Source: Candidatus Peregrinibacteria bacterium
GTDB taxonomy: Bacteria; Patescibacteriota; Gracilibacteria; UBA1369; UBA12463
Length of the DNA stretch: 64,000 nt
Direction of reading: 5' to 3'
Assembly (NCBI GenBank): GCA_037447365.1
Contig: JBBIGU010000002.1
Span: 6,678 to 70,677, forward strand
Of the stretch, positions 1 to 64,000 are shown in pieces. The notes under the pieces were generated by a model that worked only from the letters and a program-made list of their open reading frames with translations, was not told the DNA's origin and ran no database searches. Positions within the stretch are counted from its first letter, which is position 1. Every line of letters starts with the position of its first letter. The position numbers and the translations under genes are program-made.

Positions 1-28
1 GCTTGTGCATGTACCTATCTTGCCATGT

Positions 29-1165
29 TTATTTCTTCTTTGCTAGTAATTCTTTGGCTTTCATGGCCATGTGAAGCTCTTCTTGCGTGTGCATGACGAA
101 GACTTTGAACTTCAAATGTGAGAGAAATTTGAGGACGTCTTTTTGTAAGTACTCGGCATTTTCTCCAACGCCAGCCGTGAAAATAATGGCATCAACTCCG
201 TTGAGTGCTGCTGTGTAGGCGCCGATTTGGAGTGCGATATGATATGTATAGACGTCATATGCGAGCTGTGTTCCTTTGTTTCCCTTCAAATTTCCTGCGT
301 GAATGTCTCGCATGTCGCAAGAGATTCCAGAGAGACCCTTGAGTCCTGACTCTTTGTTGAGTATCGTGATAACTTTTTCTGGTGTTGTCTTAAGTTTTTT
401 TGCGAGATAGGGGACGAGCGCTGGATCGACTGATCCTGATCGTGTTCCCATTACGATCCCTTCGAGTGGCGTGAATCCCATACTTGTATCGATGGCTTTT
501 CCTCCAATAGATGCCGTAATGCTGCATCCATTTCCGAGGTGGCATGAGATGATTTTTGTCTTTTTTGTACTTTTGAGTCCAAGGAGTCCGCTCATTTTTT
601 TGAGCGCAAGTCCTGTGACATACTCATGGCTAATTCCATGAAATCCGTACTTTCGTATGCCAAATTTCGCATACCATTCTTTTGGAACGGCATAGAGATA
701 GGCTCGTTCAGGAAGGTCCTTGTAAAAGCCTGTGTCAAAGACGGCAATCTGTGGGATTTTTTTGAAGATTTTTTGCGCCGCACGAATTCCCTCTACGTTT
801 GGAGGATTGTGCAGCGGCGCAAGTGAATACAACTTCACTAATTCACTTATCACTTTTGGCGTGATAATTGTTGGATCGTAGTATAGTTCACCTCCATGTA
901 CCACTCGATGTGCAACTGCCTCGATCTTTTGATTTCCAAAAATCTTCTGACTAAAAAGCATCTCGGTTGTAAGTCCAACTGCCTGTGTTATGGTCTTTAT
1001 TTTTGGCTTCATAGCAAGCTTTTTCGCACCAACGGTCATTCTGAATTCACACTTAGAACTTCCAAGTCTGTCCACCATAGAGGTAAATAAAATTTTCTCC
1101 TTTTTGGTATCGATGAGTTCGCACTTGAGACTTGATGATCCGGCGTTGAAGATGAGAATAAGCAT
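29..1165 (-). CDS. ackA: acetate kinase
   Basis: 378-aa ORF with an ATG start. Carries acetate kinase signatures ILIFNAGSSSLK, HRVVHGG and CHLGNGCS. Lies immediately downstream of pta on the same strand. Confidence 0.9.
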   Translation of the reverse strand: MLILIFNAGSSSLKCELIDTKKEKILFTSMVDRLGSSKCEFRMTVGAKKLAMKPKIKTITQAVGLTTEMLFSQKIFGNQKIEAVAHRVVHGGELYYDPTIITPKVISELVKLYSLAPLHNPPNVEGIRAAQKIFKKIPQIAVFDTGFYKDLPERAYLYAVPKEWYAKFGIRKYGFHGISHEYVTGLALKKMSGLLGLKSTKKTKIISCHLGNGCSITASIGGKAIDTSMGFTPLEGIVMGTRSGSVDPALVPYLAKKLKTTPEKVITILNKESGLKGLSGISCDMRDIHAGNLKGNKGTQLAYDVYTYHIALQIGAYTAALNGVDAIIFTAGVGENAEYLQKDVLKFLSHLKFKVFVMHTQEELHMAMKAKELLAKKK

Positions 1166-1188
1166 GTGAGAGTGAGGTGAGTGAGTTT

Positions 1189-2208
1189 TTATTGATACTG
1201 TTTTGCGTCGTATGTTGCATCAACTGCTTCGCAAGATGTGATTGCGGCGACGTGTACGATATCCATCCATGTGCATCCGCGCGAAAGATCATTTACTGGC
1301 TTATTTAAGCCCTGAAGAATAGGTCCAATTGCCTCTGCTCCTGCGAGACGTTCACACAACTTGTATCCAATATTTCCACTGTTGAGGTCTGGGAAAATCA
1401 AGACGTTTGCATTTCCGTGAAGAGGTGAGTTAGGAAACTTTTTATCAGCAACTGCTGGAACGATTGCTGCATCGAGTTGAATTTCTCCGTCGACGATGAG
1501 GGTTGGTTCGCGTTCTTGAATGAGTTTTATCGCATCTGCAACCTTTGTTGCCATTGGATGATCACTGGCTCCGTGCGTTGAGAATGAGAGCATAGCAACT
1601 CGTGGTTCAATTCCAAACTTTCTCGCTGTGTGTGCTGCATCGAGCGCGGTGTTAGCGAGGTCGTTTGCATCTGGTTCGATATTTACTGAGCAGTCCGAGA
1701 AAATCATGAGTCGTCCATTCATTACCATGAAGAACATTCCTGAAACTTTGTGAAATTTTTCTTTCGTTCCGATGATGTAAAAAATCGGCATCAAGAAATC
1801 TGCAGAGTGAGAGTTGGCTCCTGATACAAGTCCGCTCACTTCATCAAAATGCGTCATCATGCATCCGATGTAGTCGTGGTTTTTCATCCACTCTTGTGCC
1901 TGCTCCAGTGTCATACCTTTTTCTTTTCTTTTTTCAAAAAGTGTTTCTACGTACTTATCTATTTTTGGCTTATTCTCTGGCAAATCTGGATCGAATATTT
2001 CTAAATCATCGATCGCCATCTTGATGCTATGTTCCTTTGCGAGAGCTGCGATTTTCTCCTTATTCCCAATGAGTACTGGTGTGACAATCTTATGATCATC
2101 AAGATAGTCGATCGCCTGAAGTGTTCGCGGATCATCCGTTTCTGCAAATGCAATACGTTGGCGTTTTTTCTGCGCAGTATCGATGATTTGAGCGAGGAGA
2201 TTTTTCAT
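1189..2208 (-). CDS. pta: phosphate acetyltransferase
   Basis: 339-aa ORF with RIAFAETDDPRTLQAIDYL at the N-terminus and the C-terminal NDLSRGCT motif typical of Pta. Paired with ackA. Confidence 0.85.
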   Translation of the reverse strand: MKNLLAQIIDTAQKKRQRIAFAETDDPRTLQAIDYLDDHKIVTPVLIGNKEKIAALAKEHSIKMAIDDLEIFDPDLPENKPKIDKYVETLFEKRKEKGMTLEQAQEWMKNHDYIGCMMTHFDEVSGLVSGANSHSADFLMPIFYIIGTKEKFHKVSGMFFMVMNGRLMIFSDCSVNIEPDANDLANTALDAAHTARKFGIEPRVAMLSFSTHGASDHPMATKVADAIKLIQEREPTLIVDGEIQLDAAIVPAVADKKFPNSPLHGNANVLIFPDLNSGNIGYKLCERLAGAEAIGPILQGLNKPVNDLSRGCTWMDIVHVAAITSCEAVDATYDAKQYQ

Positions 2209-2219
2209 TTTTTAAATTA

Positions 2220-2251
2220 AAAAGTGCTACTGGGATTGTAGCACATTTTTT
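2220..2251 (-). terminator. intrinsic terminator-like hairpin downstream of the 83-aa ORF
   Basis: Stem gtgctac (2224-2230) pairs with gtagcac (2238-2244) around a 7-nt loop. An A-run on one side and a T-run on the other give a T-tract on either strand. Confidence 0.4.
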
Positions 2252-2275
2252 ATTCTGACGAATGGTCTTTGTGAA

Positions 2276-2527
2276 TTAAAGAACTCCTGGGATTGTATTT
2301 CCTGCAAGTCCATGGCTTTGATTCTGTATTCCTCCTATTTCCTCATCTCTTCTAATTCTTACTGTATGAGCTAAAATTAAATCTCGAACAGAGAGATTAT
2401 GTCCGTTCGGAACCTCTGTTCGCATTCTCGCAATGCGTTCAGGATGATTGCTGTATCGTGCTATTAACCGATCTAACGCAGCCTCTGCATCATAAGGTTC
2501 ATGAGCCATAGCATTTTTTGTACCCAT
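2276..2527 (-). CDS. hypothetical protein (83 aa)
   Basis: ATG-initiated ORF in an otherwise empty gap, same strand as its neighbours, followed by a hairpin. No recognisable motif. Confidence 0.45.
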   Translation of the reverse strand: MGTKNAMAHEPYDAEAALDRLIARYSNHPERIARMRTEVPNGHNLSVRDLILAHTVRIRRDEEIGGIQNQSHGLAGNTIPGVL

Positions 2528-2601
2528 ATGTAAATAAATGTAATGAACTGATATCTCAGTGCATCATTTTACTACGATTTGCCTGTATAGCAAATGGCTT
2601 C

Positions 2602-3345
2602 CTAAAGCTGTTTTTCGGGAGTCTTCATTTTTGAGCCCTTGAGTGCGCGCTTGATGCTTCTGAATTGATATGGAATATCGAATTCTATGATTGTTTGTGC
2701 TGTTATTTTCATAAACTCTTTTGCGCTGAGCGGTGTTGTTTTCGATTCGATTTTATTTGCGAGAATTGCCTCACGAATTGACTTCCAATTTTTTTCTGCA
2801 TGAACGAGTGAATAACCCTGGTCAAAATATTGAAGCATGTGGTTATCAGAAGTTCCAATGAAGGCTTTTTTATGCAGTTTTGCAACCCTTTCTGCCTTTT
2901 TATTAAACATATTGAATTTCTCTGTAAAGAACCACGACTCTTCGATGGCATCGAAGAGATTAATATTCTCGAGAAGTTTTTCCTGGAGACAAAATCCACG
3001 CGGATAATACGGATGTGGGGCAATTATGAGACAGTCCGGATGTGATTTTCGATATTTACATAGATCGTAGAATGTATGAATATTCTCCGTTTCCTTGGTT
3101 GCGTTGATAATCAGAACATGTCGTCGTCCAATATTTTTTTCAATTCCAGGAATGAGTAGGATATTCAGTTTTTCTGCGTATTCCTTGAGTTCATCGGTAA
3201 AAAGTAGCATGTTGTGAAGTGTAATCGACACAACATCGTATTTTTTTTCTGCAGCAAAATCGAGCATTTGTTTTGCGTTGTGTTTTGGGCATTCGATAGG
3301 ATCTTCTCCTGTATGAACGTGGAACTGAACTTTGAGGGGTTTCAT
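2602..3345 (-). CDS. PHP-domain metal-dependent phosphoesterase
   Basis: 247 aa. His-rich PHP motifs QFHVHTGEDP, APHPYYP and GTSDNH. Confidence 0.7.
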   Translation of the reverse strand: MKPLKVQFHVHTGEDPIECPKHNAKQMLDFAAEKKYDVVSITLHNMLLFTDELKEYAEKLNILLIPGIEKNIGRRHVLIINATKETENIHTFYDLCKYRKSHPDCLIIAPHPYYPRGFCLQEKLLENINLFDAIEESWFFTEKFNMFNKKAERVAKLHKKAFIGTSDNHMLQYFDQGYSLVHAEKNWKSIREAILANKIESKTTPLSAKEFMKITAQTIIEFDIPYQFRSIKRALKGSKMKTPEKQL

Positions 3346-3393
3346 GAGGTTCTGTAAAATCAGTAAAATGCGAAGTGAACCTCCTTTTTTGGC

Positions 3394-3633
3394 TTATAAT
3401 TCTTTCTTGAGATCGTCGACAGCGTTGACGACGTTTTGAACTTTCTGAATTTTTCGATCGATGTTCTGTTTCGTTTCAAGGATGCTCGTTTTCGTATTTT
3501 CTACCTGCTTTTGCGCTTCTTTGGCTGCGCTTGATGCGCCCTGTTGTACATTTGTTCTGAAAGACTCAAGTTGACTACATCCGCTTACAAGAAGCGAACT
3601 CGCTACAAGAAGAATGAAAAAAGAAGTTTTCAC
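3394..3633 (-). CDS. small lipoprotein (start uncertain)
   Basis: The ORF-track version starts at a TTG (3711) that overlaps the upstream gene. An internal GTG at 3633 gives KTSFFILLVASSLLVSG|C, a signal peptide plus lipobox, followed by a coiled-coil-like tail. Confidence 0.5.
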   Translation of the reverse strand: MKTSFFILLVASSLLVSGCSQLESFRTNVQQGASSAAKEAQKQVENTKTSILETKQNIDRKIQKVQNVVNAVDDLKKEL

Positions 3634-3676
3634 GTGCGCAATGATAGCACTCCTATTTTCTTGAATAAAGAAGTTT

Positions 3677-3994
3677 TTAATTCTTCGTGAGATACAGGAA
3701 AAGTACTCCAAAAATCAATATGACAGCAAATCCCACCATCCAGATCGTTATATATGCCATGCTCATCATTTTTACTACCTTTCCTATTTTTTGCGTATTT
3801 TCGCCTGGGTCTTTCTTTCCAAAGATACCCGGTTTAATGGCCTTTGCAATAAACATGGCTCCAAGTAAATAAAAAAGGATTGTTAGTGCGATATCTATTG
3901 GTTTTCCATCAAGCCCATATGATTTCTTCGTGGCTTCTAGCCCGATCATAATAAGACCAAGAATGATCAGCTGAATACGATTTACAGTTTTCAT
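3677..3994 (-). CDS. small integral membrane protein
   Basis: The ORF-track version (to 4111) overlaps the gltX 3' end. The ATG at 3994 (MKTVNRIQLIILGL...) sits 2 nt after the gltX stop and gives a 105-aa protein with three hydrophobic helices. Confidence 0.55.
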   Translation of the reverse strand: MKTVNRIQLIILGLIMIGLEATKKSYGLDGKPIDIALTILFYLLGAMFIAKAIKPGIFGKKDPGENTQKIGKVVKMMSMAYITIWMVGFAVILIFGVLFLYLTKN

Positions 3995-3996
3995 AC

Positions 3997-5487
3997 TTAG
4001 AGATGAATATTTGTTAATCGAGATAGAGTTTCTCTTTTTCCAAGTGCCCAAATGACTTCGAAGACACCAGGAGAGAACTGCTCGCCAGTTAAAATGGCGC
4101 GTACTGGCCAAAAAACCTGACCATTTTTGAGACCAAGTTTTGCGACGATGCCCACGAGTGCAACTTTGATATTTTCTTCAGTCCATTGCTCTTCTGAGAG
4201 TTCTGAGATAGTTGCGATAACCTCTGGTATTACTTGTTTTACGGTTGCTTCCTCGACCTTCATCTTTTCGCTATATACAATATCTGGTTTGAACTGCGGT
4301 GCTACGAAGTAGAATTTGATATAGTCGTTTACTGGTTTAGGATCTTGAATAACCTTCTCTTCAACTGTTTTAAGAGCGCGATCTAACAGTGCTTCTTTGT
4401 CGGCGGTCTTGTACTCAGGTGCGATGTATTCTTCACACTCTTTCAAGAGAATTGCTTTTCGGTTGAGTGGGTTTGCCTCGACTTCTTCGAGGAACTTTCT
4501 TCGTCTCCACTGCCAGTTGTACCAGTCGAGTTTTTCGAGGTTGAAAATTGCGCCTGACTTATGAACGTTGTCTAACGAGAAGTCTTCTATAAGTTCCCGC
4601 ATTGAGTAGATTTCTTTTTCAATACCTTTTCCTGGATGCCAGCCGAGGAAAGCGATGAAGTTGATGATCGCTTCTTGGGTGTAGCCTTTTTGAATGTATT
4701 CTTCTACAGCAACGTCTCCTTGGCGCTTACTGAGTTTGGAGCGGTCGGCATTAAGAAGGAGTGAGAGGTGTGCGTACTGAGGTGGTGTCCATCCGAAGGC
4801 CTGGTAGAGCCAAATATGTTTCGGTGTTGATGGGAGCCACTCTTCACCGCGAATGACGTGCGTGATTTCCATATCATGATCATCGACGACGTTGGCGAGA
4901 TGGTACGTTGGGAAGCCATCAGATTTTACGAGAACCTGGTCGTCGATCGATTTGCTGTCGAATCGAACCTTTCCACGAATAAGATCTTCAATCACAATCA
5001 TTCCTTCCGGGATTTTTTGGCGAATAACGAAAGGCATACCTGCGGCTACTTTTGCATCGACTTCTTCTTTGGTTAATGCACAGCACTTTCGGTTGTACAT
5101 AGGTGCTTCGTGACGGGCCTCTTGTTTACGTCGCATCTCGTCGAGTTCTTCTTGTGTGCAGAAACATTTATACGCATAACCGTTTTCGAGAAGTTGATTT
5201 ACGGCTGCGGTGTATTTGTCATTTCTTTGTGACTGTATGTATGGACCGTGTGGGCCGCCATTGTCTGGACCCTCATCCCAATTGATTCCAAGCCATTTGA
5301 GTGATTTCATGAGATTTTCCATCGCTCCTTCAACAAAACGCTTCTGATCGGTATCTTCGATGCGTAATAGAAATTGTCCGTTATGTTTCTTGGCAAATAA
5401 ATAGGCGTAAAGGGCAGTTCGTGCTCCTCCAACGTGGAGGTAGCCAGTAGGTGATGGTGCGAAACGGGTGCGTACTTGTGAATTCAT
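3997..5487 (-). CDS. gltX: glutamyl-tRNA synthetase
   Basis: 496 aa. RFAPSPTGYLHVGGARTALY (HIGH-class motif) and KLSKRQG (KMSKS-class motif). Confidence 0.93.
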   Translation of the reverse strand: MNSQVRTRFAPSPTGYLHVGGARTALYAYLFAKKHNGQFLLRIEDTDQKRFVEGAMENLMKSLKWLGINWDEGPDNGGPHGPYIQSQRNDKYTAAVNQLLENGYAYKCFCTQEELDEMRRKQEARHEAPMYNRKCCALTKEEVDAKVAAGMPFVIRQKIPEGMIVIEDLIRGKVRFDSKSIDDQVLVKSDGFPTYHLANVVDDHDMEITHVIRGEEWLPSTPKHIWLYQAFGWTPPQYAHLSLLLNADRSKLSKRQGDVAVEEYIQKGYTQEAIINFIAFLGWHPGKGIEKEIYSMRELIEDFSLDNVHKSGAIFNLEKLDWYNWQWRRRKFLEEVEANPLNRKAILLKECEEYIAPEYKTADKEALLDRALKTVEEKVIQDPKPVNDYIKFYFVAPQFKPDIVYSEKMKVEEATVKQVIPEVIATISELSEEQWTEENIKVALVGIVAKLGLKNGQVFWPVRAILTGEQFSPGVFEVIWALGKRETLSRLTNIHL

Positions 5488-5606
5488 ACGTTGCTTTGAA
5501 ATAAGATTTGAAAATGATTTTGAAGCTCGTAACGGGCTGATTATAGATGAAATCTTGTTGATCTGCTAGCTGAATTGGTCTACTATATCTTCTTCTTTTG
5601 ATTTTT

Positions 5607-6092
5607 ATGAGCATATTAGATGCCCCAAGACAATTTGATCCGATGGAACTCCTTACTTTTGAAATGAGGGGCTCAATACAGATTGGAAGAAATGGACTGA
5701 TATATGACTATAAGAATGGTTTCCATGCTGTTTCCGGGTCATTTCAGGTTTATGATGAAATGGGTCAATTTCGCGGAAAGGAAGCTCAAATTGCAGTTGC
5801 CTCGCGTATTGCACAAGCTGCTCGTAATTTTCGTACATATCGAGAATATCTTGTTCCTTGCGTTGCACTTCGTTTCCCTGAGCTTACTTTGGATGAAAAA
5901 CAAGCAATGCTTGAATGTCTTTTTACATTGGCCCCTGAGAACGGGGGAAATTCTCTCGGTTCACGGCTCGATGCATTAAGTCAGCAACTACAAGCTGAAT
6001 TTTGTGCGCATGCGGATGATGTTGAATCCCTACGAGAAATTGTTCGTCGGTATTCATCTGTATTTTTTAGCTACTTTCCGGGTAATAATTGA
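5607..6092 (+). CDS. hypothetical protein (161 aa)
   Basis: The track ORF begins at TTG 5598; the first ATG is at 5607. No recognisable motif. Divergent from gltX. Confidence 0.5.
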   Translation: MSILDAPRQFDPMELLTFEMRGSIQIGRNGLIYDYKNGFHAVSGSFQVYDEMGQFRGKEAQIAVASRIAQAARNFRTYREYLVPCVALRFPELTLDEKQAMLECLFTLAPENGGNSLGSRLDALSQQLQAEFCAHADDVESLREIVRRYSSVFFSYFPGNN

Positions 6093-6176
6093 TATATCTT
6101 TTTTGTTCCCGCGTTTTTGGATTAGCGTCACGGCTTCCCCTTGTCCCCATAAGCCAAAAACTGGTATACTCCTCTC

Positions 6177-8597
6177 GTGGCTAAACGAAGAAAACGATCA
6201 ACATCAGCTTTGGAAAGACGAGGAAGTACCCGTAAGCGCAAGTCGCGGGGTGCTTCGAGGGCGCTTGCTTTTGAGGTAAAATCGACCGTTGCACGAGATA
6301 TTTCGGCGGTTGTCTACTTTTTAATTGCTGCCGTGATGGTCTTGAGCCTTCAGGGTAATTTTGGTGTGGTTGGCGATATGTTAACGGGAATTTTTCGACC
6401 AACACTTGGATATGGTGTTTGGCTTATTCCGCTTATTTTTGGAGCAACTTCCTTGATGCTCTTCTTTTCTAAATCTATAGAATTTGGATTTTCCAGGGTT
6501 GTCGGTATTGGAACTTTAACGGTTTCCATTTTGAGTATTCTTCATTTGTATGTTGATGTAAATGAACTTCATTCTGCAGCTAGTGGTGGACAGTATGGAG
6601 GATATGTTGGATTCGTGATGAATTTTTTGATGCGTGGTGTTTTGCAGATTGGGCATGTTGGAGCAAGCATTGTGTTTATTGCGATGTTCTTGATTGGAAC
6701 GATGCTTACGTTGCAAGTTTCCTTGAGTCAGATTTTCTCTTTCCTTCGAGGAAGTTTGGCTATTAGGAAGATTATGGTTGAGTCGGCTGAAGATGAGGAA
6801 GAGGACTCAGAAAGCGAAGAGGATGATGATCCCGAAATTTTTATTCGAAAGAATCAACTTGCTGACGAGGTACTTGCTGATCTTGCGAGCAAGGTTCAGG
6901 CGGGTGCTTACGATGAGGCTGAGCGCGTGAAGACTCTTCGTATTGATATGAATGAGCATAGAGGAGAAGAGGATATTATTTTACAAGAGGTTAAGCCCGA
7001 GAAGACAAAGAAAGCGAAAAAAGAAGGTGCAATTGCAGAAGGTGCTGCTACAGAAGAGGCGACAGAAGTTGATCCAGAGACAGGTGAGATTATTGTTAAG
7101 GATAATACCGAGGTTGAAAAGGCCGATGAGGTTCCAGAGTTTTTCTGGGAATATCCTTCACTTGATTTACTGAATCCTGCTGTAAAATCTGCGAGAGTTG
7201 ATGAGGCGATGCTTCGTGATACAGCTGAAAAGATTAAGAGCAAACTCAAACAGTTTGATATTGATGTTGTGATGCATGAGGTCAATGTTGGTCCGACGGT
7301 TGTCCAGTATACATTGCGTCCGCATGAAGGCGTAAAGCTTTCGAAAATTACGAATTTAAAAAATGATATTGCCCTTGCCCTTGCAGCGAAGGCGATTCGT
7401 ATTGAGGCGCCAATTCCTGGAAAGTCCCTCGTTGGTATTGAGATTCCAAATGATAAACGAACAGCGGTTCATCTTCGAGAAATTCTCGAGAGTAAGGAGT
7501 TTGCTGAAGTTGATTCTAATTTACGTTTTCCGATTGGACGAGATGTTTCCGGTAAACCGGTCATTGGAGATTTGGCTTCCATGCCACATCTTTTGATTGC
7601 TGGTAGTACGGGTTCCGGTAAGTCTGTTGGAATGAATACATTATTAATGTCACTCATTTACCAGAATGGTCCGGATGAGTTGAAGTTGATTATGGTTGAT
7701 CCAAAACGAGTTGAATTGGATTTGTATAATGGTATTCCCCATTTACTTACACCAGTTATTACCGAGCCGGAAAAGGCCGCTATTGCTTTGCGTTGGGCTG
7801 TTGCTGAAATGACACGACGATATAAGATACTGTCTGTTGCTCGTCAGCGAAATATTGCTGATTACATGGCTGCACTTGGTCCTGATGATGTTAGTGAGAG
7901 ATTGCCAAAGATTGTCGTCGTGATCGATGAGCTCGCCGACCTTATGATGACCGCAAAAAATGAAGTAGAGGCTTCCATCTGTCGGCTCGCCCAGATGGCC
8001 CGTGCCGTTGGAATTCATTTGGTTATCGCGACGCAGCGTCCGAGTGTCGATGTCATTACTGGTTTGATTAAGGCGAATATTCCTTCTCGTATTTCGTTTG
8101 CAGTGAGTTCGTCGATCGATTCTCGAACGATTATTGATTCGATTGGTGCGGAAGATCTTCTTGGAAAGGGTGATATGTTGTATTTGCCGGGCGGCATGGC
8201 TAAGCCACAGCGTGTCCAGGGTATCTATGTATCTACTGCTGAGATTGAGCGGGTTACGAATCATGCAAAGACGACCATGCCGCCTCAATACGATGAGGCT
8301 GTGACAAATCGTAAGACTGCCGATGAGTCGGTAATGGGTGTTCCTGATTCAAAATTTGCGACACCGGAGGAAGATATGGACGATGATCAGATGGTGAAAG
8401 AGGCGATTAAGCTTGTTATTGAAAGTCGTAAGGCTTCGGCAAGTCTTCTCCAGCGACGTTTGAAGGTTGGTTATGCGCGCGCAGCACGCCTCCTCGACGT
8501 GATGGAAGAGCGTGGCTACATTGGTCCTTCTCAGGGCGCTAAGGCCCGTGAAATCTACGTCAATGATGTTCCGGCTGATGTTCCTGAGGAGATCTAA
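6177..8597 (+). CDS. ftsK: DNA translocase FtsK/SpoIIIE
   Basis: 806 aa with a GTG start. Has N-terminal TM helices, an acidic linker (ESAEDEEEDSESEEDDD), Walker A GSTGSGKSVG, Walker B DELADLMM and the C-terminal gamma winged helix LLQRRLKVGYARAARLLDVME. Confidence 0.9.
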   Translation: MAKRRKRSTSALERRGSTRKRKSRGASRALAFEVKSTVARDISAVVYFLIAAVMVLSLQGNFGVVGDMLTGIFRPTLGYGVWLIPLIFGATSLMLFFSKSIEFGFSRVVGIGTLTVSILSILHLYVDVNELHSAASGGQYGGYVGFVMNFLMRGVLQIGHVGASIVFIAMFLIGTMLTLQVSLSQIFSFLRGSLAIRKIMVESAEDEEEDSESEEDDDPEIFIRKNQLADEVLADLASKVQAGAYDEAERVKTLRIDMNEHRGEEDIILQEVKPEKTKKAKKEGAIAEGAATEEATEVDPETGEIIVKDNTEVEKADEVPEFFWEYPSLDLLNPAVKSARVDEAMLRDTAEKIKSKLKQFDIDVVMHEVNVGPTVVQYTLRPHEGVKLSKITNLKNDIALALAAKAIRIEAPIPGKSLVGIEIPNDKRTAVHLREILESKEFAEVDSNLRFPIGRDVSGKPVIGDLASMPHLLIAGSTGSGKSVGMNTLLMSLIYQNGPDELKLIMVDPKRVELDLYNGIPHLLTPVITEPEKAAIALRWAVAEMTRRYKILSVARQRNIADYMAALGPDDVSERLPKIVVVIDELADLMMTAKNEVEASICRLAQMARAVGIHLVIATQRPSVDVITGLIKANIPSRISFAVSSSIDSRTIIDSIGAEDLLGKGDMLYLPGGMAKPQRVQGIYVSTAEIERVTNHAKTTMPPQYDEAVTNRKTADESVMGVPDSKFATPEEDMDDDQMVKEAIKLVIESRKASASLLQRRLKVGYARAARLLDVMEERGYIGPSQGAKAREIYVNDVPADVPEEI

Positions 8598-8635
8598 GTC
8601 CTCGTCTATTTTTCAGTTTTTTCGCGAAATTTTTT

Positions 8636-9634
8636 ATGAAACAACACATTCTCGTTACTGGTGGTGCTGGGTATATTGGTTCGCATGCAGTTCGTGCACT
8701 TCTTGCGCAAGGTTATGATGTAACGGTTATTGATTTCCTTAAAGGTGGGCACAAGGAATTCGTTCCTCCTGAGGCGCATTTTTTTGAAACTGATCTTGGT
8801 GACTCACAGATGCTTCGAGATATCTTTCAGCAAAATAAAGATCGCGATATGCCAATCCAGGCGGTTATTCATTTTGCTGGTCGTATTGAAGCAGGCTTGT
8901 CTGGAAAGGAGCGTGAAGATTTTTTTTATAACAATGTTGTCTGTGGTGAACGGCTTCTTCGTGTATGCGAAGAGTTCAATGTGAATACGTTTATTTTTTC
9001 TTCCACCGCAGCAGTGTATGGTGAGCCAGAAGAAGTTCCTATCCAGGAGACTGCCGCCTTACGTCCTGTGAATTACTACGGCACGACGAAACTCGAATTC
9101 GAGCGACGACTTCAAGTAGAGGCTGAAAAAGAAGGCCGTCATTTTACGTATGTTGCACTTCGGTATTTCAATGCAGCCGGTGCTGACCCGAATGGTGGTA
9201 TTGGTGAGTGGCATCCGCGTGAAACGCACTTGATCCCTCGAGTTCTCCAGGTTGCGAAAGGGGAGTTGCCTCGTGTTGAAATTTACGGTGTTGATTATCC
9301 AACGAAAGACGGAACGTGTGTTCGTGATTACATTCATGTGAATGATCTCGTTGATGCCCACTTGCTTGCTCTTGAGTATTTGTTCAATGGTGGCAAGAGC
9401 GACGTGTTTAACTTAGGAAATGGCGAGGGCTTCACTGTTCGAGAGATTATCACTGCGGCTGAAGAAGTGGTTGGTGGTAAGTTACCGGTCGTTGAAGAGA
9501 CTCGTCGTGAGGGTGATCCAGTAACACTTGTTGCTGATAGCTCAAAGGCTCGTGAAATTCTTGGATGGCAGCCAAAACACGCTGGACTTCATGAGATTCT
9601 TGAAACAGCTTGGAATTGGGAGCGACAGAGGTAA
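8636..9634 (+). CDS. galE: UDP-glucose 4-epimerase
   Basis: 332 aa. Rossmann motif VTGGAGYIGSH and catalytic YGTTK (YxxxK). Confidence 0.9.
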   Translation: MKQHILVTGGAGYIGSHAVRALLAQGYDVTVIDFLKGGHKEFVPPEAHFFETDLGDSQMLRDIFQQNKDRDMPIQAVIHFAGRIEAGLSGKEREDFFYNNVVCGERLLRVCEEFNVNTFIFSSTAAVYGEPEEVPIQETAALRPVNYYGTTKLEFERRLQVEAEKEGRHFTYVALRYFNAAGADPNGGIGEWHPRETHLIPRVLQVAKGELPRVEIYGVDYPTKDGTCVRDYIHVNDLVDAHLLALEYLFNGGKSDVFNLGNGEGFTVREIITAAEEVVGGKLPVVEETRREGDPVTLVADSSKAREILGWQPKHAGLHEILETAWNWERQR

Positions 9635-9674
9635 TATCTCTGTATTAGGTCTTAATTGACCTAAAAAATCAAGG

Positions 9675-9702
9675 TTGTGTTTTTGGGCTAGCCCGGTAGA
9701 AT
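9675..9702 (+). promoter_or_regulatory. putative sigma70-type promoter for the aspartokinase gene
   Basis: TTGTGT (9675-9680), a 16-nt spacer, then TAGAAT (9697-9702). It overlaps the TTG start proposed by the ORF track, which argues for a downstream ATG start. Confidence 0.35.
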
Positions 9703-9755
9703 GCCGCCTTGTATTTACTCTATCTATGAATTCTCCTGGCGGTAGTTATTCGGTT

Positions 9756-11288
9756 ATGAAGTTCGGTGGAACATCCGTTGATAATATCAACGAGGTTACA
9801 ACGATTGTTGGCTTGGAGGCGAAAAAAACTCAGCCGATCATGGTTGTTTCTGCATATAGCGGACAAACAGATGCACTTAAAAGGATTGCTCAGGATGTAC
9901 TTCAAAATCCCTCCTTTTGGAATTATTATAGTTTGTATTTTGCTCTCGTACCTGTTCTTTATGACGTTATGGAGAAGGCGGGAAAACGTGAGTCTCTTGA
10001 CCACCATTTTTCACTCCTCACTTCTGTTTATCAGCATTTTGTTGCGTGTATCGATCGTGTTATCCGGGAGATTCTAGCTATTACTGATGATCTTTCTGTG
10101 AAAGATCCATCTTCTCTTTCTCCTGAAATTCAGACATACATCGAAGATCGAATTATTGGCCTTGGTGAGGTATTTTCGGCTCATGTTCTTGCGAGAATTT
10201 TATCTACCCGAAGTGAGCTTGGCAGGATATTTGAAGACGTCTCTCTTGTTGATATTTTCGATGCAGATTCGCAGAGTTCTCCCGTTCTTCCTGATCAAAA
10301 AGATGCATTCTTTGAAGAAGCGAGTCGAAAAATTGCTGCCCGAATTCAAGCTGTTTTGGATCGAGGCAATGTGCCTGTTGTAACCGGTTATATGGGGTAT
10401 CTTCCTGGTGGTATTCTCAAAACAATTGATCGTGGATATACTGACTCGACTGCTGCGCTTACCGCTGTAGCGCTTTTGCGTATGGGTATTGATCCTGAGC
10501 GAATTCGTCTTCAAATTTGGAAAGAGGTTCCAGGTCTGTTATCGGCTGATCCTCGTATTGTTGAACCAAATTATAACCCTAAGGAGCAGCGACGTGCGAG
10601 TGACTTCAAGGTGGCGAAGCTTCGTGAACGAGCAACGTTAACCGAGGCAGCTGAGCTTGCCGATCTTGGGGGAATGAAGGCGGTAAATCCGAATGCGATC
10701 TGGATTTTGGATGGGAAGGGTATTGAACTTCAGGTTCGAAGTACCTTTGATCCAGAGAGTCCGGGTACTGTTATTAATGATGTGGAAAATCCTGATTTAC
10801 AAGGTATTCGATTTATTAGTGGAAAAAAAGGCCAGGCAATGTATCGCGTGAAGAGTAATAAAATGGTCGATCAGAGTGGTGTTGCTGACAAAATTTTCTC
10901 TGCGGCTGCCCATATGGGAATTTCTGTCGACATGATTACAACTTCTGCAACGTCAGTTGTTTTTAGTGTTGATGCAAAACATCCGAAACGAGCAGAGCTT
11001 GAAAAACAACTTGCTGATATCGGAAAAGTTAAACATTATGAAAAAATGGCACTTGTGTGCGCTATTGGAAATAATTTGGAGGAGTCAGTGGGTCTTTTGT
11101 CTAAACTTTCAGGCTTTTTAGCTCTTCATGGTATTAATATTTATTTTGATGGAGGCAATGCTGATGACAATCTCACCTTCGCTATTAAAGAAGAGCAGTT
11201 CGAAGATGCCATCAAATCTCTGCATGAAGGAGCGATTGAAAATGATCTAGATAGGACGATTATTCGATTTGAAAGAGCAGAAGCCTAA
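9756..11288 (+). CDS. aspartate kinase (amino-acid kinase domain plus C-terminal ACT-like region)
   Basis: MKFGGTSV start, VVSAYSGQTD, GYTDSTAA, and a C-terminal region resembling tandem ACT domains. An alternative ATG lies at 9726. The upstream TTG of the track ORF coincides with a -35 box. Confidence 0.75.
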   Translation: MKFGGTSVDNINEVTTIVGLEAKKTQPIMVVSAYSGQTDALKRIAQDVLQNPSFWNYYSLYFALVPVLYDVMEKAGKRESLDHHFSLLTSVYQHFVACIDRVIREILAITDDLSVKDPSSLSPEIQTYIEDRIIGLGEVFSAHVLARILSTRSELGRIFEDVSLVDIFDADSQSSPVLPDQKDAFFEEASRKIAARIQAVLDRGNVPVVTGYMGYLPGGILKTIDRGYTDSTAALTAVALLRMGIDPERIRLQIWKEVPGLLSADPRIVEPNYNPKEQRRASDFKVAKLRERATLTEAAELADLGGMKAVNPNAIWILDGKGIELQVRSTFDPESPGTVINDVENPDLQGIRFISGKKGQAMYRVKSNKMVDQSGVADKIFSAAAHMGISVDMITTSATSVVFSVDAKHPKRAELEKQLADIGKVKHYEKMALVCAIGNNLEESVGLLSKLSGFLALHGINIYFDGGNADDNLTFAIKEEQFEDAIKSLHEGAIENDLDRTIIRFERAEA

Positions 11289-11875
11289 TATTTTTTTATT
11301 AATTCTAGCAACATCGGAAACTCCTCGAATCCGTCGCGTTTCATGAAGTGACCGGCATTATTGAGCATGAAAAGCTCAGTAGTTCCGCCTAGATGGTGCT
11401 GATAGTATTCTCCGACTTCTGGTTGGACGTATGGATCGTTGTCGGAAAAGATGAGGATGAATTTTTTACAGTTGCGTTGGATTTTTTTCCAGTCGAAGTC
11501 TTGTTCGAAGAAGTTTTTGAGATCGGTGAATTCTGAATCTTCGAGAACTTTTTTATTTGGAGCTGCAATAATAATGGCGAGATCGAGTGGTTGTGTCCAG
11601 TCGAGTTCAAGTGATTTAAGGATTTCTGTTCCGCCGAGGCTATGGCCAATCATGGTACGAAATGTTGGCTTGTTCGAATGTGATGTAGACTTCAATTCTG
11701 GCTTCCATAGGTCATTTATGGTTTGTGTCCATTCTTGAACTTGTGGATGGTCTGTGTTGGGAAATTGAGGGTTATCAACATGAAAGTTGAATTTTTCTAA
11801 TTCAGATTTGAGCCACGGAAACCAATGTCCGTCTTTGTTTCCACCATAACCATGAATAATGAATGCTTGTTTCAT
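11285..11875 (-). CDS. alpha/beta serine hydrolase, YdeN/RBBP9-like
   Basis: 196 aa. IIHGYGGNKDGHWFPWLK N-terminus and nucleophile elbow GHSLGG. Its stop codon overlaps the aspartokinase stop (CTAA). Confidence 0.6.
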   Translation of the reverse strand: MKQAFIIHGYGGNKDGHWFPWLKSELEKFNFHVDNPQFPNTDHPQVQEWTQTINDLWKPELKSTSHSNKPTFRTMIGHSLGGTEILKSLELDWTQPLDLAIIIAAPNKKVLEDSEFTDLKNFFEQDFDWKKIQRNCKKFILIFSDNDPYVQPEVGEYYQHHLGGTTELFMLNNAGHFMKRDGFEEFPMLLELIKKY

Positions 11876-11903
11876 GACAAATTAAGATCGAGATTTTGGA
11901 GTA

Positions 11904-14537
11904 TTATTCTTCTGATCCGTGGCATTTCTTGTATTTCTTTCCGCTTCCACATGGACAAGGATCATTTCGACCTACAGTATTTTCACTGTGAGCTTGTTCT
12001 GATTTTGTAACAATTGGTTGACCATTTGCGTCTTCCGCTGGTCGTTCTCCAGAAAGAACCGATTCGATCTGTGCTTCATTGGTCATCATCTTTTTTGGTG
12101 CTTCTGGAGCCATTTCCTCGGCTGTTGTGATTGAAACTTCAATCTTGAAGAGTGTATTTACGGTATTGAATCGAATATTACTGAGAAGTTTTTCAAATGC
12201 TTCAAAGCCTTCCTGTTTGTACTCAATCAGTGGATCACGTTGAGCATAACCACGAAGGGAAATTGCTTCACGAACGGCTTGCATATTTTCAATATGTGCC
12301 ATCCAGAGTTCGTCAATAATGCGTAAGCTGATTGCGCGCTCGACGTTCCGCATAATGTCGCTTTGAGGAAATTTCTTCTCGCGCGCCTCATACTCTTCAA
12401 ACATATACTCTTTTACCATTTGAATGAGCTCTTCCACAGTATTTACTTTTTCAAGATCTTCTTTTGTAAGTTGACGAGCTGGATTTCCGTGAATAGCGCG
12501 GATTTCCATGAGAATCTTTTCGAGGTCCCATTCACTCTTTGCTCGTTCACCAGATCCTGCATAGTTACGTACAAGCATTTCTACGACCTGGCCAATACTC
12601 AATAAAATATCTTGCTTAATGTCATCTACGAATAATACTTTTCGTCGTCGGCTATAAATAATTTCTCGGTGCATATTCATGACATCATCGTATTGAACGA
12701 GATGTTTACGAATATCAAAATGATGACCTTCAACTTTTTTCTGTGCACTCTCGATTGCCCCACTAATGAGTCGGTTTTCGATTGGCATGTCTTCTGGAAT
12801 TTGTAATGCCTCCATCATTTTCTGAACACGTTCAGATCCAAAAAGTCGCATAAGGTCATCTTCCATAGATACGAAGAATTGGCTTGTACCAGCGTCTCCC
12901 TGACGTCCAGAACGACCTCGGAGCTGATTGTCGATACGTCGTGATTCGTGACGTTCCGTACCGAGAACGAAGAGTCCTCCGAGTTCGACAACATCGTCAC
13001 CGAGTTTAATATCGGTACCACGACCAGCCATGTTTGTTGCGATAGTGACCGCACCACGCTGACCGGCATCTTTAATAATTTCTGCTTCACGTGCGTGATT
13101 TTTTGCGTTTAAGACATTGTGCGGAACACCTTCACGTTTTAGTAATTCACTAATCAGTTCAGATCGTTCAACAGAAATAGTACCAACTAAGACAGGTTGA
13201 CCCTTTTCGTGGAGTTCTTTTATTTTGGCTACAGCAGCGAGAAATTTGCCTTTCTGATTTTTGAAAATAGCATCTGGAAGATCTTTACGATTGACCGGTC
13301 GGTGTGTTGGAATGACGATCGTTTCAAGTCCGTAAATTTGAACAAATTCTTCTGCTTCTGTCTGTGCAGTACCGGTCATACCTGCAAGTTTATTGAAGAG
13401 ACGGAAGTAGTTCTGAAGTGTGACGGTTGCGAGTGTTTTGCTCTCACGTTTAACCTCGACGTTTTCTTTTGCTTCGATAGCTTGATGAAGTCCATCTGAA
13501 TAACGGCGACCTGCCATGAGACGACCGGTGAATTCATCAACGATTAAAATCTCTCCATCTTTGACGACATAATCTACGTCGTTTTTGAAGGCAGCATGCG
13601 CTTTTAACGCTTGTTCCAAATGATGAACCTCGCTATATCCGGCATCAGTATAGATATTATCAACACCGAGAAGTTTTTCGAGATGAGCGATTCCTTCGTC
13701 TGTTAAGAATGCGCCTTTTACTTTTTCGTCGACGATATAATCTTTTTCTGGTTCGAGTTGTCGAACGAGTTGTGCGTATTGTTGGTATTTCGATGTTGAC
13801 TCTTCTGCTGGTGCAGAAATGATAAGCGGTGTTCGTGCTTCATCGATCAAGATTGAATCAACCTCATCAATAATGGCATAGTTCAGACCTCGTTGAACCA
13901 TCTGTTCTTTTGTTGTGGCCATGTTGTCACGAAGATAGTCGAAACCAAATTCGTTGTTTGTTCCATAGGTAACATCTGCTTCGTAGGCGAGTTTCTTTTC
14001 ATCGTACGATTGACCATGATGAATAACACCTACTTTTAAGCCAAGAAATCGATGTAATCCTCCCATCCACTCTGCATCACGACGAGCGAGATAGTCATTA
14101 ACTGTTACTACCCAAACACCTTTTCCTGTTAGTGCGTTGAGATATACCGGAAATGTCGATACGAGTGTTTTACCTTCACCCGTTTTCATTTCTGCAATTC
14201 TTCCACGATGAAGAACAGTTCCACCGATAATCTGAACATCAAATGGAACCATGTTCCACTCTTGTTCGTTTCCATATACTTCCCATTTTCGTCCACAAAG
14301 GCGTTCTGCAGCTGCCTTTACGAGACCGAATGCCTCTGGAAGAATATCGTCGAGCGTAGCGCCATTTGCGAGTCGCTCTTTGAATTCTGCTGTTTTTTCC
14401 GGAAAGGCTTCGTCTGTTGTGAGTTCAACTTTATATTTTTTGTACCAAGCATTGGTTTCTTCAACGAGTGGCAAAATGGATCGAATCTCTTTTTCGTTTG
14501 GATCGCCGAGAATTTTGGTAATAATTTTACGTAACAT
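11904..14537 (-). CDS. secA: preprotein translocase ATPase SecA
   Basis: 877 aa. AEMKTGEGKTLV Walker A, DEAD-like IDEVDSILIDEARTPLIIS, and the C-terminal zinc motif CPCGSGKKYKKCHG. Confidence 0.95.
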   Translation of the reverse strand: MLRKIITKILGDPNEKEIRSILPLVEETNAWYKKYKVELTTDEAFPEKTAEFKERLANGATLDDILPEAFGLVKAAAERLCGRKWEVYGNEQEWNMVPFDVQIIGGTVLHRGRIAEMKTGEGKTLVSTFPVYLNALTGKGVWVVTVNDYLARRDAEWMGGLHRFLGLKVGVIHHGQSYDEKKLAYEADVTYGTNNEFGFDYLRDNMATTKEQMVQRGLNYAIIDEVDSILIDEARTPLIISAPAEESTSKYQQYAQLVRQLEPEKDYIVDEKVKGAFLTDEGIAHLEKLLGVDNIYTDAGYSEVHHLEQALKAHAAFKNDVDYVVKDGEILIVDEFTGRLMAGRRYSDGLHQAIEAKENVEVKRESKTLATVTLQNYFRLFNKLAGMTGTAQTEAEEFVQIYGLETIVIPTHRPVNRKDLPDAIFKNQKGKFLAAVAKIKELHEKGQPVLVGTISVERSELISELLKREGVPHNVLNAKNHAREAEIIKDAGQRGAVTIATNMAGRGTDIKLGDDVVELGGLFVLGTERHESRRIDNQLRGRSGRQGDAGTSQFFVSMEDDLMRLFGSERVQKMMEALQIPEDMPIENRLISGAIESAQKKVEGHHFDIRKHLVQYDDVMNMHREIIYSRRRKVLFVDDIKQDILLSIGQVVEMLVRNYAGSGERAKSEWDLEKILMEIRAIHGNPARQLTKEDLEKVNTVEELIQMVKEYMFEEYEAREKKFPQSDIMRNVERAISLRIIDELWMAHIENMQAVREAISLRGYAQRDPLIEYKQEGFEAFEKLLSNIRFNTVNTLFKIEVSITTAEEMAPEAPKKMMTNEAQIESVLSGERPAEDANGQPIVTKSEQAHSENTVGRNDPCPCGSGKKYKKCHGSEE

Positions 14538-14666
14538 GTTGGGTTGTTGATCGAAAATAAAATAATCCGTCTGGGACTTCTAAAGCCAATGTATTTTAGT
14601 TGAAGTGAAGCCAAAATACAAGGTTTTACCAGCTTTGATATGGGGTTTTGCCTGGGCGAAGGTGCT

Positions 14667-16100
14667 TTATTCTTTGTATCCTCTCAAAACAATGAAAAAT
14701 GTCTTCAGGATCACCTTTAGATCGAGATCTATGGACCAGTTTTGGATATAGAAAGTGTCCAGGCGGACTTCTTCTCGGAAGTCGAGATCTGATCGGCCAG
14801 AGATTTGCGCCATGCCCGTGAGACCTGGTTTTACCTCGAGGACGAACTTGTCACCGCGTGAATATTTTTCTACTTCTTCTGGAAAGTGTGGGCGTGGTCC
14901 GACGATGCTCATGTCGCCTATGAAAATGTTCCAGAGCTGTGGAAGTTCATCGATTGAAAATCTTCTGAGAAATTTTCCAACACGCGTGACACGTGGATCG
15001 TTTTCAATTTTTACGAGAGGGGAGTTTTTGCGAAGATTTTTGTCGGCGAGAGTGGTGTATCTCTGATTGTGGGTGTTTGGATGCATCGTTCGAAACTTGT
15101 AGAACTTGAAGAGCTTTCCATACTGCCCTACGCGAAGAACGGGTTGACCATCGTCGAGCTTAGTGAAGAAGACTGGGCCGCGCGAGTCGATTTTAATCGC
15201 GAGCGCGATGAGTACGAAAAATGGAAATCCGATAATGAGTCCGATGAGTGATCCGACAATATCAAATGTTCGTTTGATGATTTTTCCCCAACCGTCGAGT
15301 GGTGTTGGTTTGAGTTCGAGAATAGGAATGCCACGCATGGTTGAAATTTCTACATTCGTTCGTTGAACCTCCATGAGATCTGGAACGAAAGAGTACTTCA
15401 CGTGAAGTTCACGACATGTTGCGAGTACTTCTGATCCGAACTTACTCACTTCTCCTGCCTGAATAATCTGCTCGATTTTGTGCTTTTTTATGAGTTTTTC
15501 GAGAGATGCTGTTGTTCCTAGAAAGTGATCTTTTTGTTCATGTTTTGATGTTTCGCCAATGAATCCAATTAATTTGTAATCGATGTGATTTTTGATTTTA
15601 CCCATAAAGTCTCGTGCGAAATCATTTTCTCCAATGATTGCTACTCGATACTGGCCTATGCCATTTTTAAGAAGTTGTCTTCTGATAAGATGAATGATGA
15701 GCCGTTCTGTTCCTAGGAAAATGGTTGTAAGTACCGTTGCATACACCAGAAGCAGACGCGAAAATGGAAATGTTCGTATGACGAAAAAGTACGCAATGAT
15801 CACCATAATCCATGCGAATACCAAGAAAAACATTTTTGCGAGATCACGAGCGAGTGCTCGAGAAACCTTCAAAAGGTACATCTGATTGATTGCAAAAATC
15901 ACTACAAGAAGCAGTGCGCACTTGAGCGTGAAAGTAAAAAAGTCTTCATGTGTTGGAAGTGTTGTGAAATCAAATGGACTTTGATACGTAAAAAAAGAGG
16001 GGAGTGTTCTGAATTTGAGTGCTACGAAAAACGCCGCCACGGTTAATCCAAAATCGAGTGGAATTTTAATAATGCCGAAGAAGAGACGAATGGGTTTCAT
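14667..16100 (-). CDS. polyprenyl-phosphate sugar phosphotransferase (WbaP/CpsE-type bacterial sugar transferase)
   Basis: 477 aa. N-terminal TM helices and a C-terminal catalytic domain with [21 protein letters not shown]. Confidence 0.8.
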
Positions 16101-16168
16101 GCGGACATATACTACTTCAAAGCCTGTATTGAGAAAAGAGACTCTTTTTCTCTCTGTATTTTATAGAG

Positions 16169-16631
16169 TACTGGAATGTTCTCTATAAGCCGAGTTCTGT
16201 ACACGGAAGCTTCATTGCTGAGGCTGCCGTGAGACGACTATCTATCTAGGCCCATGATCACTCATAAGCTCATGCAGTGGAGAAGAGAAGGACGGTCGGA
16301 ACCGACGTTTGGAGCACTTTCGTACACGTATCCTTTCTTCCCAGCCACCTTGCACCACCTAGGGTTTGCCACTGAGATTTTGTTGCCCTGAAATCAGAGT
16401 CCCCAAGAATCCCACTCCGCCTGAGGCGGACTTTTCACCTTTTGTTCTTCAATGTTTAAAGACTGAAGAACGAGTATTGTCTCTGTGGTACTTTCCCTTG
16501 CCCCATATTACTATGAGACCGACAGGCGTTACCTGCTAAGCGTTCCGATGGTGCTCGGACTTTCCTCTACGCGAGTTGCGAAGCGACTTGCGCCTGCTCC
16601 CGCATAGCAATCGTCAAAGAACATTCCAGTA
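16169..16631 (-). ncRNA. rnpB: RNase P RNA (bacterial type A-like)
   Basis: The minus strand reads GAGGAAAGUCCGAGCACC (P4 5' strand), GGUAACGCCUG, GAAAGUACCACAGAGA and ACAGAACUCGGCUUAU (P4 3' strand). The 14-nt terminal arms UACUGGAAUGUUCU and AGAACAUUCCAGUA form P1. No ORF covers this 640-nt gap. Confidence 0.85.
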
Positions 16632-16637
16632 CATGCT

Positions 16638-16666
16638 AGTATGCACCTTTTTTGGCTGTTTGACAA
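16638..16666 (-). promoter_or_regulatory. putative promoter for rnpB
   Basis: Minus-strand TTGTCA (16661-16666), about 17 nt of spacer, then CATACT/ATACTA with an adjacent TG, a few nt upstream of the P1 5' arm. Confidence 0.3.
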
Positions 16667-16685
16667 GTTACCGGCTTCTTTTATT

Positions 16686-16707
16686 CTAAAAATCCCTGCC
16701 CGGGCAG
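16686..16707 (-). terminator. weak intrinsic terminator after the 872-aa gene
   Basis: Minus strand: CTGCCCGGGCAG hairpin followed by GGATTTTTAG. Confidence 0.4.
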
Positions 16708-16772
16708 AAATTTAGCTTCAAATTTGACACGGTTTTGAAATGAATTCTTCCTTGTTCATAAGGGATGTATCG

Positions 16773-19391
16773 CTATTTGATCTTCACTTTTGGATGAAGC
16801 ATTTCTGTACCATCAATTCTGCTTACTCCATACATTTTTCCTTTATCTCTCGGAGGTATGCTTCCGATATTATAGCTGAGCCTGTTTGGGCCTCCTGTCG
16901 TTTCAACCCATTCGTATTTTCGCCCTTCTAATTCGAATGCTGTTCCCGGTCCATCGATATCGCATGCTATTGCTTGATGATCCGGAAGGTATATGAATAC
17001 GCAATCAATTCCTACCGCTCTTGCGAGGGTTGCTGTCATAATGCTTGAATCTTCACAATCACCCCCTCTGCTCAAGAGTGACATGAGAAGACTTTTTGGA
17101 GCCTCTTCGTATGCATCTGGTACATAATAGAATGAGTGTACGAAATCTACGATTGCTCGCATCTTGTCTTTCTTGCTCTTGAATTTTTCAGTGATCTGAT
17201 TGGCGATATCTTTCGCAAATGGATCATTATCGAGAATATACAAGCCAGGGTTGATCCATTGACTACCTTCATCTAATTTTATTCTTTCTACTCGTCCTTG
17301 TCCTCTGAGTGCCTTGTTCTGCTCTATCAGTGTTGCGATTTCGACTTTTATCGGAATGGTTATTTTCTTACCTCCTGATGTGAAATGTTGCTCGTAAGCA
17401 ACTTCTTTGTATTCTGGAAGGGCGCTTGGTGGTATCGCAATGCCTTGATCTTCCATGATTGATGGGGGCAGTCTTAAGTTGCCTTTATCATCTACAATCT
17501 TGAACTTTTTGTCTTTTGTTTCGGTAACATATCTGTTTTCGGTATTTCTTTCGTCTTTTTCTGTTTTTCCAGTTAATGTTGTTTCTACTGAGAGATTTTT
17601 TGCGTTTGAATCTTTGTAACGTATGGTGTTGATTTTTCCTTTTTCGTCCGCAGCAATTTCTATTGCATTTGGATTTAGCTGAATGTTAAATGAAAAATCA
17701 AAACTGGTAACGAGAATTGCTTTTATCGCTTCGATATCCTTTGGATTATTTGCTTTGTAAATCGTTATATCATTGAAAAGATCGACAAGCCTTTGTCCGC
17801 CTTTTACTTTTCCGATTCTTGGAGGAAGTTTTGTATTTGTCCTCTCGTCGAATGGCTTGAATATGAACGCATGGTATGGGAATTTGTATTGTGGTCTATT
17901 TTTGAAATTAAATGGAACGTCTTTTGTGATAAAAAGTGTTTGTGCAAATGCCCGATTTCCAGTAACGGTATTAAAGATATATTTATCAAAGTGATCTTTA
18001 AATGCCATGAGCATGTTGAGGCCTTCCAGTTTTACTCTTTCTTGATCAAGAAACTCTGGCCTGTTCGGATCTCGTGGTGGCTCATCAATGTGCTTTTCTT
18101 CAGGTTTTGTGACGGGGGCTTTTTCGCTTTTTTTAAAGAGCCCTTCGATTTTGTCGTGGGTGAGTGCTCCAATTGCTAAAACGGCTGCAGTTCCAAGAGC
18201 CAGTATGGCATTTTTGTTGCTCTTCTTTGGGTGACTACTTTCAGATGGTTTTTTCTGTGGTTGATGTACTGGTTCTTCAGCGTTTGCATCTCCGGGTCTT
18301 TGGGATTGTGGAGGAGTTATAATCGTGGTCGTAGTGTTGACATTCGCATTTGTGGACAACATTTCTACTATTTTCTTTTTTGTGTTTTTCCCGAAGCGTT
18401 TCGTTTTTATGTCGTTTGGATCGGTGGCAAGGTTGTTTGCGAGTTTGAATCTTACAAGAGCATCTTCTGTTTTTGGTCCGAAGTTTCCGTTTGGAGCAAC
18501 GGTCATGTAACCCAGTATAAGCAAGGCGTTTTGCAACATCAGAACGTCGTTTCCGTGCATTCCTCTTCCGAGGTCTCGGGTAATTCCGTTTATTCCTTCT
18601 GCGAGATATTTCTTTTTCTCGGGCAGGGACATTGCCTCGAAAGATCCATGAGCATTTAGAGGATTTGCTGCCGTTGGCTTCCTCCCATCATTATTAAAAT
18701 CACTAAATAGATCTGCGATGAAGTTGAATAAATCAGTTCCTCGTGGTGCCTCATTTTTTAAATAATATATAAATGCTACTGGTTCTGTTGGCCAATTATT
18801 GGCTTGAAGCAGCGCTTGATTTTTGTCGAGCATTTTCTTGAGCGTTTCTTCATGATAAGCGAATAATGCTCCGCTTGCGGTTCCGCTTTCTTCGAAAGTT
18901 AGTAAAAGTGTCTTGACGCCATTTTTTGCAAGATGCACTCGATACTGCTCCATGTTTCCAATTTGACCAACTTCTATAAGCGATTTAATTGCCATCCACC
19001 CGAGCGGTTTTTTTGGACCTACCCTTTCTAAGTCTGACAAGCATTTCACTCTTTCTGCTTCTTTGTATTCAGCCATTGTTCCTACTGGATAGGTACCTTG
19101 AATATATATAGGATTTTCCTCCTCTTTTGAGTTTTGCAATATGATACATGTTGTACTTTGAGTTCCGTTTGGATTTACTACTGAAACATATATTCTCTGG
19201 TGTTTTGATCTTTCTTCTGTAGTGAGTACAACTTTAGCATCTTTTGTTTTCAACTCTTGGATTTCCTCCATTAATCGGTGATCATTCCATCCCAAAAAGA
19301 TCGATAATTCAGCTATCGCATCTTCTGGTGACATGGGCCTATTACATGAAAGTGAGTTTGATGGGGTGAGCATGTGACTATATTTACCCAA
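16773..19391 (-). CDS. large bitopic membrane protein: unknown N-domain, PG_binding_1-like repeat, one TM helix, unknown beta-rich region, transglutaminase-like cysteine-protease core
   Basis: 872 aa. The PG-binding-like segment is GMHGNDVLMLQNALLILGYMTVAPNGNFGPKTEDALVRFKL (residues about 272-322). The single hydrophobic helix is AILALGTAAVLAIGAL (about 395-411). The C-terminal core GGDCEDSSIMTATLARAVGIDCVFIYLPDHQAIACDID (Cys779) is transglutaminase-like. The start is uncertain: TTG 19391, ATG 19373 or ATG 19334. Confidence 0.75.
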   Translation of the reverse strand: MGKYSHMLTPSNSLSCNRPMSPEDAIAELSIFLGWNDHRLMEEIQELKTKDAKVVLTTEERSKHQRIYVSVVNPNGTQSTTCIILQNSKEEENPIYIQGTYPVGTMAEYKEAERVKCLSDLERVGPKKPLGWMAIKSLIEVGQIGNMEQYRVHLAKNGVKTLLLTFEESGTASGALFAYHEETLKKMLDKNQALLQANNWPTEPVAFIYYLKNEAPRGTDLFNFIADLFSDFNNDGRKPTAANPLNAHGSFEAMSLPEKKKYLAEGINGITRDLGRGMHGNDVLMLQNALLILGYMTVAPNGNFGPKTEDALVRFKLANNLATDPNDIKTKRFGKNTKKKIVEMLSTNANVNTTTTIITPPQSQRPGDANAEEPVHQPQKKPSESSHPKKSNKNAILALGTAAVLAIGALTHDKIEGLFKKSEKAPVTKPEEKHIDEPPRDPNRPEFLDQERVKLEGLNMLMAFKDHFDKYIFNTVTGNRAFAQTLFITKDVPFNFKNRPQYKFPYHAFIFKPFDERTNTKLPPRIGKVKGGQRLVDLFNDITIYKANNPKDIEAIKAILVTSFDFSFNIQLNPNAIEIAADEKGKINTIRYKDSNAKNLSVETTLTGKTEKDERNTENRYVTETKDKKFKIVDDKGNLRLPPSIMEDQGIAIPPSALPEYKEVAYEQHFTSGGKKITIPIKVEIATLIEQNKALRGQGRVERIKLDEGSQWINPGLYILDNDPFAKDIANQITEKFKSKKDKMRAIVDFVHSFYYVPDAYEEAPKSLLMSLLSRGGDCEDSSIMTATLARAVGIDCVFIYLPDHQAIACDIDGPGTAFELEGRKYEWVETTGGPNRLSYNIGSIPPRDKGKMYGVSRIDGTEMLHPKVKIK

Positions 19392-19788
19392 ATATTCTCT
19401 TGAACCAAGCGCGAGGACCTGATTCTTTTTTCTGCGTTTGCGATGGAGTTATCCGAGCCATTACCAAAGTATCTTCTTTTTCTTGGTTTTGTATTGTCAT
19501 TAATTGTTTTCGTCTTTCCTCTACATAGCCTCGCATCGCCTGAAGATCTTGTTCTGAAAGGTTGTTTGGATTTCTCTGCACAAAATCCTCAACTTCTTTT
19601 ATTTCATTTTCTATATAAGGTATATCTCCTTCATCCATTACGAGAGGGGCGGCATTGATCACAATTCCACTTTCTCTTGTTGTATATTTTTGCATCAATG
19701 AAAGAAGTCGCTGGTGTGGTCGAATTCCTACGACGTAGACTCGTTCTCCATCTGATTCAATATTGTCGCTAGGTTGGTTTGCACCCAT
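19384..19788 (-). CDS. hypothetical protein (134 aa)
   Basis: The track ORF (to 19905) overlaps the TPR gene. ATG 19788 (MGANQPSD...) avoids that overlap. The stop abuts or overlaps the 872-aa gene start. The C-terminus PRAWFKRIFG looks amphipathic. Confidence 0.5.
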   Translation of the reverse strand: MGANQPSDNIESDGERVYVVGIRPHQRLLSLMQKYTTRESGIVINAAPLVMDEGDIPYIENEIKEVEDFVQRNPNNLSEQDLQAMRGYVEERRKQLMTIQNQEKEDTLVMARITPSQTQKKESGPRAWFKRIFG

Positions 19789-19817
19789 GTGATTTTTTGT
19801 AATGTATTGTTTCTGTT

Positions 19818-20438
19818 TTATTCCTGTTCCGCTGCAGCGTCGCCACTCAACTGTCCCTTTAACTTGCCATATTCCATGGCGAAGAACTTTACGGCGTTGA
19901 GACATTCGCGGGCTTTTGTGTTTTCTGGGTCTAATACAAGTACCTTTGTGAACATGCGCATAGCGCGTTCGAAGTTTTTCTCATTCATATAGAGGACGCC
20001 GAGATCGGTCAAGATCAGTGCGTCGTTTGGGGCGAGGTTCAATGCTCGTTCTAACAAGATAACTCCTTGTCGTTTTTCACCGTTGTGATAAATGCTCCAG
20101 CCGAGGCATCGGAGAATTTCTGGGTGGTTTGGGAAGAGCTCTTCTGCTTTTTCGAGATATTCGATAGATGTCTTCCACTTTCCCATGCAAGAGTAGACGA
20201 ATCCCATGAGATAGTTTCCGTTTGGACTCTGTGGGTCGAGGGCAATAGCTCGGTCGAGTGCACGCTTCGCCTTCTGATATTCACGAAGAGTGAGATAGTT
20301 GTCGGCAATTTCTTCGTACGCCTCTGTGAAGTCGAGATCGTAGTTGAGAATTCTCTCGCAAATTTTGATTGCCTCCTGGTGATCGCCATGTTGCTTCTTT
20401 GCTTCAGCCTCCTCGAGCAGCGATTGCATATCGTACAT
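19818..20438 (-). CDS. tetratricopeptide-repeat protein
   Basis: 206 aa made of five to six 34-residue repeats with the TPR pattern, for example AIKICERILNYDLDFTEAYEEIADNYLTLREYQKAKRALDRAIALDP. Confidence 0.8.
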   Translation of the reverse strand: MYDMQSLLEEAEAKKQHGDHQEAIKICERILNYDLDFTEAYEEIADNYLTLREYQKAKRALDRAIALDPQSPNGNYLMGFVYSCMGKWKTSIEYLEKAEELFPNHPEILRCLGWSIYHNGEKRQGVILLERALNLAPNDALILTDLGVLYMNEKNFERAMRMFTKVLVLDPENTKARECLNAVKFFAMEYGKLKGQLSGDAAAEQE

Positions 20439-20535
20439 AGAAATTTTTGTTTAGATTTTTATTTTGGATTTTGATGCGTTGGCTGGAGTTCGTTTTTCTT
20501 TTTTGCTTCGCGAACCTCAATCAATGCATCTAAGT

Positions 20536-20564
20536 ATAATAGCAGAAAATGCGTTTTCTTTCAA
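20536..20564 (-). promoter_or_regulatory. putative sigma70-type promoter for the TPR / 134-aa / 872-aa unit
   Basis: Minus-strand TTGAAA (20559-20564), a 17-nt spacer, then TATTAT (20536-20541), about 100 nt upstream of the TPR ATG. Confidence 0.4.
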
Positions 20565-20735
20565 GAACGACAGGGTCGTTATGTGCATAACTCCCTCAGG
20601 TGCTCTTGCTAAAAATTATGGAAGATTTCTAATGCGAATTTTTGATACGTACGGAGGCGCAAGTGCGTGCGCACAGAAATAAACATCCTATTATATGATT
20701 TGTAGATTGTTTGCCTTTTTGAAGCTGAAATTGTA

Positions 20736-22061
20736 TTAAGCTGGCTGGTAGTTGATGGCTTCGAGCATCTTTGGACTTAACTTGGAATATTCTTTCCATT
20801 TGAGATGTGGATTGTCTGCTCCTCCAAAGAGCTGTTCGATGCGATGACCTGGATTGTTTGGATCTTCGGTCATGGCGTATGTGTCCATTACTGAAAAATT
20901 TCCTGTTTTTGCAGCTTCTTCTTTGAGCCATGCATTATAAGCCGCGCGAGTTGGTTTGTTTGATGAATATTTTCCAGGTGCCATGAGCGTCCCAACTTTA
21001 ATTTTTGCATTTGGATTTATACTTTTAATTGCACTGATCATAAGATAAAAATTGTCCTGCATTTTTTTTAGAGGATAACCTTCTTTTCCTGCTAAATTAT
21101 TTCCACCACACTGAAATACAATGGTATCTGCATTTTTAATTGCTTGTCGATCTTGTTCTGGAAGTGCTCTGATGTGGGCTGCAATACTCTGCATGGTTTT
21201 TCCTACATAATCAAAAGATCGTATGCCTCTTTTTGCGAGACTTCCCTTGAGACCTTGAACCTGTGAGTCACCAATGAAAACAGGGGAGCGTGATATGAAT
21301 CGCTCATTCGACTCCCTTCCTTGTACTAATGGTGGTTCGACGCGTGCTGCTTGAGCGGGTGTTTGTTCTGCTGCTAATGGCGCTGCCACTGCTGGTGGTG
21401 TGAGTTTCTCGCTTCCACGAAGTCCTGCCTGTGCGCTGTGTGCTTCTCCGACAGTTGCTTGTACTTTTTGTATGGAATCTTTTTCTAATTTTATTGCGCT
21501 CTCCATTTGCTTGGCATCGAATGGCATGATGTCTTTGTAGGCGATGAAGAGTTTGGTTCCGGTGAAACTCGACATGTATTTATTTTTCTTTGATCGATAT
21601 TCGCCGCCACGTGTTCCTGGTGAGCGTTTTGCTTCCGTGCCTTTATTTTCTCCACCGAAAGAGACGTTAGTTGCATTTGGTGGGAAGAGGTGGCCGGCAC
21701 CAATGCCTTTTTGTTCAGCAAATGCGAGTTTGCCGAAATCGAGCGTGACGTTCATTCCTTTTTCTCCGAACTCAATATTTTTTCCAATGATAGCGAGAAG
21801 TTCGGCTTGAGGCTGTAGTCGAAGTTGTTCTTTTTTCTGATCGTCACTGAGACTTGGATCACTGTCGATTTTCTGCAAAGCTTCGGCAACTTTTTTTTGC
21901 TGCTCGGGATTGCTTCGAATAGATACGACCTTGTCGATGAATTCGCGAAAGGCACCACCCTTTTTCAAGGCATCTATTTTTTCCATACGTTCCAGTCCTT
22001 TGAAACCAGAAATGTCTTTTGGTTGTTCGGGTGCTTTTTGTTGCGCTTCTGGTCCGGCCAT
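20736..22061 (-). CDS. SGNH/GDSL-type hydrolase fused to a large unknown N-terminal region
   Basis: 441 aa. The C-terminal third carries FIGDSQV (block I), QCGGNNL (block III) and GGADNPHL (block V-like). No signal peptide or TM helix is evident. Confidence 0.65.
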   Translation of the reverse strand: MAGPEAQQKAPEQPKDISGFKGLERMEKIDALKKGGAFREFIDKVVSIRSNPEQQKKVAEALQKIDSDPSLSDDQKKEQLRLQPQAELLAIIGKNIEFGEKGMNVTLDFGKLAFAEQKGIGAGHLFPPNATNVSFGGENKGTEAKRSPGTRGGEYRSKKNKYMSSFTGTKLFIAYKDIMPFDAKQMESAIKLEKDSIQKVQATVGEAHSAQAGLRGSEKLTPPAVAAPLAAEQTPAQAARVEPPLVQGRESNERFISRSPVFIGDSQVQGLKGSLAKRGIRSFDYVGKTMQSIAAHIRALPEQDRQAIKNADTIVFQCGGNNLAGKEGYPLKKMQDNFYLMISAIKSINPNAKIKVGTLMAPGKYSSNKPTRAAYNAWLKEEAAKTGNFSVMDTYAMTEDPNNPGHRIEQLFGGADNPHLKWKEYSKLSPKMLEAINYQPA

Positions 22062-22160
22062 TGTGTGTTTTTATGTTTCTTTTCATTATATCACAAATGA
22101 AGCTAACCGGCAATATGTGCGCAAGTAAGGATTTTTGTGTGTTTGAATGCTGTTTTCAGC

Positions 22161-22478
22161 TTATAAATCTACCTTTTCTCCGACTGCATCTCGGGTTCCT
22201 TGTGTGAGGCTTGAAAAATCCAGATCAGGGATTTGCGGTCGATCTCTTGGTGTCATAGGTGGTATTCGAGTTCGTGGGCCACGCATTCTTTCTTGTTGAT
22301 CGAGGTGCCTTACGAAATCTTCCATTCCAGTTGTTTTTGTAGGATCATAGGGTGTTTGATCATTTCCTGGTTCATCAGCCATTGCACTTTGAAATAACCG
22401 AGCACTTGTGCTGAGTCTTGGTGATTTCGCTGTGTCTACATTTCCGATTCCGTCGTCAGAAGGACCTCTTTCATCCAT
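22161..22478 (-). CDS. hypothetical Pro/Asp/Arg-rich, probably disordered protein (105 aa)
   Basis: ATG ORF filling the gap between galU and the SGNH gene on the same strand. Low-complexity composition with no motif. Confidence 0.4.
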   Translation of the reverse strand: MDERGPSDDGIGNVDTAKSPRLSTSARLFQSAMADEPGNDQTPYDPTKTTGMEDFVRHLDQQERMRGPRTRIPPMTPRDRPQIPDLDFSSLTQGTRDAVGEKVDL

Positions 22479-22505
22479 ATAAAAAAGTTATAAGTATTGA
22501 TGTAT

Positions 22506-23393
22506 TTATGCTTTGAACAAATCTTTCAGATACTTTTTGAGCTCTGGGCCGAGATCTGGTCTTAAAAGTGCAAAGTCGATGGTTGCTTTGATGAGACCGA
22601 GTTTGTCGCCGGTGTCATAGTGGCTGCCTTCAACTTCGTAGCCATAGATTTTTTGAGACTTGCCGAGTTCGCGGAGGCCGTCAATCAGACGAAGTTCACC
22701 ATCTGGGTGGCTTGCGTTGGCCTTTTCGAGTGCAGCAATAATTTCTGGTGTGAGAATGTATTTTCCGATGATTGCGAGATTGCTCGGAGCTTTTTCTGGT
22801 TTTGGTTTTTCAACAAGCGTTGCGATTTCGTGAAGACGTTTGTTCCCAGTTTTGACACTGAGATTTGGTCCGATAATTCCGTAGAGATGTGTTTTATTTG
22901 GTTCAACTTTGTCGAGTGCGATGATCGAGGCTTGTTTTTCGTAGAACTGATCGAGGAGTTGCTTGGTTCCTGGAACTTCGTTGGCGATAATATCATCACC
23001 AAAAAGTACAGCGAATGGCTCGTTACCGATGACTTCTTTTGCACAGAGAATAGCGTCTCCATCGCCTTTTGGTTCGGACTGACGGACATAAATAAACTTC
23101 GCAAGTTTGGAAATTTTTCGAATGTCCTTGAGGAGGTTGTGTTTTCCTTTTTCAACGAGGTTGTGCTCGAGTTCCCACGATGAGTCGAAGTGATCTTCGA
23201 TCGCGCGCTTGCCACGACCGGTGACGATAATAATTTCTGTGATACCGGAATCGACTGCTTCTTCAACGAGATATTGAATGACTGGTTTGTCGACGATTGG
23301 AAGCATCTCTTTTGGTTGAGACTTGGTGGCCGGAAGGAATCTGGTTCCAAATCCTGCGGCAGGGAAGACGGCTTTTCGAATTTTTTGAGTCAT
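22506..23393 (-). CDS. galU: UTP-glucose-1-phosphate uridylyltransferase
   Basis: 295 aa. AVFPAAGFGTRFLPATKSQPKEMLP N-terminal nucleotidyltransferase signature. Confidence 0.9.
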   Translation of the reverse strand: MTQKIRKAVFPAAGFGTRFLPATKSQPKEMLPIVDKPVIQYLVEEAVDSGITEIIIVTGRGKRAIEDHFDSSWELEHNLVEKGKHNLLKDIRKISKLAKFIYVRQSEPKGDGDAILCAKEVIGNEPFAVLFGDDIIANEVPGTKQLLDQFYEKQASIIALDKVEPNKTHLYGIIGPNLSVKTGNKRLHEIATLVEKPKPEKAPSNLAIIGKYILTPEIIAALEKANASHPDGELRLIDGLRELGKSQKIYGYEVEGSHYDTGDKLGLIKATIDFALLRPDLGPELKKYLKDLFKA

Positions 23394-23435
23394 GATGATT
23401 GAGAGATACTAGGTGTTGTGGGCTGTGTAATTGTC

Positions 23436-23807
23436 TTATGTTTTGATGCGAATAACTTTTGTCTGGAGTTTCTCGACTTTTGGTATGGCTATGCGGAGAA
23501 TTCCATTTTTGAATGAGGCGGCTATTTTTGCAGAATCGGCGGAGGCTGGCAAGACAATTGAACGAGAAAAATCTCCCCAGAAGCACTCTTTCGTAAGGTA
23601 ATCTTCCTCTGGAACCTTGTCATCGAGCTTTCGTTTACCTTTTATCGTGAGCACTTCATCTGTAACTGAGATATTGAGATCGTCTTCCGTGACACCAGCG
23701 ACGGCAGAAAGAATGATGATTTCCGAATCAGTTTGATAGATGTCGAGGGCGAGTTGACCCTCTTGTTCATCGTAGTGACCAATTGGGGCGGATGGTTTTT
23801 GAGCCAT
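23436..23807 (-). CDS. small heat-shock protein (Hsp20/alpha-crystallin family)
   Basis: 123 aa. Alpha-crystallin domain ending FSRSIVLPASADSAKIAASFKNGILRIAIPK. Confidence 0.85.
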   Translation of the reverse strand: MAQKPSAPIGHYDEQEGQLALDIYQTDSEIIILSAVAGVTEDDLNISVTDEVLTIKGKRKLDDKVPEEDYLTKECFWGDFSRSIVLPASADSAKIAASFKNGILRIAIPKVEKLQTKVIRIKT

Positions 23808-23854
23808 AAAATATTTGAGTGAGAATGTGAGTAGAGAGGGGATTTAATTGTATA

Positions 23855-25732
23855 TTATGCGACTTTCCCTTTTTTCTCAGCGTCTTTCTTTTGTTCTTTT
23901 TCGAGTTCTTTTTCCGGAGAGTCGAAATGTGCGAGGAATTCGTCGCGGCTCAGTGTTTCTTTTTCAATAAGTTCTGCCGCAATTTTTTCCATCGTCTTCT
24001 TGTTTTTTGTAATGGTTTCTTTTGCACGTTTGTAGGCTTCATCGACATATTTCTTTACAGCCTCATCGATTTTTTGCGCCATTGATTCGGAGTAGTTTTT
24101 GGTGTGACCAAGGTCTCGTCCAATGAATACTTCATGATTTTTTTCACCGTAGATGACTTGTCCAAGATCGGACATTCCATATTCGGTCACCATGCGACGT
24201 GCGATGTTTGTAGCCTTCTCGAGGTCGTTGCTTGCACCGGTTGTGACGTCACCAAAAAAGACTTCTTCTGCGCAATAACCGCCAAGGAGTGATGCCATCT
24301 CATCGATAAACTTTGCTCGCGCATAGAGATGCTTGTCTTCATCTGGAACAAACCATGTGACACCAAGAGCCATACCACGTGAAACGATAGAAATTTTCTG
24401 AACTGGATCACAGTTTTCTGTGAGATGACCAACGATTGCATGACCAACTTCGTGAAAGGCAGTGATCTTCTTTTCCTTTTCATTGAGGACGCGAGATTTT
24501 CGCTCAGGACCCATGAGAACTTTTTCGATCGACTTCTCGAGGTCGTCCATGACGATTGTTTTTCGATTGTGTCGAGCAGCAAGAATAGCCGCCTCGTTCA
24601 TGAGATTTTCAAGGTCAGCACCAGAGAAACCAGGAGTGTGTTTTGCAATTTTTTCAAGATCAACATTGTCTGAAAGTGGCTTGTTTCGGCCGTGAACTTT
24701 GAGAATCGCAATACGATCTGAAAGATCTGGGAGGTCGACAACTACACGTCGATCGAAGCGTCCTGGACGAAGAAGAGCTGGATCGAGAATGTCTGGTCGG
24801 TTTGTGGCGGCCATGACAATAATGTTGGTGTCCTTCTCGAATCCATCCATTTCCGTGAGGATTTGGTTGAGGGTTTGCTCGCGTTCATCATGGCCGCCGC
24901 CAACTCCTGCACCGCGATGTCTTCCAACGGCATCGATTTCATCGATGAAAATAATACATGGAGCATTTCGTGCTGCCTTCTTGAATAAATCTCGTACGCG
25001 TGATGCGCCAACACCTACAAACATTTCGACGAATTCTGAACCAGAAATTGAGAAGAATGGAACACCTGCCTCACCAGCAACGGCTCGTGCAAGCAGTGTT
25101 TTACCTGTACCCGGAGAACCAACGAGCAAGACACCCTTTGGAATCTTCGCACCGATTTCTAAATATTTTCCTGGATTTTTCAAGAAGTCGACGATTTCAA
25201 CAAGTTCCTGTTTAGCTTCCTCTGCACCTGCTACATCTTCGAATGTTGTCTTTCCTTTTTCCTTATCATAGAGTTTTGCCTTACTCTTACTGAATGACAT
25301 CGCCTGATTGTTGCTGCTCTGTGCTTGTTTCATCATGTATGCGAGTACAGCAACGATCAAAATAATTGGGAAGGCGCTCATAATAAGATTGAGCCAGAAG
25401 TCACTCGACTCAGTTGGTGTCACCTCAATTTTCATTTGAGCAACCTGATCTTTTGACACCCCGCCTTTGTCGAGAAGGTCATAGAGATCCTGGGATCCCT
25501 CTTTGTAAGCGTATTCTTTGCTTCCGTCTGTTCTCGTGATGTCGAGTTGATTCTTTACAACATTAATTGCTTCAATCTTTCCATCTTTGGCTTCTTGAAT
25601 GACAGTATTAAGACTTACTTTTGTTGAAATTTCTGCATTTCTTGACCATAAAAGAAATCCTGCACTTATGACGAGTGCGATAATAATAAGATAGAGAAAG
25701 CTGTTTTGTTTTTTCTGCGGAGCTGGATTCAT
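23855..25732 (-). CDS. ftsH: ATP-dependent zinc metalloprotease FtsH
   Basis: Two N-terminal TM helices, AAA Walker [19 protein letters not shown] and zinc motif HEVGHAIV. The track start is TTG 25747; the first ATG is at 25732. Confidence 0.95.
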
Positions 25733-25841
25733 ATTGTGTTGAGTCAAGAAGTATTAGTAAGGATTGTAATAAAGATCGTATGCGTGAAATGCGCCACTAT
25801 TTTACTCTTTTTCTATGCGTCAACCAAGGTTCTTCCTGGGC

Positions 25842-27302
25842 TTACTCTTCATGTTCTTGCTTTTCATCGAGAATCTGAATTTCGATAACCGGTGATTCGA
25901 AAAGTTTTGGGTCTGCGCCTTTATCGATGCGATATGTACCAACTGCCACAATTTTTCCATTGTCATCCACAATGATCGGAATATTTTTTCTAAGTTCTCT
26001 TCGAATTTTTTTGTCGACAAAGAAATCTTGAACTTTCTTGCTTCCACTCATGCCGGCTGGATGAAATCGATCACCATCTTTAACACTTCGAATGAAAAAT
26101 TGATTATCTGGTTTTCGTAAGCTTACATAGACCGCATCTTTTTTTGTCTTCTTTGGAATTTTTTGATGAATACGTGTGATAATTTTTCCGCCTGGGAAAC
26201 TTAAACTTCCTGGCATTGGAAGGAGAATAACGTCTTCTGTGAGGTGTGGCTTGTCGAATGTTTTTTCTTTTTGAAAGTGTGCCTTCCCGTACGCAATCGT
26301 AATGCTTAATCGATTTCCTAATATCTTTTCACTTCCTGTTCGTTCTTTCTGAATAATCTCGAGGAAGTCGTTGATATTGTCCGTTGTAAGAAGTTCTGTT
26401 GATCCGTGAAAAATTTCGTAGATTGATTGAATGACATTTTTTTGAACCGTTGGAAATAGTCCCTTGAGTGGTCCGATTGGACAGACAATTTCTGTAGGGG
26501 AAACTTCACAAAATAATTTGATGAATTCGAGCGAAAGAGATGTTAACATTTCGTCAATTTCACTGAAGTAGAAGCTCTTTTCATGGAAGTTGCTTTTGAA
26601 ATTTGGATTGAGTTTTTCAATCGCAGGAATTACAGTATGACGAATGTAATTTCGCGTGTGAATCGTATCTTTATTTGTTGCATCTTCACGGAACGTAATC
26701 TTTTTTCGTCGACAGTAGCTCACAAGCTCTTCTTTTGAAAAGTCGAGAAGTGGCCGAATAATGCCCTTATTTACCATCTGAATTCCACTGAGTCCCCGAA
26801 CACTTGATCCGCGAATGAGATTGAAGAGCATTGTTTCAACGTTGTCATCACGATGATGTGCAGTGAAAATATGCGCTGCTCCATATCGCTCCTTGAGTCG
26901 GAAGAAGAACGTCTTTCGAATATTTCGTCCCGCTTCCTCAAGAGTCAGTTTTTGTTTTTTGCTGTATGCTTTCACGTCAACTCGTTCAACTTCACAAGTG
27001 AGTTTGTATTTTTTTGCCGTTGTGCGAACAAGTCGTTCATCGAGATCACTTGCTCGTCCTCGAAGTTTGTGATTAACGTGCGCTACGATAATGTTCATTG
27101 GATAATTGACTGCAATTTTCCTCAGAACAGAAAGAAGTGCCATTGAATCAGACCCCCCCGATACACCTACAATGATCGTTCCGTTTTCCTCAACATAGTG
27201 AGTCATAATTGCCTCTACCGTATTTTCGAGGATGGATGATATATCGGTCGTCTTTTCCTTGAGGTTCTTTTTTTGCTTCTTCTTGTTGTTTGGTTTTTTC
27301 AT
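25842..27302 (-). CDS. tilS: tRNA(Ile)-lysidine synthetase
   Basis: 486 aa. PP-loop VGVSGGSDSMALL. The classic tilS-ftsH adjacency is present. Confidence 0.85.
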   Translation of the reverse strand: MKKPNNKKKQKKNLKEKTTDISSILENTVEAIMTHYVEENGTIIVGVSGGSDSMALLSVLRKIAVNYPMNIIVAHVNHKLRGRASDLDERLVRTTAKKYKLTCEVERVDVKAYSKKQKLTLEEAGRNIRKTFFFRLKERYGAAHIFTAHHRDDNVETMLFNLIRGSSVRGLSGIQMVNKGIIRPLLDFSKEELVSYCRRKKITFREDATNKDTIHTRNYIRHTVIPAIEKLNPNFKSNFHEKSFYFSEIDEMLTSLSLEFIKLFCEVSPTEIVCPIGPLKGLFPTVQKNVIQSIYEIFHGSTELLTTDNINDFLEIIQKERTGSEKILGNRLSITIAYGKAHFQKEKTFDKPHLTEDVILLPMPGSLSFPGGKIITRIHQKIPKKTKKDAVYVSLRKPDNQFFIRSVKDGDRFHPAGMSGSKKVQDFFVDKKIRRELRKNIPIIVDDNGKIVAVGTYRIDKGADPKLFESPVIEIQILDEKQEHEE

Positions 27303-27355
27303 ATGTTCGATTGATTCGAAAGGCTGAGTAAAGGTTGAGTATTAAAGCGTTGGAT

Positions 27356-27709
27356 TTATCGAGCGAGCTTTGGATTGGCGTTTATAAGACTCATGATGAG
27401 ATCGATATTGTCGTCAGGTGCGGCTTGATTAGGAATGATTTTGCCGCAATTGATACACTGGTGTGTGATAATGTAGCTTCCTTTTCTTCCAATCGAGACT
27501 GTTTCTGGCTTCATAAGCCCCTGACACTGGCTTTGTCTATCGCCAGGAATGGCTTCATCGACATGGAGAGAATAAAGGCATTTTGAGCAATGGTTAAGCT
27601 GTTTTCCTGAGATTCTCGTGTTTTCGGCGCCACAATTGGCACAGATAAATGGTTCTTTTCGAGCGATGAGGCGCTTTCGAAGCTGATTTTGTGGCTCTTT
27701 TGGATTCAT
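27356..27709 (-). CDS. zinc-ribbon protein, RNHCP-domain-like
   Basis: Cys pairs CANCG, (N)HCSKC and CINCG, plus LHVDEAIPGDRQSQCQGLMKP resembling the RNHCP family core. The start is ambiguous (ATG 27709 or ATG 27745); the longer form overlaps the divergent promoter. Confidence 0.45.
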   Translation of the reverse strand: MNPKEPQNQLRKRLIARKEPFICANCGAENTRISGKQLNHCSKCLYSLHVDEAIPGDRQSQCQGLMKPETVSIGRKGSYIITHQCINCGKIIPNQAAPDDNIDLIMSLINANPKLAR

Positions 27710-27729
27710 AAATAGAGGTGGATTCCTAC

Positions 27730-27758
27730 TTGCTCTAAGCTTCAAAATTTGGTATAAT
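27730..27758 (+). promoter_or_regulatory. putative extended -10 promoter of the type IV pilus operon
   Basis: TTGCTC (27730-27735), a 17-nt spacer, then TGgTATAAT (27750-27758), about 30 nt upstream of the pilN-like ATG. Confidence 0.45.
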
Positions 27759-27786
27759 ACTATGAAATAAAAATAAAACGCACTCT

Positions 27787-28350
27787 ATGTCTACTTTTAC
27801 CCCGCAAGATCAGTCGCAAACTCCTCGCAGCCCAGCTTTGTCTTTCTTTATCTTGGCCGTGGTTCTGAGTTTACTCTTTTCGGCTTATCTCGTCTACCTT
27901 TTTGTGGCTCAATTCTCTACAAAAAAGGAGGCTGATGTCTACGTTCAAGAGACTGCTCAGTTGCAGCAACAAGTCACCACACTTACTCAGAAAAAAGTAG
28001 GTTATTTGCAGAAAGCAAAACAAGTTTTGGATAAGATTGATAGTCAGCGTATTTATTGGTCGAAAGTTGTCCATGATGCGCTTCTCGTCATGCCAAAAGA
28101 TGCTAAGACTGGAGCTACGAAATCAGATTTTCTCTCATATTCTGGTAGTAGTGATGGAAAGCTGGTCATGAGTATGAAAACGATTGCCGGAAGTCAGAAT
28201 CCGTATATTGATGTTGCTGATGTTGTGAATGCATTTTCTAAGTCATCAGTCTTCCGTGACGTTTTTGTTCCGACTATTTCGAAAAATCAAAATGATCAGG
28301 GACAGGCGGTTCTTACTTATGTCTTAAATCTCACATACCATGGAGAATAA
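27787..28350 (+). CDS. PilN-like type IV pilus assembly protein
   Basis: 187 aa. Short cytoplasmic N-terminus, one TM helix (LSFFILAVVLSLLFSAYLVYLFV), a coiled coil, then a globular domain. First gene of the operon containing pilC and the prepilins. The call rests on architecture and context only. Confidence 0.45.
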   Translation: MSTFTPQDQSQTPRSPALSFFILAVVLSLLFSAYLVYLFVAQFSTKKEADVYVQETAQLQQQVTTLTQKKVGYLQKAKQVLDKIDSQRIYWSKVVHDALLVMPKDAKTGATKSDFLSYSGSSDGKLVMSMKTIAGSQNPYIDVADVVNAFSKSSVFRDVFVPTISKNQNDQGQAVLTYVLNLTYHGE

Positions 28351-28879
28351 ACAAAAATTTTATCTTACGGCTGCGATCGTTCTCGTTGTTGTTATGCTCC
28401 TCGGAGTTCCGTTTGGGATCTTTCCTTTGAGCTCCAAGCTCGATGATGTTCGAAAAATGCGCGATGATGCTTTGGCGGCGAAGGCTAATGTATCGAGCGA
28501 TCTTCAGGTTCTTCAGACGGCCCAGCAATCCCTTGATGGAGTTTCTGAAGTGAAACAGTCTGAATATCTTGATGCGATTCCAGAGGGTGTTCAGCAGGAT
28601 GTCTTAATCAAGAATATTAACGATCTTGCTACGAAGTATGGCGTTACACTCTCAAGTGTTCAATTTGGATTGAGTGATACGCAGGAACTTCCGAAGCGGG
28701 TAAGTGTGAGCGCGAGCTTCCAGAGTGGATATAGCGATTTGCTGGAGTTTTTGCGAGCGCTTGAGGCGAATCGACGACGTATTCATGTGAAATCGATCAG
28801 CGTTCAGGTTGTTCCACAAGCTGGTACATCTGCCGTCAACTTCTCTCTTGATATGGAAGCTTTTTATCAGGGTGCATAA
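28340..28879 (+). CDS. PilO-like type IV pilus assembly protein
   Basis: 179 aa. One TM helix, a coiled coil and a C-terminal domain. It overlaps the upstream gene by 11 nt. The call rests on architecture and context only. Confidence 0.45.
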   Translation: MENKQKFYLTAAIVLVVVMLLGVPFGIFPLSSKLDDVRKMRDDALAAKANVSSDLQVLQTAQQSLDGVSEVKQSEYLDAIPEGVQQDVLIKNINDLATKYGVTLSSVQFGLSDTQELPKRVSVSASFQSGYSDLLEFLRALEANRRRIHVKSISVQVVPQAGTSAVNFSLDMEAFYQGA

Positions 28880-28901
28880 TCGTAATATGTAGATATATTT
28901 T

Positions 28902-30122
28902 ATGGAATCTTTCGAGTCACAATCATTACAGACTGGTTCGTCATTACAAGACAACTCATCGTCTTCTATTCTTCAAAATGTTTCTGAAAAGCCAGTAGAA
29001 GAGATTGTATATGGTGTGTACGATAATTCTCGCGCGAATGTTTTTCGCCAGCTTAATGATTTTCTCATTGATCATAGTAAAGTAAGTCTCAAGGAAAAAT
29101 CGTATGTTTTTTATTTATTGTCGGTGATGGTGGATAGCGGCGTTCCACTTATTCAGTCACTTCGAATTGTGGCTCGTCGAACCACAAGTGAACGCATGCG
29201 ACGAGTACTCTTTACGGTCGCTTTTGATGTGGAAAAAGGTAAAAATTTTGCCGACAGTCTTGCTCGATTTCCAGATGTTTTTGAAGAATTTGAAATTGGA
29301 GTTATTCGGAGTGGTGAAGTTTCTGGTCATTTAGATAGAATGCTCTCTCGTCTTGCTACTGAAGTTGAAGATGCTTATGACCTTCAATCTCAATTGTGGA
29401 GCGCAGCGTTTTACCCAATCACTGTCTTTGCCGTTTTGCTTGTTGTTGGATTTGGTGTGATGACATTTCTAGTTCCGCGAATTCTTGGTTTTTCTCAGGA
29501 CTTGATTGGTACTGGACGTGAGCTTCCTTCAGCAACACAGGTACTTATTAGTACTCAGCATATTATTACAAATTATTGGTGGTTGTTGTTCCTTCTCGTT
29601 TTTGGTGGATATGGACTTTGGAATTTTTATGTTAAAACTGGAACAGGTAAGTTGCAGTGGGATCTTTTTGTTTTGAAATTTCCGGTTCTTGGAATGCTCC
29701 GAAGAAAAATATATGTTCTTCGAATTATTCGATTACTTGCGATTCTTCTTGAGTCTGGACTTCCAATTCTCGTAACACTCAAAATGGTTGCCAAGAGTAT
29801 TCCAAATGAAATATATAAATTGAAATTATGGGATGCCATGAATCAGGTTCAGCAGGGCGGAAAACTACACTCTGCTTTTCAAGATAACTCATTCTTGTTT
29901 CCAGAAGAGGTGACATCGATGCTTGCTATTGGTGAACAGTCTGCGACTATTGCACAGAGTGCGAGTCGTGCTGCTACTCAGTATGAAAAAGAAATTAAAC
30001 ATACATTAAAAAAGCTTACGACGATTTTTGAGCCGGCACTTATTATTATTGCCGGTATCTTCGTTGCCGTGATGGCGCTCGCTGTTTTGATGCCTATCTT
30101 CGATCTTACGAGTCAGATTTAA
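28902..30122 (+). CDS. pilC: type IV pilus platform protein PilC (GspF family)
   Basis: 406 aa. Two internal T2SS-F repeats, each followed by TM helices, and a typical C-terminal ...LMPIFDL. Confidence 0.85.
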   Translation: MESFESQSLQTGSSLQDNSSSSILQNVSEKPVEEIVYGVYDNSRANVFRQLNDFLIDHSKVSLKEKSYVFYLLSVMVDSGVPLIQSLRIVARRTTSERMRRVLFTVAFDVEKGKNFADSLARFPDVFEEFEIGVIRSGEVSGHLDRMLSRLATEVEDAYDLQSQLWSAAFYPITVFAVLLVVGFGVMTFLVPRILGFSQDLIGTGRELPSATQVLISTQHIITNYWWLLFLLVFGGYGLWNFYVKTGTGKLQWDLFVLKFPVLGMLRRKIYVLRIIRLLAILLESGLPILVTLKMVAKSIPNEIYKLKLWDAMNQVQQGGKLHSAFQDNSFLFPEEVTSMLAIGEQSATIAQSASRAATQYEKEIKHTLKKLTTIFEPALIIIAGIFVAVMALAVLMPIFDLTSQI

Positions 30123-30139
30123 TTTCACCTCAATGTCAC

Positions 30140-30697
30140 ATGCCTTCTCTCAAACATCAACAACATAGAGGCTTTACACTTATCGAACTTGTCATTGTTA
30201 TAGCAATTATCGGTATTATTGTTGCAATGTCCTTGTCGAGTTATATGGGTTATCGAAAGAGTATTGCGTTGTCGTTGGCTGTCGATTCATTGCAGTCTGC
30301 TGTGAAACAAATTCAGCAGCAAGCACGTTCAGGCAAAACCTTTGACGGTACGATACCTTGTTATGGTCTTCTTTTTGAGCAGGGAAAACCGGTTCATTTT
30401 GTGACGGCAGCATACCAAAAAACAAGCGGAAAAAATACATCCGCTGATCAGATTTGTACCCAGGAGAAAATTGAAAATTTAATTCCCCTCATGGATGGAA
30501 TAAATGTTGTTGGTTTTGATTCTTCAATCAACATGCGTGTTTTTGCCACTCCGCCTCGAGGAGATATTGTAACTTCCGGTCTTGATATTAATGCTTCTTC
30601 AATTCATTTTCGACTTCAATTTGGAAGTGATAGTACAAAATCGGTTTCCGTAAAAATGAATCTTCCATTTGGTATTTTGCAACGAGATCAGCTCTAA
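30140..30697 (+). CDS. type IV prepilin (candidate major pilin)
   Basis: Leader MPSLKHQQHRG followed by FTLIELVIVIAIIGIIVAM, with the prepilin peptidase site G|F and Glu at +5. Confidence 0.8.
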   Translation: MPSLKHQQHRGFTLIELVIVIAIIGIIVAMSLSSYMGYRKSIALSLAVDSLQSAVKQIQQQARSGKTFDGTIPCYGLLFEQGKPVHFVTAAYQKTSGKNTSADQICTQEKIENLIPLMDGINVVGFDSSINMRVFATPPRGDIVTSGLDINASSIHFRLQFGSDSTKSVSVKMNLPFGILQRDQL

Positions 30698-30703
30698 TAT
30701 TTT

Positions 30704-31369
30704 ATGAAACATTTTCTTACACATTTTCGACTTTATATTCAATCGCCATCTCATACACGTGATGGATTTACGCTTCTTGAGCTTATTATTAGTTTTGCGG
30801 TTATGTCGATTGTCGTCTTTGGTGTGACGAGTTTATATGTAACATCTATTCGTTCTAATGCTGCGCAGGTTGATCGTTTTATTGCCTATAATCTTGCTCA
30901 AGAAGGACTTGAAGGTGTTCGAAATATTCGTGACACCTACTTCCGTCAGTCGCTTCCTTGGGATGGAAGTGATACTTCTGTTTCTTTGGTTGATAAGCCA
31001 TTTATTGATGGAACATATATTATTTCACGAAAGATTTCTCTTCCGATTGTTCAGTCATTTCAATCTGAGAATAAAGAGTCAGTTAAAAGTAGCATTCCTT
31101 GGATTTTTAAGTCCTTGAGCCAAAAAGACGATAGTCTTATTTACGAAGTTCATGCACAGGAAAATACGGGAATTCCATATTATGTTCATAAAATGGATTC
31201 ACTTCCTGCGGACAGTACGCCAACCATGTATCGTAGATCCATTACGCTTTCCAAGATTGATCAAAATCGAATTTTAGTTACGGCGCATGTTGAATGGAGT
31301 GATCATGGAAACCAAAAATCTCTCGATCTTGCAACAGAACTTACCAATTGGAAACAACGACCATTCTAA
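30704..31369 (+). CDS. prepilin-type minor pilin
   Basis: Long leader ending ...HTRDG followed by FTLLELIISFAVMSIVVFGV, with Glu at +5. Confidence 0.75.
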   Translation: MKHFLTHFRLYIQSPSHTRDGFTLLELIISFAVMSIVVFGVTSLYVTSIRSNAAQVDRFIAYNLAQEGLEGVRNIRDTYFRQSLPWDGSDTSVSLVDKPFIDGTYIISRKISLPIVQSFQSENKESVKSSIPWIFKSLSQKDDSLIYEVHAQENTGIPYYVHKMDSLPADSTPTMYRRSITLSKIDQNRILVTAHVEWSDHGNQKSLDLATELTNWKQRPF

Positions 31370-31376
31370 TATCTTT

Positions 31377-32021
31377 ATGAAATTTTCTTTATTAACTAGT
31401 CGGGTGAATCGTAGTAAACAAAAGGGTTTCACTCTCATTGAAATCCTGGTCTCCTTGTCGATTTTTTTGATCTTGCTTGGCGTACTGATGACTTCGTTCT
31501 TTCAGCTCTACAAAGCACAGCGTGATGCGAATGATGTTCGAAAAGTTGTTGCTGATTTGCGTACCCTTACCAATTTTGTTCAGGACGAAATGAGGACAAA
31601 AACAATTGATTTTTATTCATATAATCCCACGTATCGTCTTTCTTTTGATACTCCGCAGCATGTTTTGTATCTCACCGATAAAAATGGAACGCATCAGACG
31701 ACCATTACATTTATTCCTTCTCAGAAGGGTAGTGTTAGTGGTGAAAATGGCGGTAGTGTTGTTTTTACAAAGCAGGTTCGGGTTGATAAGGATCATAGTT
31801 GGAGTGCCGATTCTGGTTTTGCCGGTGATCCAAAAAAGATCTCTATTCCACATGTTCAATTAAAAGACGTTTCGTTTTCTCTTGCTCCGATGGGTGATCC
31901 TAATGCAAGTCTTGATAATCTTCGTGACAGTACTTTGCAAATGCAGCCATCGGTTACAATGCATGTTCGATTTGGAAATAATTATTATCTGCAAACTACT
32001 TTTTCCTCACGTGTTTACTAA
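31377..32021 (+). CDS. prepilin-type minor pilin
   Basis: The track ORF starts at 31287 inside the upstream gene. ATG 31377 gives MKFSLLTSRVNRSKQKG followed by FTLIEILVSLSIFLILLGV. Confidence 0.75.
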   Translation: MKFSLLTSRVNRSKQKGFTLIEILVSLSIFLILLGVLMTSFFQLYKAQRDANDVRKVVADLRTLTNFVQDEMRTKTIDFYSYNPTYRLSFDTPQHVLYLTDKNGTHQTTITFIPSQKGSVSGENGGSVVFTKQVRVDKDHSWSADSGFAGDPKKISIPHVQLKDVSFSLAPMGDPNASLDNLRDSTLQMQPSVTMHVRFGNNYYLQTTFSSRVY

Positions 32022-32024
32022 CTC

Positions 32025-33155
32025 ATGAATATTTTTACTTCACATCGACGGGGAAGTGCATTGATTACCACACTCTTGGTAACTGCACTCATTATGCTTA
32101 CTGCCGTTGGACTTGCTCAGTTGATTACTGGCGATATTCGAACGGGAGGGGAGTTTGTGCAAGATGGAAAGGCGTTATATATGGCTGAGAGCGGATTGGA
32201 AAGAGGCTTGCTTACCTTGAAAGATCAGCTTCCTGGCTATCAGCCAAAACTTGTAAAAGGTGGTGTTGAGAAAGAGACTCTTTCTTATGAAACTAATTTC
32301 AAGACTCAAGCAAATGATATTCCTCATGTTGAGCCTGGCATGGTGAGTGTTTTCAATAAGGCCGATGCATATAATACACTTGCGGCCCAACATTCTGTTG
32401 CGGTTCCGTTGTTTACTGTTGATGACGCTGGTGTGGCTCATAATATTCAAGACTTCCTCGTAAAATATTATGTTCCATTTGATCTTTCAAAAAATATTGC
32501 AGGATCTCAATTGCAAGATATTGATTTCTTCCGATGGAAGATTGTTGGTATTGCGCATGATACAAAAAAAGCTGAGTCAGTAAGCGACTTTACGTCCGCT
32601 TCTGATTTTGCTATCGCCGAGAAGCCAAACTGTTTTGGAACCTCAAAAGAAAAAGTTCAGGAGAAGTTTTCTGATATTATTCCTGACTGCATTCCCGATA
32701 TGGTGAAGTCTTCTACGGATGTGCAGAATTGCCAATATAACCAAGCTCGATCGTATTACAAATACACAGTAAAGACTTCCTATGATGGCTTCGAGGATAG
32801 CGCTCCTATTGAAGTTCTTGATACTCCTTGTTATGCGATTGCTGATTTTCTTGCGAATCATGATCAGAATTACTTGATCCTTACGAATCTCGTGAATCCC
32901 GATATCATTCAGGCGCTGAGTCCTGATGCTCAGGCCGCCCTCTCTTACATTAAATATCGTGTTATCACTACGGAGCCAGTTTTGCGAGATAAGGTGACTA
33001 TAGAATCGACCGGAAATTCTGGTGGTATTCTTGGTGGGGTTGGCGCTGCTCTCCTTGGTGGCTCTACTAAAAAGCTCGATCTTCAGCTTTCTGGAGATGC
33101 TTTTTTGCCAGTCTTTAACTTCTCAATCTACCAGACGGATTTGAAGAAGAAGTAG
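32025..33155 (+). CDS. PilX-like pilus-associated protein
   Basis: 376 aa. N-terminus RRGSALITTLLVTALIMLTAVGLAQL...ALYMAESGLERGL resembles the PilX N-terminal domain, with no Glu at +5. Last gene of the pilin cluster. Confidence 0.55.
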   Translation: MNIFTSHRRGSALITTLLVTALIMLTAVGLAQLITGDIRTGGEFVQDGKALYMAESGLERGLLTLKDQLPGYQPKLVKGGVEKETLSYETNFKTQANDIPHVEPGMVSVFNKADAYNTLAAQHSVAVPLFTVDDAGVAHNIQDFLVKYYVPFDLSKNIAGSQLQDIDFFRWKIVGIAHDTKKAESVSDFTSASDFAIAEKPNCFGTSKEKVQEKFSDIIPDCIPDMVKSSTDVQNCQYNQARSYYKYTVKTSYDGFEDSAPIEVLDTPCYAIADFLANHDQNYLILTNLVNPDIIQALSPDAQAALSYIKYRVITTEPVLRDKVTIESTGNSGGILGGVGAALLGGSTKKLDLQLSGDAFLPVFNFSIYQTDLKKK

Positions 33156-33231
33156 GTTATAGACGTGATTCAATATTGCCCTGGAGTGTATTTTTCTGCT
33201 AGGATGAGCCCACATTCGCTTTATTTTTCCT

Positions 33232-34791
33232 ATGCAAAAATCTTTCTTTGTTACGACCTCGATTGCTTACGTGAACTCCGTCCCACACATTGGTTTTGCG
33301 ATGGAATTAGTACAGGCAGATGTTCTTGCTCGTTATCATCGACTTAAGGGTGAAAAAGTTTTTTACGAAACGGGTACGGATGAGCATGGTATCAAAATTT
33401 TCAGAACCGCTGCTGACCTCAGTATGACTCCTCAGGAGATGGTTGATAAAAATGCTCAAAGATTCCGAGATCTTACCAAAGCTCTTAGTATTTCCAATGA
33501 TTTTTTTGTTCGCACAACAAATCCAGATCATAAGCGTGGTGCTCAGAAGATTTGGCAAAAGATGGCTGAAAATGGTGAAGATGGTAAAAAGGATATTTAC
33601 AAGGGCACGTACGAAGGTCTCTACTGTGTTGGCTGCGAAGCATATGTCCTCGAAAAGGATCTCGTTGATGGCAATTGCTCTATTCACAAGAAGCCACCAG
33701 AGCTTCTCAAAGAAGATAACTATTTTTTCCGACTTTCGAAATATTCCGCGCAGATCAAGGAACTTATCGAAACCGATAAACTCAAAGTTGTCCCAGAGGC
33801 GCGCAAGAATGAAATTCTCAATATCATCGGCGAAGGCCTTCCTGATGTCAGTTTTTCACGTCCGAACTCAATGCTTCCATGGGGCGTTCCAGTTCCTGGC
33901 GATGAGTCACAGGTGATGTATGTTTGGTGTGATGCGCTTTCAAATTACATTACGGGTATTGGATATAATGGAGATAACGAAGAGCAAAATGAGATGTTCA
34001 AAACATTCTGGCCGGCTCAAGTCCACCTCATTGGGAAGGATATTCTTCGATTTCATGCAGGTGTTTGGATTGGTATGCTCCTTTCTGCCGGACTCGCAAT
34101 ACCAGAAAATATTTACGTTCATGGATTTATTACGTCTGAAGGTCAGAAGATGAGTAAGTCCCTCGGAAATGTTGTCGATCCCTTTGAATTCACTGAAAAA
34201 TATGGCATCGATCCTGTGAGATATTATTTGTTGAAAGAAATTCCAACGACCGATGATGGCGACTTTAGTAAAGAAAGATTCCTCGGAGTGTATGGTTCAG
34301 ATTTGGCTAACAGCCTTGGAAATCTCGTCTATCGTGTCTTCTCCATGAACGAAAAATATTTTGAAGGGAAGATTGTGAAGAAAGCCCTGAGCGCACCTGC
34401 TACATTAACTGCACCACTTCCTGAACTTATTGCTCGATATCATGCGTCTATTAATGATTTTGATTTGAAATCTGCGCTTGAGCTTGTTGTAAAGCTCATG
34501 AATGCGGGTAATGAACATGTTGAAATTTCGAAACCTTGGGCACTCGCAAAGACCGACATGGACAAGCTTGCTGAGGTTATGTACCAACTTCTCGAACTCA
34601 TTCGTATTATCGCCGTTTTACTTTCTCCATTTATTCCAACTACTGCCGAAAAGATTCTTGCTCAGTATGGCGAATCGGGAAAGGTAAGTGATGCGGTGGG
34701 TGGTCTTGATACGGCTCTTATTTGGGGTCAGCTTCCTGAAGGCCTGCAGCTCACAAAAGGGGAGCCACTGTTCCCGAGGTTGGAGGAGTAA
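33232..34791 (+). CDS. metG: methionyl-tRNA synthetase
   Basis: 519 aa. SIAYVNSVPHIGFAME (HIGH-class motif) and KMSKSLGN. Confidence 0.93.
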   Translation: MQKSFFVTTSIAYVNSVPHIGFAMELVQADVLARYHRLKGEKVFYETGTDEHGIKIFRTAADLSMTPQEMVDKNAQRFRDLTKALSISNDFFVRTTNPDHKRGAQKIWQKMAENGEDGKKDIYKGTYEGLYCVGCEAYVLEKDLVDGNCSIHKKPPELLKEDNYFFRLSKYSAQIKELIETDKLKVVPEARKNEILNIIGEGLPDVSFSRPNSMLPWGVPVPGDESQVMYVWCDALSNYITGIGYNGDNEEQNEMFKTFWPAQVHLIGKDILRFHAGVWIGMLLSAGLAIPENIYVHGFITSEGQKMSKSLGNVVDPFEFTEKYGIDPVRYYLLKEIPTTDDGDFSKERFLGVYGSDLANSLGNLVYRVFSMNEKYFEGKIVKKALSAPATLTAPLPELIARYHASINDFDLKSALELVVKLMNAGNEHVEISKPWALAKTDMDKLAEVMYQLLELIRIIAVLLSPFIPTTAEKILAQYGESGKVSDAVGGLDTALIWGQLPEGLQLTKGEPLFPRLEE

Positions 34792-34805
34792 TTCAGCTGT
34801 AGATT

Positions 34806-35387
34806 TTATAACGTTTGAATTATTTTTCCGGATTTGTCTTTAATAACCTCTTCCGGAAGTTTACCTCCCCCAGGTTGTGATTCTAATTTTTTTAAATCTT
34901 CTTCACTTTGCTTTATCTGTTGTTCTAGATCAGTAGTTGCTTTTATGTCGGTTGCTTTTTGTATAATTGGAAACGGCTGAATAATAAGTCTTACGATCAA
35001 GTATGAGAACATGACGAGTGCGAGACCGAGAAGCGCCCAGGTGAGCTCTCGTTTAGCATTTTCAATTTGAGACTCTTCGCCCATGGCGAAGGCATAGTCA
35101 CCACCAGCTCGAACGATAAACATGACTGCGAGTGGTGCGGCTACAAAGAGGAGTAAGTTTGCGATGTACTGCAATACGATATTGAAAGCCGAAACAGCTC
35201 TGTCTTGCTGAGTATCTCCTTGTTGTCCCGTAGCACTATTTACTTTTTCTTGAAGTGATTTATTGAGATCTTGAAGTCCTGCATTTTTTGGTACGAGATA
35301 GTCAGGAATTCCTATCGCTGCTTGAGTAGCGGTGAAAAGTGTCGCGCTGAGGATGAGTGATGCGAGAATGATTGATAACTTTTTCAT
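34806..35387 (-). CDS. VirB2/TrbC-like (T4SS-pilin-type) membrane protein, paralog 1
   Basis: Signal peptide MKKLSIILASLILSATLFTATQA, then TM helix, loop AMGEESQIENAK, TM helix, plus a charged C-terminal tail. Confidence 0.6.
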   Translation of the reverse strand: MKKLSIILASLILSATLFTATQAAIGIPDYLVPKNAGLQDLNKSLQEKVNSATGQQGDTQQDRAVSAFNIVLQYIANLLLFVAAPLAVMFIVRAGGDYAFAMGEESQIENAKRELTWALLGLALVMFSYLIVRLIIQPFPIIQKATDIKATTDLEQQIKQSEEDLKKLESQPGGGKLPEEVIKDKSGKIIQTL

Positions 35388-35397
35388 ATGTATCTAT

Positions 35398-35844
35398 TTA
35401 TTCGAGTGGCTTGATGAGCGTAATAGCACGAACGATAGCGTATGATGCTGCAATGATAACATCGCCGATGGCGATATAGATAATGATCGTTTTTGCTTTA
35501 GTCTGTTTATCCTCTTCACCATCCGAGAAGACGAGAATCACTCCTGCTACAACCGCTCCGACGAATGTCATAACGACAGCAACTCCTGAAAGAATTTTGA
35601 TGATTCCAGAGAACACGTCGGCAAATGATGATTCTTGCGTTGATTTAACTTGTTTCGATAAGTCTTTGAGGTTTTTGTTTACATCTTTCCCGTCGATTTG
35701 CAGGTTCTCAACCTTGAAGATCTTATCAATACCTTCAGTAACACTTTTATCTTCCGGAGTTTGTACTACTGCAAGTGTAACGGTTGGCATAACCATTACA
35801 AGTGTCATCATAAGAGCGATAATGTAGGTTTGAATTTTTTTCAT
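35398..35844 (-). CDS. VirB2/TrbC-like (T4SS-pilin-type) membrane protein, paralog 2
   Basis: Signal peptide, then TM helix, loop SDGEEDKQTKAK, TM helix. 148 aa. Confidence 0.6.
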   Translation of the reverse strand: MKKIQTYIIALMMTLVMVMPTVTLAVVQTPEDKSVTEGIDKIFKVENLQIDGKDVNKNLKDLSKQVKSTQESSFADVFSGIIKILSGVAVVMTFVGAVVAGVILVFSDGEEDKQTKAKTIIIYIAIGDVIIAASYAIVRAITLIKPLE

Positions 35845-35862
35845 ATTTTTTCTTTTGTATAT

Positions 35863-36261
35863 TTATCCTCCAATTTTAAGCTTGAGAAGTATTGATACGA
35901 GGGCGTACGAGAGCATTGCTACGGCGATTCCTACGGCTGACCATTTCATAATTTTTTTTGCTTTTTCTGTTTGTCCTTCCTCGCCAAATGATACGACGTA
36001 TAGGACACCTCCATACACGAATGAGACAAGTGCCATACTTCCTGTAAATCCCACAAAGAAGGTTGTAAGAAATGGAATGACGAATGTGACTCCGTAACCT
36101 CCATTAACCCCACCTTGGCCCTTGAGTGACTCTTGTTGCGCAATGTCAGGTCCTGCCAATGACTTTGGCTTTGGTATAAATGATTGCGCATAGGCTGCCT
36201 GTAGACCCAAGGTCATGACGAGAAGTGATACGGTGATGATGATTTTTGCGAGTGGTTTCAT
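35863..36261 (-). CDS. VirB2/TrbC-like (T4SS-pilin-type) membrane protein, paralog 3
   Basis: Signal peptide ending LQAAYA, then TM helix, loop SFGEEGQTEKAK, TM helix. 132 aa. Confidence 0.6.
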   Translation of the reverse strand: MKPLAKIIITVSLLVMTLGLQAAYAQSFIPKPKSLAGPDIAQQESLKGQGGVNGGYGVTFVIPFLTTFFVGFTGSMALVSFVYGGVLYVVSFGEEGQTEKAKKIMKWSAVGIAVAMLSYALVSILLKLKIGG

Positions 36262-36272
36262 AATGCATTACT

Positions 36273-37055
36273 TTATGGTGCAGGTAATGGCTCAGGAGCC
36301 GGCGCTTCTCCTCCATCCTTCGTTACTTCTGTTGGCGGATTTTGTCCGCTATAATCTGGCGCTTGGAAGAATGTTGGATTGATGATGTAAAGAAGTCCTG
36401 ATGCGAAAAAGAGGAGTACGATCCCTCCAATTGCCTGAACGATTCGGCCCTTAGCTTCTCCTACAACCGATGGTTCGCCTTCGCCTTTGGCAATTGAAAT
36501 TTGAATTCCGCTAATCACAATTGTGAGTACTGCAATAACTCCAACGATTCCTGCCGCCCAGCGATAAATAAGTCCAAGATATAGTTGCAATAATCCCGTT
36601 CCTCCTTGCGCTGGATCAATGAGGAGAACGGTAACTTCCTGACAGTCAAAGTACTGACCATTATCGTCTGTTCCGAGAGCTGGAACGTCCTTTGGACATT
36701 TTTCGAGAAGTAGTTGATTTGTGATTTTTTTTACTCCTCCACCTTTTGCATCGCAGTTTAGAATTTCTGTATAACGTACACATGCTTTAACTTTTCCCGG
36801 AGTTCCGCTTCCAGACTCGGTATTTGGCGTGTCTATGCTTTCTTCGAGGACGGTGAAAATGTTGTTTTTAACTTCGGTATCAGATAAACAGAGTTTTCCG
36901 GCGCTTATATTCGTTTTTTTTGCATCTTCTACTTTTGATTTACATTTTGTGACAAGTGGATCTTCCACGGTTTTATCTGCCGCAAGCGCAGCGTATGGGA
37001 GAAGTAATCCTCCGAGCACAATGCTTATCACCAATGTTTTGAATAATGTTTTCAT
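36273..37055 (-). CDS. VirB2/TrbC-like membrane protein, paralog 4, with a Cys-rich ectodomain
   Basis: ATG 37055 (MKTLFKTLVISIVLGG...) lies 4 nt after the upstream stop. Six Cys in the mature N-domain. TM helix, loop AKGEGEPSVVGEAK, TM helix, then a Pro/Ala-rich tail. Confidence 0.6.
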   Translation of the reverse strand: MKTLFKTLVISIVLGGLLLPYAALAADKTVEDPLVTKCKSKVEDAKKTNISAGKLCLSDTEVKNNIFTVLEESIDTPNTESGSGTPGKVKACVRYTEILNCDAKGGGVKKITNQLLLEKCPKDVPALGTDDNGQYFDCQEVTVLLIDPAQGGTGLLQLYLGLIYRWAAGIVGVIAVLTIVISGIQISIAKGEGEPSVVGEAKGRIVQAIGGIVLLFFASGLLYIINPTFFQAPDYSGQNPPTEVTKDGGEAPAPEPLPAP

Positions 37056-37059
37056 ACGT

Positions 37060-37620
37060 TTATGAGAGAAGGCTGGTGACAATGTTAACAAAGATAAATG
37101 ATAGGAGCGCGAAAATAACTCCAAGGATTGAGTAGAGCATCATGCCTTTTCCTTTCGTAACCCATCCTTCGTCGCCGTGATTTGCGATCATCATAATACC
37201 TGCCACGATAAGTGTTAAGAGAGCAAGTGATCCAATGACATAAACGAGAATATCGATGATTCGAAGAAATGTTCCGAGAAGAACTCCATATTTTTCGACT
37301 GGATAATCTTTATTTGCGAAGATGGATTGTCCTTGTGTTACCTTATTTCCTTTACTGTCTTTGGTTGTAAGAGTGAGAAAGTTGAGTGGTAATTTGAAGC
37401 CTTGCCCTGAGGCATTGCGTATTGCTGCTGCCTTTTCTGCTGCCGCTGTTGCGTCCGCCTTTGCTTTCTCTGCCGCTGCATCTGCTTGTTGTTGGCAATA
37501 TTCCGGAGAATCATCTGGTCCACACTGAAAATCCGCCCGCACAACAGTTGGTACGTATAATAATGGCATAATCATTATTGCGAGAAGTCCGATGGTAATT
37601 GCGCCTGTAGTTCGTTTCAT
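37060..37620 (-). CDS. VirB2/TrbC-like membrane protein, paralog 5
   Basis: Signal peptide, CGPDDSPEYC, an Ala/Lys-rich helix, then TM helix, loop NHGDEGWVTKGK, TM helix. 186 aa. Confidence 0.6.
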   Translation of the reverse strand: MKRTTGAITIGLLAIMIMPLLYVPTVVRADFQCGPDDSPEYCQQQADAAAEKAKADATAAAEKAAAIRNASGQGFKLPLNFLTLTTKDSKGNKVTQGQSIFANKDYPVEKYGVLLGTFLRIIDILVYVIGSLALLTLIVAGIMMIANHGDEGWVTKGKGMMLYSILGVIFALLSFIFVNIVTSLLS

Positions 37621-37649
37621 GGTGCGTACAAATAGTGAAGTTTCAGCAA

Positions 37650-38690
37650 CTAAATCTCAAATTCTGGAGGGATGCTTGCCATGGCGTCTTCTTCAGTGAT
37701 TAAGTCGGCCTGGAGCAAGTCCATGACGGCTTTTTTCATCGTCTGCATGCCGTCGCGGAGACCGGTTTCGATGGCGGAGTTGATCTGGAATGTTTTTTCT
37801 TTTCGAATCATGTTAGAGATCGCGTTGTTGACGAACATGATTTCGAGAGCGGCGAGACGACCCTTTCGATCCTTTGTTTTGAGAAGGTTCTGCCAGATAA
37901 CTGCTTTCAAACTTTCAGCGAGCTGTGTACGAATTTGATTCTGTTGTGATGGAGGGAAGGCGTCGATGATACGATCGACTGATCGTGCGGCACCACTGGT
38001 ATGCATGGTTGCGAGGACCAAGTGACCTGTTTCCGCAGCTGTGATGGCAAGTCCCATGGTTTCAAGATCACGCATTTCACCGACGATAATAATGTCTGGA
38101 TTTTCACGAACGGAAGCCTTCAAAGCCTTTGCGAAGGATGCGGTGTGGGTTCCAACTTCACGCTGTTCGATCATCGACTTTTTGTTTTCGTGAGTGAACT
38201 CGATTGGATCTTCGATGGTAATGATATGCTTTGATTGCTTTTCGTTGATCTCATTAGCAATGGCTGCGAGTGTTGTCGACTTACCAGAACCTGTTGGACC
38301 GGTGATAATGACGAGACCTTGTTTGAGCTGTGTGATCTGTCGTATTTGCTGTGGAAGTGCAAGCTCGTCGAGACTGTAAACAACTTCCGGAATGATACGA
38401 AAAGCAGCACTGATTCCTTTTCGCTGAACAAACATATTTACACGAAATCGTCCAATGTTCTCAATTTCAAGCGAGAAGTCGAGATCGAGCGTCTGTTCGA
38501 ATTTTTTCTTTTGCACTTCGTTCAATGTCTCAAGCAGATAATCTTCTGCCATTTGTTTTGTGAGAATTGGGTGGTCTTCGACGGCTATGAGATCACCATT
38601 GATACGAAGAATCGGTTTACTTCCTGTTGAGATGAATATATCCGAAGCCTTGTACTGGATAGCTGTGCGGAAAATTTTATCGAGTTTCAT
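37650..38690 (-). CDS. pilT: type IV pilus retraction ATPase PilT
   Basis: 346 aa. Walker A GPTGSGKSTTLAA, IIVGEMRD and His-box LVLATMHTSGA. The size fits PilT rather than PilB. Confidence 0.9.
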   Translation of the reverse strand: MKLDKIFRTAIQYKASDIFISTGSKPILRINGDLIAVEDHPILTKQMAEDYLLETLNEVQKKKFEQTLDLDFSLEIENIGRFRVNMFVQRKGISAAFRIIPEVVYSLDELALPQQIRQITQLKQGLVIITGPTGSGKSTTLAAIANEINEKQSKHIITIEDPIEFTHENKKSMIEQREVGTHTASFAKALKASVRENPDIIIVGEMRDLETMGLAITAAETGHLVLATMHTSGAARSVDRIIDAFPPSQQNQIRTQLAESLKAVIWQNLLKTKDRKGRLAALEIMFVNNAISNMIRKEKTFQINSAIETGLRDGMQTMKKAVMDLLQADLITEEDAMASIPPEFEI

Positions 38691-38833
38691 CGGGGTTGGT
38701 TTTTATTTTTATCTCACTATTGTACCATAAATGCTCATTTTTCTCAAGCTAGAACAGCCTTTATTAATCATACCCCCTTAAAGCTGATAGGTGATTTGAT
38801 ATGTATTCTTTTTTTGAAGCTGAATTTGTCCAA

Positions 38834-39694
38834 TTATCGACGTTTTACCTTTCCGCCAACCGTGTCTGTACTAGTTGGGGTTGATGGGGTTGTGGTATCG
38901 CCACCTGGAGCCGTAATGTCGCCTGTTGGCGGGATTGTCAATCCACCTGTCGTTTCATCGGTTGATACTGGTGGTGTCGCAATTGGTTCGACAGGAGCGG
39001 TTATATCTGGGGTGGTATTTTCAATAGGCAATGTAGATGAGTTTTCGACCTGTTGCTGAATGTCACTTGAAAGTGGCTGACTTGTCGAAAGGAATGTTTT
39101 ATAGAAGAAGAATCCCCCAATAATAGCTACCGCGAGGACTCCTACAAAAATAGCCCATTTTGTATTTTGAGAAAGTCCCTGAACGGTACTGAGCATTGAC
39201 GGTCCTGTTGCCATTTCACCTTTTTCCATTTCCTTTGTGAGCATTTCTGGTGCTGCTGCAGATGTAATCGGTTTGAGAGGGGATAGCGGAGCAGGAGTTG
39301 GTGTAACTGGCGTAGGCTTTGGAGTTGGTGTCACTACTGGAGCTACGGGAGTTGGTTTTGCGACGACAGGTGCTGAAGTTACTGCAGGAGTTGTTGCTGC
39401 TGGAACGGATGCCGGTGTAGCAATAGGTGTTGTTGCGGCAGGCGTTGTTGGTTTGAGATTCATATCTAATTTGAACGCTGCTGGTGCGGGTGTTGCTGGT
39501 GCTGGTGCGGGTGTTGCCACTGTAGTCATAGTTCCGCCAAGTTCTGCGAGCATTTTTTGAGCATCAACATTGCCTGGATCGAAACTTAATAATTCCTGAA
39601 GACCCTTTATAGCCTTATCTTTTTCGCCTTTTGAAACCCAGTCTTTGATATGATCAAAAGCTGCCTGGACGGTTGTTTTAATTGGTTCTGCCAT
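38834..39694 (-). CDS. bitopic membrane protein with a TPR-like N-terminus and Pro/Thr/Ala-rich linkers
   Basis: 286 aa. Helical N-terminal approximately 50 aa, a long PAPAPATPAPAA / TPTPKPTPVTPTP low-complexity tract, one TM helix (WAIFVGVLAVAIIGGFFFY) and a Thr-rich C-terminus. Confidence 0.55.
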   Translation of the reverse strand: MAEPIKTTVQAAFDHIKDWVSKGEKDKAIKGLQELLSFDPGNVDAQKMLAELGGTMTTVATPAPAPATPAPAAFKLDMNLKPTTPAATTPIATPASVPAATTPAVTSAPVVAKPTPVAPVVTPTPKPTPVTPTPAPLSPLKPITSAAAPEMLTKEMEKGEMATGPSMLSTVQGLSQNTKWAIFVGVLAVAIIGGFFFYKTFLSTSQPLSSDIQQQVENSSTLPIENTTPDITAPVEPIATPPVSTDETTGGLTIPPTGDITAPGGDTTTPSTPTSTDTVGGKVKRR

Positions 39695-39736
39695 GGTTTG
39701 AGAAGGTAAAAAGAATAGTGAACACGAATCTAAAGA

Positions 39737-40330
39737 TTAAAATCGTTCGAGATTGAGTTCTTCCATACCGTAATCCTCAGTGCTGTTTCTTGGCAAGACG
39801 TTTTCGATTGCGCCCCACTCACTCTCTTCATTTGCTGGAACAACAAGCGTAACTTTACTTCCAACTTCGCCGCGGAAGTAGGTGACTGATGCGAGGAGAA
39901 CTTTGTAGGTTTTTCCGCTTACAATAACCTTGTACTGACCGTCATCATTGGTGAGAATGCCAATAATGTGCTTACGTTCGATTGGTTTGATCTGCTTATA
40001 AAGGAAGGTTCCATCATCTTTAATAGTAAGTTTCAACACATCACCTGGAACGAGTTTTGATTTGCTGGCGTAATTGGCTGGAACTGGATAGGCTCTTTTG
40101 TCTGGACCAATCATCGTCTGGCCATCAAAAACACCCTCGAGAACATTGGCATCTCCATTCATGCCACTTTCCTGTTCGAGTGATGTAGCCTTTTTTACAT
40201 ATTTAGAACGAGCAGACGGTTTGCTTTCCCCACCGCTTATTTCTGCAAGTAACTGTTGAGCTGATCGAAGGCTTGTTTCTGCGCTTTCGATCATTTCCTG
40301 AATTAACGCTATCTTAGAGTCTTGAGACAT
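39737..40330 (-). CDS. hypothetical protein (197 aa)
   Basis: N-terminal coiled coil, then a beta-rich region (YPVPANYASKSKLVPGDVLKL...). Lies between sbp and the PT-rich protein on the same strand. Confidence 0.55.
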   Translation of the reverse strand: MSQDSKIALIQEMIESAETSLRSAQQLLAEISGGESKPSARSKYVKKATSLEQESGMNGDANVLEGVFDGQTMIGPDKRAYPVPANYASKSKLVPGDVLKLTIKDDGTFLYKQIKPIERKHIIGILTNDDGQYKVIVSGKTYKVLLASVTYFRGEVGSKVTLVVPANEESEWGAIENVLPRNSTEDYGMEELNLERF

Positions 40331-40402
40331 TTGATTTTTGTTTAGGGGAATTTTGTAGCTTTATTATACCTGTTTTTCAGCTTTTCCTCAATTCTCTGCT
40401 CT

Positions 40403-40786
40403 TTACAAAGTTACCTGAATAGTTTCTTCCTTCGATTTCTTTCGTTTTTCGAGCCATCGCTGAAGAAGTGCACGACGCGTAATACCCACATTTGAGAAGA
40501 TTCGGAAGGTGAATACAACGGTTGCTGCGAGATAAAGGTCGAGGCCGAGTTTATCACCAAGGTAGGTAATAACCAGCGCAAGAATAATGTTAAAAAAGAG
40601 TCCTGATATGAAAATGACCGCGTTGTATTGATCTCGAGTGATCTCAGCACGAATAGCGCCAAAGAGCGCATCAAGAATTCCGATCAAAATGACCGCGGAG
40701 AATTTTGTATATATGACCGGAATGGTGACATTGATGCCAAGTCCGAGAAGAATGCCGAGTAAAATTCCGAGGAGAGCCCAAATCAT
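40403..40786 (-). CDS. sbp: small basic membrane protein, Sbp/DUF1290-like
   Basis: 127 aa, four TM helices and a basic tail. It resembles B. subtilis Sbp and occupies the same position after divIB/ftsQ. Confidence 0.55.
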   Translation of the reverse strand: MIWALLGILLGILLGLGINVTIPVIYTKFSAVILIGILDALFGAIRAEITRDQYNAVIFISGLFFNIILALVITYLGDKLGLDLYLAATVVFTFRIFSNVGITRRALLQRWLEKRKKSKEETIQVTL

Positions 40787-40823
40787 GAAACAATATGATG
40801 AATGACTTTGCGTTTATTATATC

Positions 40824-41879
40824 TTACTTTTTTCTTTTGAAAATGACTTTTTCGCCGCTGGTTCCTGTGATCCGTAGATCGATGTAGTTGAGTGGAACTT
40901 TGTAAATGTCTACTGTTGCCATTGCTTTCTTGAGTTTAAGGAATTGTCTTTCATAAGAAATTTGTGTGTCGAGCCAAATGGTGAAGTATTTTTCCGTTTT
41001 GATGTGGAGTTCTCGTGCGTTGATAAGGAATTGTGTTTCCATAATCTTCATACCAAACTTTTCTTCGAAATAGCTTGTTGCCTTTAGAATATAATTCAAA
41101 GTTTCTGCTGTAAGGATTGGTTTTGTTGGATCGAGAACTGGAGTATTGGAAGTTGGATTTTCCGACGGTGTTACTGTTGTTGCTGGTGCTACTGGTGATT
41201 CTGTGGATGTTCCCGAATCTGTCGGTGTTGCTGTTGATGTTGTGGCTTCCGGTGTCGCTGCGTTTGTTTCCGGATTTTTCATTGTTGCCAATGTTTCTAC
41301 CTTTGGAGTTTTGCTGATGATTTTTATGTATGGAAGATTTGGATTTTCAGTATTTCCGTATACTGGCATTCCGACAGCATTAACCATCATTTTTCCAAGT
41401 GTTTTTCCATCAACAACTTGTTCGATATTTGCGACGATAGGGAATTCAGAAAAGTGAATTTGAATTGTTCCTGGTAGAATTTTTTTAGCGGTGATTTGCT
41501 GTAACTCAGGATGATCTTTGTGAATTTGATTTACGATAGTATCTGTATCTGTTGTGAGAATATTTTTCCCTTTTAATGAACTGAAGTATTCTAATATGCT
41601 GTTGTTTTCGTTTTGTAATTCCTCGTACTGAATGTAAATATTTCCAATTTTAAAATATGATGAAAATACGAATACATAGAGTCCTGCTCCAATAATCACG
41701 CATGCTGTGAGCCCAAGAAGTATTCTCTTGATTGTTGTGAGCGATGGCATCGATACGTTTGGAATAGTCATGCTCCTTCGATTTCTCACTCCCGATGATC
41801 TGTTGTTGGTAAGAAGAGGGCCGCGACCATATCGAGTATGGGCTTGTATGTTCCCTCTTCGTTTTCGACTAAAAAACAT
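40824..41879 (-). CDS. ftsQ: cell-division protein FtsQ/DivIB-like
   Basis: 351 aa. Basic N-terminus, one TM helix, a POTRA-like segment (IGNIYIQYEELQNENNSILEYFSSLKGKNIL...LPGTIQIHFSEFPIVANIE) and a Thr/Pro-rich insertion (ATPEATTSTATPTDSGTSTESPVAPATTVTPSENPTSNTP). Confidence 0.6.
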   Translation of the reverse strand: MFFSRKRRGNIQAHTRYGRGPLLTNNRSSGVRNRRSMTIPNVSMPSLTTIKRILLGLTACVIIGAGLYVFVFSSYFKIGNIYIQYEELQNENNSILEYFSSLKGKNILTTDTDTIVNQIHKDHPELQQITAKKILPGTIQIHFSEFPIVANIEQVVDGKTLGKMMVNAVGMPVYGNTENPNLPYIKIISKTPKVETLATMKNPETNAATPEATTSTATPTDSGTSTESPVAPATTVTPSENPTSNTPVLDPTKPILTAETLNYILKATSYFEEKFGMKIMETQFLINARELHIKTEKYFTIWLDTQISYERQFLKLKKAMATVDIYKVPLNYIDLRITGTSGEKVIFKRKK

Positions 41880-42000
41880 GCGGCTATTATAATGGTATGC
41901 AAAAAGTTCGTACAGCTACGGATCTATTTAAAAATAGTCAGGTATGTTATTTGTTACCTGCGTTTGAAATGAGTTTTTGAAATCTTTGCAAGATCTTCAA

Positions 42001-42171
42001 TTATTTAAGCTTGCTAGCCATTTCTGCTTTCTTGGCCTGAGCGTTAGCAAGAATAGAAGCTTTTCGAATACGTGCGAGAGACTTGTTTCGCTTTTTTGCG
42101 TTGCTCGACTTTGGTCGAAGTTTTGGAATATCTGTTACTCCGTGTTTGTGGTTGACGTGTGCGTTAGACAT
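42001..42171 (-). CDS. small highly basic protein (56 aa), absent from the ORF track
   Basis: Hand translation of the minus strand gives MSNAHVNHKHGVTDIPKLRPKSSNAKKRNKSLARIRKASILANAQAKKAEMASKLK, with an ATG start and a TAA stop. Same strand as the ftsQ-like gene, 121 nt upstream of it. Confidence 0.35.
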   Translation of the reverse strand: MSNAHVNHKHGVTDIPKLRPKSSNAKKRNKSLARIRKASILANAQAKKAEMASKLK

Positions 42172-42282
42172 GATGGACGTGGATTACTTTTTGTGTCGGC
42201 ATTGTAAGGTGTGTTTTGTACTATTGTCAATGAAAGGTTGAGGCTTTGTGTGTCTGAGGAGATATTTTTCTAGCTTCGTGGT

Positions 42283-42864
42283 ATGATATTTGTAATGACT
42301 ATATCGAAAAAACAGCTTTGGTTTCTCGTTTTCTTGGGATTTTCTATGTCGCTCCTTGCTTTGCGGATTGATCTCCATGATTTTGTAGAAACTCCTTGGT
42401 ATTTGTGGCCCTGGGTTCCGATTTGTTCCATATACCCACTGTTTTTAGCTTTGAATTATCTTTATTTCTTGCGATTTGGGAGGTTTCTCCAATTTCTTCT
42501 GTATTTTACGATTTTTGGAATAATCGGTTATGGAATTATTGCACCCATTTTTTACATCCTATACATGATGGAGTCTGGCTTTTCCTGGTATGAATCTGGA
42601 AATATTTTTTGGGTTTGGTTGTATGCGAGTCAGGCTTTTCTGCTTTGGCCGTACCGTAGGCAGCTTCCTTGGTGGCAGATTTTTTTGATTGGCGGGTATT
42701 TTTTCGTAAAAGATATTCTTGACCGATTTAGTATTACATGGTCTTATGTGAGATTCCGAGTGTTGTCAGGCGATCTTATGAATATTGTTTTTTGTTTACT
42801 TGTAGTCATTCATATCGGATTGCTCTTTGTTTTTCTGTATCAATCGTTTCGACATCATAAATAA
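42283..42864 (+). CDS. polytopic membrane protein (possibly DUF1405-like)
   Basis: 193 aa, five to six hydrophobic helices rich in Trp/Tyr/Phe. An alternative ATG lies at 42295, just downstream of a TGgTATGAT element. Confidence 0.5.
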   Translation: MIFVMTISKKQLWFLVFLGFSMSLLALRIDLHDFVETPWYLWPWVPICSIYPLFLALNYLYFLRFGRFLQFLLYFTIFGIIGYGIIAPIFYILYMMESGFSWYESGNIFWVWLYASQAFLLWPYRRQLPWWQIFLIGGYFFVKDILDRFSITWSYVRFRVLSGDLMNIVFCLLVVIHIGLLFVFLYQSFRHHK

Positions 42865-42969
42865 TCTTCTACTATAGGTGTCTCTTTTGGGAATTTTTCT
42901 TTTGTTGTATATATTCATACTGTGTGGTAGGGTATTCCACGGTTTTTTATTTGATATCTATCTGTACTG

Positions 42970-43872
42970 ATGATTTTGTCTTACGCTAAGCTTTATCCGA
43001 TGGGTAATAGTACTGTTTTAATTGATTCTTTGAAGAATGAAGTTACTCCTAATATGTTCAAAACGGTCGCCTCTCTCGTCATGCAGGAAAAATATATTCC
43101 ATGCGAACAAGTTGGATTTGTATGTCCACCTCGTCGCCCAGAGCATGTTTCTCGACTTGAGATGATGGGTGGTGAACTCTGCGTTAATGCACTTAGAACT
43201 CTTGGATATCTTCATCATATGCGAACAGGGCAGAGAACGTTCTTGGTTGAATCTTCAGGATCCGATCAGTCTTTTTCTCTTAAGGTAACTCCTGACGATC
43301 TTGTTTCTCTGAATTTTGATATGAATTTTCAGCACATTTCGCTTTCTGAAAATCTTAGTCTTATTAATCTTCAGGGTATCTCTCATTTTGTTGAGAAATT
43401 TCTTGATGTTGACATCATTACTCAAGAATATATCGTAAAGCGTCATGAATTCCTTCGTAAGGAGTATGCTCGGTATGTTCAGCATCCTGGTGCGGTTGGT
43501 TATATTCCATATGATCAAAAGGATATTATCAAGATTGTTCCTTATATTTACATTGAGGATACCAATACGAGAATTTTTGAGACCGCCTGTGGTTCCGGTT
43601 CTATTGCTGTTGCTGTTCGTGAACATACTCTCTTTAAGAAGACAGAAGTTTCTTTTATTCGACAGCCAAGCTCAGAGATTTTTCAATTATATGTTTTTGA
43701 GTTGGCACCAAATAATTTTCACGTTGATATTACAAGTGACGTGAATCTTGTTTCCCAAGGTCAGATTTTTCTTTCTGAAAAGGAATTGGGCTTGTCAGCA
43801 AACAGAGCATCTTACTTGAAGGAGAGTACGGCTTCGTCAATGCTCGAAAATGTTTCCTGTTTGCGCTCTTGA
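42970..43872 (+). CDS. DapF-fold epimerase/racemase-like protein
   Basis: 300 aa. N-terminus LYPMGNSTVLID. Two pseudo-symmetric halves carry GGELCVNALR and ETACGSGSIA at the positions of the two catalytic Cys of diaminopimelate epimerase. Confidence 0.5.
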   Translation: MILSYAKLYPMGNSTVLIDSLKNEVTPNMFKTVASLVMQEKYIPCEQVGFVCPPRRPEHVSRLEMMGGELCVNALRTLGYLHHMRTGQRTFLVESSGSDQSFSLKVTPDDLVSLNFDMNFQHISLSENLSLINLQGISHFVEKFLDVDIITQEYIVKRHEFLRKEYARYVQHPGAVGYIPYDQKDIIKIVPYIYIEDTNTRIFETACGSGSIAVAVREHTLFKKTEVSFIRQPSSEIFQLYVFELAPNNFHVDITSDVNLVSQGQIFLSEKELGLSANRASYLKESTASSMLENVSCLRS

Positions 43873-45149
43873 AGATTCTTGATTGTATATCCATTTTCCC
43901 CTTTGGCTCCTTCTATCATCACCATGTAGCCAATGCCTCGTTTCGATGCGTCTTCAAGTTGCTTTCCAATTTTTTTGTTTCCATCAAAGTAGACTTCAGT
44001 ATTGAAGCCTGCTTTTCGGAATGCTTGCGCTACCTTGTTACCTGTAGCTCGCTGCTCTTCTCCGAAAAGCCCGATCATTACATCGGTTACCGATTGTTTT
44101 TCAAATGAAAGAAGTTTTTCTTGTTTTATGATGCTTAATAGTCTCGAGAGGCCGATAGAAATTCCTACACCAGGAAGGTTTTTGTTTATGAATTTGCTTG
44201 CCAGATTAGCATAGCGTCCTCCTGAACAAATACTTCCGTATTTTTCGAGACCATCGAGCGTTGTCTCATATACCGATCCTGTGTAATAGTTGAGTCCTCG
44301 TGCGATCTTTGGATTGAAAACAATCTTTCCTCTTTTTGTTGTTGAGTCTTTGAGGAGGGTTCCAATTGCCTGCAATTCCACTTTTCCTTCTTCGAGAAGG
44401 GGATTGGTTCCCTTAATATTTTTTAAGAATATTTCAATTTCGCTGATCGGAACTTTTGTATCAATTATCGTTACAAACTCATTTGCTGCTTCAGCGCTGA
44501 GGCCTAATTCCGTCTTCAGACCTGTTCGAGTTGCAGCAATTCCAACTTTATCTGTCTTATCGATAATTCGAAGTGCGTCACTTATTTGATCATCTTTTAT
44601 TCCAAAAATTTGGAGGAGTCCTTGGAGAAATTTTCTGTGATTGATGTGGATGGTGAAGTTTCCAATATTTATTCCTTCAAAAACTTCTTGTACGGCCGAA
44701 ACAACTTCTGCGTCGTAGTGAAGAGGTAGGTCGTCGATTCCAATAACATCAATATCTGCTTGATAAAACTCCCTAAATCGTCCTTTTTGAGGGCGCTCTC
44801 CTCTCCATACTTTTTGAATTTGAGATCGTTTAAATGGAAATCGGAGTTCATTGAAGTGTTCTGCTGTATATCGTGCAAAAGGCACAGTAAGATCAAAGCG
44901 AAGTCCGCGCTCTACTTCTTGAGCGTCGTCTCCTTCTGCTGCTGCTCTTTTGATGCCATATACTTCTTTTTTAATCACGCCATCTTCATTTTCGAGAGTT
45001 TCCATGTTTTCAACTGCGGGTGTTTCAATCGGAGTGTAGCCATAGCTTGCATATACCATTTCCATTATTCCTCTGATGCGATTTTCTACTAATTGTTCCG
45101 ATGGAAGATTTTCCGGAAAACCACCGGGAGCACGCGATTTATCTGACAT
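43812..45149 (-). CDS. hisS: histidyl-tRNA synthetase
   Basis: 445 aa. Class II motif 2 FREFYQADIDVIG, motif 3 GGRYANL and a C-terminal anticodon-binding domain. Confidence 0.9.
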   Translation of the reverse strand: MSDKSRAPGGFPENLPSEQLVENRIRGIMEMVYASYGYTPIETPAVENMETLENEDGVIKKEVYGIKRAAAEGDDAQEVERGLRFDLTVPFARYTAEHFNELRFPFKRSQIQKVWRGERPQKGRFREFYQADIDVIGIDDLPLHYDAEVVSAVQEVFEGINIGNFTIHINHRKFLQGLLQIFGIKDDQISDALRIIDKTDKVGIAATRTGLKTELGLSAEAANEFVTIIDTKVPISEIEIFLKNIKGTNPLLEEGKVELQAIGTLLKDSTTKRGKIVFNPKIARGLNYYTGSVYETTLDGLEKYGSICSGGRYANLASKFINKNLPGVGISIGLSRLLSIIKQEKLLSFEKQSVTDVMIGLFGEEQRATGNKVAQAFRKAGFNTEVYFDGNKKIGKQLEDASKRGIGYMVMIEGAKGENGYTIKNLQERKQETFSSIDEAVLSFK

Positions 45150-45385
45150 GGATGGGGGTATTAAAAATGTGTTGAATGATAGATGCCTCTGCTTGTGAGT
45201 ATCATTACTCTCAATTTGCTTTCAGTCAAACCTTTTTGTTGGTTTTTTAGCTTTGTTTTTGTGATTTTACGCGTCTTTGGAATTGCTTTTTTATATGTTT
45301 CAGGTAATCTTGTCGACACTTAATAATTATTTATTTTCTTGTCAAGATAGTCGGCCTGGAAGCGAATATATTTTATATTTTTTGA

Positions 45386-46957
45386 ATGAGTGACTCGTCA
45401 TTTTCATCTTCTACTCCTTTAACCACTACTCCTTCTTCAACATTAACTCCCCAAATTTTTGATCGTCTTATTAAATCTATTTTAGATCGGAAGCCCGTTT
45501 TAAAAGATATTATGATTGAGTATGGGGATTCTCCGATGATTGAGTATGCCAGACGGCATCTTACGAATCCTGTTGAATGTGTTTTTCCAGAGCGAGCTCC
45601 GGAACTTCTTGAGGTTATTCGAGAGGAGATAGATCGTCTTTTTGGGGCTGATATTGCTGGACGTGCTGTAGCTCAGATGAAAAAGTTTTATAGTGTTTCA
45701 ACAGCTGATCATCATGGACCGATTACGCATTCTTTTTTCTTGAATCCAAATATTCTTTGTGCTGCAGCGTCAGTTGAGGATCCTGCATCTCGAAAAGATT
45801 TTATTGTGACTTTTCCTTGCGCAAATGTTTCTTTCAATAACTCATCGTTTCCTCGTGGAATTCTTTATCACGCTATGAATAAGGGTCGACTTGATATGGG
45901 TCGTCTCGCATTTGTTCCTGCCAAAAATCGTCAAGCAACGTTATATGGTTATCCGGCCTATACTCGTGAAGATGTGAAACGTATATATCAAGATATCGAT
46001 CGACAGGTGACAGAGTTTGGTCTTTCCCGAAAAGTCATGAATGATCTTCGTGGCATTGTTGCTGAGATTTACGATAAAGATGAAATATATGACCAAAAGG
46101 ACTATTCAGATCAGATGACGCTCACAAATTATGCTCTTTGGAAAAAATTCTTTCCTGCTGGTTCAGACGTTCCAGATCTTCTCTATGTTCCTATGGAGAA
46201 TATTGCAGTGAGTGCTTTTTTGAAACATCATATCGATCAGAAAACTATCTTGAGTAAGCTCATTTTTGATGAAGATTATTCAAAAATTATTGCCGAGATT
46301 TTTAATGGGGTTCAAGGTGCTTTTGATTTTACTTCTGGTGCTGGGACTTTTATGTTTTGGGGTTTGTCGGAAGGTAAAAATTATCTTGTATCCTTGCGAC
46401 GAGAGGGGAATTTCTTGGTTGATAAAACAGGTGAATTTCGTGTTGAGCTTACTCCTGCGTCACTTCGAGAGGCTCTTGAAAAAAAACGTATCGCACCGAG
46501 TATGCTGTTCGTGTTTATGGTTCTTGTTTTTTATTATGGACTTCGATGTCTTGGTGGTTTTAGTCAGGTAAACTACCTCACCCACATGAAAGAACAGTGG
46601 GTCAAGTTTTTGACTCGTATTAATGAAACTAGCGACATTTCATCTGTCGAGAAGGTTCAAACTCGTAGTTTTGTGAGCGATATTGGTATTGCCTATATTA
46701 AAGATACTTTAGGTAAAAATTGTCTTGCCTCTGGTATTGACATGATTCTTTATCAAAATCCTGATGCGTGGAATTTACTGAAAAAGGCTGTTACTACTCT
46801 TCCTCTCGCGGAAGGATTTTATGCGCTTTGCGCTGATCTCTATCCTGCAATTTACTCTGTCACTGAGCGGGATCCAGTCCTATCTGCTATTGGCGCTTCC
46901 GATCTTCTTAAATATCTTGAAGTTGAAAAGCGCTGCGAAGCATGTGTAAAAATGTAA
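45386..46957 (+). CDS. hypothetical protein (523 aa), no recognised family
   Basis: Long ATG ORF with a Ser/Thr-rich N-terminus, STADHHGPITHSFF, FPRGILYH, and a hydrophobic segment MLFVFMVLVFYYGLRCLGGFSQVNYL. Followed 95 nt later by the ATP-grasp gene. Confidence 0.6.
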   Translation: MSDSSFSSSTPLTTTPSSTLTPQIFDRLIKSILDRKPVLKDIMIEYGDSPMIEYARRHLTNPVECVFPERAPELLEVIREEIDRLFGADIAGRAVAQMKKFYSVSTADHHGPITHSFFLNPNILCAAASVEDPASRKDFIVTFPCANVSFNNSSFPRGILYHAMNKGRLDMGRLAFVPAKNRQATLYGYPAYTREDVKRIYQDIDRQVTEFGLSRKVMNDLRGIVAEIYDKDEIYDQKDYSDQMTLTNYALWKKFFPAGSDVPDLLYVPMENIAVSAFLKHHIDQKTILSKLIFDEDYSKIIAEIFNGVQGAFDFTSGAGTFMFWGLSEGKNYLVSLRREGNFLVDKTGEFRVELTPASLREALEKKRIAPSMLFVFMVLVFYYGLRCLGGFSQVNYLTHMKEQWVKFLTRINETSDISSVEKVQTRSFVSDIGIAYIKDTLGKNCLASGIDMILYQNPDAWNLLKKAVTTLPLAEGFYALCADLYPAIYSVTERDPVLSAIGASDLLKYLEVEKRCEACVKM

Positions 46958-47052
46958 TTCTCTTCTGAGGCACACCTTACTGATGTGCATTTTTACTTAA
47001 AATCGTGTATACTATTCGAGGTTTATTTTGATTACACATTTCATTTATTTTT

Positions 47053-48309
47053 ATGGGACATAAAATTGAATATTCTCTCTCGAGATACTTTCCTGAAGGT
47101 ACAGAATATTTTTACGGATATCCTGCTGAACAAGACTCACACTTTTTCAATGGAGTTCCTCCGGAAATTGAAGAGATGGTATCTGGTCGACCAATGGTGT
47201 GCGCTGGTCCAAACGTGAAAGCTGTTTGTTTTTCTGCCTGTCTTGATTCTATTCCATTTTCTATTCTTCGCGATGACCTCGATGTGATTCGTGTTGATCG
47301 AAAACAGATTCTTACGTTACCAAAAGATATTAATGTTAAAATTCGTGGTTCGAAGCGTAATAAGCTTATCAAGAATGCGCTCTTTGAAATGGCTGGACCA
47401 GGTCAGCTTGTGATGGCTCAGCCGTATCTTGATCCTCGAGCAAAAACGTACTATGCGATTCCGCCACACCGAAGTATTTGGCTTAATGATAAGCGCAATA
47501 TGACGTCCTATATTCCAAAGGCTTATCTTCCGGAGATCTATGAAGAGTTTATGGATGGTGCTTGTTTTCAGCAGGCTGATCAACTTCCTCTTCCGTGTGT
47601 TATCAAGGTTACATCTTCATCGTCTGGTGACGGTGTTCGTATTTGTTATACCAATGAAGATGTTGAGCGTGCAAAGGCTGATTTTGGTCACCTTGAAGGT
47701 ATGATTTTCGTGAGTGAGTATGTGAAGATTCATAGAAATTTTGCCGTTCAATTTGGTATTTCCCATAATCCTGAACAGCCAATTGAAATTATTAACTGGC
47801 ATGAACAGATGGTGTCTCCTTTTGGAGGATTTTTGGGTGGTATTATTGAACCACATGAAAATGAAGAGCTTTTTCAGCCTTTAAATAAGGTCCTTCTCGA
47901 AAAAATTCTTCCTGAGGTTCGACGTCGTGGTTGGTATGGTGTTGGCGGTTTTGACGTTCTCATGACGGAGGATGAACGGTTCTACTTTATTGATCCGAAC
48001 TTTCGTATGACGGGTATGACGGTCTATGATTTCTTGGCTCGAAATAATGTCATCAAAAAATCACTTCTGAGTTTTAATTCAGAGTTTCATGGTAGCGAGC
48101 GTGAGTTCCGTGAAAAGATTCTTCCTGTTGCCAAGCCTGGCGCTAATCAACTTCTCTACGTCACGGTTCTGACGCATGGCAAAAAAGTTTTCCGTTTGAA
48201 TTCGGCGTTATTATTCGATAAACGCAGTGATATTCCAAAAGTCACAGAAAAACTTTTGAGTCTCGGCCTCGTTTCATCGGTACTAACCGATGCGACGAAG
48301 ATGGCTTAG
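47053..48309 (+). CDS. ATP-grasp fold ligase
   Basis: 418 aa. PCVIKVTSSSSGDGVRICYTNEDVERA (Lys plus Gly-rich loop region), IFVSEYV and GGFDVLMTEDERFYFIDPNFRMTG (Mg/ATP-binding strand pattern). Confidence 0.65.
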   Translation: MGHKIEYSLSRYFPEGTEYFYGYPAEQDSHFFNGVPPEIEEMVSGRPMVCAGPNVKAVCFSACLDSIPFSILRDDLDVIRVDRKQILTLPKDINVKIRGSKRNKLIKNALFEMAGPGQLVMAQPYLDPRAKTYYAIPPHRSIWLNDKRNMTSYIPKAYLPEIYEEFMDGACFQQADQLPLPCVIKVTSSSSGDGVRICYTNEDVERAKADFGHLEGMIFVSEYVKIHRNFAVQFGISHNPEQPIEIINWHEQMVSPFGGFLGGIIEPHENEELFQPLNKVLLEKILPEVRRRGWYGVGGFDVLMTEDERFYFIDPNFRMTGMTVYDFLARNNVIKKSLLSFNSEFHGSEREFREKILPVAKPGANQLLYVTVLTHGKKVFRLNSALLFDKRSDIPKVTEKLLSLGLVSSVLTDATKMA

Positions 48310-49721
48310 AGGTTTGGTTTGGTGAGGTTTTTTGGATCGAGGATTTTTTCGAGTTTGTCTTTTGGCATGAGTTTTTTCTCGAGAATGAGGGCTTCGAGGT
48401 GGGTGCCACGGCGGAGAGCTTCGTTGACGAGTTCGGCGGTCTGGTGGTAGCCGAGGTAGGGGTTGAGGGCGGTTGCGACGCAGAGTGATTTTTCGAGAAG
48501 TTCTTGGCAGCGCTTCGTATTTGCGATGATATTTTCTACGCAAAATTCACGGAAAAGTTGGAATCCGTTTTTGAGGAGCGAGCAGGACTCTTGGAGATTT
48601 TTGAGAATGAGAGGAGTCATGACGTTGAGCTCGAGCTGACCGTTCATCACAGCAAGTTCTACGGCGCGATCGTTTCCTTGAACTTGGTAGGCGATCATCT
48701 GTACACATTCGGCGACAGATGGGTTGACCTTTCCTGGCATGATAGATGAGCCTGGCTCGACTTCTGGGAGTTGAATTTCTCCGATGCCACCGATTGGCCC
48801 CATGTTGAGCAATTTGAGATCTTGTGCGATACGCTGCATAGTGATCGCGAGATTTCTGAGTGCGGACGAGACGCTTGCGAACGTATTCATATTGCTTGTT
48901 GTCTCAAAAAGATTTTTTGTTGGCTTGAGGGGAAGTTTCGTGAGTTTAGCAAGATAACGAGTGACGAGTTTTTGGTATTGTGGATATGTGTTAATGCCGG
49001 TTCCAAGTGCGGTTCCTCCGAGTCCGATTTCATGGAGAAGGGACGTGGCGTGTTTGAGTTCTTGAATATCTTTTTCGATGGCGGTGGCGAACGACTCGAA
49101 CTCCTGACCAAGCGTTACTGGAACGGCGTCTTGTAAGTGCGTCCGTCCGACCTTGAGAATTTTTGCGAACTTTTTTGCTTTTGCGTGGAGTGATTTGGCG
49201 AAACGGAAAGCTTCTTTTTGAAGCGCGATCGACTCCCAGCAGATGGCGATGCGGGTTGAGGTGGGGAAGACGTCGTTTGTCGACTGGGCCATGTTGACGT
49301 GATTGTTTGGATTCACGAATTTGTATGAGCCCTTTGGTGCGCCGAGAAGTTCGTTGGCACGATTTGCCACGATCTCGTTGATATTCATATTGTAAGGAGT
49401 TCCCGCGCCGGCCTGAAATATATCGATCTGATATTCATCATCAAATTTTCCGTCCATGAATTCCTGAAGCGCCTGCAATATTGGTTTGGTGAGTTTTGGA
49501 TCGAGCTTTCCGAGCTCAGTATTTGCTTGAGTTGCCGCATACTTCACGCAGGCGATCGCACACTTGAATGTCGTCGATGCCTTGATGGGACTGATATTGA
49601 AGTTGGCGAGTGCTCGAGTGGTAAATGAGCCATAATATGCTTCTTTTGGGACGTTGATATTTCCGAGTGCGTCGTTTTCGAGGCGGGTGGCTGTGGTTAT
49701 GGTGTTTTTTTTGATTGTCAT
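48306..49721 (-). CDS. aspA: aspartate ammonia-lyase (fumarase/aspartase superfamily)
   Basis: GSSIMPGKVNP signature. The N-terminal EAYYGSFTTRALANFNIS resembles AspA more than FumC. ATG 49721 is preferred over the longer track ORF. Confidence 0.75.
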   Translation of the reverse strand: MTIKKNTITTATRLENDALGNINVPKEAYYGSFTTRALANFNISPIKASTTFKCAIACVKYAATQANTELGKLDPKLTKPILQALQEFMDGKFDDEYQIDIFQAGAGTPYNMNINEIVANRANELLGAPKGSYKFVNPNNHVNMAQSTNDVFPTSTRIAICWESIALQKEAFRFAKSLHAKAKKFAKILKVGRTHLQDAVPVTLGQEFESFATAIEKDIQELKHATSLLHEIGLGGTALGTGINTYPQYQKLVTRYLAKLTKLPLKPTKNLFETTSNMNTFASVSSALRNLAITMQRIAQDLKLLNMGPIGGIGEIQLPEVEPGSSIMPGKVNPSVAECVQMIAYQVQGNDRAVELAVMNGQLELNVMTPLILKNLQESCSLLKNGFQLFREFCVENIIANTKRCQELLEKSLCVATALNPYLGYHQTAELVNEALRRGTHLEALILEKKLMPKDKLEKILDPKNLTKPNL

Positions 49722-49979
49722 AGGGTGAAGATTTTTATGGAGATTTCTGTCTTGTAGTTTTGCATGATCAGATTCCAATCTGCAATACAAAGAGTGCAGC
49801 GGGTAGTACCTTCAAAACCTCATTTTCTGGATGTATATCACTACGCTATCACATAGTTATCACTGAGCAATTAATTTGTAATACATACGTAAAACACTCT
49901 TTTAAAATCCCAAGTCCCACCTCATCCCTTGCTTTTATTCTAAAATATGTTACTATTGTTCCTCAATATTTTTACGTCT

Positions 49980-50636
49980 ATGTCGGAAATCCAGCTTTCC
50001 TTTGAACAACTTGGCCTTCCCGAACACCATGAAGATGTGCTCTGCTATGAAAAGCATGGCTTTATCTGGAAGTTTCGTAAGCTGAATAATGAAAAAGATA
50101 AATTTATCGTTAATGTTTTTTTACCTAATGAAAAGAAAATTGGGTACATGACTTTTTATGTGACACATCCTCCCCAGGACGGGCAGCAGCTTGTTTTTGG
50201 TGGGCTCTATATTTCTGATGATCTTCGTGGTCGAGGACTTGGTGGTTTGTGTATGGGGGAGCTCTTTGCTTTTTCAAATCAGCTTCAAGTTCCTCTTCAT
50301 AGCGCTGTTCCTCAGGGTAAACCCTTGACTTGTTCAATGCTCCATAAATTCGGTTTTGCTCCGAAAACTATTTCGGGCGATCAGGTGGTTATTGTAGGAC
50401 GACCTTCAAATTCTGAATCTTCAAAAATTCCTGTTCACTTTCCTTCGGAGTCTGCGGGTCGGCACTTTATACATTCTCGTATTGCTCGAACTGGGCAATA
50501 TCAGCTTGTCGGATCTATTGACGAGATTGTTGATGGGGTTCGCGTTGTTTTGAATAAACGATATCTCTTCCAGGATAAGGTCAAAGCTCAGACTCAGCTT
50601 CAACGTATCGAAGAGAAACTCTTGCATTTTAATTAG
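49980..50636 (+). CDS. GNAT-like acetyltransferase-fold protein
   Basis: LYISDDLRGRGLGGLCMGELF (motif A, R-x-x-G-x-G) and MLHKFGF (motif B-like). ATG 49980 is preferred. Confidence 0.45.
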   Translation: MSEIQLSFEQLGLPEHHEDVLCYEKHGFIWKFRKLNNEKDKFIVNVFLPNEKKIGYMTFYVTHPPQDGQQLVFGGLYISDDLRGRGLGGLCMGELFAFSNQLQVPLHSAVPQGKPLTCSMLHKFGFAPKTISGDQVVIVGRPSNSESSKIPVHFPSESAGRHFIHSRIARTGQYQLVGSIDEIVDGVRVVLNKRYLFQDKVKAQTQLQRIEEKLLHFN

Positions 50637-50678
50637 TCCCTTGGTAGACTCCTACCCGCTTCATTAAAGCAAAATTTT

Positions 50679-50873
50679 ATGTCAAACGTCTGCTCAGTCA
50701 CAGGAAAAAAGCCAACAACTGGCCACAATGTTAGTCACTCAATGCGTCATACAAAGCGCCGATTCTTACCAAATTTGCTTTGGAAGAAGGTCTGGAATCC
50801 GCTTAAGAAGCGTTTCGAGCGAATCAAGGTTTCTACTCAGGGTCTCAAGGCTTTGAACAAGCGATCACGATAA
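50679..50873 (+). CDS. rpmB: 50S ribosomal protein L28
   Basis: 64 aa. CSVTGKKPTTGHNVSHSMRHTKRRFLPNL. Confidence 0.9.
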   Translation: MSNVCSVTGKKPTTGHNVSHSMRHTKRRFLPNLLWKKVWNPLKKRFERIKVSTQGLKALNKRSR

Positions 50874-50915
50874 TTTTTCATTGCATATCAAAAGGAGCCC
50901 TTCTTTAGTCATTGA

Positions 50916-51725
50916 CTATGAACGCTCCTTTTTTGGTGTCTTGAAAACTTTTCTTGTTGCTTGTTTTGCTGTGTGAGCGATATCTAAGAAAAGTCGGTAG
51001 CTAAACTGTAAGGCGAGATGAAAGGGGAGTTTGATGACTGGACCAAATCCCATAATTTGATTAAGGATGGCGTGGTTACCTTGTTTGCATGACTTAGCTC
51101 GAGTTGTTCGATTTTTTACCGCCTGTCTGAAATCTTCTCCGGTTTGTCCGTCAAACAAGGTATAGCTGTGGCCAAAGTTCATTTTGATGTGACAGTCGCT
51201 CGATCCAATTCGGGCTTTTTGTAAAAAATTTTCATTAATAAATGCTGCTTTGTTTGGAAAGTCTGGTTCGATAAGTTGGAAGTTTTCTATCTCAACACCG
51301 TCGATCATTGCGAGCAGTTCAGGTCTATTGATGAGATCAATATAACTGACGCGATAACGATAAATATATTCGCCGAGAGGGTCTTCTTCGAACGTTACAT
51401 GTGGGATTATAATCATTGCCCCTTGAGCTTGAAGTTGTTTTAACGTGTCTTCCAGAGATTGAAATGATTCAACACGTTCTTTTAAAAAGAGTCCAATGAT
51501 ATGCCCACCATTTGAGTAAATTTCCTCTCCGACAATAACTTCTACTGGAAGATTGTTTTTTTCAGCATACGCTTTTGCGACTTTTGCGCCTTCGATGGTG
51601 TCGTGATCAGTGATTCCAAGAATACGTATTCCTTTTGCCACAGCCATATCTACTGCGCTTTTTGGCGAGATGAGTGAGTCAATTGAATGCCAGGTATGAA
51701 AATGAAGATCGGCTTTTGATTCCAT
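50916..51725 (-). CDS. PHP-domain metal-dependent phosphoesterase (second paralog)
   Basis: 269 aa. ADLHFHTWHS, GITDHDT, IIPHV and GSSDCH. Confidence 0.7.
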   Translation of the reverse strand: MESKADLHFHTWHSIDSLISPKSAVDMAVAKGIRILGITDHDTIEGAKVAKAYAEKNNLPVEVIVGEEIYSNGGHIIGLFLKERVESFQSLEDTLKQLQAQGAMIIIPHVTFEEDPLGEYIYRYRVSYIDLINRPELLAMIDGVEIENFQLIEPDFPNKAAFINENFLQKARIGSSDCHIKMNFGHSYTLFDGQTGEDFRQAVKNRTTRAKSCKQGNHAILNQIMGFGPVIKLPFHLALQFSYRLFLDIAHTAKQATRKVFKTPKKERS

Positions 51726-51806
51726 ATATTATCTGCAATGCTTTATCATTCTTGTCTTATTCTAGCACTAAAACTATACTATTAAAGTGTTTTATAACTT
51801 AAAAAT

Positions 51807-52358
51807 ATGACTTTAACTGAGTCGTTTCGAGTTCAGCTTAATTCTAAGCCACCTGATTTTTCTCTTCTGGGTGTTGATCAGCAAACATATGATTTGAAAT
51901 ACTTCGATGGGGCATCAATTCTCGTTATCGTTTTTATGTGCAATCATTGTCCGTATGTACAAGCTTGCATAGATCGTCTTGTTCAGCTTCAGCGAGATTT
52001 TGCAGATAGAGGAGTGCGTTTCGTAGGTATTAATTCAAATGACTCGACGGATTATCCTGAAGACTCTTTTGATGCCATGAAGGATTTTTCTTTACGTCAT
52101 GCGATGAATTTTCCTTATCTTATCGATGAAAAACAGGAAATTGCTCATAAATATCATGCTGTTTGCACTCCTGATATCTTTGTATATGACAAAGAGCGAA
52201 CGTTACAGTATCACGGCCGAATTGATAATAATTGGAAAGATGCTTCGAAGGTCACTTCTCATGACTTACGCAATGCTCTTGAAAAGCTGACTTCTGGGCA
52301 AAAACCTGATAATCTTCAGTATTCTTCGATGGGTTGTTCTATTAAATGGAAGCAGTAG
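51807..52358 (+). CDS. thioredoxin-fold protein (AhpC/TSA/redoxin-like)
   Basis: 183 aa. VIVFMCNHCPYV redox motif and CTPDIFVYD. Confidence 0.7.
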   Translation: MTLTESFRVQLNSKPPDFSLLGVDQQTYDLKYFDGASILVIVFMCNHCPYVQACIDRLVQLQRDFADRGVRFVGINSNDSTDYPEDSFDAMKDFSLRHAMNFPYLIDEKQEIAHKYHAVCTPDIFVYDKERTLQYHGRIDNNWKDASKVTSHDLRNALEKLTSGQKPDNLQYSSMGCSIKWKQ

Positions 52359-52414
52359 TCTTGTGTTTTTTTGACGATCCCCTATAATCACCCCTTCTTT
52401 TTAATAAATAATGC

Positions 52415-52906
52415 ATGGTTGATGATTTGCTAGATCATACAGCGGTGGAACTTCAAACAGCGCAGATGGCAAATGTCATGCCAGTGGTTACAACCCCTCC
52501 TGTTCCAGAGATTCTTTCGACGCTTGGTTTTACCGATGCTGAGGTGAGGGCACTTTCTTCCATTGCTCGACGAAAGGTTCGACTTCTTCTCATTCCGACA
52601 TGTGGTGGAGAAAAGCTTTTGCAGGATACTGGAAATGTTCGAGATATTTATAGGCCAGATGCGTGGCTTGATATTCATCCTCAAGTTCGCAGTATGGTGT
52701 GGAGTCAGCTCATTACTTTTTGGGAACGAAGATTCCAAAGCTATCACCGTCGTAAACCTTATCAAATGGTGATTGAGATCCCATTTCCTTATGAAACGCC
52801 ATACAAAACATCCCTTGTTGTAGATATTAACCCACAAGGTTTTTCTATCATCAGTCCTTTTAAGGCTTACTTACCAGCGCCTTCTCCTGATTCTTTTGCT
52901 CGATAA
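52415..52906 (+). CDS. hypothetical protein (163 aa)
   Basis: ATG ORF with no motif. Its 3' end overlaps the convergent lgt by 40 nt. Confidence 0.4.
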   Translation: MVDDLLDHTAVELQTAQMANVMPVVTTPPVPEILSTLGFTDAEVRALSSIARRKVRLLLIPTCGGEKLLQDTGNVRDIYRPDAWLDIHPQVRSMVWSQLITFWERRFQSYHRRKPYQMVIEIPFPYETPYKTSLVVDINPQGFSIISPFKAYLPAPSPDSFAR

Positions 52907-53664
52907 TTTTTGTAGAGAAACCATCCTCCTACAAGGAGCATTATTATTGAAAAATACTGTCCTTCTGTGAGACTGCCTGGAAGGAGTCCGATTTGCGGAT
53001 CTGGTTCTCGGAAAAATTCACCAATGAATCGAAGTGCTCCATATGTTACAATAAAGAGCCAACTTAACACTCCCGGTGTTTTGATTTTTTTTCGTAAGAA
53101 GAAAATAATGAAAAATGTGAAGAGTCCCTCTAGGAGCGCTTGAATAAGCTGTGAAGGATATCGGCAGTTTTCAAGGTCGGTAGGGAAGTAGTAGCAAAAT
53201 GATGATGTTGTAATTCGACCGTAGAGTTCTGCGTTGATGAAATTTCCAATTCGAACAAGAACGATGCCAATTGGAATAATCGGAACGATCGTGTCACTGA
53301 TAGTGTACAGTGGAGTTTTTCTGATTTTTGAGAGAATAAAAAGCCCCAGAATAACTCCTAACATTCCTCCGTGAAAAGACATACCTCCGTTCCAAATCTT
53401 AAAAACGTCAGTTGGATTTGAGAGGTAGTAGGGGAGATTATAGAAGAGGATGTATCCCAGACGACCACCGAGAACAACTCCAATTAATGAACTTAAGATA
53501 ATATCACCAGTAAAGTCTTGATCGATTTTTGCCTTTCGTTCTTTGGCAAAATATCCAATCAGAAAATAGCCGATGATGAACGTAAGAAGATACATAATTC
53601 CATACCAGCGAATCTGAATGGCTCCAAAGGAAACAGCAATAGGGGAGATGTTTGGGAATGTCAT
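52867..53664 (-). CDS. lgt: prolipoprotein diacylglyceryl transferase
   Basis: IQIRWYGIMYLLTFIIGY and WNGGMSFHGGMLG. ATG 53664 (MTFPNISPIA...) is preferred over the longer track ORF. Confidence 0.85.
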   Translation of the reverse strand: MTFPNISPIAVSFGAIQIRWYGIMYLLTFIIGYFLIGYFAKERKAKIDQDFTGDIILSSLIGVVLGGRLGYILFYNLPYYLSNPTDVFKIWNGGMSFHGGMLGVILGLFILSKIRKTPLYTISDTIVPIIPIGIVLVRIGNFINAELYGRITTSSFCYYFPTDLENCRYPSQLIQALLEGLFTFFIIFFLRKKIKTPGVLSWLFIVTYGALRFIGEFFREPDPQIGLLPGSLTEGQYFSIIMLLVGGWFLYKNYRAKESGEGAGK

Positions 53665-53771
53665 GAGTGCATTATATGATATAAAAAGTGGAAAGGCTAC
53701 TCTTGGTATCATTGGCGACGCTTCGTCTTTCCTCTTTTTTCGCAATATTGATTAGTGTAAGCTCTTTGCGC

Positions 53772-54824
53772 ATGGCACATATTCCTCATTATCAACGGCT
53801 TAAGAATGATGTTGCGTTTCGAAATATTTTTGAGAAACGTGCGCGAGCCATGAGCGCGATTCGGCAGTTTTTTACTAACGATGGTTTTTTGGAAGTAGAG
53901 ACTCCGATACTTGTGAACTTGCCTGGCATGGAACCGTATTTAGATGTCTTTAAGACGCGTTATGTTGGTGAGCATGGTCGTGATGCTCAAGACATGTATT
54001 TGATTACCTCTCCGGAGTATGCGATGAAAAAACTTCTCGTTGGAGGTATGGAGAAGATCTTTCAGCTGACCCGAAGTTTTCGAAATAAAGAAACAGGTGG
54101 TGCGCTTCACAATCCTGAATTTACTATTCTTGAGTGGTATCGTGCTCATGCGGATTATACTGACATTATGCGCGATACCGAGCAATTAATGAGATATGTT
54201 TGTCGCGAACTACATGGTGGACGTGAGTCGTTTATGTATCAGGGAGTGAAGGTGGATCTCAGTAGTGGTTTTGAACGGTTAACCGTCAGAGAGGCTTTTG
54301 AAAAACATGCTGGGGTTAGTCGGGAAATTTTTGAGAATTCTGAGAAGTTGATTGCGGAGGCGTGTAAAAGAGGTTATGCCGCAGAAACTTATGATGATGC
54401 GTTTTTCCTGATTTTCCTGAATGAAATTGAGAGAAAATTGGGTGCAGTTAGCGTTGATGGTTTTGTTCGCCCAACAATTTTGTGCGAGTATCCTGTGAGC
54501 ATGGCCGCGCTTTCTCGTGAGTGCGCAAGTGATCCTCGATATGCTGAGCGATTTGAGATGTATGTATGCGGGATTGAGTTGTGTAATGCGTTTAGTGAAC
54601 TGACGGATGCGGGTGAGCAGGAGGGGAGGTTAAAGGCCGAGCGAGCGGAGCGAGCGAGGCTTGGTAAAGATCTTTATGATGTTGATGAAAGTTTCATTGA
54701 GGCGTTGAAAATCGGTATGCCACCTTCTGGTGGAATTGCATTCGGTGTTGATCGATTCATGATGCTTTTGCTTGATTGTGTCTCCATAGAGGATGTTATG
54801 CTTTTTCCATTTAGAGATTTGTAG
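53772..54824 (+). CDS. epmA: EF-P lysine-lysyltransferase EpmA (GenX/PoxA, truncated class II LysRS paralog)
   Basis: About 350 aa from ATG 53772. No anticodon-binding domain. Motif 2 FRNKETGGALHNPEFTILEWY and motif 3 GVDRFMMLL. Adjacent to efp. Confidence 0.8.
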   Translation: MAHIPHYQRLKNDVAFRNIFEKRARAMSAIRQFFTNDGFLEVETPILVNLPGMEPYLDVFKTRYVGEHGRDAQDMYLITSPEYAMKKLLVGGMEKIFQLTRSFRNKETGGALHNPEFTILEWYRAHADYTDIMRDTEQLMRYVCRELHGGRESFMYQGVKVDLSSGFERLTVREAFEKHAGVSREIFENSEKLIAEACKRGYAAETYDDAFFLIFLNEIERKLGAVSVDGFVRPTILCEYPVSMAALSRECASDPRYAERFEMYVCGIELCNAFSELTDAGEQEGRLKAERAERARLGKDLYDVDESFIEALKIGMPPSGGIAFGVDRFMMLLLDCVSIEDVMLFPFRDL

Positions 54825-54894
54825 ATATGATCCGTGATCTCGATCATGGGTATAGAATGTATAATTGCCTTTTTGGCAACTTCATGATGTACTT

Positions 54895-54918
54895 AAAAAT
54901 TTCGGCGCCGAAATTTTT
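54895..54918 (+). terminator. bidirectional intrinsic terminator after epmA
   Basis: Perfect 24-nt palindrome AAAAATTTCGGCGCCGAAATTTTT, with a GC core and A/T flanks. Confidence 0.5.
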
Positions 54919-54998
54919 AGCTTTAGAATTACGGGTTTTTTTATAGAAACTATGATTGCATCATGAAAATAAAAAATGCAACCTCTTGCCTTTCCCAC

Positions 54999-55026
54999 TT
55001 GCTCCTAATAATAGCTATGGTAGAAT
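54999..55026 (+). promoter_or_regulatory. putative extended -10 promoter for efp
   Basis: TTGCTC (54999-55004), a 16-nt spacer, then TGgTAGAAT (55018-55026), about 75 nt upstream of the efp ATG. Confidence 0.4.
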
Positions 55027-55099
55027 GCGCCAGGTTTGAAGAAAACCCTGTTAGGTATTATCAAATCAAAGCTACAAAAAGCTATTAATCATCTATCTT

Positions 55100-55657
55100 A
55101 TGCAAACATCAGATTTCAAGAAAGGCATTGCTATCAAGTATAACAATGAAACATACGTTATCGTTGGTTACCAATTTGTTAATCCAGGTAAGGGTGCCGC
55201 CTTTACTCGTGCAAAATTGAAGAACGCCAAGACCGGACGAAATGTTGAAGTTACTTTCAAATCTGGTGAAAATGTTGAAGAAGCTAATATGGAAAATCGA
55301 CGATGCCAGTATCTTTACAATGATTCAAGCGAGTGGACATTCATGGATAACCAGTCTTATGATCAGTTTAGTATCTCAAAAGAGATGATTGGTGATGATG
55401 CTGACTTTTTGATTGATGGAACAGAAGTTGTCGTTGTCTTCGTTGACGATTCACCTGCTTCTATTGAGCTTCCTACAAAGATGGACTTCAAAGTTATTTC
55501 TGCTCCTCCTGGTGAAAAGGGAGATACGGCAACTGGTGGGACAAAACCCGTTGTTATTGAGACAGGTGCTACAATCAGTGCTCCACTCTTTATCAAAGAA
55601 GGTGATGTTATCCGTGTAAATACAGAACTTCACGAGTACGTTGAGCGCGCAAAGTAA
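55100..55657 (+). CDS. efp: elongation factor P
   Basis: 185 aa. The loop VNPGKGAAFTRAKLKN has Lys31 at the modification position. Confidence 0.93.
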   Translation: MQTSDFKKGIAIKYNNETYVIVGYQFVNPGKGAAFTRAKLKNAKTGRNVEVTFKSGENVEEANMENRRCQYLYNDSSEWTFMDNQSYDQFSISKEMIGDDADFLIDGTEVVVVFVDDSPASIELPTKMDFKVISAPPGEKGDTATGGTKPVVIETGATISAPLFIKEGDVIRVNTELHEYVERAK

Positions 55658-55675
55658 GCGTGTTATTATTGAGGC

Positions 55676-56296
55676 ATGACCTCACCACTCGATCCAGAAC
55701 TTCTTAAGATTCCTGCGTTTCAGCGCAAGAAAGTTATTCAAAAACGAATTCAGGCTCCACCTCAATTTACGGTAGGAGATGCGATGCGTTCGGCTTCTCG
55801 TGAGGAAATATATGAAGAGCCGATGATTTCTTCTAGTCTTTCTCGAGCAAAGGAAAATGCTCGACAGTCGCAACTACCGTCCTCGTCCTCTTCCTCTTTG
55901 CGCGCAACTCCAAGTAAACCGAGAACGTTTCAGAAACGCACTTTCACAAGTATTTCCCTTCATCAGCCTTCGCTTCTTGTGGACACATATCCACAGGGGT
56001 CTCGCGGCGCTCAGTCTCAATTCGAATCTTCTTCCCTTCGTTCATATATAGAAATTGGAACCGTTACGGCGGTTCTCACGAAGATTCAGGTGGTTATTAT
56101 TAAACTTTCTACAACCCTCAAAACTGGCGAAGTTCTCCTTTTCGAAACCGATGGCCAGATGTTCGAAGAGCGTGCCGACTCGATTCAGATCGATCGAAAG
56201 AATGTTAAAACAGCTAAAAAGAATGCCGAGATTGGTATGAAGATTTCTCGTCTCCCAAGAAATGGCAGTAAGGTTTACCGAGTCAGTTTGAAGTAA
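55676..56296 (+). CDS. hypothetical protein with an N-terminal FtsZ-C-terminal-peptide-like motif and a C-terminal beta-barrel-like domain
   Basis: 206 aa. GAGG Shine-Dalgarno 4 nt upstream. N-terminus LDPELLKIPAFQRKK, a Ser-rich disordered middle, and C-terminal IGTVTAVLTKIQVVIIKL...GEVLLFE...AEIGMKI resembling a translation-factor domain-II barrel. Confidence 0.55.
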   Translation: MTSPLDPELLKIPAFQRKKVIQKRIQAPPQFTVGDAMRSASREEIYEEPMISSSLSRAKENARQSQLPSSSSSSLRATPSKPRTFQKRTFTSISLHQPSLLVDTYPQGSRGAQSQFESSSLRSYIEIGTVTAVLTKIQVVIIKLSTTLKTGEVLLFETDGQMFEERADSIQIDRKNVKTAKKNAEIGMKISRLPRNGSKVYRVSLK

Positions 56297-56340
56297 TGAG
56301 CTTGAAGTAGCTTCTATCTGCCAATTATCAACTACTACTT

Positions 56341-56775
56341 CTACCAACTACTGCTTCCGCCGCCTCCCGAGGATTTTCCGCCTCCGAATGTGCTATTTAG
56401 CGAACCGCCACCATTATTTCTGTGGAATGATTTTGATGATGAAGATGATCTCCTTCTCCATACATTTCCTGACCATATTTTAGACGTCTTGTTTGACCAT
56501 TTTCCTGAACGAATTCTACGAAGTCGTATGTTTCCTAGATATTCAAGTCCATATCCGAACAACACCCCGGTGACAACACATGGAATTCCATACCAAAAAC
56601 CTGTTTTAAGCAAAATACATAGTCCAGTTGTTATTAATGCATATATAACAATAGTTTTTATGTTTATTGTCTCCTTTTTCTTCCAGATAACTAAGTAGAT
56701 TAATCCAAACAACATGGTTCCTACATAAAGAATCATTGTTGTCATCAGCCAAGGTTGAATCCAATCATTGAACAT
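56341..56775 (-). CDS. membrane protein with a Gly/Ser-rich C-terminal tail
   Basis: 144 aa. Three TM helices and the tail ...GGGKSSGGGGSSSW. Last gene of the LemA-TPM unit. Confidence 0.55.
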   Translation of the reverse strand: MFNDWIQPWLMTTMILYVGTMLFGLIYLVIWKKKETINIKTIVIYALITTGLCILLKTGFWYGIPCVVTGVLFGYGLEYLGNIRLRRIRSGKWSNKTSKIWSGNVWRRRSSSSSKSFHRNNGGGSLNSTFGGGKSSGGGGSSSW

Positions 56776-56783
56776 ATTGAGTT

Positions 56784-57716
56784 TTACCAGCTACTACTTC
56801 CGCCGCCTCCCGAGAAACTTCCTCCACCAAAACTACCGCCACCACTCCATCCGCTTCCCGATCCTCCGGAACTTCCACCACCAAACCAGAATCCTCCTCC
56901 AGAAGATCCTCCTTTTCCTCCTGGTCCTTTGTATTTAGTTGATACAACGAAGTCGAGAAGGAGTCCGAATATTCCGCATATGAGAGCGAGAAGTCCGGCA
57001 ACAAATAATCCGAAGGAGAGTAAGAGTGATACTACAAACGCTCCTCCTGCTCCAATAACCCCTCCGAGCCACCATGACTTTGTTTTTGCGAGATATTGTA
57101 CGAAAAATCCAAATCCAAAAATGACCGCATAGAAAATAACATTAATCCATCCTTCATTTTCAAAACTTTCTGTATCTGAAGCATCCTGAACATCTGCTAC
57201 ATTAAACTCTCCCTGTGCGGCTGCCATAACGACGTCGAGCGTATCATTTATTCCTTTATAGTAATTGTTCTCCCTGAAGGCTGGTCGTGCGTAAGTATTG
57301 AGAATTTTGACAGTTGAAATATCCGGAATAGCACCTTCAAGTCCGCGTCCGATTTCAAGTCGCATAGCCCGATCATTTACGGCTACGGTAAAAAGTACTC
57401 CATTATCTTTACCCTTTTTTCCGACACCCCACTGCTCTGCAACATGAATACTATACTCTTCGATTGTTTCCGGAGAGGTTGTTGGTACAACAAGAACAGC
57501 AATTTCGTTAGAAGTTTTTGCCTTGAAGTCGAGGACTTTTTGACTGAGTAGTGTTGTTTCTTCCGCAGACAAAACTTCCGCATAATCACTGACATATTTT
57601 GCTTCAGGATACGTGATTTTTGTGGCAGCTAGTACGTTTGCTATTCCGACCATACTCCATATTCCTGCTGTCACTATGACAGTTCCAAGTGTAACGAGTC
57701 CTGTAAGTCGCTTCAT
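56784..57716 (-). CDS. TPM-domain (YgcG-like) membrane protein
   Basis: 310 aa. Signal peptide, TPM domain (YVSDYAEVLSAEETTLLSQKVLDFKAKTSNEIAVLVVP...), TM helices and the tail ...GGSFSGGGGSSSW. Confidence 0.75.
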   Translation of the reverse strand: MKRLTGLVTLGTVIVTAGIWSMVGIANVLAATKITYPEAKYVSDYAEVLSAEETTLLSQKVLDFKAKTSNEIAVLVVPTTSPETIEEYSIHVAEQWGVGKKGKDNGVLFTVAVNDRAMRLEIGRGLEGAIPDISTVKILNTYARPAFRENNYYKGINDTLDVVMAAAQGEFNVADVQDASDTESFENEGWINVIFYAVIFGFGFFVQYLAKTKSWWLGGVIGAGGAFVVSLLLSFGLFVAGLLALICGIFGLLLDFVVSTKYKGPGGKGGSSGGGFWFGGGSSGGSGSGWSGGGSFGGGSFSGGGGSSSW

Positions 57717-57759
57717 TGAAAATGAGGTTATATGGGGTCTGATAATGTCTACCTTGACC

Positions 57760-58338
57760 TTACTTTGTAAGGCTCAGGTCGACTTTTGGAGCATTTGCAG
57801 CTTCTTTTACCGCTTCAAATCGAGTCTTTTCTGAGAATCCAAAAATGCTTGCAATCATCTTTCCTGGGAAGCGACGTACGGAAACGTTGTAGTCTTCGAC
57901 GGACTCATTATATCGTTCGCGTGCGACACTGACTCGGTTTTCTGTACCTTCGAGCTGCGTCATGAGTGACTGAACGGTTTCCGAAGATTTGAGCTGAGGG
58001 TAGTTTTCCATGATGACGAGGAGTCGGCTGAGTCCACCTTCGAGCTGGTTAGCAGCAGCGACTTTTTCATTACTGCCTGATGGAGCAGCGGCATAACTAG
58101 AACGTGCCTTTGCGATCGTTCCGAAAACGTCCTGTTCTTGTTTAAGCACGCCTTTTACTGATTCTGCGAGGTTTGGGATGAGGTCAAATCGTCTTTGATA
58201 CTGTGTTTCTACTTGTGACCAGGCAGTCTTTACGCTTTCTTCGCGTCCAACAAATCCATTATATGAGGACATGAACCAGAGGCCGAGAAGCACGACGACT
58301 CCGAGAATGCCGAGAAGTACCTTATTAGTTGTAGACAT
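57760..58338 (-). CDS. lemA: LemA family protein
   Basis: 192 aa. N-terminal TM helix, then YNGFVGREESVKTAWSQVETQYQRRFDLIPNL. Confidence 0.85.
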   Translation of the reverse strand: MSTTNKVLLGILGVVVLLGLWFMSSYNGFVGREESVKTAWSQVETQYQRRFDLIPNLAESVKGVLKQEQDVFGTIAKARSSYAAAPSGSNEKVAAANQLEGGLSRLLVIMENYPQLKSSETVQSLMTQLEGTENRVSVARERYNESVEDYNVSVRRFPGKMIASIFGFSEKTRFEAVKEAANAPKVDLSLTK

Positions 58339-58394
58339 ACGAAAAAAGAAAAAGAGTAAAGCGCTCCTAGTATAGCTTTTTCTCTAGGCTTTTT

Positions 58395-59606
58395 CTAGAT
58401 ATTTTCGAGCTCGTTTCGTCCGGAGAAGTCGAGAGGTGTTCCTTTTAGCTCTTGTTTGTGGGTAACGAGAATAATAAAGACGATTCCCATCCAGAATGAT
58501 GAGATAATCCATGGTGCATTGATATGATAGTCCATGAAGAAGCCAGAAATCGCTGGTGCGATGACTTGTGAGATGGCGATCAATGCGTGTGAGATTCCGA
58601 TAACTTTTCCACGTTCGTGCTCCTCTGCTTTTCCCGAAAGTTCACTTCCATTGATGACGGTGAGCGTTCCTTCCATGACTCCAAGGATCGCGATGATTGG
58701 TATAAAAATACGAAGTCGTGCTGATGTTGCTGCTAAAAAGAGCAGGACGAGCGTTGAAGAAGCAATGAGCTGAATTTTGTATGGCCGCATGTATTTGAGC
58801 CAAATATGCTTCATAAGGACGAGCTGATTAATGGCAATCATAATGCCAATACAGGTGAGAAGGATTCCCGCGTTGGTAATGGAGAAGTCGAATCGTCGAC
58901 TTAAAAAGAGAATAAATGTCGAGTGATAGCTTTCGAAACTCATCGATGTTGCGAGTAGGAGGAGAATCAGTGTTTTGTATTTTTTGTGCGTGAGCCCATA
59001 CCAGATGGTATTGAATGAGTTGAACTGAATTTTGGCATTTTTTTGTTTTGAAACGATGCTTTCTGGAAGGAACGCGATGGCAGCCATTCCGTTCAGGAAG
59101 GCGAGAGCTCCTGTAAACCAAAAGGGAATTGATGGAGCAATTTTGGCTAAGAGACTTCCGATTCCTGGTCCAGTGATAAATCCGATTCCAATAGCTGTTG
59201 GAATAAGTCCGAGCTTAATCGCGCGATCTTTTTCGTCTGAGGAGATGTCGGTGAGATAACTCTGTGCGACCGAAAGGTTTCCCGCACTGAAGCCCCCGAT
59301 AACACGTGAGAGGAAGATCATCCAGAGATTTGGGGAAAGTGCAAAGACAACCCAACTGAGCGATGTTCCCAGGAGACAAGTGATAATCACCGGCTTTCTT
59401 CCAAAGCGATCTGAGAGCGATCCCATAATTGGTCCTGCGAGAAATGCGCATGCCGCAAACACCGAATACATGATCGATATCGTGAATGTCGATGTGCTAA
59501 ACTTTTCTACGTAAATCGGAAGTGATGGAAGAATGATCGTTACGCCGATCATATCAATGAGTACCGTGGCAAAAATAATCGCAGTCGCTTTTCTTGAAGA
59601 TGCCAT
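58395..59606 (-). CDS. MFS transporter (DHA1/tetracycline-efflux-like)
   Basis: About 403 aa from ATG 59606. Twelve predicted TM helices and motif A GSLSDRFGRKP. Confidence 0.8.
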   Translation of the reverse strand: MASSRKATAIIFATVLIDMIGVTIILPSLPIYVEKFSTSTFTISIMYSVFAACAFLAGPIMGSLSDRFGRKPVIITCLLGTSLSWVVFALSPNLWMIFLSRVIGGFSAGNLSVAQSYLTDISSDEKDRAIKLGLIPTAIGIGFITGPGIGSLLAKIAPSIPFWFTGALAFLNGMAAIAFLPESIVSKQKNAKIQFNSFNTIWYGLTHKKYKTLILLLLATSMSFESYHSTFILFLSRRFDFSITNAGILLTCIGIMIAINQLVLMKHIWLKYMRPYKIQLIASSTLVLLFLAATSARLRIFIPIIAILGVMEGTLTVINGSELSGKAEEHERGKVIGISHALIAISQVIAPAISGFFMDYHINAPWIISSFWMGIVFIILVTHKQELKGTPLDFSGRNELENI

Positions 59607-59725
59607 GGGAATTGGAGTTTGTGGGTAGGAGTCTTGGTGGGTTTGGGGTTTGCGCAGAGTGATGAATTGGCTTTTGGGCCTATTGTTTTCTCGTCCCAAG
59701 GATTTTAGCAGAAAATTGGGCACAA

Positions 59726-59755
59726 AAAAAGAGGGCCGGAGTGGGCCCTCTTTTT
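59726..59755 (-). terminator. intrinsic terminator after the lipoprotein gene (bidirectional)
   Basis: AAAAAGAGGGCC, loop GGAGTG, then GGCCCTCTTTTT: a 12-bp stem with a GC core and T-tracts on both strands. Confidence 0.55.
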
Positions 59756-59768
59756 ACAAGGTGTTAAT

Positions 59769-60347
59769 TTAGAGTGCCTTGAATGATTGTCCTATGAGCT
59801 TGAACTCTTTTACTTGATCATCATTTGTATCAGGACCTGCATATCCATTATCTCCATATACGTCATATGTCTTTGTTTTGCCTAGATAGACGAGTCCATC
59901 GGCATCACTTAGCATATCCTTTGATTTATTTGCTGTAAGTCCGAGAACGATTGTATATGTTTTTGTCTTGTCACCCGAACTGATATTGAACGTTTTTCTT
60001 CCGTTACTATCTCCTTTTGCATTTGTTCCAACTACTTTGCTTGCTACAACAGTTCCCCAACTTTGTGGAAATTGAAGAGAGAAGCCAAATTCAGTATTTG
60101 TATATGTTGTCATGACTCCAAATTCTTTTTTGAGTTGATCTGCAGCTGCTCCAAAGTCGCTTTGCATCTTTTCTCCCTGTGCCTTGAGGGCATCAGTTGT
60201 CTTAGCTACTTCGCTGTTGATGTTGCCGCTGACTTCTTTGGCGGTTGAGGCGATCTTGTTGTTGATGGCGGTTTGGATGGCGCTGCAGCCGGTGAGGGCG
60301 AGCGATGCAATCGCGAGACCACTGATGAGAACTTTTTTGGTGACCAT
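59769..60347 (-). CDS. lipoprotein, unknown function
   Basis: 192 aa. Signal peptide plus lipobox LALTG|C. Confidence 0.6.
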   Translation of the reverse strand: MVTKKVLISGLAIASLALTGCSAIQTAINNKIASTAKEVSGNINSEVAKTTDALKAQGEKMQSDFGAAADQLKKEFGVMTTYTNTEFGFSLQFPQSWGTVVASKVVGTNAKGDSNGRKTFNISSGDKTKTYTIVLGLTANKSKDMLSDADGLVYLGKTKTYDVYGDNGYAGPDTNDDQVKEFKLIGQSFKAL

Positions 60348-60405
60348 GGATAGAGGATAAAAAATAAATAGATGAGAGAAGAGATACGGCTTGTTGTTTG
60401 GTTCG

Positions 60406-60449
60406 TTACAGTTATTCTAACAGATCATTACAGTTATTCTAACAGATCA
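60406..60449. repeat. perfect 22-bp tandem direct repeat (2 copies)
   Basis: TTACAGTTATTCTAACAGATCA occurs at 60406-60427 and again at 60428-60449, followed by T9. On the minus strand each unit reads TGATCTGTTAGAATAACTGTAA and contains TGtTAGAAT. Confidence 0.95.
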
Positions 60450-60466
60450 TTTTTTTTTGCTACTTT

Positions 60467-61498
60467 TTACTTCTTCCGCATGGTGATTGCCGCGATGATA
60501 GCGACGACGACAAGTCCCAAGAAGACGTACCAGAATTTGATGACGAGGCTGCCGAGGGCGACGAGGATGGCTGAGACGATGGCGAAGACGACGAACATGA
60601 TGCCGCTAAGAGCTGAGCCGACGCCTGGGAGAATGTTCAAGAGGGCGAAGACTGGGCCGAAGATGCTCATGAGACCAAAGGCGAGGAAGAACCAGCTAGC
60701 TCCTTTCATAAGCCAGAATTTGAGGTTTTCTGAGCTCTTGAGGTCTTTGACGATCTCTGCGTCTGATTTGTTGCTGACGATAAATGGGTCACCAGCGCTG
60801 ATGGTGCCGTTGGCTACTTCACCGATAACGATGATGTTTTGGTCGGCTGGAACTCCTACGACTTTTTCACGAGTTTTAGTAACAGGGTAGGCGTTAGCTG
60901 TTTTTCCAGCGTAGGTGATTGGAGTGATAAGTGTTGGATTCGCGGCTACTGGAGCGACTGTCTCCTGGTCGTAGATTGATTTGAGATTGTAGTTTCCGTT
61001 GGCTGACTTCGGATCGACCGTAACGGCACCAAGTTTGAAGGTGTTCCATTTCTCATCTGTGGTTACTGGAACCCAGGTGTCGACGTATTCTTTGGTTTCG
61101 ACGGTTTGTTGAACATCCTGACCGTCTTTTTGAACCGTCTTGTAGCTTGTCTTGGTCTGTTCGACTTTTCGGTATTCTTCGGTTGTGTATTTATAATAGA
61201 TGACGTTTTCAGAAGTCTTTGGAGCTGCGAGAGCAGATGGTGTAAGTGGCTTTCCAGAGACCTTTATGAGTCCCGTCTGACTTGTTGTTACTTGATCGGC
61301 TGGCGTGAGTGCAAGCTTGGCTACGGTTCCGGAATTTTCCTTCATTCCTACCGAGTAGTAGAGAATGACAAAACCGATGAGGACCATGATGAAGCCTGTT
61401 CCAATGCCTTTAATGCTTGAAACCAGATCTCGTCCGTAACGAGCAATAGGATTGGAGCTTCCGAGACTTGTTTCGGAAACGACGCGTTCGTCTGCCAT
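60467..61498 (-). CDS. membrane protein, TMEM43/DUF1625-like
   Basis: 343 aa. One N-terminal TM helix (IGTGFIMVLIGFVILYYSVG), a large soluble domain and three C-terminal TM helices including LLNILPGVGSALSGIMFVVF. Confidence 0.5.
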   Translation of the reverse strand: MADERVVSETSLGSSNPIARYGRDLVSSIKGIGTGFIMVLIGFVILYYSVGMKENSGTVAKLALTPADQVTTSQTGLIKVSGKPLTPSALAAPKTSENVIYYKYTTEEYRKVEQTKTSYKTVQKDGQDVQQTVETKEYVDTWVPVTTDEKWNTFKLGAVTVDPKSANGNYNLKSIYDQETVAPVAANPTLITPITYAGKTANAYPVTKTREKVVGVPADQNIIVIGEVANGTISAGDPFIVSNKSDAEIVKDLKSSENLKFWLMKGASWFFLAFGLMSIFGPVFALLNILPGVGSALSGIMFVVFAIVSAILVALGSLVIKFWYVFLGLVVVAIIAAITMRKK

Positions 61499-61588
61499 AG
61501 ATAAATGGGGTTAGAGAGGTGATAAAATCGGGATCATTATCTCATATGTAATGACTTTGTAAACGAGAGATGATACGCACTTGAATTA

Positions 61589-62452
61589 TTATGGGAAAAG
61601 TTTTTGAAATGCCTCGAGTGTCATGCCTCCTCGTATTCGAACTCTGGTTATTGTAAACGGTTTCGTGGATGCGTGGTCTTCTCCTGGTTCTGTTGTGACT
61701 GCGGTTACATATCCTGCTTTTTCTGTAGCTCTCAGTGTTTCTTTGTTGTACTGACCCGATGGATAAGCGAAGTGCAATATAGGATGACCGGTGAAATTTT
61801 CTAACCATGTTTTTGATCCAAGCACTTCCTCTATTAGCCTTGTTCCTGTTGTATTTCGTAAATTTGGATGATGCATGGTGTGTGCAGCGATCGTTATAAG
61901 AGGAGACTGATCTAGTTCTTTGAGCTGTTGACTTGTGAGATATCGAGATTTGTCGATAAAGTCGGTGATAATGTATGCCGTTGCTTTTAAGTTGTATTTT
62001 TGAAGAACTGGAAATGCATCTGTATAAAAATCGTCATATCCATCATCAAATGTTAAGATAATGGATTTTTTTGGAAGATTTTTTTCTTCTTTCCATGCGC
62101 TGACAAGATCATCTAGGGTTATGGTTGTATATCCCGCATTTGATAGATGTTTCATCTGTTCTTCAAAAGCATTCGCTGGTACAGAGAGATCTATTCCAAC
62201 GGGATCGTGTTGATCAGTTACTGTTCGAACGTAGTGATACATTAATATCGGCAGATGAATCATCTTTTTCGATAGTGTTTTTGCTGAATTATCGGTAACG
62301 GTGGTGTTTTTTTGAGGTTGGTCTATGGTTATTGGCGTAGTGTTTTTTGGTGTATTTTTTGTATATTGTTGTATTACATCGCCTCCTTCAAGCATGAAGT
62401 ATGGTGCGCACACGAGTGTGATCCCGAGAAGATATGATATGATTTTTTTCAT
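61589..62452 (-). CDS. polysaccharide deacetylase (NodB homology domain)
   Basis: 287 aa. Signal peptide, ILMYHYV and ILTFDDGYDDFY. Confidence 0.8.
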   Translation of the reverse strand: MKKIISYLLGITLVCAPYFMLEGGDVIQQYTKNTPKNTTPITIDQPQKNTTVTDNSAKTLSKKMIHLPILMYHYVRTVTDQHDPVGIDLSVPANAFEEQMKHLSNAGYTTITLDDLVSAWKEEKNLPKKSIILTFDDGYDDFYTDAFPVLQKYNLKATAYIITDFIDKSRYLTSQQLKELDQSPLITIAAHTMHHPNLRNTTGTRLIEEVLGSKTWLENFTGHPILHFAYPSGQYNKETLRATEKAGYVTAVTTEPGEDHASTKPFTITRVRIRGGMTLEAFQKLFP

Positions 62453-62470
62453 AAATATTTTTTGCGATGT

Positions 62471-63022
62471 TTAGAGTATTTCATACATATATACGCCTTT
62501 TTCTTTTTTGCTTGGCTCAATTTTTGGGAAAACAAACGAGTTGCTGATAATTTTTGCCTTTGATTTAAGCTGTTTTTTTAGTTTTCGATACAGATGACCC
62601 ATGACGTACGGCATCATGTATACCGTGACGACGTCATATGGACGGTAGTCGATTTTCCAGAGGTCTCCCCAGTGAATAAAAGCTTTTCCTGTGAGTTTGG
62701 CTCGTCGAACATTTCGCCGAGCAAGGTAGACGAGTAGGGGGTTGTTGTCGTATCCGTGAGCCTCTGCGCCTTGTTTTGCCATGGCAATAACTACTCTTCC
62801 GTCTCCAGATCCTATGTCGAGTGTCTTTTGTCCTGGCTTAATATTGGCTAACCGGACCATTTTTTCTACTGTTTCGTTTTTTGATGGAACGTATGGAGCG
62901 CCCGTGAACATCATAACGAAAGAGATAATAACGAACAGGTTAATGATCAGAACTATCAGGAGTATGATCGCCATGTTGACTAGATTGATCGAGTAAAGTG
63001 TGTCTATACTTTGTGTGTACAT
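62471..63022 (-). CDS. membrane-anchored class I SAM-dependent methyltransferase
   Basis: 183 aa. N-terminal TM helix and motif I LDIGSGDGRVV. Confidence 0.7.
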   Translation of the reverse strand: MYTQSIDTLYSINLVNMAIILLIVLIINLFVIISFVMMFTGAPYVPSKNETVEKMVRLANIKPGQKTLDIGSGDGRVVIAMAKQGAEAHGYDNNPLLVYLARRNVRRAKLTGKAFIHWGDLWKIDYRPYDVVTVYMMPYVMGHLYRKLKKQLKSKAKIISNSFVFPKIEPSKKEKGVYMYEIL

Positions 63023-63035
63023 ACATTACCTTATC

Positions 63036-63668
63036 ATGGCCTTAATCTCCAAAAGTCGGCGGCGTTTTTTTCGTCTCTTGAGTGGCGGGTTGTTTCTGTT
63101 GATTTTTTCCGTGTCATTTTCTTCTTCGGCTCTCGCTGATTCATACCCAAAGAATGTTGATATGACGAAGGTTCGTTCGATGTGGCTTGATTGGTACAAT
63201 ACGGCTCGGCAGTCCGCGAAACTTTATGCATTTACCTATAATGCTCAGCTCGATAAAACGGCGCTTGCCTGGTCTGAGACGGCGAAGAAGCGTGGTTATA
63301 TGAATCACAAGCGCGATGGTCAGACCTCGTATTATGATTATAAATTTGTGAAAAAATGGTTCGCTGCACAGGGCGTTACCTTTGGTAAAGCTTCTGGGAC
63401 GGTTGTTACTGAAAATATCGGTTGGAGTCCGTATTCTTGTACGAAAAAGGATTGTACGAGCGAGATGATCAAGGCCATTCGATATACATTTGATTTTTAT
63501 ATGGCCGAGAAGGGGAGGAAGTATCGCCCTCATTACAATAGCGTTATGAGTTCTGATTATAAGCAGATTGGTCTTGGAATTTCTGTTGATGAGGTGAAAA
63601 AGAAGCTGTATTTGACGGTTCATTATGCGAAGAGTGTTGATGACCCAGTTCACACTAAGAAGCCGTAA
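63036..63668 (+). CDS. secreted CAP/SCP-domain protein
   Basis: ATG 63036 gives the signal peptide ...FSVSFSSSALA. CAP-like segments LAWSETAKKRGYMNHKRDG, ENIGW and HYNSVMSSDYKQIGLG. Confidence 0.65.
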   Translation: MALISKSRRRFFRLLSGGLFLLIFSVSFSSSALADSYPKNVDMTKVRSMWLDWYNTARQSAKLYAFTYNAQLDKTALAWSETAKKRGYMNHKRDGQTSYYDYKFVKKWFAAQGVTFGKASGTVVTENIGWSPYSCTKKDCTSEMIKAIRYTFDFYMAEKGRKYRPHYNSVMSSDYKQIGLGISVDEVKKKLYLTVHYAKSVDDPVHTKKP

Positions 63669-63709
63669 ATTTCCTTTACTTTCTGCCTCTTTTAAGGAAG
63701 AATTGGCCC

Positions 63710-64000
63710 ATGAGAAAAATTGAAATTATGGCTCCAGTTGGGTCGTTTGAGGCCCTTGGTGCTGCTATTGAGGCTGGATGTAATAGTGTGTATTTCGGTG
63801 TTCAGCAGCTTAATATGCGAACTCGCGCTGCTCACAACTTCACCCTTGAGGAGCTCGTAGAGGTGGCGCAGCGCTGCAAAGACGCCGGCATTCGAAGCTA
63901 CATTACGTTGAATGTTCTCTTGTATGAGCATGATATGTCGATGATGCGACAGATTATTGATACCGCGAAAAAAGCTGGTATCAGCGCCATTATTGTTCAG
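63710..64000 (+). CDS. peptidase U32 family protein (5' fragment, runs off the window)
   Basis: AAGGAAG Shine-Dalgarno, then MRKIEIMAPVGSFEALGAAIEAGCNSVYFG..., the typical U32 N-terminus. No stop before the window end, so it is absent from the ORF track. Confidence 0.7.
   Translation, partial: MRKIEIMAPVGSFEALGAAIEAGCNSVYFGVQQLNMRTRAAHNFTLEELVEVAQRCKDAGIRSYITLNVLLYEHDMSMMRQIIDTAKKAGISAIIVQ

What the first reader, a model, noticed from the sequence alone, without database searches (positions are those of the whole stretch)
45386..48309. Uncharacterised 523-aa protein paired with an ATP-grasp ligase
A large ORF with no motif I can assign is followed 95 nt later, on the same strand, by a 418-aa ATP-grasp enzyme. 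Its notable segments are STADHHGPITHSFF, FPRGILYH and the buried hydrophobic MLFVFMVLVFYYGLRCLGGFSQVNYL. The ATP-grasp core is in the C-terminal two thirds, after an unassigned approximately 150-aa pre-domain.

ATP-grasp enzymes ligate carboxylates to amines or thiols, as in peptide or amino-acid ligation and protein tail modification. They commonly work with a partner that provides or holds the substrate.

The pair is flanked by hisS, aspartate ammonia-lyase and a GNAT-like gene. That suggests, speculatively, amino-acid (aspartate?) ligation chemistry. A weak hairpin and a TGTATACT element in the 95-nt spacer mean the two genes may also be expressed separately.
Basis: inference. Interest (0 to 1): 0.6.

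Follow-up and report, generated by a model that had tools for sequence, protein, structure and literature searches.

The report
BshC-like ligase plus ATP-grasp cassette
The "unknown" 523-aa protein belongs to an unnamed enzyme family of ultra-small (CPR/Patescibacteria) bacteria that folds like the cysteine-adding enzyme BshC, and it sits with an ATP-grasp amino-acid ligase, a histidine-racemase-like enzyme and an extra histidyl-tRNA synthetase in an accessory cassette that probably builds a small histidine-containing peptide-like compound.

Summary
Both ORFs are real: X523 at 45386-46957 and an ATP-grasp at 47053-48309, 95 nt apart.

**X523.** It has no Pfam, NCBIfam or PDB sequence match. 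It belongs to a large family seen here only in Patescibacteria. A confident AlphaFold model (pLDDT 93.5) matches one PDB fold strongly, BshC (4wbd), followed weakly by class I LysRS.

**ATP-grasp.** It is a full-length structural relative of LdmS, the S. aureus Asp-Met ligase. It lacks LdmS's specificity residues, so it is not an orthologue. Its "pre-domain" is the ordinary LdmS-type N-domain.

**The pair.** The link looks functional. One natural protein fuses X to this ATP-grasp family, four fuse X to a CphA-type ATP-grasp, and one fuses X to a CntK-like racemase. Adjacency recurs in separate X clades. The link is not obligate: 28 of 81 loci have such a neighbour, and a same-genus genome has the ATP-grasp without X.

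**New here.** The adjacent hisS is a second, accessory HisRS. In this genus it occurs only in the genomes carrying this X clade.

**Best reading.** A four-gene cassette for a small, probably histidine-containing, amide-linked product. The chemistry is inferred, not shown.

The parts
42283..42864 (+). DUF1405 membrane protein; the left anchor of the variable cassette site
   Evidence: PF07187 at 9.6e-6. A homologue flanks the same site in L001, L031 and same-genus genome G031.
42970..43872 (+). Cofactor-independent racemase of the CntK/HisR (histidine racemase) type, DapF fold
   Evidence: NF033599 CntK at 1.6e-25 and NF052224 HisR at 6.8e-23, both below cut-off. The best PDB hits are F. nucleatum HisR 9cr6/9cr1 (6e-14) and S. 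aureus CntK 6l4l/6jis. Both catalytic Cys and the two Glu proposed to bind imidazole align (GELC, ETAC). Single copy in the genome.
43812..45149 (-). Second, accessory histidyl-tRNA synthetase (HisRS2)
   Evidence: TIGR00442 at 359.9 bits against a cut-off of 286.75. A 24%-identical HisRS on contig C23 next to tsaD scores 442.4. In the genus it occurs only in G000, G206 and G207, always beside X.
45150..45385 (.). Divergent intergenic region with a conserved block of about 90 nt carrying promoter-like hexamers for hisS2
   Evidence: The block AGTATCATTACTCTCAAT....TTTCAGTCAAAC is invariant in window, L001 and L002. On the minus strand it reads TTGACT, 17 nt, AATGAT at 45229-45201. No Rfam match.
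45386..46957 (+). X523: a member of an unnamed Patescibacteria family with a BshC-like / class I aaRS-like fold; putative amide-forming ligase
   Evidence: No Pfam, NCBIfam or PDB sequence hit. 106 homologues and 1335 representative clusters. AF2 pLDDT 93.5, pTM 0.92. Foldseek 4wbd BshC at E 1.8e-6, prob 1.00.
46958..47052 (.). 95-nt AT-rich spacer with no significant structure
   Evidence: Sequence; fold z-score -0.95; no terminator-like site. The gap is 55-71 nt in L001/L002 and -10 nt in L041, and the genes are fused in P0259.
47053..48309 (+). LdmS-type ATP-grasp L-amino-acid ligase of unknown specificity
   Evidence: NF047900 at 2.4e-22 (79 bits against a cut-off of 475) and 7r8p at 3e-12. 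An orthologous domain gives TM 0.81-0.82 to 7r8q/7r8p. More than 233 Patescibacteria homologues. Single copy in the genome.
48306..49790 (-). Aspartate ammonia-lyase/fumarase-family gene (aspA); convergent, its stop overlaps the ATP-grasp stop; the right anchor of the cassette site
   Evidence: PF00206 at 1.1e-85 and PF10415. It stays in place in L001, L002, L031, L089 and G031 while the cassette content differs.

Best explanation
The finding is half of a four-gene accessory cassette at 42970-48309: a HisR/CntK-type racemase, a second HisRS, X523 and an LdmS-type ATP-grasp ligase. The cassette lies between two anchor genes, DUF1405 and aspA. X523 is an enzyme of an unnamed Patescibacteria family with the Rossmann-type catalytic fold shared by BshC and class I aminoacyl-tRNA synthetases. 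I propose it forms an amide bond between an amino acid and an amine acceptor, as BshC is thought to do. I propose the ATP-grasp forms a second amide bond by the usual acyl-phosphate mechanism. The racemase would supply a D-amino acid, most likely D-histidine. The product would be a small peptide or pseudopeptide containing histidine. Shown: the genes, the folds, the fusions and the distribution. Inferred: catalysis by X523, the order of the steps, histidine as the substrate, and the role of HisRS2.
For: Fold: AF2 pLDDT 93.5, pTM 0.92. Foldseek gives 4wbd BshC at E 1.8e-6, prob 1.00, over 504 columns, then class I LysRS at E 0.02, then nothing below E 1. Invariant polar residues sit in loops after core strands (T106, D108, H109, S149, N152, Q243, E271, Q394, T426).

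Coupling to ligases:
- P0259 is X plus this ATP-grasp family.
- P0096, P0099, P0295 and P0329 are X plus a CphA/GshF-type ATP-grasp.
- P0016 is X plus a CntK-like racemase, in an operon with a GCS2 ligase and a LAL-type ATP-grasp.
- 28 of 81 loci have an ATP-grasp, a CntK-like racemase or a class IV aminotransferase directly adjacent, often with overlaps of -7 to +4 nt.
- These links recur in separate X clades.
- The own genome has exactly one CntK-like and one LdmS-like gene, both in this cassette.
- Two ATP-grasp orthologues sampled blind (L093, L094) have an X gene within about 4 kb.

Histidine:
- The racemase's best PDB hits are the two characterised His racemases, with the E-x-C and E-x-x-C motifs conserved.
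- The second HisRS is confined to genomes with this X clade.
- A PepD-like Xaa-His dipeptidase follows the ATP-grasp in L093/L094.
Against: - No sequence-level homology to BshC. PF10079 finds nothing in the genome even at E <= 1, and hhalign reaches only prob 1%, E 0.05.
- BshC's own reaction has never been reconstituted (PMC5790435), so 'works like BshC' carries little mechanistic content.
- The foldseek TM is only 0.43.
- About 65% of X loci show no ligase or racemase neighbour.
- G031 has the ATP-grasp without X.
- X occurs in only 7 of 201 sampled Patescibacteria genomes.
- The model of the natural fusion does not fix the domain arrangement (pTM 0.67).
- The racemase scores far below the CntK and HisR cut-offs.
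- PepD-type peptidases are broad-range.
- HisRS2 could be a hitch-hiker.
Confidence: 0.55

Rival explanations
1. X523 is a tRNA-dependent amide synthase. HisRS2 charges tRNA-His, and X523, with its class I aaRS-like fold, transfers the histidyl group from His-tRNA to an acceptor. The ATP-grasp then extends or prepares that acceptor.
For: The second-best fold match is class I LysRS. A dedicated second HisRS sits divergently next to X523 and occurs in the genus only with this X clade. BshC is thought to need an unidentified activated form of cysteine (PMC5790435).
Against: L089 belongs to the same X clade and has no hisS in its cluster. The IleRS next to X in five or six other loci is the single housekeeping copy, so aaRS duplication is not general. 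The family is mildly acidic (median pI 6.05), which gives no positive sign of RNA binding. X keeps an H-H-G motif at the position of HIGH, which fits direct ATP use equally well.
Confidence: 0.2
2. The cassette makes an inhibitor of histidyl-tRNA synthetase or another histidine antimetabolite, and HisRS2 is the producer's resistant copy. This follows the pattern of duplicated aaRS genes in antibiotic gene clusters.
For: Two full-length HisRS only 24% identical in a 1.1-Mb genome, with the extra copy inside the cassette. The cassette is accessory and patchy within one genus.
Against: No exporter or other typical cluster gene is evident in the cassette. L089 lacks the extra HisRS. Nothing bears directly on product activity.
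Confidence: 0.1
3. X523 is a non-catalytic scaffold or substrate-presenting partner of the ATP-grasp.
For: The fusions and adjacency show physical or functional coupling. BshC, the closest fold, has no demonstrated catalysis in vitro.
Against: There are eighteen invariant columns, many of them polar. X occurs without any ATP-grasp neighbour in most loci, and in tandem paralogous copies. It pairs with two unrelated ATP-grasp clades, which is hard to reconcile with a specific docking scaffold.
Confidence: 0.1
4. The two genes are unrelated neighbours that share a strand by chance.
For: Only 4 of 81 X loci have this ATP-grasp adjacent. G031 has the ATP-grasp without X.
Against: There is a natural full-length fusion. 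The link recurs in three separate X clades (adjacency in two, the fusion in a third). Co-location is seen again when starting from the ATP-grasp.
Confidence: 0.03

Closest known systems
BshC (YllA), the putative cysteine-adding enzyme of bacillithiol synthesis; PDB 4wbd; Pfam PF10079 + PF24850
   Same: It is the only strong fold match (E 1.8e-6, prob 1.00, 504 columns). Length is similar, about 520-540 aa. The conserved loops are colinear: X 'CLGGFSQVNYLTxMK' aligns with BshC 'IAGPGEINYWGELK' in the top hhalign segment.
   Different: There is no significant sequence similarity. The BshC motifs GGQQ, EDHD, RPxxQE and GPGExxYW are replaced by STADHHGP, NNSSFPRG and GGFSQVNYL. No coiled-coil domain hit. 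The genome has no PIG-L/BshB deacetylase, so there is no bacillithiol pathway. The partners here are racemases and ATP-grasp ligases, not BshA/BshB.
Class I aminoacyl-tRNA synthetase catalytic domain (class I LysRS 1irx), and from my own knowledge MshC, the CysRS-like Cys:GlcN-Ins ligase
   Same: It is the second-ranked fold match (E 0.02, 459 columns). An H-H-G motif follows the first core strand, where HIGH sits in class I enzymes (the motif equivalence is my inference).
   Different: TM is only 0.34. No KMSKS motif and no recognisable anticodon-binding domain. No sequence similarity.
LdmS, the S. aureus L-aspartate--L-methionine ligase (PDB 7r8p/7r8q; NF047900; PMC9486568)
   Same: It is the best sequence and structure match for the ATP-grasp, full length including the N-domain. 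LdmS is also paired with an M20 peptidase, as the ATP-grasp orthologues in L093/L094 are.
   Different: The score is 79 bits against an equivalog cut-off of 475. Y252->F, N255->G, N307->T and S309->M; only R305 is kept. Published LdmS homologues are confined to Firmicutes.
GshF, a bifunctional enzyme of about 520-aa glutamate-cysteine ligase plus a C-terminal ATP-grasp
   Same: The X-ATP-grasp fusions have the same two-ligase layout. The CphA-type ATP-grasp fused to X hits the GshF ATP-grasp region (NF002688 at 8.4e-41, positions 478-747).
   Different: The N-terminal ligase here has a BshC-like fold, not a GCL fold. No sequence relation was found.
CntK (staphylopine) and HisR (F. nucleatum) histidine racemases
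   Same: They are the best family and PDB matches for the upstream racemase. The catalytic Cys pair and both proposed imidazole-binding Glu residues are conserved.
   Different: Scores of 90 and 82 bits fall against cut-offs of 300 and 400. No cntL/cntM (opine metallophore) genes were seen among the ORFs scanned in the cassette.

Membership tests
BshC family (PF10079 Rossmann-like_BshC) | Sequence match to the family model above its cut-off | tested here: not met
   No Pfam hit at E <= 0.1. A six-frame search of the whole genome with PF10079 finds nothing at E <= 1.
BshC family (PF10079 Rossmann-like_BshC) | Fold like 4wbd | tested here: met
   Foldseek E 1.8e-6, prob 1.00, 504 columns, TM 0.42-0.43.
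BshC family (PF10079 Rossmann-like_BshC) | Conserved BshC motifs (GGQQ, AGEDHD, RPxMQE, GPGExxYW) | tested here: not met
   Invariant columns of BshC alignment A2 compared with X alignment A1. hhalign gives prob 1%, E 0.05, and only the last motif aligns loosely.
BshC family (PF10079 Rossmann-like_BshC) | Occurs with bacillithiol genes (BshB/PIG-L deacetylase) | tested here: not met
   PF02585 is absent from the 100%-complete own genome. BshA was not tested.
Class I aminoacyl-tRNA synthetases | HIGH and KMSKS signatures and an anticodon-binding domain | tested here: inconclusive
   Only a partial H-H-G-P at the HIGH position. No KMSKS. Fold match to 1irx at E 0.02. No model coordinates were available to map the residues.
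ATP-grasp superfamily | ATP-grasp fold with the ATP-binding Lys, the Mg-binding acidic/Asn pair and the following Arg | tested here: met
   VIKV at 183, DPNFR at 314. Aligned to the 7r8p core. Orthologue TM 0.81 to LdmS, with PurK and biotin carboxylase next. Pfam domain scores fall below the gathering cut-offs.
LdmS (NF047900, L-Asp--L-Met ligase) | Equivalog score, and the specificity residues R47, Y252, N255, R305, N307 and S309 | tested here: not met
   79 bits against a cut-off of 475. The alignment gives F, G, R, T and M at 252, 255, 305, 307 and 309. The residue list comes from PMC9486568. R47 could not be aligned.
Cofactor-independent histidine racemase (CntK NF033599 / HisR NF052224) | Two catalytic Cys plus Glu at -2 and -3 from them (HisR E65/C67, E206/C209) | tested here: met
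   MMGGELC and FETACGSG align to HisR MMGGEFC and YENSCASG. Residue roles come from PMC11602996.
Cofactor-independent histidine racemase (CntK NF033599 / HisR NF052224) | Score above the curated cut-off | tested here: not met
   90.1 against 300 and 81.7 against 400.
Histidyl-tRNA synthetase (TIGR00442) | Equivalog score, full length including the anticodon-binding domain | tested here: met
   359.9 bits against 286.75, residues 7-434. PF13393 and PF03129 both hit.

The most novel reading that the evidence does not exclude
The BshC-fold family is a new class of amide synthase that does not activate its amino acid itself. It would take the amino acid pre-activated from a dedicated partner: His-tRNA from the cassette's own HisRS2, or an acyl-phosphate from the fused or adjacent ATP-grasp. 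If so, the recurring fusions in CPR bacteria would also point to the long-missing 'activated cysteine' donor of BshC in bacillithiol synthesis.
Probability: 0.15. Interest if true: 0.8.

Novelty: new variant of a known kind. Interest (0 to 1): 0.6.

Why it matters
Patescibacteria have tiny genomes and few biosynthetic pathways. A widespread accessory module of two or three amide-forming enzymes plus D-amino-acid-supplying enzymes is therefore unexpected and has no described product.

The family is the only detectable structural relative of BshC outside the bacillithiol producers, and BshC's reaction is still unsolved. Natural fusions of the BshC-like domain to ATP-grasp ligases and to a racemase give concrete hypotheses about what such enzymes need.

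This window adds a compact, testable four-gene version. It carries three pointers to histidine: the racemase type, the private HisRS, and the PepD-like neighbour in relatives. That makes heterologous expression and metabolite detection straightforward. I found no paper that describes BshC-like proteins in Patescibacteria.

Tried and rejected
1. **ATP-grasp as a replacement D-Ala-D-Ala ligase or a cell-wall function.** Rejected. The genome has a proper Ddl and four Mur ligases. The PBP2 next to X in 8 loci is on the opposite strand and confined to essentially one clade.
2. **X523 as a true BshC or bacillithiol gene.** Rejected.
3. **ATP-grasp as an LdmS orthologue making Asp-Met.** Rejected on the specificity residues.
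4. **X cassettes generally carry their own aaRS.** Not supported. The IleRS beside X in L024, L032, L039, L048 and L052 is the only IleRS in those genomes.
5. **Regulatory RNA or terminator in the spacer or upstream region.** Nothing was found.
6. **A small precursor peptide (RiPP) upstream of X523.** Only chance-sized ORFs of 21-52 aa; none was pursued.
7. **Sequence-profile link to any solved structure.** None at E <= 10.
8. **hhalign to BshC.** Not significant.
9. **First alignment for the fusion model (A4).** It mis-registered the X rows onto the ATP-grasp half. It was rebuilt as A6.
10. **Model of the fusion as a proxy for the heterocomplex.** Both domains are confident but pTM is 0.67, so the interface is undecided.
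11. **Pfam tally of operon neighbours.** Uninformative, because Pfam misses these divergent families.
13. **The BshC structure paper (PMC4303302).** Not held.
Full report
**1. Observation**

The window has a 523-aa ORF at 45386-46957 (here X523). 95 nt further on the same strand is a 418-aa ORF at 47053-48309. The three quoted peptide segments start at residues 105, 155 and 373.

X523 has no hit in Pfam or NCBIfam at E <= 0.1. It has no hit among PDB sequences at E <= 10, whether searched as a single sequence or as a 55-sequence profile.

The second ORF is an ATP-grasp. Its best family is NF047900, the LdmS Asp-Met ligase, at 2.4e-22 (79 bits against a cut-off of 475). Its best PDB chain is 7r8p at 3e-12. 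All Pfam ATP-grasp domain hits fall below their gathering scores.

The scan finds no terminator-like site there, and Rfam finds nothing in 42000-50800.

**2. What X523 is**

It belongs to a large family.
- A word-indexed search gave 106 relatives. Every source name given was a 'hypothetical protein' of Peregrinibacteria, Parcubacteria, Magasanikbacteria, Gracilibacteria or, in one case, Kapabacteria.
- An exhaustive profile search found 1335 representative clusters at E <= 1e-3 and 697 at E <= 1e-30.
- Eighteen alignment columns are invariant. They include T106, D108 and H109 (STADHHGP), S149, N152, P156 and G158 (NNSSFPRG), Q243, E271, and Y383, Y384, G385, G390, G391 and Q394 (FYYGLxCLGGFSQVNYL).

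An AlphaFold2 model built on that alignment is confident, with mean pLDDT 93.5 and pTM 0.92. The 'buried hydrophobic' segment is a helix followed by a core strand.

Foldseek against the PDB gives one strong match. This is B. subtilis BshC (4wbd) at E 1.8e-6, probability 1.00, 504 aligned columns and TM 0.43. Class I lysyl-tRNA synthetase (1irx) follows at E 0.02, and nothing else falls below E 1.

Sequence methods do not confirm the relationship.
- PF10079 finds nothing in the whole genome, even at E <= 1.
- I checked a BshC sequence against 4wbd_A (identical) and built a 22-member BshC alignment from it.
- hhalign against that alignment gives only prob 1%, E 0.05.
- The top segment is colinear. 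It pairs X 'CLGGFSQVNYLTxMK' with BshC 'IAGPGEINYWGELK'.

The BshC signature motifs are not conserved in X. The genome also lacks a PIG-L/BshB deacetylase. X523 therefore resembles BshC in fold but is not a BshC.

The motif S-T-A-D-H-H-G-P follows the first core strand (E103-105) and precedes helix 116-131. In class I synthetases and related nucleotidyltransferases this is where HIGH or HxGH sits. That equivalence is my inference. I could not test it because no model coordinates were available to me.

**3. Is the pair linked?**

I fetched 80 loci encoding X relatives from species-representative genomes. I called and clustered their ORFs and re-scored the neighbours with HMMs built from the clusters.

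Counts of direct neighbours of X, with the window included (81 loci):

| Neighbour directly adjacent to X | Loci |
|---|---|
| LdmS-type ATP-grasp (window, L001, L002, L041) | 4 |
| CphA/GshF-type ATP-grasp (TIGR02068 1.8e-54, partial match) | 8, plus 1 at +2 |
| CntK-like racemase | 9 by HMM, plus 2 more by tblastn |
| Class IV aminotransferase (BCAT / D-amino-acid transaminase type) | 6 |
| A second X paralogue | 7 |

Gaps to these neighbours are often -7 to +4 nt. In total, 28 of 81 loci have a ligase, racemase or transaminase directly beside X.

Natural fusions make the case stronger.
- P0259 (942 aa) is X followed by an orthologue of this very ATP-grasp, 40% identical over residues 9-416. 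It is one continuous ORF on its contig.
- P0096, P0099, P0295 and P0329 are X plus the CphA-type ATP-grasp.
- P0016 is X plus a CntK-like racemase. In its operon it is preceded by a GCS2 carboxylate-amine ligase and a LAL-type ATP-grasp.

On a tree of 96 X sequences, the window's X lies in a long-branched, fully supported clade with L001, L002 and P0009. The link to the LdmS-type ATP-grasp appears in three separate places: this clade, L041, and the P0259 fusion. The CphA-type and CntK-like links also recur in several clades.

I also started from the ATP-grasp. Its family has more than 233 Patescibacteria members. Of three orthologues sampled blind, two (L093 and L094, which are related to each other) have an X gene within about 4 kb. 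The third lies next to an Orn/DAP-decarboxylase-like gene.

The link is real but facultative. X occurs in only 7 of 201 sampled Patescibacteria genomes. Most X loci show no such partner. Same-genus genome G031 has two tandem ATP-grasp genes and the decarboxylase-like gene at this site, but no X.

**4. The ATP-grasp**

I modelled the natural fusion P0259 (pLDDT 89.6, pTM 0.67). Its C-terminal half matches LdmS (7r8q, 7r8p) over 412-421 columns with target-normalised TM 0.81-0.82. A Streptomyces ATP-grasp peptide ligase (8ynd, TM about 0.6), PurK and biotin carboxylases rank well below that.

The LdmS paper defines orthologues by R47, Y252, N255, R305, N307 and S309 (PMC9486568). In the alignment the window protein keeps R305 but has F, G, T and M at the other four alignable positions. 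Its substrates are unknown, and aspartate is not indicated.

The genome has a normal Ddl and four Mur ligases, so this enzyme is not the cell-wall ligase.

The pTM of 0.67 for the fusion leaves the domain arrangement undecided.

**5. The wider cassette, and histidine**

*Racemase.* The gene at 42970-43872 is a DapF-fold racemase.
- Its best families are the two histidine racemases, CntK (1.6e-25) and HisR (6.8e-23). DapF scores only 1.6e-3.
- Its best PDB hits are F. nucleatum HisR and S. aureus CntK.
- The alignment conserves both catalytic cysteines.
- It also conserves the two glutamates that the HisR paper proposes bind the imidazole: E-x-C and E-x-x-C, here GELC and ETAC.

*Second HisRS.* The hisS between the racemase and X523 is a second HisRS.
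- The 1.1-Mb, 100%-complete genome has another full-length HisRS on contig C23, next to tsaD. The two are 24% identical.
- Both score above the TIGR00442 cut-off: 359.9 bits here and 442.4 on C23.
- Among nine genomes of the genus, the window-type HisRS occurs only in G000, G207 (91% identity) and G206 (74%). In G206 and G207 it lies beside X on the opposite strand, as it does in the window.
- Of the six other genus members, G201 and G031 gave only a weak C23-type hit, and G202-G205 gave no hit at E <= 1e-10.
- G201 has an X gene but no second HisRS.

*Peptidase.* In L093 and L094 the ATP-grasp is followed by a PepD-like 'Xaa-His dipeptidase' (TIGR01893, 266 bits, below cut-off). This recalls the hmrA/ldmS peptidase-ligase operon of S. 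aureus.

These are three pointers to histidine. None is proof. PepD enzymes are broad-range, and cluster L089, which belongs to the same X clade, has no hisS. L089 instead has the ATP-grasp, a 409-aa unknown protein, a DAO-family oxidoreductase, the CntK-like gene and X.

*The site.* The site between DUF1405 and aspA holds a different cassette in different relatives:

| Genome or locus | Cassette content |
|---|---|
| Window, L001, L002 | Racemase, HisRS2, X, ATP-grasp |
| G031 | Two ATP-grasps, decarboxylase-like gene |
| L031 | X of another clade, class IV aminotransferase |

. L089, whose X belongs to the window's clade, also ends at a convergent aspA, but I did not look for a DUF1405 anchor there. 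aspA is a fixed anchor at this site, not evidence for aspartate chemistry.

**6. Mechanism proposed**

*Shown:* the gene content, the folds, the fusions, and the accessory distribution.

*Inferred:*
- the racemase makes a D-amino acid, probably D-His;
- X523 forms an amide bond using an activated amino acid;
- the ATP-grasp forms another amide bond through an acyl-phosphate;
- the product is a small histidine-containing peptide or pseudopeptide.

The order of the steps and the acceptor are unknown.

*Rivals:*
- X523 is tRNA-dependent and is fed by HisRS2;
- HisRS2 is a self-resistance copy against a HisRS-directed product;
- X523 is a non-catalytic partner;
- the two genes are chance neighbours. 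The fusions argue against this.

**7. Comparison and novelty**

The closest known systems are BshC (fold only), class I aaRS/MshC-type ligases, LdmS, the two-ligase layout of GshF, and CntK/HisR. Each fails at least one membership test, as listed in the membership table.

I found no paper that links BshC-like proteins to Patescibacteria.

After I had formed this reading, I looked up earlier notes of this scan. Several agents working on other genomes had reached the same family-level conclusion. Those notes are not independent evidence.

What this window adds:
- the LdmS-type partner and its natural fusion;
- the private HisRS;
- the conserved imidazole-binding motifs of the racemase;
- the variable-cassette site.

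**8. Verdict**

This is a new variant of known kinds of enzyme, with interest about 0.6.

Noticed in passing
window 43812-45149 (-); own genome contig C23:6283-7656 (-) = L092: The genome carries two full-length HisRS genes that are only 24% identical. The window copy is accessory: 3 of 9 genomes of the genus have it, always beside X523. The C23 copy next to tsaD looks like the housekeeping one.
   Followed up: partly
window 45176-45290: A non-coding block of about 90 nt between hisS2 and X523 is almost invariant in window, L001 and L002, although the flanking proteins are 73-90% identical. It contains TTGACT, 17 nt, AATGAT on the minus strand, which is probably the hisS2 promoter. No Rfam match.
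   Followed up: partly
window 42283-49790; L088 (G031:C28), L031, L089: The interval between DUF1405 and aspA is a variable site. Relatives hold different sets of amino-acid enzymes there: two ATP-grasps plus an Orn/DAP-decarboxylase-like gene, or X plus a class IV aminotransferase. L089 holds ATP-grasp, a 409-aa unknown, DAO, racemase and X next to aspA; I did not check for a DUF1405 anchor there.
   Followed up: partly
window 43812-43872 and 48306-48309: There are two convergent overlaps. The racemase gene's 3' end overlaps the hisS2 3' end by 61 nt. The ATP-grasp and aspA stop codons overlap within 4 nt, leaving no room for terminators.
   Followed up: no
L036, L038, L047, L049, L061, L077, L032, L037: X paralogues occur in tandem, with three copies in L036. 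One deep, long-branched paralogue clade (L036_x1, L037_x1, L049_x1, L077_x1) is always found together with a second X copy in the same locus (adjacent in three of the four). This suggests heteromers or consecutive steps.
   Followed up: no
L091 126-5511: An operon of a GCS2 carboxylate-amine ligase, a LAL-type ATP-grasp and an X-racemase fusion. That is three different amide-forming enzyme types in a row.
   Followed up: no
L093 4921-12221; L094 4922-13191: Orthologues of the ATP-grasp sit in an RlmN-like radical SAM, ATP-grasp, PepD-like dipeptidase operon, with an X gene convergent a few genes further on. L094 also has an aromatic amino-acid hydroxylase there.
   Followed up: partly
L088 6307-7632; L090 6136-7470; L095 7307-8638: An Orn/DAP/Arg-decarboxylase-like PLP enzyme (45-48% identical among the three) lies convergently next to this ATP-grasp family in three unrelated contigs. 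It is a second recurrent partner.
   Followed up: no
L004, L028, L032, L036, L045, L048, L055, L058, L061, L062, L064, L067, L068, L072, L080: Many MAG records titled 'uncultured Gammaproteobacteria bacterium' carry Patescibacteria-type loci. They are about 1 Mb where I checked (G229 1.3 Mb, G231 0.9 Mb) and show CPR-like gene order. The organism labels look wrong.
   Followed up: no
window 49947-50636: The 'GNAT-like' gene only just reaches the Pfam acetyltransferase cut-off (20.9 against 20.7 bits). Among the fetched loci it is conserved only in the closest relative, L001.
   Followed up: no
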